Below are positions 1-29,212 of a DNA stretch of 29,212 nt, one piece after another (within the stretch, counting starts at the first letter, position 1; every line of letters begins with the position of its first letter). A program made the position numbers and the translations under genes. This stretch comes from Paraphysomonas bandaiensis (Eukaryota; Protista; Chrysophyceae): contig CBFFRP010000093.1 in the NCBI GenBank assembly GCA_965644295.1, positions 1-29,212 on the forward strand, in the 5' to 3' direction. The notes under the pieces are model-generated. The model was not told where the DNA came from. It was given only the letters and a program-made list of their open reading frames with translations, and did no database searches.

Positions 1-107
1 GGTAAAGTGATTTCACCAGGTTTCATATATGGAAAAGTTTCATATAAGTGCTTATTTGAAGTCTGTATTAATATTAGTTATAACTTAGTTGTTGTATATT
101 ATCAATT

Positions 108-1850
108 TAGACTAAACCATAGTCTGTAACCATAGTCTGTAACCAATGATATAAAGTGGAATTATTACAACACTGAGTAAACCAATCACGGTACCCCTCT
201 ATTCTATAGTTTCCTTAGATAGAGTATCAGCATGTGTGTACAGTTCGCTAGCTAACGCGTTACAGAAACTATAATAATCAATACTATTTGTATCTATCGA
301 ACGAATATTACAATACGCATGGAATGTATTTTGCAGAACACAGCCGAACGCAAACGAGCTAAACTTTCCTCTTTCGCCTAGATGCCCTCCACCACCATGC
401 CGATGAGGCCATATCCTCTCTTTAATCTGTAAATTGAATACATCACATGCTGCAAACATCTTACCATAGTCGGAGCACACAGGCACAGAATTGGTGGTAG
501 ACCTCGTAGGTGATCTATGATAAGCATTGGACAAGGCGGTATATTTCTTGCCATCCTTCGTATAAGAATGAACTATGAGTTCTTTACGCTGTTGATTCCA
601 CAGTCCATTCCACTGTCCTCGTATATTAACACCTTCACGAACTTTACGAGTGAGTGCTTGGAAGCGCTGTGGATTCACAGCCCCGATATATTTTACTTTC
701 TTCCTTGCAAGTCCCTCTCGTGCAGCTTCATCAAGATAATACGAGTCGAATACAAGAACAGTGCTACTCATTCGTGTAGAATTAAAAGAGTGTATGATTT
801 TGCCCCAGTGTTCCACTACAGCGCTGACAGGTATAGACTCTCCTAGATCAGCTATCGCATCATGCAACCACATGTCCAGCATGTATGCGTGTTTATTGGA
901 GAGCTTCACACACAACTCATACACCCACAAGCCCATTCGTTCAGGCTTCATATAAACTACTCTTATATTAGGACTATAGCCTATAAATCACTTGTTAACA
1001 ATAGTATTCAATAATTGATCAATATACACACCTGAGAAATGCAGCAACTTCTCATCGCCAGCTACAACATTGCCAATACCACGTAAAATAGATCTAAAAT
1101 TATGAGACAACTGCTTTGAATATCGACTATCAAATAAAAAGTTCGTTGTCACAATTTCCATGAATCGTATGCCCAGAGAATCAATCCTTGGATAACAATC
1201 CTTAAAGTGGTCTCGGTACCATATAAGTTGCTCACGCAATGGTCGCGAATGACGTATTACACCTCTTGGGGCATGTTGTTCTCCATAAATTCGAATCCAA
1301 ATTGCAAGAAGCTTATATATAGAACACAATGAAAGCAAAATTACTGATCCACAGTCATATGTCAAGTCGGCAGGGTCAATATCCTGGGCTATTTTCGTCA
1401 CAAGGGGTACTGTAACAAAACGCAAGAATATCTTGAGGAAGCTGGCAGTGCGAAAATTAAACGTAGGGTATCGATCTGCATCAACCGTATGAGGCAGATG
1501 GAATGACTCATTGGCCGAATCAACTGGTCTCCAACGCCCAATGATCTCTATTTCCTGAGCACGCTCTGAGCTTCTTGTCGCGTCATCTTCATCGTTGCAA
1601 AGAGAACCTGATTTGCGCTTTCGAAATGCCATGTCAAACTATGAGTGAATGGGGGATATAATGAACTTACCAGCACATTAATTTGACCTGCAATTCGCTG
1701 ACTCAACACTGTGATATGAAGTGTGAAGTGTGGATCACATTGTCTGATTTCGACTGATTTTATGACAGTTATTTTATGTATGAAAATCGACGTTATTTTC
1801 AGTTTTTTTTCTATTTTTTTCAGTATGGTTGCAGACTATGGTTTAATCTA
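108..1850 (-). mobile_element. piggyBac-like element with 27-bp TIRs, nested near the left end of the Sola-like element
   Basis: 108-134 TAGACTAAACCATAGTCTGTAACCATA is the inverted match of 1824-1850 (2 mismatches). The pair flanks a single transposase gene. ATT is present on both sides (105-107 and 1851-1853). Confidence 0.75.
199..1632 (-). CDS. piggyBac-family (PGBD-like) DDD transposase, 460 aa after splicing a 51-nt intron (981-1031)
   Basis: Splicing GTGTGT...TTATAG joins ORFs 988-1632 and 199-951 into GDEKLLHFSG-YSPNIRVVYMKPERMGLWVYELC. Further motifs VFDSYY and YGKMFAACDVFN match the piggyBac DE / DN / YN..M.GVD blocks. No C-terminal Cys-rich domain. Confidence 0.85.
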
Positions 1851-2059
1851 ATTATATATATTATTTTAAAAATATTTTACTAAAATACTGTATTATATAT
1901 TGTTACTTCTCATATAAATCTACTGTATTACTACTTATGAAAATCTCACATCAACGTAACACTACTATATATATATTATGCACAGACAACACATACACGA
2001 AGTAATAAAATGCAGACACAATATCCCTGAATTAATTACGCTTCACCGAAAACGATATT

Positions 2060-3831
2060 TTATTTGAAGTAATTCTGCAACACTAAGTTCTCGTACAAAA
2101 TATTCTTCTTTTCCGCATCATGTAATCGATGCAGTCGATCAGTTTGATCTTGCACTGTAGACATAAGCATAAAAGAATTTCGACCATCACTACAATGAAC
2201 AGCTTGTTGAGGTGCAAGAGACACACCAGTATCATCACAAGCACCAAGAGAAGCAGTACGTGCCACAGGGATAGTAGGAGGTACAGGCGGTTCGGAAACA
2301 CCAACAATAGATGCAGGCTGAGCAGAGGGATCGTGCTGTACAGGTGAGGGAGCCACTTCTCTGCTTGATACGATCTGCTTCATCTCGTCTCTCAACTCCA
2401 TACACATAGCCTGGGACTCTTTCAGTTGTTACATCAACTCTTTGACGACAGCATCCTGGTGAAGGGGAGGGGGTGGATGAGGAATACCCCCATCCTGGTG
2501 GGTGGGAGGGGATGCATGAGAAATACTTCTATCCTCAATCGTGATTACTTCGTCATCATGGTACTTCCCCTGCACAATAAAAGTCAAAAGTTAAATAAAA
2601 TATCCAAAGCATAAAAGCAGACATTTCTTACGACTTTACTCCGCTTCGGTTTCTTAGAAGAGATCTTCTCGACCAGTTCCTGCGCCTTCTTCATGGCGCA
2701 GGCCTTCTTGCGCCGCCCACACACTTTTGGCACCACTATACTGTTGTCCGAATGAACTTTCTTGGTTCTCCGGCCAGCCCCCTTTCGCTTTCCTTCAGAG
2801 GGTTCCTGGTCCCAGCCATCCGTCTCAACAACAACAAATGACCCCGTTTCATCCTTGTTTGGTCCTCTCTCCGGGACATAGGTAAAGTCATGGATTTCAA
2901 ACCAATTACCTAAGGAAGATATCAGTCTATCATGGTCCTCAAACTCCAGAGGAAGATATCTGTATTCCTTCTTAAACTTCGAGATCCCCTGTACGCGGAA
3001 CCACTGTTCCATTGTGCCATCTGCTAACGGTAGAAGCATGGCATCATACCTTGGGGCAACGCACTTGGTCCGGAGTAAGCAGCCGACGTAAAATCTCTGG
3101 CCTCTACGGTCTTCGACGATTGCACGACTTATTGACAGGTTATCCAACCTCCTGTTATAATGAGCAGACAGCAATATATAGTGATATAATAGCCCACACT
3201 TATCATGGACCTCGAGGTCAATGAATAATTTCAGCGGGGTGTTATTAGGATCACTCATAAATGGTTTGTGAACAAAACATTGCTCACACCCTGCTAACGT
3301 AACAGAGAGTGACTCTGACGAAGATTTGAAGAGTGCAACGAATGTAGATAGGTAATCTACGGCGGCCACGTCACCGTTTCCGTCTGCTGTAGCAGCATTA
3401 GCAACCACATCAGTTGCTTCAGCAACTACATCAGTAGTATCAGTAACTACATCAGTTGCATCGGCAACTACATCAGTTGCAACATCAGCCACATCAGTTG
3501 CATCGGGAACTACATCAGCTGCAACATCAGCCACATCAGTTGCATCGGGAACTACATCATTTGCATCGGCAACTACATCAGCTGCAACATCAGCCCCATG
3601 AGTGGCATCAGCAACAGAATCAGTTGCATCAGCAATCACATCATAGGGGACAACCTGAGAATCTTCATCAAAAAGTCCACGCACTTCTTCCTTGTCTACT
3701 GTGTGACACGGTTCACACAATAACTTTAGAGCCGAACATCCCTTCTCTGCGATTATAAATTGTGACCCACATCGTGAGCACTGATCAAAATCATCAGTGT
3801 CACTAGTAGAAGAATCTGAGTCACAGCTCAT
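2060..3831 (-). pseudogene. Transposon accessory gene: N-terminal CxxC...CxxC ribbon, acidic repeat, unknown globular domain, basic linker, coiled-coil tail; one premature stop
   Basis: A phase-0 intron at 2570-2631 (GTAAGA...GTGCAG) puts ORF 2584-3831 in frame with ORF 2060-2407. A single in-frame TAA at 2429-2431 interrupts ELM*QLKESQAM. Confidence 0.6.
3400..3640 (-). repeat. Coding minisatellite (21/42-bp period) encoding DATDVVA-type acidic repeats
   Basis: Repeated GCATCGG(C/G)AACTACATCAG units; the protein reads DVVADATDVVTDTTDVVAEATDVVA. Confidence 0.9.
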
Positions 3832-4312
3832 AGTTTACTATATTAATATTATATGGTCAATGCCAAATATATATTAATATAGTAATATGGTCAACGTTGT
3901 GTGTATATATGTATATATATAATGGTGTGTTAAGTTATGCATATATATTATGGTCATGATGTGCGTGTTGTAAGCACTGCTCGTGCAGTGTGGTTGCGGT
4001 GTTGTGTGATGCACACCGCGTCCTCACCACACACTCATGACGCGTGTTCGATTCTCTTGTGGGGTGCTTTTGGTCAAATTCAAATTTTTTTTGTACGTGT
4101 TTTTCTATATGTTATGCTGCGCTTGATCTGTGGGGTGATCTGAGAGCATATTTGAAAATGCACTTCACTCACAATCATTCATATCATCATTATTATCACA
4201 CACACTACCACACTAACACAACACAGTAGCTCACAACACTAATAAGTTCTTCGAAGGTAATCACATTCATTTCTTGTAAATCTCTGTATGCGCTGTACTG
4301 CCTCTCAACACC

Positions 4313-5466
4313 ATAGTGTATGTTACGCTTTGCCCTGGCTCATAATCTGCTCCGTATGGTTCAGCATGTGCATGTGATGGCATCTGGTTCATACTTGTAT
4401 ATGTATGACTGTATATAGCGAATTAGAAATGCATCTAGCAGAGTGTGAGTCATTCTTTTGCCCCTGCACAAACTCTGCAACCGGCAGCTGAACGGGGTTT
4501 CACTGCAGGATGTAGCTTGTGCTGAGCGATGGCAATGAATGTTCACTTGTATAATAGTGTATGTTACGCTTTGCCCTGGCACATATTCTGCTCCATATGG
4601 CCATATGGTTCAGCATGTGCATGTGATGGCATCGGTTTCATACCGTATATGTATGGCAGTATAGCTAGAAAAGCATGTATTTTTGTACGTGATGTGATTC
4701 ATTTTTTTGCCCCTGCACAAACTCTGCAACCGGCAGCTGAACGGGGTTTCACTGCAGGATGTAGCTTGTGCTGAGCGATGGCAATGAATGTTCACTTGTA
4801 TAATAGTGTATGTTACGCTTTGCCCTGGCACATATTCTGCTCCATATGGCCATATGGTTCAGCATGTGCATGTGATGGCATCGGTTTCATACCGTATATG
4901 TATGGCAGTATAGCTAGAAAAGCATGTATTTTTGTACGTGATGTGATTCATTTTTTTGCCCCTGCACAAACTCTGCAACCGGCAGCTGAACGGGGTTTCA
5001 CTGCAGGATGTAGCTTGTGCTGAGCGATGGCAATGAATGTTCACTTGTATAATAGTGTATGTTACGCTTTGCCCTGGCACATATTCTGCTCCATATGGCC
5101 ATATGGTTCAGCATGTGCATGTGATGGCATCGGTTTCATACCGTATATGTATGGCAGTATAGCTAGAAAAGCATGTATTTTTGTACGTGATGTGATTCAT
5201 TTTTTTGCCCCTGCACAAACTCTGCAACCGGCAGCTGAACGGAGATTCACTGCAGGATGTAGCTTGTGCTGAGCGATGGCATTAAAAGTTTCACCTGTAT
5301 ATAAGTGTATGTTACGCTTTGCCCTGGCACATATTCTGCTCCATATGGCCATATGGTTCAGCATGTGCATGTGATGGCATCGGTTTCATACCGTGTATGT
5401 ATGGCAGTATAGCTAGAAAAGCATGTATTTTTGCACGTGGTGTGATTCACTTTTTTGCCCCTGCAC
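4313..5466. repeat. Tandem array of ~4.7 copies of a 249-bp unit
   Basis: Unit starts (ATAGTGTATGTTACGCTTTGCCCTGGC) at 4313, 4554, 4803, 5052 and ~5302. Units 2 and 3 appear identical; the outer units are diverged or truncated. Confidence 0.97.
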
Positions 5467-5505
5467 GAATAATTCCTTACTTCTTGTATATATTATTATG
5501 TAGTT

Positions 5506-8391
5506 ATGAAAGAACCGTTAGCCCTCTTAAATACATACAGCTCTTCTTGCTGCTGTATCATGTGCATGATGACATGTGCATGTGACGGTTGCTACTTGTA
5601 TCGCAACCGCGATCCAAGTGCAGCTTTGATAGCCAACCGGCTGCGCATAGTCTGTCTGGGAGAAATCCGTCGCCTCAATCGGGACGAGAAGAGGCTATAC
5701 CTGCTTAACAAATTCCGCACCTTCCAGGTAAATTTAAATGTTGATTCAATATACATATTTCAATATTCAATAGTAATATCTCGTTTGTATTTAATAGGTG
5801 CGGGTCACGAAGTACAAGAAGTATTAGTTTAGCATTGTGGTGGGGGAGGGGGATAATATGCACCTAGTGTGCCGTATGGGGTTCTGTTGTGCGTATGCGG
5901 TGTCCCATTGGTACGTGGACAACTTAATTTGTCGACTAAAACGAAGGGACATGAACTCTCTGACCGAGTTATCTACTAGCCCCCGGGCTATCCTATGTGA
6001 AGTATCGGACAAAAAGCTCATTGGGTTTGCGTCCAGATTTGGTATAAACTTAAATGTGGAACAGTTGGGTGCCCTCCGAATGTCAGATTCCGAACAGTCC
6101 GCTGTGTGTGCTGCGTGGATGACCTACTATTTTTCACTGGTGGGTGATCAAGTCCCCGACTCTGACTCGGAGATTCACCTCGAGCCCATTCCTAAGAAGA
6201 ATGTGTACTCGGAGTACCGCTTTGACATGGAACAGATTAGTGAGATACCACTTCAGCTTCAGACATTCCTGCAGATATGGAAGAAGATTTTCTCGTACGT
6301 CAAGGTTCGGAAATATAAGCAGAGTTGTGGGCATTGCAATACTTGTGCCATGCTTTCGGATAAGCGTCGCCAGTTCAGAGATCGAAGGGGGCGGGAGGAG
6401 ATTACGAATCTTTACGCCCTACACCGTCTAAGTACTATGCAGGAACGCCGTCGGTACTACTCCAGACGACTTGAAGCACAGCTCCCCCCACAGTTAGTAC
6501 TGTCCACCATTTCAGATGGTATGCAGCAAAATCATTGTATGCTTCCCTGGTTTGGACATAATAAGATGCCTGCCATCCACATCAAACAACACTTACAGGG
6601 TGTGTTGATGCATGGCAAAAATATGACAATATACAGGACTTTTGCCAATGTTGGTGGTGGTGCCAACCTTGCCATACATACATGGCTATTAAGTCTGGAT
6701 GAGCTACACCAGAAGGGAGAGTTGCCAAAGGTCCTCTATCATCAGATTGATGGTGGTTCAGAGAATGCTAACAAGGAAATGTATGCCATTTGTGAGCTGC
6801 TAGTAGCTTCCGGGCTTGTCGACAAGGTTGTCTTAACAAGACTTCCTGTCGGGCATACGCATGAAGACATTGATGCAAACTTTGCCCTTATATGGAGAAT
6901 GCTGCGTGATGAATACATCTGTACTCCCTCGGAATTTTCTACTCTGATTTATAGAGCATTGAAGAAGAAAGTTGAAGTTTCAGTGATAGACTTATTTGTC
7001 CTACCTGATTATTGCAAGATTTTGGAAGGGTGCATTGATGTAGATATCGGCCGCTTCGCAAAGGAGGAGTGGACCCAACTGCAGTTCACGTTTGAGAGGG
7101 TGGTCACTCCTGCCGAGTTGACTGAACATCCTCTTGGCGTGAAGACATCATATCGGGCATATGCCTCAGAGGAATACATCGAAATTGTCGAGGACACTGA
7201 CCAGCAGTCTCTCTGTGGCCTCGTTGCTCAACTTTGTGAAGTGGAGAGTTATCCTCTCCCTAGTGAAAAGCCCTTGAACTTCTTGAAGAATCTTCCAAGC
7301 GGTGACTTTTCCCCAGCCCCCTTCATAGCTGGATCTTTTGAGTTAACTTCAGCTCTGTGCAAGAAAATGATAGAACAATATTCAACGCATAAGCCGAAGG
7401 TGGCCGAGGAATGGAAAGAGTGGCTGGATATTTCTCCCAAGAGTAATAGTGCTCAAGATTTTGTCACCGAAATTGGTGGAATATTTATTCCACTAAGAGA
7501 TGTCCTATTCAGTGGGACTGGAGTGTCCGATTTTGAAGTGGAATGCAGACATAGAGGAGTACGCGGAGGGCTATATGGATCCCATGCAGACGGAATTAGG
7601 AGGGTCAAGGCTACGGCTTGTGTTCTACACAACGAGAACAAAACTTCCGGCGCAAGGAAGATACCCCCACGAGTTGTCGTCCGGAATTGTGATGGTTCTA
7701 CACCCACCGATATGGTCGGAGTCTTGCCCAATGTATACCCCGGCAGAGAAGAGCAGCGTGCGGCGAGGAAGAAGACAAATGTTGAAAGAAAAGAAGCACA
7801 TGCAAAGAAGGCGAGGCTTGATGCCAGGAGGAGGGAGGAAGGCTGGGATTGTGGTGATATAATCGTCAATGACTCAGACGATAGTAATCAATCTGGTATG
7901 TTATTGTGTTGTAGATATTATATTATTATGCCATGTTTATATCTGTACAATATCAGGACAAGAGGTGGAGTCATCATCGTCTGATGACGATGGTAACCCC
8001 TCTATCACGTATTCTCCTGGGGACGAAATTGTTACTGTGACTAGGATGCGTGGTATTGTCCATGCTGTCAATGATGATGGTACCTATCATCTTGTTTACA
8101 AAAGCAAGAAGAGATGTGGTGCCACCAGGGAGGATAAGTCAGTGCGCTCCAAATACTTCTCGCTTGCATCTGGTATACTTTATGTATATGCTTGTTTGTG
8201 TACTGTACCTAATATTGAATATAGCCCACCAGGATAAGCCTCATAATATTCCCTCCAGTAAAAGAGACAATATTCCGAGGTGGAGATATATCCAGGAACC
8301 CACTAAGGAGTGGGTAGACACAGGTGCAGTTGATTCTGCTTCTATTATTACTGGTAAACGTACCAGAAGTTCAGTTGATTATCGCTTGTAA
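5506..8391 (+). CDS. Sola1/DUF7869-like DDD transposase (~890-900 aa, 4 exons) with C-terminal Tudor-like domain and CHZ-like motif
   Basis: Motifs CACDGC, VCRMGF, FLQIWKK..VKVRKYK..GHCNTC, ISDGMQQ, QIDGGSENANK and VGHTHEDIDANF. Frame-preserving GT-AG introns at 5728-5797 (or 5728-5827), 7896-7956 and 8173-8224. There is an in-frame TAG at 5825-5827 unless it serves as the splice acceptor. Confidence 0.78.
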
Positions 8392-8646
8392 GTATAGATA
8401 GCACTTTGTAATATATATAATAGTGCTATCTATAGTATGCATGTATTAACCGTTACATTAACCGTTACATTCTCACTTTTTGGACCTGTAACTAATATAA
8501 AACTTATTAAATGTCTCCAAAAACAGGTTCTCTTTACACCTACTACATTACTTATTGCAAAACATATAAAAAACACAACTTAAATCGACATTTTCAAAAT
8601 TTCACCAGGTTTAGAGCGCTTCTCCAGGTTTGTTCATCACATCAAC

Positions 8647-9552
8647 TTTAGGTGACGCATAAGGACTGGTGCTTGGTCGGTAGAAATATTTATTCATTCT
8701 CTGAAACTCCTCCTTAGTTTTCTGATACAACGCAGGTGGAATCCTCCTCATATTCCTGGGCTTAATACGATCGGGAATACTATTCTTGGTCTGTAATCTC
8801 AATGGTTTAACATGTTGAATACCTTTCCAATCACAGGGCACAAACACATCAATTGCCTCCTCCTTTAGGAATTGAACCACATCAGTCGCACTAGCAAATT
8901 CCGAATTAACTCTAGACAACTCTCTTGCTTTCGCAACTGACACTTCCAGAAAATTCAAAATTCCTCCAAAACTACAAGGCTCTGGTATTAGGTCATCCTC
9001 CTCAGCACATTGATTAACTGGATTCTCCCATGGTTGTATAACTGAACCGGACACAATATAATTCTTCAGTTCCTCAACATCATCACTAACAACTGCCAAC
9101 TGAGACAGCAAATTATTTGAATCATTACTCGCTGATTTAATCATTTTGATAAATAATTCACTGAAATGTTCACATATTGTAGGCAATCCGATAATGATAT
9201 CCTTTGTCATTCCTTTCAAAATATACAGTTTAACCCATGCTCCGTACTCCTTATCATGATCTTTGAATACAATTTTCACTGGTACATATCCAGGTATGAC
9301 TACCTCCTGTCCATTTGCTACTCTCACTATTAATTTATTATAAATGACATCCTTTTCCAAAAAACGTTCATATCTCTTGTAAAACTTATCCGATATAAAA
9401 TTATTCGAACTGGCACCCGAATCAAACAAAACGATATCGACATCAATCTCTTCACTATCACTATTTACAATGACACCACAACGATGAGCAGCAGCTCTAA
9501 ACTCCTTGCATGAAAATTGATTCAAGTTCACAACTGCTGTTAACACCTCTAG
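8647..9552 (-). pseudogene. Gypsy pol fragment: aspartic protease and RT N-terminus, truncated by the DNA transposon
   Basis: LFDSGA, VRVANGQ, DIIIGLPTI and PSTSPYASP, followed by unrelated terminal sequence. Confidence 0.85.
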
Positions 9553-10824
9553 TCACAAATCATCATCGTTATCATCATAGTCAATTTCTTCGCCACTACC
9601 ACCACTATCCGTATCTGCTTCTGCTCTCAAGTGACTCAACAATTTGACTTTGGGTTGATGTTTACCAGTTCCCGGGATTTTCCTAAAATGACCTGGATTA
9701 GACGACTGATTCTTCTGTGGAGGCGTATTAAAAGACGGTTTTGGTATCAAACTGAATCCTAATCGAGAACCCATCTTCTTAAAAGCTTCATTAAGAATTA
9801 CCTTCTTATCATGTGAAAATTTACAATTCTTCTCTTTGCAACCACCTTCCTGAGTCATCTGTCTATAACATGGTGACTGTTCCATATCTTTCACAACTAA
9901 GACACTGTTTTCCTCCTCACTGGGATTATCCTTATCACTACTTCTTTCAAAAGATGAATCATCTGCTCCTTCTGCTGAATTCACAGTTTTCACATCCCCT
10001 TTCTTCTTAAAATTAAAGCGGAACCTCCGTTTAAACTGCTGGTGCTTCTCGTCTAACTCTCTCGTAATCTTCAAATGACTAAAGAACTCAGCAAGAAATG
10101 CTTGTACAGAGGCAAAATTCTCCACTTTCAGAAGTCTTCTCATAGTATCCTTCATGCTAAATGGAATCAACCTCATGAAAGTCTCCAGAGAACCCCCATT
10201 CTTAATTGTTACTAATGGAATACTTTCATACAAACCATTACTTTTGCACGCATCAACCAAGAATTCATAACGCTGTGTAAACTTTGTTTCAAGAATGCAT
10301 AACTCCTCATCAACTCTCTTAAAATCCTCCAACTTATCCATATACACTTGTTGGTACGCAGTGCAAGATTTTAACAACATATCATTAAATGCGACTACAT
10401 CCAGTGGCCTGATATCATGTTTTACTGCAGACATTATATCAGTTATCGAAGCATCATTACAACTCAAAGTAGTTGGATACACATGAGGAAATAACCCCAT
10501 TAAAGTATGCTTCACAGTCTCTTTGGCTCTACCCTTGATCAATATGAATACTGAAGGAATTGGCTGATCATAATTGCACTTCTCAAACTCAGCTATATCC
10601 TCAAGAAACCGCATGAACTTATCCAAATCGATTTCCGAAAGCGAAATCGTTCTCTTATATGACTTGTCCTCAGTTGTCAACATAATCTTCTTGACTTGCC
10701 TCTTCTCTGCTTCAGCAACCGCTTCCTGTACCGTTTGTAGCGTTTGTCTCTTATCCTGACGGGGTTGCACTATACTGCTCTCCTCCAAAATACTCTGAGT
10801 AGCATTTCTAACTCCCTGTCGAAT
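9553..10824 (-). pseudogene. Gypsy gag, C-terminal part, with CCCH zinc finger
   Basis: ORF 9553-10788 lies directly upstream of and in frame with the protease; it contains CYRQMTQEGGCKEKNCKFSH. Confidence 0.75.
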
Positions 10825-12410
10825 TGTAAAGCCGTGGGCTTTTATAACACCCTTGGTAAGTTTAATATCATAAATAATATAATCTAGTAGCAGGCTAACG
10901 CAAGATATGGAAGTAAGATTTTAGAAATAATAGTTTATTAGTTATACGGCAAAACAATCAAACGGATTTTCAACCTTCGTGGACGCGGCTTTTGTATTTC
11001 CGAAGGCTCCGGCGGTGGGAACGAACGATGCCAGTCTGGTTCGGAGGAAAGGGTCTTAGGCTTTTACGCTTTTAGTAGCTGAAGGTGCAGAGGATTTTCC
11101 CTCATAGGCCCACTCGTTCAGCTGTTTGGACTCATGGGATGCATAGTTACTTGTCCAGTGGGTTTTCCAGGAAGGTCCACAGTTGGCGGAGCGGAATTCT
11201 TTGGGTGTATATGGTTTACGAGCAGTTTTGTGGGACTTCTTGTTTGAGGAATATACCAGCCATCCGGTTTGCCATTGACTTTTCATGGTACGCGGAGTAT
11301 CGGTCATCCATTCGACGAAGGGGACTATGTCATATTCGGGCATATACAGGTATTCGGGCATGTCCGGATAATCCGATTTCCGGAGTAGGACTATTTGGCA
11401 GTTGAACAAGGCATTGGTCCCGTCTGCTGGCTCGTCTAGGTACGATGCCGGGCAGCAGCCTGGTGCGTCCGGCATATGGTCAGGATTGCCATCAAGGAAC
11501 AACTCACCATCTATGTCCAGCAGGTAGTCGGGACTGGGTCGTCGTGATGGATTCTTGAGCCTAGACAGATACTGAGATTCCGTGATTAATATTCCTACGT
11601 ATGGTATCAGCAAGCCTTTGCGGGGATTCAGGATTTGCAGATGTTTTCCCAATGTTTCGGTGTAAACTATACGTATGTTCCTCCATTGCCATACACCGTT
11701 GATTTTCTCCGGAATGGGGAGGAATTCGTAAGGTGCCATTGGACGCAGATGCAGAGGTGTCATGGGCATGTTAGTGATCTGAATATGAGTGTATTTGTAT
11801 GGTCCAGTCTAAAGTACACACTCTTGCAAGGAAATGATATTTAACCGTTCGATTGTAAGCTTTTGAACCCGATTGCATTTTGTCGGTATTATGCATGAGT
11901 TGGCGATTGTGTATTTCACGTTGTCATGAAATGTGCTTGCAATTTTTGTGGATTCGAATATTGTCATTTTGGGTGTTTGTGGCTCGAAAATCGGCGATTT
12001 TCTGCAATTCTCAAAAATTGGGGATATTTTGGGGTTTTGGGACTCAAAAATCGGAGGTTTTTGGAAAGGACCTATTTAGGCGTATTTCAGGGCGTTTTTG
12101 ACTATAAACGATGTAGGATATGAATCGTATGTAGTGTAGTACATGTATGAGCATATTGTACGGTTGTGGTTGCATTCAATGTCCTGTGTATGAGGAGGAG
12201 TCTTTAGACTAGGGGTCTGTCTTTTGTTTTGCTTGTAACTTAGTTTTAATAATAATTCTCTATGAAATTAACATAGTTGGTTGACTGATCTGTCTATTGG
12301 GAGCTTTAGATTGCAGGATACTTGGGAGCTTGTATTTCTGGCTGTTGGTTTCTTAAAGAGATATTATTATAGTTTTCTGTTTTGTTGTTTCGACAAACAA
12401 CCATTTCACA
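10825..12410. mobile_element. 1586-bp TG...CA-bounded insertion (solo-LTR-like) in Gypsy gag
   Basis: Ends are TGTAAA... and ...TTTCACA. Exact removal rejoins gag in frame (QPKITEKI|IRQGVRNATQSILEES). No 4-6 bp TSD. Confidence 0.65.
11056..11769 (-). CDS. Divergent SET-domain-like protein (237 aa)
   Basis: LGKHL..RKGLLIPYVGILIT..R..DYLLDI..LDG..ASYLDEP..NC..PFV..GWLVY follows the SET motif order; the NHS motif is replaced by DEP. Confidence 0.6.
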   Translation of the reverse strand: MPMTPLHLRPMAPYEFLPIPEKINGVWQWRNIRIVYTETLGKHLQILNPRKGLLIPYVGILITESQYLSRLKNPSRRPSPDYLLDIDGELFLDGNPDHMPDAPGCCPASYLDEPADGTNALFNCQIVLLRKSDYPDMPEYLYMPEYDIVPFVEWMTDTPRTMKSQWQTGWLVYSSNKKSHKTARKPYTPKEFRSANCGPSWKTHWTSNYASHESKQLNEWAYEGKSSAPSATKSVKA

Positions 12411-12914
12411 TATCTTTTCAGTGATCTTAGGTTGCAAGACCTGAGTTGTTCATAGAATAGCTGTCTCAATTTGTGACTGCAATAGAGCTGGATCAATGTA
12501 CTGCTCTGTATGATGATGAGTAATGGGTCCTACATTAACTTCAATACCCCTAGAAGTAGTTGACGCATCTTCATTATGAATTATATTCGATATGTCCTCC
12601 TCACGAGGTACCACTTCATCTAGACCTACAACTGAAGCTGCTGGTGAAGTCCTCCGAGATCTTATCTCTTCGACTGCTTTAAGACGTTGAGTAACTTCAA
12701 CTCGAAACTCATTGAAATTCTCCTCCTGCCTTAGCTGTTGCTGGTTAAGCTGATGCATGTCCTCCCGAAGCTGCTGATTTTGCTCCTGCAACTGCTGCTG
12801 AATATCGTCCCGAAGCTGCTGATTTTGCTGTTGAATCTCATCCCGAAGCTGCTGATTTTGCTGTTGAATCTGATTGAACATGTTAACCACATCTTGGAAG
12901 CTTTGAGGCTCCAT
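12411..12914 (-). pseudogene. Gypsy gag, N-terminal part, with QQQNQQLRD coiled-coil repeats
   Basis: ATG at 12914, 100 nt downstream of the LTR; repeated CCGAAGCTGCTGATTTTGCT; in-frame TGA at 12450-12452; the frame continues across the insertion. Confidence 0.7.
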
Positions 12915-13014
12915 GGCTCAATCACACGAAAACTAAACACACTTTTATCTCTTTGGGCTCAATATATATTAACTTGGTACAAATATACTGCTAAGCTAAG
13001 CTAAGTAATATTAC

Positions 13015-13652
13015 TGTAACTTTTCTGTGCCCGCAGATGACTCACAAACCGTGACTCAATGCTGAATGGACCAAGAAAAGATAATCTCTTGTCTAGACTC
13101 TACAACCCACCAAAATAGTATCCGCCAGCGGGCTGCGATACTGTCCAGGGCGCAACGACGGGCGCTGCCAGAAACACTAACAAACCGTAGGTGCTCTTTA
13201 AGAAAAGTAAATTATAAAGTCAGTGACAAGAATGAGCAAACACCCATCTCGTTCAACGTAGATCAACACTACACTACGATCAACACTTCACACTCGAAAA
13301 ACAACATTCACGTACTAAAACCAATATTCACATACGAAAACTTCGACTATCTATGAAATCACGTATTTTGTACTAAAACTTCGAAGTTCTGGACTTCAGT
13401 CCAAATCAAATGTGAATCGCCGTCAGAAACTGAAAAACGTATCTCAGCTACTAAACTGAAAACCTCGAATGTCGTAAACTGATAAAGGTAAGTCTCAAAT
13501 ACAGTGAATATACCCTGTATATGACAACCTCTATATGCATATGTATACCATATATATACCATATACTGCTCCAGATATATACGATATATACACACTATAT
13601 ATAGCACAGTATTCTATATACAAATACACGCAGTGTATACTGCTGCGTGACA
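13015..13652 (-). repeat. Gypsy 5' LTR (638 bp)
   Basis: Minus strand reads TGTCAC...GTTACA. It lies between the gag start and interrupted Copia coding sequence. No second copy in the window. Confidence 0.65.
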
Positions 13653-15344
13653 CTTTTGTTGTCACCCCGTGCCTCCTTCGACACTGTATTCCGCTGAGCT
13701 TCTGCTGTGCGGCGAGGCCTTGCCTCCTTTTCATTTGAGTAGGGTCCTCTCAAATGGCTGTGACTCCCGCCCTGTGTGGCGTCATGACGGCTATCGGTTG
13801 AACTGCTCCTCCCTGGAGCTGTTCCTTCTACGGGGCATCCTGGTTCCTCTTGCGGGGGTGATACCGCGTTCTGATAACTAAAGTGCTAGGCGGTGTACCT
13901 TTCGATGTCCGTAGCGTGTATTGGGTCGTTTAACTTGATGACCCGCCCTTCATTTTCTCGTGGGGCCAATCCTCTGTAAGCAGCCACGTGGCCTCTGATG
14001 ACTGTGATTCTTGTCGTGATGTATTGGAGGCCATCCTGTGGATCTGTGTGGGTCATTCCAACGAGGTATTGGAAGCTCTCGGCTGTTCGATTCTCTGAAT
14101 TTTCTTCTCTCAGTGATGATTCAATTTCAGCATAGTAGTTTTCTTTGACGTCGGGGATGCACTCATTGAAAAAGACGTGACTTGAGATTACAAAAAGTCC
14201 TTGATGAGTGAAGGTACATATATGACGTACCCTGGTCCATCCTCTCGGTATCCCATATGAAGTACCCAATATGGCTGTGTGGAGACCAATCGTTTCTTCT
14301 CTGAGACTTGTCTATGAATGTATGGCATTTGCAGCCCCAAATCCTGGCGTAAGATAAATCGGGAGCCTCGTCGTGGATGAACTGATGATACGGTGATATG
14401 AATCCCTTTGAAGTGGCGCATGGCAGGCGATTTGTCATATGCGTGACGGTGGACATGATGGCCTGTTCCCAGAAGTTGAGTGGTAGGCCTGAGTTGCAAA
14501 TGGATGCAAGCGTTCTTTCCTTGGTCGTGCGCCATGGTCGTTCTTGAATGGGATTGTATTCAGGCGTGTATATATATGGGGCGTTGAAGGGCCAGGTTGA
14601 TCCTAATTTTCTCAGCAAGTTCAGTACACGATGTGATACTAGCTCACGGCCACCATCAGCATGATAGTGTAGTAGCCGTTTGCCTTTCGAATGCAGATAA
14701 TCCATAATTTTCTGAATGCACTCAATGACAAAATCCTTGGTTCTGTGTTTTCCATAGAATGTCCAACTGTATCTTGAAGCTGCATCGGTAGCTCCGAAGA
14801 CTACGGTGTTTCCTGTGACTAATCGCTGGAGGTGAAAATGGTCCAGTAAAATCAACTACTATAAGTCCTCCAAGCTCCTGCGATCTTCTGTTTTTTGTCG
14901 GTATCATTTGCCTTGTCTCGCGCCTATGTTTCCTCCTGTGAACCTTGCCTTCTTGTGCGCAGCCATCACAAAGGCCTTCTGGTAGCTGTGGCGAGCTCAG
15001 GTCGGATTTTGATATAGTGATTCCTTTTACAAGATTCAACTTTAGTGCTTTTTGAATTAAGCCAATGGATGTGTGGGTCAACCTTCGATGTGCCAGGGAA
15101 ATTGAGGAACCGCTTGATGTTGATGCCAAGTTGCACTGGTCTTGGATGTAACCTAAATCGGATAATTTGACCTCGTATAGACCGTTTTGTTTCCTGGCTG
15201 TGGTTAACAAAATTCCATCGTGGTATATGCGTGCCTCGTTTTGTCCGAATACTATATGTTGCAGTTGGCGTCTGTTGTCAACTGTCTGATAGAAATTAAA
15301 GTCTTTGACGCATCTGGGCTAATCTGCACTTTCTGATCAGTCCT
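13653..15344 (-). pseudogene. Copia pol fragments: protease C-terminus, pre-integrase, integrase core and C-terminal domain
   Basis: HRRLTH..CDGC, VDFTGP, HADGGREL, TPEYNPIQER, GYFMGY (frameshifted) and SHVFFNE. Confidence 0.88.
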
Positions 15345-15437
15345 TCTTCAATATTAGATTTTAGCCCAGATGCGTCAAAGACTTTAATTTCTATCAGACA
15401 GTTGTTGACAACAGACGCCAACTGCAACATAGTATTC
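15247..15437. repeat. Foldback inverted repeat (76/77-bp arms, 38-nt spacer)
   Basis: 15247-15322 is the reverse complement of 15361-15437 apart from one 2-nt and one 3-nt indel. Confidence 0.95.
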
Positions 15438-16005
15438 AGCAGGAGAAGACGATTTTATCGTTGACGGAAATGGTGAGGCATCAACAGGAACAAATTGATG
15501 CCCTCATTGCCAAAGAACGAGTTCGCCCTGCCGATACTTCTAAGCCGAACTGCTCGCGAAAGAGGAGCGTTCATGATGATGAAGATTCAATAACTTCCGA
15601 AGCCGACGAGGAGGACTACAGAAGTAAGAAGAATAAATCAAGACGACGAAAGAGGAGAACGAAGGGATTGAAGAAATTTGTTGATGAAGGTACTCTTGTT
15701 ATGCTTGCTCAGCAAAATTCAGTAATTGATGATAACTGCAAAATGAAAAAAGAAATTAACCGTTTGCGTTTCTTGCAATCATAAGTTTAATGAGTATTGT
15801 CTATTGTATTTTGCATGCAACAATAACAATAAAGTAATAAACTTGTTAAGCACCTAAAAACAGCTTGATAATATTACCTTACTTTTATCAACATCCCAGC
15901 TGTTGTATATCCTTTTTTCATCTTAAAATATGTATAGTCAACTAGAAATCATTAATGAAAATATTTGGGAAATTTTTTTTCCCAAGTTTGAAAATAGTTT
16001 GCTTC
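15438..16005 (+). mobile_element. One-ended foreign fragment (3' end of a gene plus hairpin terminus) inserted in Copia protease
   Basis: ORF tail 15461-15784, AT-rich trailer, hairpin TTGGGAAA..TTTCCCAA at 15965-15985. The Copia reading GYGKL|GLIR rejoins across 15345-16005. Confidence 0.55.
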
Positions 16006-17245
16006 TAGCTTGCCGTAGCCCAATGCCTGAATTTCTGATCATGATTTGGCGGTGTAGATGGTGGTTTGGTCATAAGTGAATTCGGAGAGTAAGCTTCGTG
16101 CTGCTGTAATTGATATATTGTGCAGCCGGAGTCTAGAATGCCGAAGTCCTGCTTTTCTCGTGTACCGTACGTAGAACGTGATTGTCTGTGATCATCCCAG
16201 AGAATGCACTGTAGTCATTGTCATCGTTTGGCCCCTCATCGTCATAGTCTTCCAGTCTTGAGTTCGAATCCCGATGACTGTTTCTTGGGTATTTTGATGA
16301 TGTGTTCTTGGAGTGATGCCCTTTCCCTCTTTTGTCGTCGTTTCGTTTGTTTGTGGACTTCTGCATCTGTTGGATATGTGTTCCCAAGAGTGCTTACTTG
16401 CACTCTGCTGCAATGTGGTTGGATCCATTGCATCTGAAACACTTGACTTCACGCGACTTTGCACTTGTAGCTCTGGACTTATTGAATTTCTTGTGTTTTG
16501 TTGGATTTCGCTGCCCGTTGTGCTTTTGCTTTTTCGATAGACGGGGGTTAAACGGCTGTTTGCCTGTTGAGCTGTAGTTTGCGCTATCCCGTTTGGTTTC
16601 CGTATTTTGTGATAATAGGGAGCCTAATAGGGAGCCTACAGTGGAATGCTCGAATGCTCTCAGTATTCTTATCAGCGTTTTATAATCATCAATTGGGTTC
16701 ATTTGGAGGTTGATTGCCAGGTCCTTATAGGTCTGGTTTTCATTTGAGACCATCCCTTGTCGTATTCTTGAAATGAGGTCTTGTTCGGAGACTTTGTGGC
16801 CGTGTGTAGCGAGCTTTAATCGCAATTTTTTGACTTCGTCCAGAAATTGATTGATTGTTTGAGCTTGCTTGATTTTGATTGATTGCAGTTGGCCAATGAG
16901 GTCGGTTATCGTATCATTTGAGGTCTTGTCTTTGAAATGCTTTTCGATCTCTGACCATGCCCTTTTTCCATCTCCTTCAGGGACTGTTTCGATAATACCC
17001 TCTGCTTCCTCGTTTTGACCAATCACCGCACTGGATAGAATTGTTGCCCTCCTCGAAATACTGCATATTTTCGTCGTAGGCGTTTTTTCTGTATAGGTAG
17101 TCCTCTTCTGATTCTTCCTCTTGACGTATGGGCTCCTCTGGGGCATCGTTTCTTAGGATGTATACTATCTTGGCCCTACTTACGAAAGAACTAGGCCCTA
17201 CTTTTCTTTTGCATTGAGAAGTTCTTGGCGTCGAAGGGTGGCATG
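16006..17245 (-). pseudogene. Copia gag and protease N-terminus (frameshifted)
   Basis: DGKRAWSEIEKHF, zinc knuckle CFRCNGSNHIAAEC and ILDSGCT. Confidence 0.88.
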
Positions 17246-17285
17246 GAATCCTTCCTCTTGTCCGATGAGTCGGAGTTATCGTAAC

Positions 17286-17590
17286 TGTTAGTCTTAGAAC
17301 TCATCCGCTGCCAAAATAAGATTTAAGGTTAGTATTGGTATTTAATAAGGGTATTATACTTGATATTATTAGAGACAAATATTGAACGATGAGGCCTAAA
17401 AAGTGTAATAGCAGGACACGTTTGAGCAAAGTGTTAGCACCACACACATGTGCGTATCTTGTACAGTCGCGTATCGTGTATAGTTTGGTAAGTATTCAGT
17501 CTATTTGGTATTTCATTGTATACGTGTGTTGTATTCACGCGTTAAGGGATATACGTGAATCAATGACTCCTAATAAACTATAAACGAACA
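17286..17590 (-). repeat. Copia 5' LTR (305 bp)
   Basis: Minus strand reads TGTTCG...CTAACA, immediately upstream of gag. No second copy in the window. Confidence 0.65.
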
Positions 17591-18091
17591 CTCGGTGAAG
17601 CAAACTTATGGTAAGCGCGAGAAAAGTTTTTCAATTGGGGCCTCTTTTCAGTGAAAGCTACAATAATATATAGTAACTTATTCCGAAATACTATTCATAG
17701 TAATTAGGTATTATATTATTTATAATATTATTATGCAGGTATGAAATATTTAGATTTTATTATAAGTGGGGTTTTGCGTCTAATACGTTTTACGAGGTGT
17801 CTCTACCACCTTGAAAACTTATCTTTTGATTGTAGCGCACTCCATCCTCGGGACTATTCAGGGACTCTAGCAATGTTTCAGATTTTTACAATTAGAAACG
17901 TCAGACTGACAAAAGAACGACTTACTTTCCAGAATAATACCATTGATATTATTAGAGAGAAACAGCAAAATGTGGGCCGATGATTTGACAATGACTATGT
18001 ATCAGATATAATACCACATATTAGCTTTATGTGCATCACAATATAAACATTCAATACTATTCACAGCGAAAGTAAAACTCTACCGATTGTG

Positions 18092-19396
18092 TTAAGCGGG
18101 GCCATTTATAGCTGCCTCAATGTCACTATTGTTTACGCACGGATCATTGAACTCAGATATCGCACGAGCAGGTCTAACACCTTCTGTACTACCCTCATCT
18201 GTTTCCATTTTCCTGTGCTCGTACCCTTTTACAATTCCGTCCAGCTCTGAGTACAGCGCGTCCAGCATCTCTATCAAACTGCGCTCGATGGAGTCATCCT
18301 CGTATATATCCTGCTGATTTTGAGTAGCTGTTGATACAGGAGGGGTTTCTTGTGCAACTAGGTAAGCTGTTATGCCTGGGCTACGTGATGGCGTAGCTCC
18401 ACGGGATGATACCACTGACTCTTCTTCTTCAACGTCTCCACAAGTGCCGAGGATACAGTCCATGCGCGCGAATTCTCTCCGCAGCACCGAGTTCCTCCTG
18501 CTTTGCCGCCTGAAGTTATTTAATAACATATCATCCTCGTCTTCATCTTCTAATTCACCAGGGGTCAATGGGATTGCATGAGTATCCGGGGAAGGACTTT
18601 CATTCGTGCGGTGAGCTGGTTTACAAGGAAGTGGGGATGCTCCAACGGACCCATCTGAGATACTGAACCCTTCATCATCATTGCCTTCGTCCTGTTCTAT
18701 GGAATGTCCTCGCTCGTTCGGAATACTGCCACCACTGCGAATAAATTCATTCAGAATATGAAGCACATCAGTGCGCTGTAGGAACTCCTGTATCTGATGA
18801 ATGGCAGCTACGTAACGTGTATCATTCGCTTCTCCGAAGCACTCAACTGCTTCTCGCAGTAAGTTCATTACCTCAAGAACGAGATGATGCGAAGGTTCTG
18901 ACACAAACTTCGCTTCCAAGCTGTTCACTACGTCCAACAAATTCTGCGCTGTGGCAATGTTGAGCGCGCGGTTCCGAGAAGTGTGTGAAATAAGTGACAT
19001 GCCCCGATCAGTCATGTGTTGTTTGATTAGAGCTACGCATTCACTGCAGTTTACAATACTGTATTGCTTGATAATATCATTTCGGAAATACAGTGTTATC
19101 ATTTCCCCTCTCTTAAATTTGACTTTTATGAGATTCGAGAGCTCGAAACATTCCTGAGCAGTCAGTTTGTTCGGTTTCAGTGTATTACTATGAAGCTCTG
19201 AGATCTGATTAGTGCTAACGCCAATAAAATATCTCTTATGTAGACCAGGAATGTAAAGCTTTTGTTGCTTCTCTAACTCAAAGAGCTTTCCATTGAAGTC
19301 GTCCTTAACAATGTCTGTTCCAGCAGTTAATACACCGCTACTGACCTCAGAGCCCCTCTTCTTCTTCGACGACACCATTGAAGACAACTTCTCCAT
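18092..19396 (-). CDS. Hypothetical protein, 434 aa (possible N-terminal PH-like fold, helical domain, acidic disordered tail)
   Basis: Long open ATG-initiated ORF with protein-like composition; the fold assignment is tentative. Confidence 0.8.
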   Translation of the reverse strand: MEKLSSMVSSKKKRGSEVSSGVLTAGTDIVKDDFNGKLFELEKQQKLYIPGLHKRYFIGVSTNQISELHSNTLKPNKLTAQECFELSNLIKVKFKRGEMITLYFRNDIIKQYSIVNCSECVALIKQHMTDRGMSLISHTSRNRALNIATAQNLLDVVNSLEAKFVSEPSHHLVLEVMNLLREAVECFGEANDTRYVAAIHQIQEFLQRTDVLHILNEFIRSGGSIPNERGHSIEQDEGNDDEGFSISDGSVGASPLPCKPAHRTNESPSPDTHAIPLTPGELEDEDEDDMLLNNFRRQSRRNSVLRREFARMDCILGTCGDVEEEESVVSSRGATPSRSPGITAYLVAQETPPVSTATQNQQDIYEDDSIERSLIEMLDALYSELDGIVKGYEHRKMETDEGSTEGVRPARAISEFNDPCVNNSDIEAAINGPA

Positions 19397-21054
19397 AGAA
19401 ACAGTTGTGAAACTAATACAGATTCGTCTTTGACGAAGAGGAGAGAGAGCTAGTTGCGAATTGAATCCACACTGGCGGAGGGATGATGATGTGATGTGAT
19501 ACTGCTGCTGCTGCTGTCAGTGAGGTGGGTTGTCGCAACTGTTCAGACATGCAAACAACCATAATACGGGAATACCACTGGAATACAGAGGAAGCAAGCA
19601 CAGACAGACCTCTCTGTGGATCTCTATACACATCAAATCGTAATAAGGTACTTGTTGAGTGGAAGCAGGCCTTGTGCGATAAAAAGGAATGGTTGGTAAT
19701 GTACACTGCTCTCAATCGTGCATTCAAGACCAATCCATCTGGTCGAGGACTTTGGATTGGATGCAGATGATGACAGCGGGCTACGGACTTGGGTGACATT
19801 AATCGGCATCATTGAGGTCCAAATTCGTAACTTTAAAAACTACGGAGCGGATGTCTTTCTATCACAGTACGCAGCGTCCAGGTAAAGCGATAGCAGAGTT
19901 TGATAAACGGATGTATTCGACTGTTGAAGGGGACCTACTTCATCAAATGTACGAATAGTTCTCAGACACCAGTCGTTCCCCTAGGTTAAGCAGTAGGTCA
20001 CCCTAATGCTGTTGAAAACCTACTATTTAGTACGTATAATATACTTGTAGCTTGCTGGTAGAGGAAATCGCTATATAAATTGAAAAATTAAAGTATCAAT
20101 TGCATCTACACAATAAGGGAATGGCAACTGTGCTAAACTAAATCGAAACAATAGCTTCAACAACTGTACCTCTATACCGCAGAAGGATGTTGAGGGAATG
20201 ACAACTGCGAGGTATTGAAACTCTTGCAAGTGCATGTGATGTTTCTACGAATGTGCTAAATCGCAGTCGCATGTGGATTTTTATTGTCACTTGCATCATC
20301 ATCACAACTATGAACAATAAGCTTAACTTTTGCCAGTGCAACTCACTCGGACGCTTTTATCTTTATAGCGATTGCAGAATCTATATGACTCTGTACAGTT
20401 TTGTCCCTCCTGTGCTTAGATATTGTGTACATTTACTTCAACTGCAGTCCGCATGAGCCATCATTGGACATGTTTGTCGAGGAGTCCAATGTCCTGTCGT
20501 GTACATTACGCAACACGACTGTGCTTTAAACTCGCGAGGACCTCATACTCTAGAAATAGCAGTTGTCAATATTCTCCAGCTCTCTGCAGCCAAAGAAATG
20601 AATCAAGAACGCAGTCGTCTCTACATTACCACACCCATAGGGCCACATAGACTTCTCCCCAGAACACGTCAGTGGCGTAACAACCCACAACAGAAGCGTA
20701 GAAACACACGACGGAAACCGTTGGTTCTTTTCTCACTAGGAAACCTCTCTAAGTCTCTCCCTACATGTCTACCTCTCCTACAATCCCTGAACACCTGCAC
20801 AAGTGGAAACACCACGATGCAAGCTCCGCCAGCTATTTCTTTGCCCCAGGCCTAACTCGCGGCCCTCGCCATATCCAGACACGACGGCGCCCCAATTCAT
20901 GTATCTCAGGCTAGGTACACTGGACTCACTAATTCAGAATCCTCTGTCTCAAGTCCTGCAGAGCCCTACCACAAGGGACGCCCCCCCTAACCCTATCTGC
21001 ACTTCAAGGAGTGACGTCCATAGAGAGTTTCCCTCTAACATACAAGAAAGTAAG

Positions 21055-21190
21055 TGGTCACACCTTGATACTCCCGACGACGCACAAGCATCTTTCGAAG
21101 CGTTTTATATATATTATAGTAGGATATGAGAACTGATTCTAGTTAGTTACTGGTAGATGTCTATCTAGCTTGACTAGATTTCATCTAGCT
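21055..21190 (-). repeat. Dispersed repeat terminus, copy 1
   Basis: Its reverse complement aligns with 28310-28440 (CTAGTCAAGCTAGATAGAC.TCTACC.GTAACTAACTAGA ... TGTGCGTCG ... CAAGGTG). Confidence 0.85.
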
Positions 21191-22473
21191 ACTTGTCGGA
21201 TGCTGATTCTGACGCTTATTGCGAATAAGAAGACTTTCAGTATACATATTATGTACAGTGAAATATGGTGTCGGAAACCCTAAAAAGTCTAATAGTATTA
21301 ACTTTCCCGAGTTTTGAAGTTTCAGTTTTTCTAATGACAGGTTGAGTTGCGTCAAGTTTATAGAAACATCTCGTAAATTTACGAAAAAATCGACCTGCAC
21401 AGTGATATATATTATGTTAAGGTTGTTTATGTCGGTGATTCACATTAGGTATGCCAGCATAAGAAAGCTGTCGATGGATTCCTGATCAGCTCGATGTGAT
21501 CCAAACTCTGAAAAGAAGCACTGTATGCTCCAAATTGCCTTCAGAAAAAGTAATATCATCGCGGTTTATTCATCAGATGATGAGCCAAATATTTCTTGGA
21601 GTGTTTGGTAGTCTTCTGCGACAAAATATTATGGGTGATAATTTTATATTTGCACTGCTGAGTTCTGCAATGTGATGCGATATAGATTGTGTAATTGAAG
21701 TGAGTTAATTGTGTGCAAAATGTGAAATCAACTCATACGTGTAACAGATGAATATAGTTCCAAAGGAAGTAAATTTAGTTGCTGATGTGTGACTAAGAAA
21801 GTCTGATTATTACATGAGAACGGTTGGGTACAGAAACTATTAATATATCTATAGGCTGACTAAACTGGGCTTGCTATGTACTACTAGTGGCGGGCAACCG
21901 TCTCGGGACTGCTTGTGCATCTTTGCGAGCACCATGGTGCCACTGATGTGTGACTATATGTAAGATATAGGAGTGACTGGTGAATACATGATAAACAATG
22001 TTTTGGAGAACAGATGTTCACAAGATGCTACATGAATATATTATGGTGAAGTGTTGGGATTAATGAGTATAATTTTTACTTGACAGTACATTGTAAGGTT
22101 AACTTCAGTATGTTCAATTGTAGCAGGTAACAGACACTACTACCCACCAATATTGTTAGATCGTAATCACAACCACATACAGTCAATATATTTTTGTTTC
22201 ACTGATATATAATAATCCATAGTCCATAGCATTATTTCGTTAATAATCTATGCATTAACTCATGATCACTATTCTAAAACCCTAATATATAGCATTTAGT
22301 GGCTTACAAATAGAAAAACTCAGCATTATTGATTCTCCTCTATATGTATAACATAGGCATATTGTCTACATTAAAGCAAAAAGTTTACACTCGTGTACGG
22401 GTATGAATAAACATGAAAATTCAGTACTATATTTGTTGTAAACTTCTACATGAGGGTGAACGATAGTACACTG

Positions 22474-22551
22474 CAGGGCCTGATAACCATTAATGGCTGT
22501 CCAGTTCCCGGCAATTATAATGCCATTACCGTTAATGGTTACCAGGCCCTG
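22474..22551. mobile_element. 78-bp hAT-type MITE
   Basis: 23-bp TIR CAGGGCCTG(A/G)TAACCATTAA(T/C)GG; exact 8-bp TSD GTACACTG at 22466-22473 and 22552-22559. Confidence 0.92.
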
Positions 22552-22706
22552 GTACACTGCATTACGGACTAGGGACTAGCACACTGCTTTCAATTTCACT
22601 CTGCATTCCCTGTTTAAGAAAAAGTGCATCGTTATTCGACATTAATAAACATAGGTTTAGTCTGTGTTTATTACAGGCAAAAAAGAAATTCACACATTAC
22701 CACCTA

Positions 22707-25700
22707 CTACTTATCTTCATCATCGTCTCCAAAGTAAGAATAAGAAACCACTCGATCTGTTTGGCGCACAACATTCACAAGCCTATCTACTCCGTCGGTA
22801 TTAACCGATTGGTCGTTGGATGTGGACACTGTGGTTAATAGTTGATCTATTTTATCTCCAATATTGGATATTTTGGATTCTAAGGTAAGTATTCTATGTT
22901 CAATATTAGTATATCTACTTGACAATGTACTACTAACTTCATCAACCGATTGAAGCGTACCCTGGGTGAGAGCATTTAATCTAATTAAAAGTTCCGAATC
23001 TGACACGCTGGGGCTTAGGTCTGGCTTTTTCGCACTCTCAGGAGAAAGCACTACCAAGTCACCAAGAGACTTCCGTTTTCCAGTGGCAGGCACGAAAACA
23101 GACGCAAGAGTAATAAATGGCATTGCTTTAACCTCCAGCTCAGTTATCATCCTCAGTCGAGAAACAAGGGCTGCGACATGGCGAGTGTCGGTCGCAGTTC
23201 TGAATGAGTTTTCCATAAATGCAATCAAAGAATTCAGCAGTATAATCACCACGCATATCAGAAACAAAAGGTACATAAGAATCGGGAATGGCTGATCTAT
23301 GAAATAACTGTCGAAATGAAGATCTCCATATATCATGTTGAACAGGCGTAGGAAAGAATCATCCAGGCTTCCAAACACTCCCAACACACGGAATGATACA
23401 GCGAATGCGGTGAGAAAAAGAACCAGCACCAACATAAAATACCTCACATCCCAAATGATAACTTTCATAGTGTGTATGAGAATTGAGAGACCCTCCAGAC
23501 CTCTACCGAGATAAAGAGTATGACTCCAGAGTAGTAACGTGAGGAGAGTTGACATCACGCGAACCATTCCAACAGGTCCTGCCATTGTACCCACTATGAT
23601 GGACACATGGCAAAGAACAATCATGGCAGCATCACTGACATGCCAAAGGTTACTGAAAAACGCTATCGTGGATGGTGCCTTGGTCCACTCCCAGAGGGAG
23701 AGACCCATCAAAAGTGTGTTGCAAAATATGGACAAGCATATACATAAGATATACGATGGATGGCTACTTAGGTCAACAAACTCTCCGCTACATATACCTA
23801 GCACAGAAACAGTTGTTGAAAACAGATATACTGCATAAAAGATCCCCAATCGCTGCGTCATACGATACCCCCAAGAGTCCCACTTGTATTGAATCAGGTA
23901 GCGTATGAGAGGTACACCAACAAGAGTATCCACAGCATCACTATCCGATATTGCGGCTAAAAACTCTGGAGAAAGAAGAAAATCCATTGGTAGGTGATAG
24001 TTTACTCGAATCCTGTAGCAGTAAATACCCTTTCCTTGCTTGACTTGATTCCACCTCACCACTATCTTATCTTTATTACGTGGTACATCTAGTGGGGATG
24101 GATATGGCTGAGATTCCACCCCCATACTTCGGGACAGTAACATATCTGCAATTTTGTGGTGACTGCGTCTACAGTTGAGCACTAAATTTCTGAATATTCC
24201 TTCGAACATATGGTGGGGTAAAAGCAAATCCCACCCCCCTAACCGCTCATCGTTGATAACAGCGGTGAGGATGCTATCCAATGTGTCCGCTGACTGGTCA
24301 GGGTCCGCAAGAGTGGAAATCACACGCTCTATATTCGTCTCAATCTTCATCCACTCATATGCTCGTTGTAAGCAAAGCCGATTGTCTATCAGAAACTGAA
24401 GAGGGGAGCGCACAAGCAGGGGGTCTTTCAGCAACAGGTCGACGACAGGAAGCGCGACGAGAAGAATATAGTTGAGGGCATTGGCCTTGGCGCGAACAAC
24501 GCGAGGATTGATGCACCCGAGCCGCAACAAGCAGTAAAATACTAGTGCGGCCTGTTCCGGCGAAACGATACACTCTTCTCTTATAACGTCACTTCCTCCA
24601 CTACCGTTGCTCCCACTCGGAGCATAGTGAACGGGGGTGGAAAGGCTCCAATGACATAGGTATTTACCAGCCACAACAATAGAGTGTTCAAGAGATGAAT
24701 GCTCGATACCTGGACACGCTCTGCAATCGTACATTAAGTCCTCTTCTGGCGACCACACAACTGCCTTTCCATCATGCCCGGAAGTCACCAGAACTGGACC
24801 AAGCTCATCACTTCCAATAAGTACACTGGCAACCCGTCGAGTATGCACTCCACCCAACACCCGTAACAAACAACCAGTGCGTGAATCCCACACCTTCACA
24901 GTCTGTGTCCAATCTGCAGAGAGAATAACAGGCTGTGGGGAGTCCGCTACCGCTACAGATGAAACTTCACATGACCCTGGGGTTTGTTCGAGACTCTGCG
25001 CTTCTTGTCCTTCCAGAAGAATGAACATGAGCTTGAGTCTTAAAAGGTCCCAAACTAATATACTCCCATCTGCTGCACCAGATACGATGATGGGGTTGCT
25101 AGGATTACGTGACACTGCCAGAGTGTTCACTTCGCTGCCATGTCCCAAGAGAGAATCAATAAGAGACCCAGTGGCTAGTTCCCACACCTTCACCTTGCCA
25201 TCATCTCCACCAGATATGATTACAGGTATTTTGATGTCGGACAATGCAAGGGTTGATATAGGTCCGTTGTGTCCGCATATCGTTCCAAGTTTCTCTCCAT
25301 CACACAGTCTCCAACATATAACCATACCATCTACTCCACATGACACTACAACACTCTGTTCAGGGCCCTCTGATACTGCCACGGCATTTACTACTCCACG
25401 ATGACCGTATAGAGTTCTCAGAGTGAAGCCCGATTCCATTGACCATATTATTATAGTTTTGTCAAGACTCCCTGAAACTACAACAGGGTTCGGTGCCTCA
25501 CTCGAAGAAACACACACTGAAACGACTGCTTCAGAATGACCACGCAATATATGAGAGCAAACCCCGTTATCTAAGTCATATATACGCAGGGTACAATCAT
25601 CATTCCCAACAACAAGGATATTGCCAATATTCAATGAATTCCATATTGCGCTACATAAAATAGCAGTGTTGTGATCGAGGCATCGGAAATGCTCACCTTT

Positions 25701-25766
25701 TGAGGAGAAATTACTTCCACATCCCTGTGAACTGCTCTTCATACTCTGTGAGTGCATCAGGATCAA
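22707..25766 (-). CDS. WD40-repeat / TRP-like cation channel fusion protein (~1019 aa)
   Basis: About 7 GH...W(D/E/S) WD40 repeats at the N-terminus; LIQYKW pre-S1 motif; ~6 hydrophobic segments; pore FNMIYGD; S6 IILLNSLIAFMENSF; C-terminal coiled coil. The start codon is uncertain. Confidence 0.88.
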   Translation of the reverse strand: MILMHSQSMKSSSQGCGSNFSSKGEHFRCLDHNTAILCSAIWNSLNIGNILVVGNDDCTLRIYDLDNGVCSHILRGHSEAVVSVCVSSSEAPNPVVVSGSLDKTIIIWSMESGFTLRTLYGHRGVVNAVAVSEGPEQSVVVSCGVDGMVICWRLCDGEKLGTICGHNGPISTLALSDIKIPVIISGGDDGKVKVWELATGSLIDSLLGHGSEVNTLAVSRNPSNPIIVSGAADGSILVWDLLRLKLMFILLEGQEAQSLEQTPGSCEVSSVAVADSPQPVILSADWTQTVKVWDSRTGCLLRVLGGVHTRRVASVLIGSDELGPVLVTSGHDGKAVVWSPEEDLMYDCRACPGIEHSSLEHSIVVAGKYLCHWSLSTPVHYAPSGSNGSGGSDVIREECIVSPEQAALVFYCLLRLGCINPRVVRAKANALNYILLVALPVVDLLLKDPLLVRSPLQFLIDNRLCLQRAYEWMKIETNIERVISTLADPDQSADTLDSILTAVINDERLGGWDLLLPHHMFEGIFRNLVLNCRRSHHKIADMLLSRSMGVESQPYPSPLDVPRNKDKIVVRWNQVKQGKGIYCYRIRVNYHLPMDFLLSPEFLAAISDSDAVDTLVGVPLIRYLIQYKWDSWGYRMTQRLGIFYAVYLFSTTVSVLGICSGEFVDLSSHPSYILCICLSIFCNTLLMGLSLWEWTKAPSTIAFFSNLWHVSDAAMIVLCHVSIIVGTMAGPVGMVRVMSTLLTLLLWSHTLYLGRGLEGLSILIHTMKVIIWDVRYFMLVLVLFLTAFAVSFRVLGVFGSLDDSFLRLFNMIYGDLHFDSYFIDQPFPILMYLLFLICVVIILLNSLIAFMENSFRTATDTRHVAALVSRLRMITELEVKAMPFITLASVFVPATGKRKSLGDLVVLSPESAKKPDLSPSVSDSELLIRLNALTQGTLQSVDEVSSTLSSRYTNIEHRILTLESKISNIGDKIDQLLTTVSTSNDQSVNTDGVDRLVNVVRQTDRVVSYSYFGDDDEDK

Positions 25767-26372
25767 ATGCTGCTAATATTCACTCGGTGCGGCATTGGAC
25801 TGTGCTTTGGAATGCAGATGTATTGCACCTCATTCACCGGCTTGTGATGTTGATATCTGACATACTATTCGCTACACTCCACTATAACGAGCACTTTCAC
25901 TTCGATAGATGCTATATACTATACATCCAGTGTGTTGGCTTCGTGCACTTCGAAGAAGAAAGTTTTTACAGCAGGCAGCAGATGACTGTGAAATATTCAA
26001 CACTCACACCCTTCAGGTCCGTGGAGACCTGGTATACACATGGTATACACTGTATACCTTTTTGTGTGTCATGTGCGGTCACCCACACAACACAGCTGTC
26101 CACCTCTACATGTGGTTTGAGCCAACACAACGCACAATACACTGCAATACAACGTAGTCACTGGTCCTTTCTGCCTTTTCAATTGATTGCGCTGCATGTG
26201 ATCTGATCACTTCATACTGCTGCATTATCATCTTGGAGTTAGTGAATTGGAACGCGAATCGGAGGATTCTCAGGATGTCTTTCAACGCTGTCGCTATGAC
26301 CTAGTATGCTACAGGATATGCTGCCAGTATTTGTCAATGCGAAACAGGTTCTATTCATCATTATTGTTGTAA

Positions 26373-28007
26373 ATGTCTAACTTCTCTTTATACTCTAGAA
26401 CTCTTGTTAACGGGGCTGAATCTGAGGGCCTCTCATCTTTTGGAAGTGAAACGGAGATAGAATCGTCAAAGGATAAGTCACGTGGATTTAGCCGATCGTT
26501 GCAGTCGTTTCTTTTGAGCTGGTATTCATCCCAACACTCTGACATAGTAGAAATTCCTGACGCGTTGGTGAGATCCAATTCTAAGGACATTGAAATGAAT
26601 AACAAAATAGTATCAAAGCCCATGCCGTCTAGTTTTCGTGTGCTTGGGATCGAAATTGGCTATTGGTCCAGAACATCTCAGTATATATTTTGCGCATCCG
26701 GTGTTATGTTTTTCTTGTTACTCTATGGCGTACTACAGGAGTTTGTTGTTATGACGAAGTTTAAACGTTCTCTAGGGTGGTTTGTAACGTTCTTACAATT
26801 ATCTGGATATGGCCTTTGTGGTTTCTTCCAACATAACGTTGTGAATATGAAGAACAATGAAAGAAGAATACCAGTAGTATATTACGTCTTATTTGCCATA
26901 TTGCATGTCACAATGCAGGGCTTTACCAATGTTGCAATGCAATATCTAAATTATCCTGCCAAGACCTTGTTCAAATCTTCTAGAGTTATAGTTACAATGA
27001 TATTTGGAGGGTGTTTTATGGGGAAAAGGTATAACCTCAATGACTACTCTGTTGCAGCTATGATTATCATTGGGTTGTACCTCTTCGTGGTGTCAGATGC
27101 TCACACTTCTCCAGTTTTCGACAAAATTGGAATACTTTACATATGCCTAGCACTTTGCGCTGATGCTGCAATACTGAATATACAGGAGTACTGTCTCAAT
27201 GCCTACAGTGCCGGTCATGATGAGTTGGTGTACTACACCTACTTGGGGTCTGGACTCGTGGCCTTCTGCATATCTGTGCTTTGTGGTGAGTGCAACTGCG
27301 TGTGCTCATATGAACCTAATGTTAGTGCAGGTGAACTCTGGCCCGGAATTGTGTTTTTACATAAGTCTGGATCAATTTCGATGCTTCTGATGTTTGTTTG
27401 CTTTTGCAGCGTCGGGTTCTTGGGCATGTCCTGTGTAGCTGCGCTCACGAAAAAATTTGGTGCTCTGACCTCTGCTATCACGGCAACTTTCCGAAAAGGC
27501 TTGACATTAGTGCTTTCGTACATTTTGTTCCCTAGTGACAAAGTTGTCACAATGGGGCACATTGCGGGGGCGTCTATATTTCTAGGCGGGCTGCTGTTGC
27601 GATCCTTGCAGAAGGGAGATCACAAACACCACCGGGGTTCTAGCTCTCCTCGTTCATCCCAGCTTACAACTGAGGATAGATGGGGTTACATCCATAGCGG
27701 TGATGCTGATGTACCCACGCAGCCCTTCATACCTGGTGTATCCTTATTCAGCATTGCGGGGATCACAAACCTCGTCACCTGGTTAACTAGTGAGCGATAC
27801 ACGAGTGACACCCACGAACCAGTCTATGCACCCTTCGGTATGAAGTCGAAAAATAATGAAGTAGATGAATCAGGTCGAAGGTTAGTGATAGTTGAAGGAT
27901 CTCTGCATTGTGAGAGTGTAGGGGACGAAGTCGGAGCTATAGGAGGGTTCGGTGTTGAAATACCGACTGATTCATCCGACGATGAGGGCAGTGATAGTGG
28001 CGTGTAA
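26373..28007 (+). CDS. SLC35B/UAA-family nucleotide-sugar or PAPS transporter (SLC35B3/PAPST2-like); probable 45-nt intron at 27286-27330
   Basis: LLYGVLQE, YLNYPAKTLFKSSRV, DAAILNIQE and ITATFRKGLTLVLSY; about 10 TM segments. Confidence 0.88.
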   Translation: MSNFSLYSRTLVNGAESEGLSSFGSETEIESSKDKSRGFSRSLQSFLLSWYSSQHSDIVEIPDALVRSNSKDIEMNNKIVSKPMPSSFRVLGIEIGYWSRTSQYIFCASGVMFFLLLYGVLQEFVVMTKFKRSLGWFVTFLQLSGYGLCGFFQHNVVNMKNNERRIPVVYYVLFAILHVTMQGFTNVAMQYLNYPAKTLFKSSRVIVTMIFGGCFMGKRYNLNDYSVAAMIIIGLYLFVVSDAHTSPVFDKIGILYICLALCADAAILNIQEYCLNAYSAGHDELVYYTYLGSGLVAFCISVLCGECNCVCSYEPNVSAGELWPGIVFLHKSGSISMLLMFVCFCSVGFLGMSCVAALTKKFGALTSAITATFRKGLTLVLSYILFPSDKVVTMGHIAGASIFLGGLLLRSLQKGDHKHHRGSSSPRSSQLTTEDRWGYIHSGDADVPTQPFIPGVSLFSIAGITNLVTWLTSERYTSDTHEPVYAPFGMKSKNNEVDESGRRLVIVEGSLHCESVGDEVGAIGGFGVEIPTDSSDDEGSDSGV

Positions 28008-28309
28008 AATATTGATGCGGATTGCATGTGTGGCGCTATTGATATTTTTGGAATTAGCTGTTCGTTTGTCAAATAGATTTATTCTAAGTATAAATTTTTG
28101 TACACATTCTCTTGAAGTATGCCTGTTGGGCATAACAGATTACAAAAATCAGCAAATGCATGTCCACCACTCCACTGTACAGCATGTTCAAATCAGACAT
28201 AGGAATCAATAAGAAAGAAATATAGACTAAATACTATTACTTTTATCATCATACTAAAAGCACGTCTGTATATTGATAGTCTCATTATTAGCAATAGGCG
28301 TTAAGAATC

Positions 28310-28440
28310 AGCTAGAAGAAAACTAGTCAAGCTAGATAGACGTCTACCTGTAACTAACTAGAGTACAAACTCTATTATCCTACTATTTAACGCTATAGAG
28401 GCTGCGTGTGCGTCGCCGCAAGCACCAAGGTGCAACTACC
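28310..28440 (+). repeat. Dispersed repeat terminus, copy 2
   Basis: Inverted homologue of 21055-21190. Confidence 0.85.
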
Positions 28441-29212
28441 TCCGCTCTATTGCTCAAAGCAAACGCAGTGAGAAAGCAGAATGTTGATATTTGATATACC
28501 TGACATCTGCTGACTTCAGGCATTTTGAGTCCTTATATGGTATACATCCCGGATGCTTGACTTCAGCATGCAGCAGCCCAATATCCCGGTAACCCTTCAG
28601 GTGGGCCCTGTCCGGATGCCCTTGAGGTGGGCCCATTTCGTCAAGGCCCAAAGACGACTACACAAGTCACACTTATTGGTATCCCTTGTACCACACAAGT
28701 ATTTGGCTATGAGTGGGCAGAACAATATCTGATGTCTATGTCTGCGGCTCCCGTTAAATTCCCAGAGAAATATCTCCGGTACTTATCCCCCAGAACACCA
28801 CGAACAGGTGCGAGTCCCAATTTTTTTGAGGGAAGCACGTCTGTGTAATATACATTTATTTGATCTTTGTTGAGAATCGCTATTTTGAGGAATTCGAAGC
28901 TGTATTTCAAGGTTAAGGTGATCGAACTGTTTTCTTGTTAAAGTAGATTCAAACATTCCCTCAACACCACGAAAAGGTGCGAGTCCGACTTTGTCATGAT
29001 GTAAAACATGTCAACAACATGGTAATTTATTTTTCGTTCATATCAACCACTGCTCAACTTCCGTATCTTGAGTCGTCATGATACAATACTTCAGTTTCAC
29101 AGTTATAGCTATATACTATAGTGTCTTTGACTACGCATTACTGTTTTTCACATTATTGTATTTAGCGTATTCTACACTACTATCTTAGAGAATTAATGTA
29201 CCACACTACTAA

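Follow-up and report, generated by a model that had tools for sequence, protein, structure and literature searches.

Positions 1–8648 of Paraphysomonas bandaiensis contig CBFFRP010000093.1 (29,212 bp analysed, hereafter the window) are a single cut-and-paste DNA transposon, which is young, and the copy found here was recently inactivated. The data as a whole are best explained by a young autonomous two-gene DUF7869 transposon in which a second gene (the helper) encodes a partner of the transposase, the tandem array between the two genes is a cis platform, and the present copy is dead; we put the probability of this reading at roughly 65%. An initial annotation of the same DNA had listed a spliced transposase, a divergent accessory gene, a 249-bp array, motif-rich ends and an insertion into Gypsy, and all of these are present. 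The segment that it delimited (1–8646) is indeed one element, with the corrections that the right boundary lies at 8648, the left start lies beyond the contig, and positions 108–1849 are foreign.

Sola-type transposons, the group to which the element had been compared, are poorly studied, and we know of no transposition mechanism or partner protein for them. With its young, multi-copy lineage, near-intact sister copies, conserved helper and array motif, and 3-bp target-site duplication (TSD), the present family is a concrete system, in which one can ask what a second protein and repeated cis sites do for a DDD transposase. The family is also relevant to the possible relation of Sola1 to Zator/ISAzo13, and to the annotation of both proteins, which are now "hypothetical" in public data.

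Extent, Age and Insertion Site of the Element

The ends of the element were determined by comparison of genome copies. On the left, the contig starts 24 bp inside the terminal repeat; seven other copies extend 24 bp further, and their flanks are then unrelated. The left subterminal region occupies 1–107 (the outermost 24 bp of the left repeat, AAGTCGGTGTGATCATGAAACCTG..., being off the contig) and is joined in C132 and other copies to the internal left region at 1850–2062, which lies 3' of the helper gene. Positions 8392–8648 comprise the right terminal repeat (...CCAGGTTTGTTCATCACATCAACTT) and the subterminal region next to it; this end is common to 12 copies, with divergence beyond it. The terminal repeats are imperfect, about 25 bp long, and read AAGT...ACTT, and the motifs AAACCTGG and CCAGGTTT are located close to both element ends. 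Both termini are common to full-length and internally deleted copies. The proposed linkage of the components held up in this comparison: helper, array and transposase lie inside the common termini, and the deletion derivatives keep both ends.

The TSD is 3 bp in five of five young copies (AAT, TTG, ATA, TTT, and TTA), and a 4-bp reading fails in the same five. Since copies are 99.5–99.9% identical to each other, the lineage is very young. The insertion into the reverse transcriptase (RT) gene of a Gypsy element was borne out by an uninterrupted Gypsy copy (C186, 97% identical), which reads ...ACAACGA TAG GTGACG across the empty site. The minus-strand ORF of C186 at the insertion point reads SPYASPIVVAPK, which is where the RT domain begins. 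The TAG at 8649–8651 in the window is the right-hand copy of the 3-bp target site (...CGA TAG GTGACG in C186).

The Transposase Gene

The transposase belongs to DUF7869, and its core is compact and of RNase H-like DDD type. It is encoded on the plus strand by a gene of four exons, which total 2703 nt (900 codons and a stop codon) and are separated by GT..AG introns; splice sites of this gene and of the helper were inferred from the sequence and from homologs. Exon 1 (5506–5727) encodes a Cys-rich N-terminus (CCCxxC..C.C..C) in agreement with the N-termini of homologs P0007 and P0016. Exon 2 (5798–7895) encodes a winged-helix region, the DDD core and a C-terminal domain, and carries DUF7869. 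Exon 3 (7957–8172) encodes an acidic stretch and a short beta-rich segment conserved in P0002 and P0007, and exon 4 (8225–8391), supported by splice sites and homologs, ends the protein with a conserved WVDxGAV..S..ITGKRxR motif.

Pfam searches were run exon by exon. The main exon matched PF25273 (DUF7869) with 102.3 bits (E = 3.3e-29), above the gathering score of 26, and the same family is carried by all of the 120 homologs listed. Exon 3 matched no Pfam family; the top match of exon 4 was CHZ (E = 0.14, 12 bits), under the cut-off of 23.3. The chromatin-type tail proposed in the initial annotation thus found no support in these searches, and nothing beyond a sequence pattern speaks for a Tudor domain. 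Matches of exon 3 to designed propellers in the PDB were set aside, as they consist only of a short repeated "AINPDGT"-like string. Residues D227, D305, D344, and D346 (numbering of the ORF at 5837–7984) are invariant. In the structure model the core follows the order b1-b2-b3-a1-b4-a2-b5-a3 without an insertion domain; among solved structures the model comes closest to retroviral integrases and Mos1 (Z = 7.9–8.3), and an RFX5-type winged helix is a further structural neighbour (Z = 7.0). Foldseek on the same model returned generic or insignificant matches. Nothing useful came from the transposase profile against NCBIfam and PDB sequences, from a protein Atlas search with DUF7869 excluded, or from a literature search for the HTHEDID motif, and a literature search for DUF7869 found no paper mentioning the family.

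The Helper Gene and Its Linkage to the Transposase

The helper gene (minus strand, two exons, about 569 codons) is divergent from the transposase gene. Exon 1 (3831–2632, 400 codons; ORF and alignments A1–A3) encodes, from N to C, an acidic N-terminus, a CxxC...CxxC zinc ribbon, an acidic 7-residue repeat, a conserved domain of about 175 aa (LRTKC, PRYD, and GPNKDE) and a basic tail. The acidic DATDVVA-type repeat is encoded by a 21-bp unit repeated 11.9 times at 3395–3643. A 62-nt intron (2570–2631, GTAAGA...TGCAG) is followed by exon 2 (2569–2063, acceptor TGCAG/GGG), which encodes a proline-rich segment and then a helical tail. The helper matched no Pfam family, and its fold search gave nothing significant (Foldseek best E = 0.17; VIA best Z = 4.6). 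Relatives are represented by 73 sequences among 1.84 billion proteins. The dN/dS of the conserved domain was 0.29, with deeper pairs saturated at synonymous sites, which indicates purifying selection.

A helper gene adjoins the transposase in C139, C538, C656, C345, C298, C204, C351, and C546, and the identities of the two proteins fall together, from 49 to 28% for the helper vs. 68 to ∼40% for the transposase. Over many families, helper and transposase have diverged in step. This pairing in at least eight diverged families, together with the recurrence of arrays, upholds the view that two linked genes and an array make up one lineage. Within this genome the genes are divergent wherever both strands were read. 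Among long metagenome contigs, both genes are present only in L055 and L056, where the helper is found at the contig edge, downstream of the transposase and convergent with it; the layout may therefore differ outside this genome.

Inactivation of the Present Copy

Each gene of the present copy carries a private stop codon. In the transposase, TAG at 5825–5827 corresponds to AAG in C346, C400, and C132; in the helper, TAA at 2429–2431 corresponds to CAA in 11 other loci, and homolog P0122 (70% identical) reads through this position with Q. All sister copies have sense codons at both positions. The present copy can make neither full-length transposase nor full-length helper. The two stop codons, like the nested transposon at 108–1849 described below, were absent from the initial annotation.

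The Intergenic Array and the Possible Roles of Helper and Array

The 249-bp tandem array (4313–5466, plus strand) comprises 4.7 units with 94% matches and ends 40 bp before the transposase ATG. The 8-mer CCTGGCAC occurs once in each of units 2–5 (four occurrences) and is lacking in the divergent first unit. Arrays between both genes were also found in C139 (259 bp), C538 (169 bp), C37, C160, and C661 (68 bp each), and the metagenome locus L056 (161 bp). A TGTGAT motif in the array resembling the terminal inverted repeats was rejected as a shared feature; the arrays of other families lack TGTGAT.

Two other accounts of these parts were weighed. The helper might have been captured from the host and be carried along as a passenger, contributing neither to transposition nor to element regulation. 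Its domain is not recognisable in Pfam scans, distant metagenome DUF7869 lineages have no detectable upstream helper homolog, and copies with internal deletions have nevertheless multiplied, as have gene-less derivatives; the gene-less derivatives, however, can be mobilised in trans and are therefore no argument against a helper role. The passenger account is very improbable in our judgement: the pairing and parallel divergence in at least eight families and the selection on the helper speak against it, and all clear matches inspected in the genome are either next to a transposase gene or part of a decayed, rearranged or deleted copy, with no recognisable single-copy host locus among them. The array, for its part, could be a neutral, functionless minisatellite in a recombination-prone intergenic region. 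Unit number differs among near-identical copies (4.7, 2.7, and 1.7), period and sequence vary by family (249, 259, 169, 161, and 68 bp, with conservation among families confined to one 8-mer), and overlaps between array and termini are near chance level. Against this, the same position is occupied in most families examined, and CCTGGCAC is kept in one orientation in three arrays (the present one, C139, and L056, with counts of 4, 6, and 10) whose transposases are only 52–68% identical. The array is also the best-conserved part of the gene-less 4.5-kb derivatives, being 97% identical when the ends are merely 82% identical. We regard neutrality of the array as somewhat unlikely, and a good deal less so than a passenger helper.

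In the preferred reading of a two-gene element with a cis platform, the Cys-rich and RFX-like winged-helix regions in the N-terminal part of the transposase would bind the subterminal AAACCTGG motifs, and the transposase would then excise and reinsert the element, making a staggered cut of 3 bp. The helper, with its zinc ribbon, beta-rich domain and basic tail resembling a nuclear localisation signal, would act as an obligatory trans-acting partner. By analogy with other two-gene transposons it would most likely be a DNA- or chromatin-binding cofactor, although its biochemical role is a guess. The array may provide a reiterated cis-regulatory or binding platform, with CCTGGCAC as putative sites, in the promoter region that the two genes would share, immediately 5' of the transposase gene.

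Relationship to Sola1, Zator/ISAzo13 and Other Two-Gene Transposons

The description of the element as Sola1-like fits the catalytic motif blocks, as compared by eye, and not the TSD. By-eye comparison with the cores of Sola1-1_AP and XP_003249065 (Majorek et al., 2014, Supplementary File 5) suggested that the blocks D-x-QQ..LP, N..I...LL, D..GG.N.N, and GH(T/S) are common to the transposase and Sola1. A DDD-type transposase, terminal inverted repeats and large size (on average 5.4 kb in bivalves; PMC10294476) are further common features. The target duplication of the Sola superfamily (Bao et al., 2009, as cited in PMC4455052, PMC3845634, and PMC3985635) is given as 4 bp, AWWT for Sola1 (PMC3845634; PMC3627910), whereas the present family, with AAGT...ACTT termini, duplicates 3 bp. 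This 3-bp duplication conflicts with Sola membership. The conserved second gene and the intergenic array were not found reported for Sola1 in the literature searched; together with the 3-bp TSD, they would set the family apart from described Sola1.

A 3-bp duplication is found in both Zator and ISAzo13 (PMC10045372; PMC12905397), and the element might instead belong to this type, with DUF7869 as its eukaryotic branch. Besides the TSD, the compact integrase/mariner-like core without insertion domain is common to the present family and the Zator/ISAzo13 group (TP36, PF07592), as is DGG..EN after the second aspartate: by eye, the second catalytic block IDGGSEN resembles Zator DGGPDEN. One Atlas cluster holds both families: 95% of the members carry DUF7869, and 11% carry PF07592. 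However, the transposase has no PF07592 match at E up to 10, and PF07592 is above cut-off nowhere in the genome (best 15.7 bits, at an unrelated place). The first and third blocks (D-x-QQ..LP and GH[T/S]) match Sola1 and not Zator (DDK..G and APG/S.S), although by eye only, and Zator is described as single-gene. We consider placement with Zator/ISAzo13 unlikely. A more specific proposal is that those DUF7869 elements that duplicate 3 bp are an undescribed lineage of their own, lying between Sola1 and Zator, in which an obligatory helper with a fold unseen in solved structures binds the CCTGGCAC promoter array and so controls expression, targeting or escape from silencing; as a whole it is speculative, and we hold it to be less probable still.

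The statement that Sola elements are single-ORF was too strong, as two-gene Sola2-Fanzor elements have been published from dictyostelids (PMC3627910). These are likewise of Sola type with a second protein-coding gene, and differ in that this gene is Fanzor1 (TnpB-like) and the TSD is 4 bp (AWWT). In Supplementary File 3 of that work none of the strings GHTH, HTHED, and IDGG is present more than once, and any occurrence falls within a Fanzor entry; the Sola2 transposases there thus lack them. PIF/Harbinger and CACTA are alike in outline (a transposase and a second element-encoded protein, 3-bp duplications, and repeated motifs) with no homology: DDE_Tnp_4, Plant_tran, Transposase_21, and Myb gave no match in either gene in Pfam scans at E up to 10, and CACTA termini are not present here. 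VANDAL elements with VANC also resemble the present family in outline, having a second protein and repeated motifs, again with no homology. The VANC-like part in targeting, regulation or anti-silencing that the initial annotation proposed for helper and array found no support in the present analysis and would be an analogy.

A Nested Transposon

An unrelated transposon of 1742 bp (108–1849, minus strand) is nested in the left part of the element. It has terminal repeats (TAGACTAAACCATAG) and two minus-strand ORFs (988–1632 and 199–951), which matched no Pfam family (top match DDE_Tnp_1, E = 0.09). A piggyBac-like identity was rejected, having no Pfam support and with duplications of 3 bp (ATT, AGC, and AAT) rather than TTAA. 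Window position 107 abuts 1850 directly in other element copies, which do not have the nested transposon. The nested transposon itself is present in more than 30 separate copies in the genome.

A two-gene DNA transposon inserted in a Gypsy element

The initial annotation had described a transposon with an accessory gene (here, the helper), an array and a transposase, and this description held up once its borders were corrected. The window is the first part of contig C93 in a eukaryotic assembly of 62.5 Mb. Comparison of its first 9 kb against the whole genome revealed one repeated unit, whose right border lies at 8648; in other copies, position 107 is contiguous with 1850. The right end, ...CATCACATCAACTT, is common to twelve copies, which diverge beyond it. 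Seven copies share another 24 bp to the left of position 1 before diverging; the left end is therefore truncated by the contig start. The ends form imperfect inverted repeats of ∼25 bp (left AAGTCGGTGTGATCATGAAACCTGG, right AAGTTGATGTGATGAACAAACCTGG), and AAACCTGG/CCAGGTTT is present twice near either end. All five young copies with both flanks carry perfect 3-bp duplications (AAT, TTG, ATA, TTT, and TTA), and a 4-bp reading fails in each of them. TTAA fits better than 3 bp in C660, an older gene-less relative, which we treated as decay or chance.

Window 108–1849 is a separate transposon of 1742 bp inserted into the left arm of the element, with terminal repeats TAGACTAAACCATAG. It is present in >30 copies (91–100% identity) with 3-bp duplications (ATT, AGC, and AAT). 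Both of its ORFs (minus strand; 214 and 250 aa) lack a Pfam match; they may code for an unclassified DDE transposase.

On its right side, the window copy borders the continuation of a Gypsy element. Since an uninterrupted, 97% identical Gypsy copy reads through the site (...ACAACGA TAG GTGACG) and carries on its minus strand an ORF whose sequence at this point, SPYASPIVVAPK, is the beginning of RT, the proposed insertion in Gypsy RT is correct, with TAG as target triplet. Gypsy gag and protease ORFs occupy window 8611–10788 (minus strand; weak RVP_2 match); the transposon interrupts them where protease gives way to RT. The interrupted Gypsy element has at least four further copies (93–97% identity).

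Transposase

Sequence and homologs together define a plus-strand transposase gene of 900 codons in four exons (5506–5727, 5798–7895, 7957–8172, and 8225–8391). The Cys-rich N-terminus, the segment VRVT.KKYKF spanning the first splice, and the two small C-terminal exons were all confirmed by full-length public homologs (P0002, P0007, P0009, and P0016). Searches were run exon by exon, not on the joined protein. The main exon matches Pfam DUF7869 (E 3e-29); none of its >230 relatives has a name. D227, D305, D344, and D346 (ORF numbering) are invariant in a 14-sequence alignment. The AlphaFold model (pLDDT 72) predicts an RNase H-like core of simple topology (b1-b2-b3-a1-b4-a2-b5-a3) that lacks an insertion domain. 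Among solved structures, retroviral integrases and Mos1 are closest (Z 7.9–8.3). Residues 83–161 of the model look like a winged helix of the RFX type (Z 7.0, 27% identity), and weak Pfam RFX matches in homologs are consistent with this likeness. The end of exon 4, WVDTGAVDSASIITGKRTRSS, is conserved among homologs; the best Pfam CHZ match to this exon reached only E 0.14. Exon 3 has no Pfam family, and its PDB matches were rejected as repeat artefacts. The transposase might be "chromatin-tailed", as was hypothesized from its sequence.

Helper gene

The helper gene lies on the minus strand (exon 1, 3831–2632; intron, 62 nt; exon 2, 2569–2063). From N to C, an acidic first segment of the protein is followed by a CxxC...CxxC zinc ribbon and by an acidic repeat of 7 residues, whose coding sequence is a 21-bp × 12 array; next come a ∼175-residue conserved domain (LRTKC, PRYD, GPNKDE), a basic tail, and a C-terminus that is proline-rich and helical. 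It matches no Pfam family, and a profile search among 1.84 billion representatives found only 73 relatives. The dN/dS of the domain is 0.29 vs. the C164 family; deeper pairs have saturated synonymous sites. Neither Foldseek (best E 0.17) nor VIA (best Z 4.6) gave a significant structural neighbour for the domain model (pLDDT 79). At residues 77–136, small SH3-like barrels (Tudor, BAH, chromo, MazF, and CarD) dominate the weak structural rows, a modelled likeness that is only a lead.

The linkage of accessory gene and transposase was borne out in this genome: helper homologs adjoin transposase homologs in eight other contigs (C139, C538, C656, C345, C298, C204, C351, and C546), and the pairs are divergent at every locus where both strands were read. 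Helper and transposase identities are 49 and 68% in the C139 family, 39 and 63% in C538, 34 and 52% in C656, and 30 and 42% in C298. This parallel drop argues for joint descent rather than repeated capture. In deletion derivatives C638 and C180 (loci L044/L045), an intact helper gene runs straight into the 3' portion of the transposase gene.

Intergenic array

The 249-bp tandem array (4313–5466) stops 40 bp short of the transposase ATG and comprises 4.7, 2.7, or ∼1.7 units among copies of 99.5–99.9% identity. Tandem arrays lie at this intergenic site in other families too (259 bp × 3 in C139; 169 bp × 4.5 in C538; 68 bp × 4–10 in C37, C160, and C661). At metagenome locus L056, a transposase of 52% identity is likewise immediately preceded by a 161-bp array. 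The two-gene-plus-array architecture claimed initially is supported. The arrays of different families have little common sequence except the 8-mer CCTGGCAC, which has 4 occurrences in the window array, 6 in that of C139, and 10 in that of L056, in a single orientation. Gene-less 4.5-kb derivatives (C660, C351, and C433) retain the array at 97% and the ends at 82% identity. The 249-bp array was not found outside such elements when the first 9 kb were compared with the whole genome. A functionless minisatellite is an admissible reading of the array. Because arrays recur at one position, share CCTGGCAC, and are kept by gene-less derivatives, we favour a cis role, probably in a shared promoter.

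Superfamily assignment

DDD transposases and 4-bp duplications are the defining features of Sola elements, the duplicated sequence being AWWT in Sola1 and Sola2 (PMC3845634, PMC3627910), whereas Zator and ISAzo13 make 3-bp duplications (PMC10045372, PMC12905397). We compared the transposase, by eye only, with reference core segments printed in the supplement of Majorek et al. (2014) (PMC3985635). Its blocks, SDGMQQNHCMLP, ANLAIHTWLL, IDGGSENAN, and PVGHTHEDID, resemble those of Sola1-1_AP (FDLEKVLTTP, SNEIGTCLL, YSDNCGGQNRN, ERGHT) and XP_003249065 (FDLQQCLPTP, ANDISSCLF, YSDCCPGQNKN, VPGHS). Likeness to Zator-1_HM was limited to a DGGPDEN-like second block.

The 3-bp duplication would suit a Zator-type element, as would one Atlas cluster that combines DUF7869 with 11% PF07592 members, but PF07592 matches neither the transposase (E up to 10) nor, above the cut-off, anything in this genome. 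We consider a Zator-type affiliation unlikely, though a serious competitor. By eye, the initial Sola1-like assignment fits the core blocks but not the duplication, and we read the transposase as Sola1-like in an element that breaks the duplication rule of Sola.

State of the window copy and its sisters

The window copy differs from C346 at 4 of 3143 bases in the transposase region and from C132 by one base and one gap in the helper region. Two changes private to it, AAG to TAG at 5825–5827 (transposase) and CAA to TAA at 2429–2431 (helper), create stop codons; C132 retains a sense codon at both sites. Nonsense changes make up two of the ∼five substitutions separating the window copy from its sisters, one per gene, which exceeds random-substitution expectation (a few percent by rough estimate). 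Judged by its two private stop codons and the nested insertion, the window copy is dead.

Intron 1 of the C132 transposase contains a 1551-bp transposon, 6 bp before the acceptor (C132:151076–152626; L011 7077–8627), with ends AGCAAACT...AGTTTGCT. The C400 copy (L013 3440–5383) carries window region 3659–4649 twice as an inverted duplication and has lost the helper gene; its end adjoins CCCTAA telomere-type repeats.

Relatives outside this genome

Scanning metagenomes with the transposase profile returned 80 loci, mostly short. A helper homolog is clear only in L055 and L056 (E 1e-85 to 1e-94), where it lies downstream of the transposase, convergent with it, and at the contig edge. An unrelated ORF on the minus strand is common upstream in distant DUF7869 lineages. 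The ORF upstream of the L056 array (5176–6024, minus strand) looks 2OG-Fe(II) oxygenase-like by eye (HKD...H...R pattern) and has no Pfam match at E 0.01.

When prokaryotic genomes were scanned, the DUF7869 genes that turned up were mostly on short contigs from binned genomes. They include a decayed gene in a 733-kb Nitrospirales contig (L148 3001–4314; 32% identity, E 2e-14) and an intact 703-aa ORF on a Limnohabitans-binned contig of 3.2 kb (L149 1075–3186); the two may represent either relatives in prokaryotes or errors of binning.
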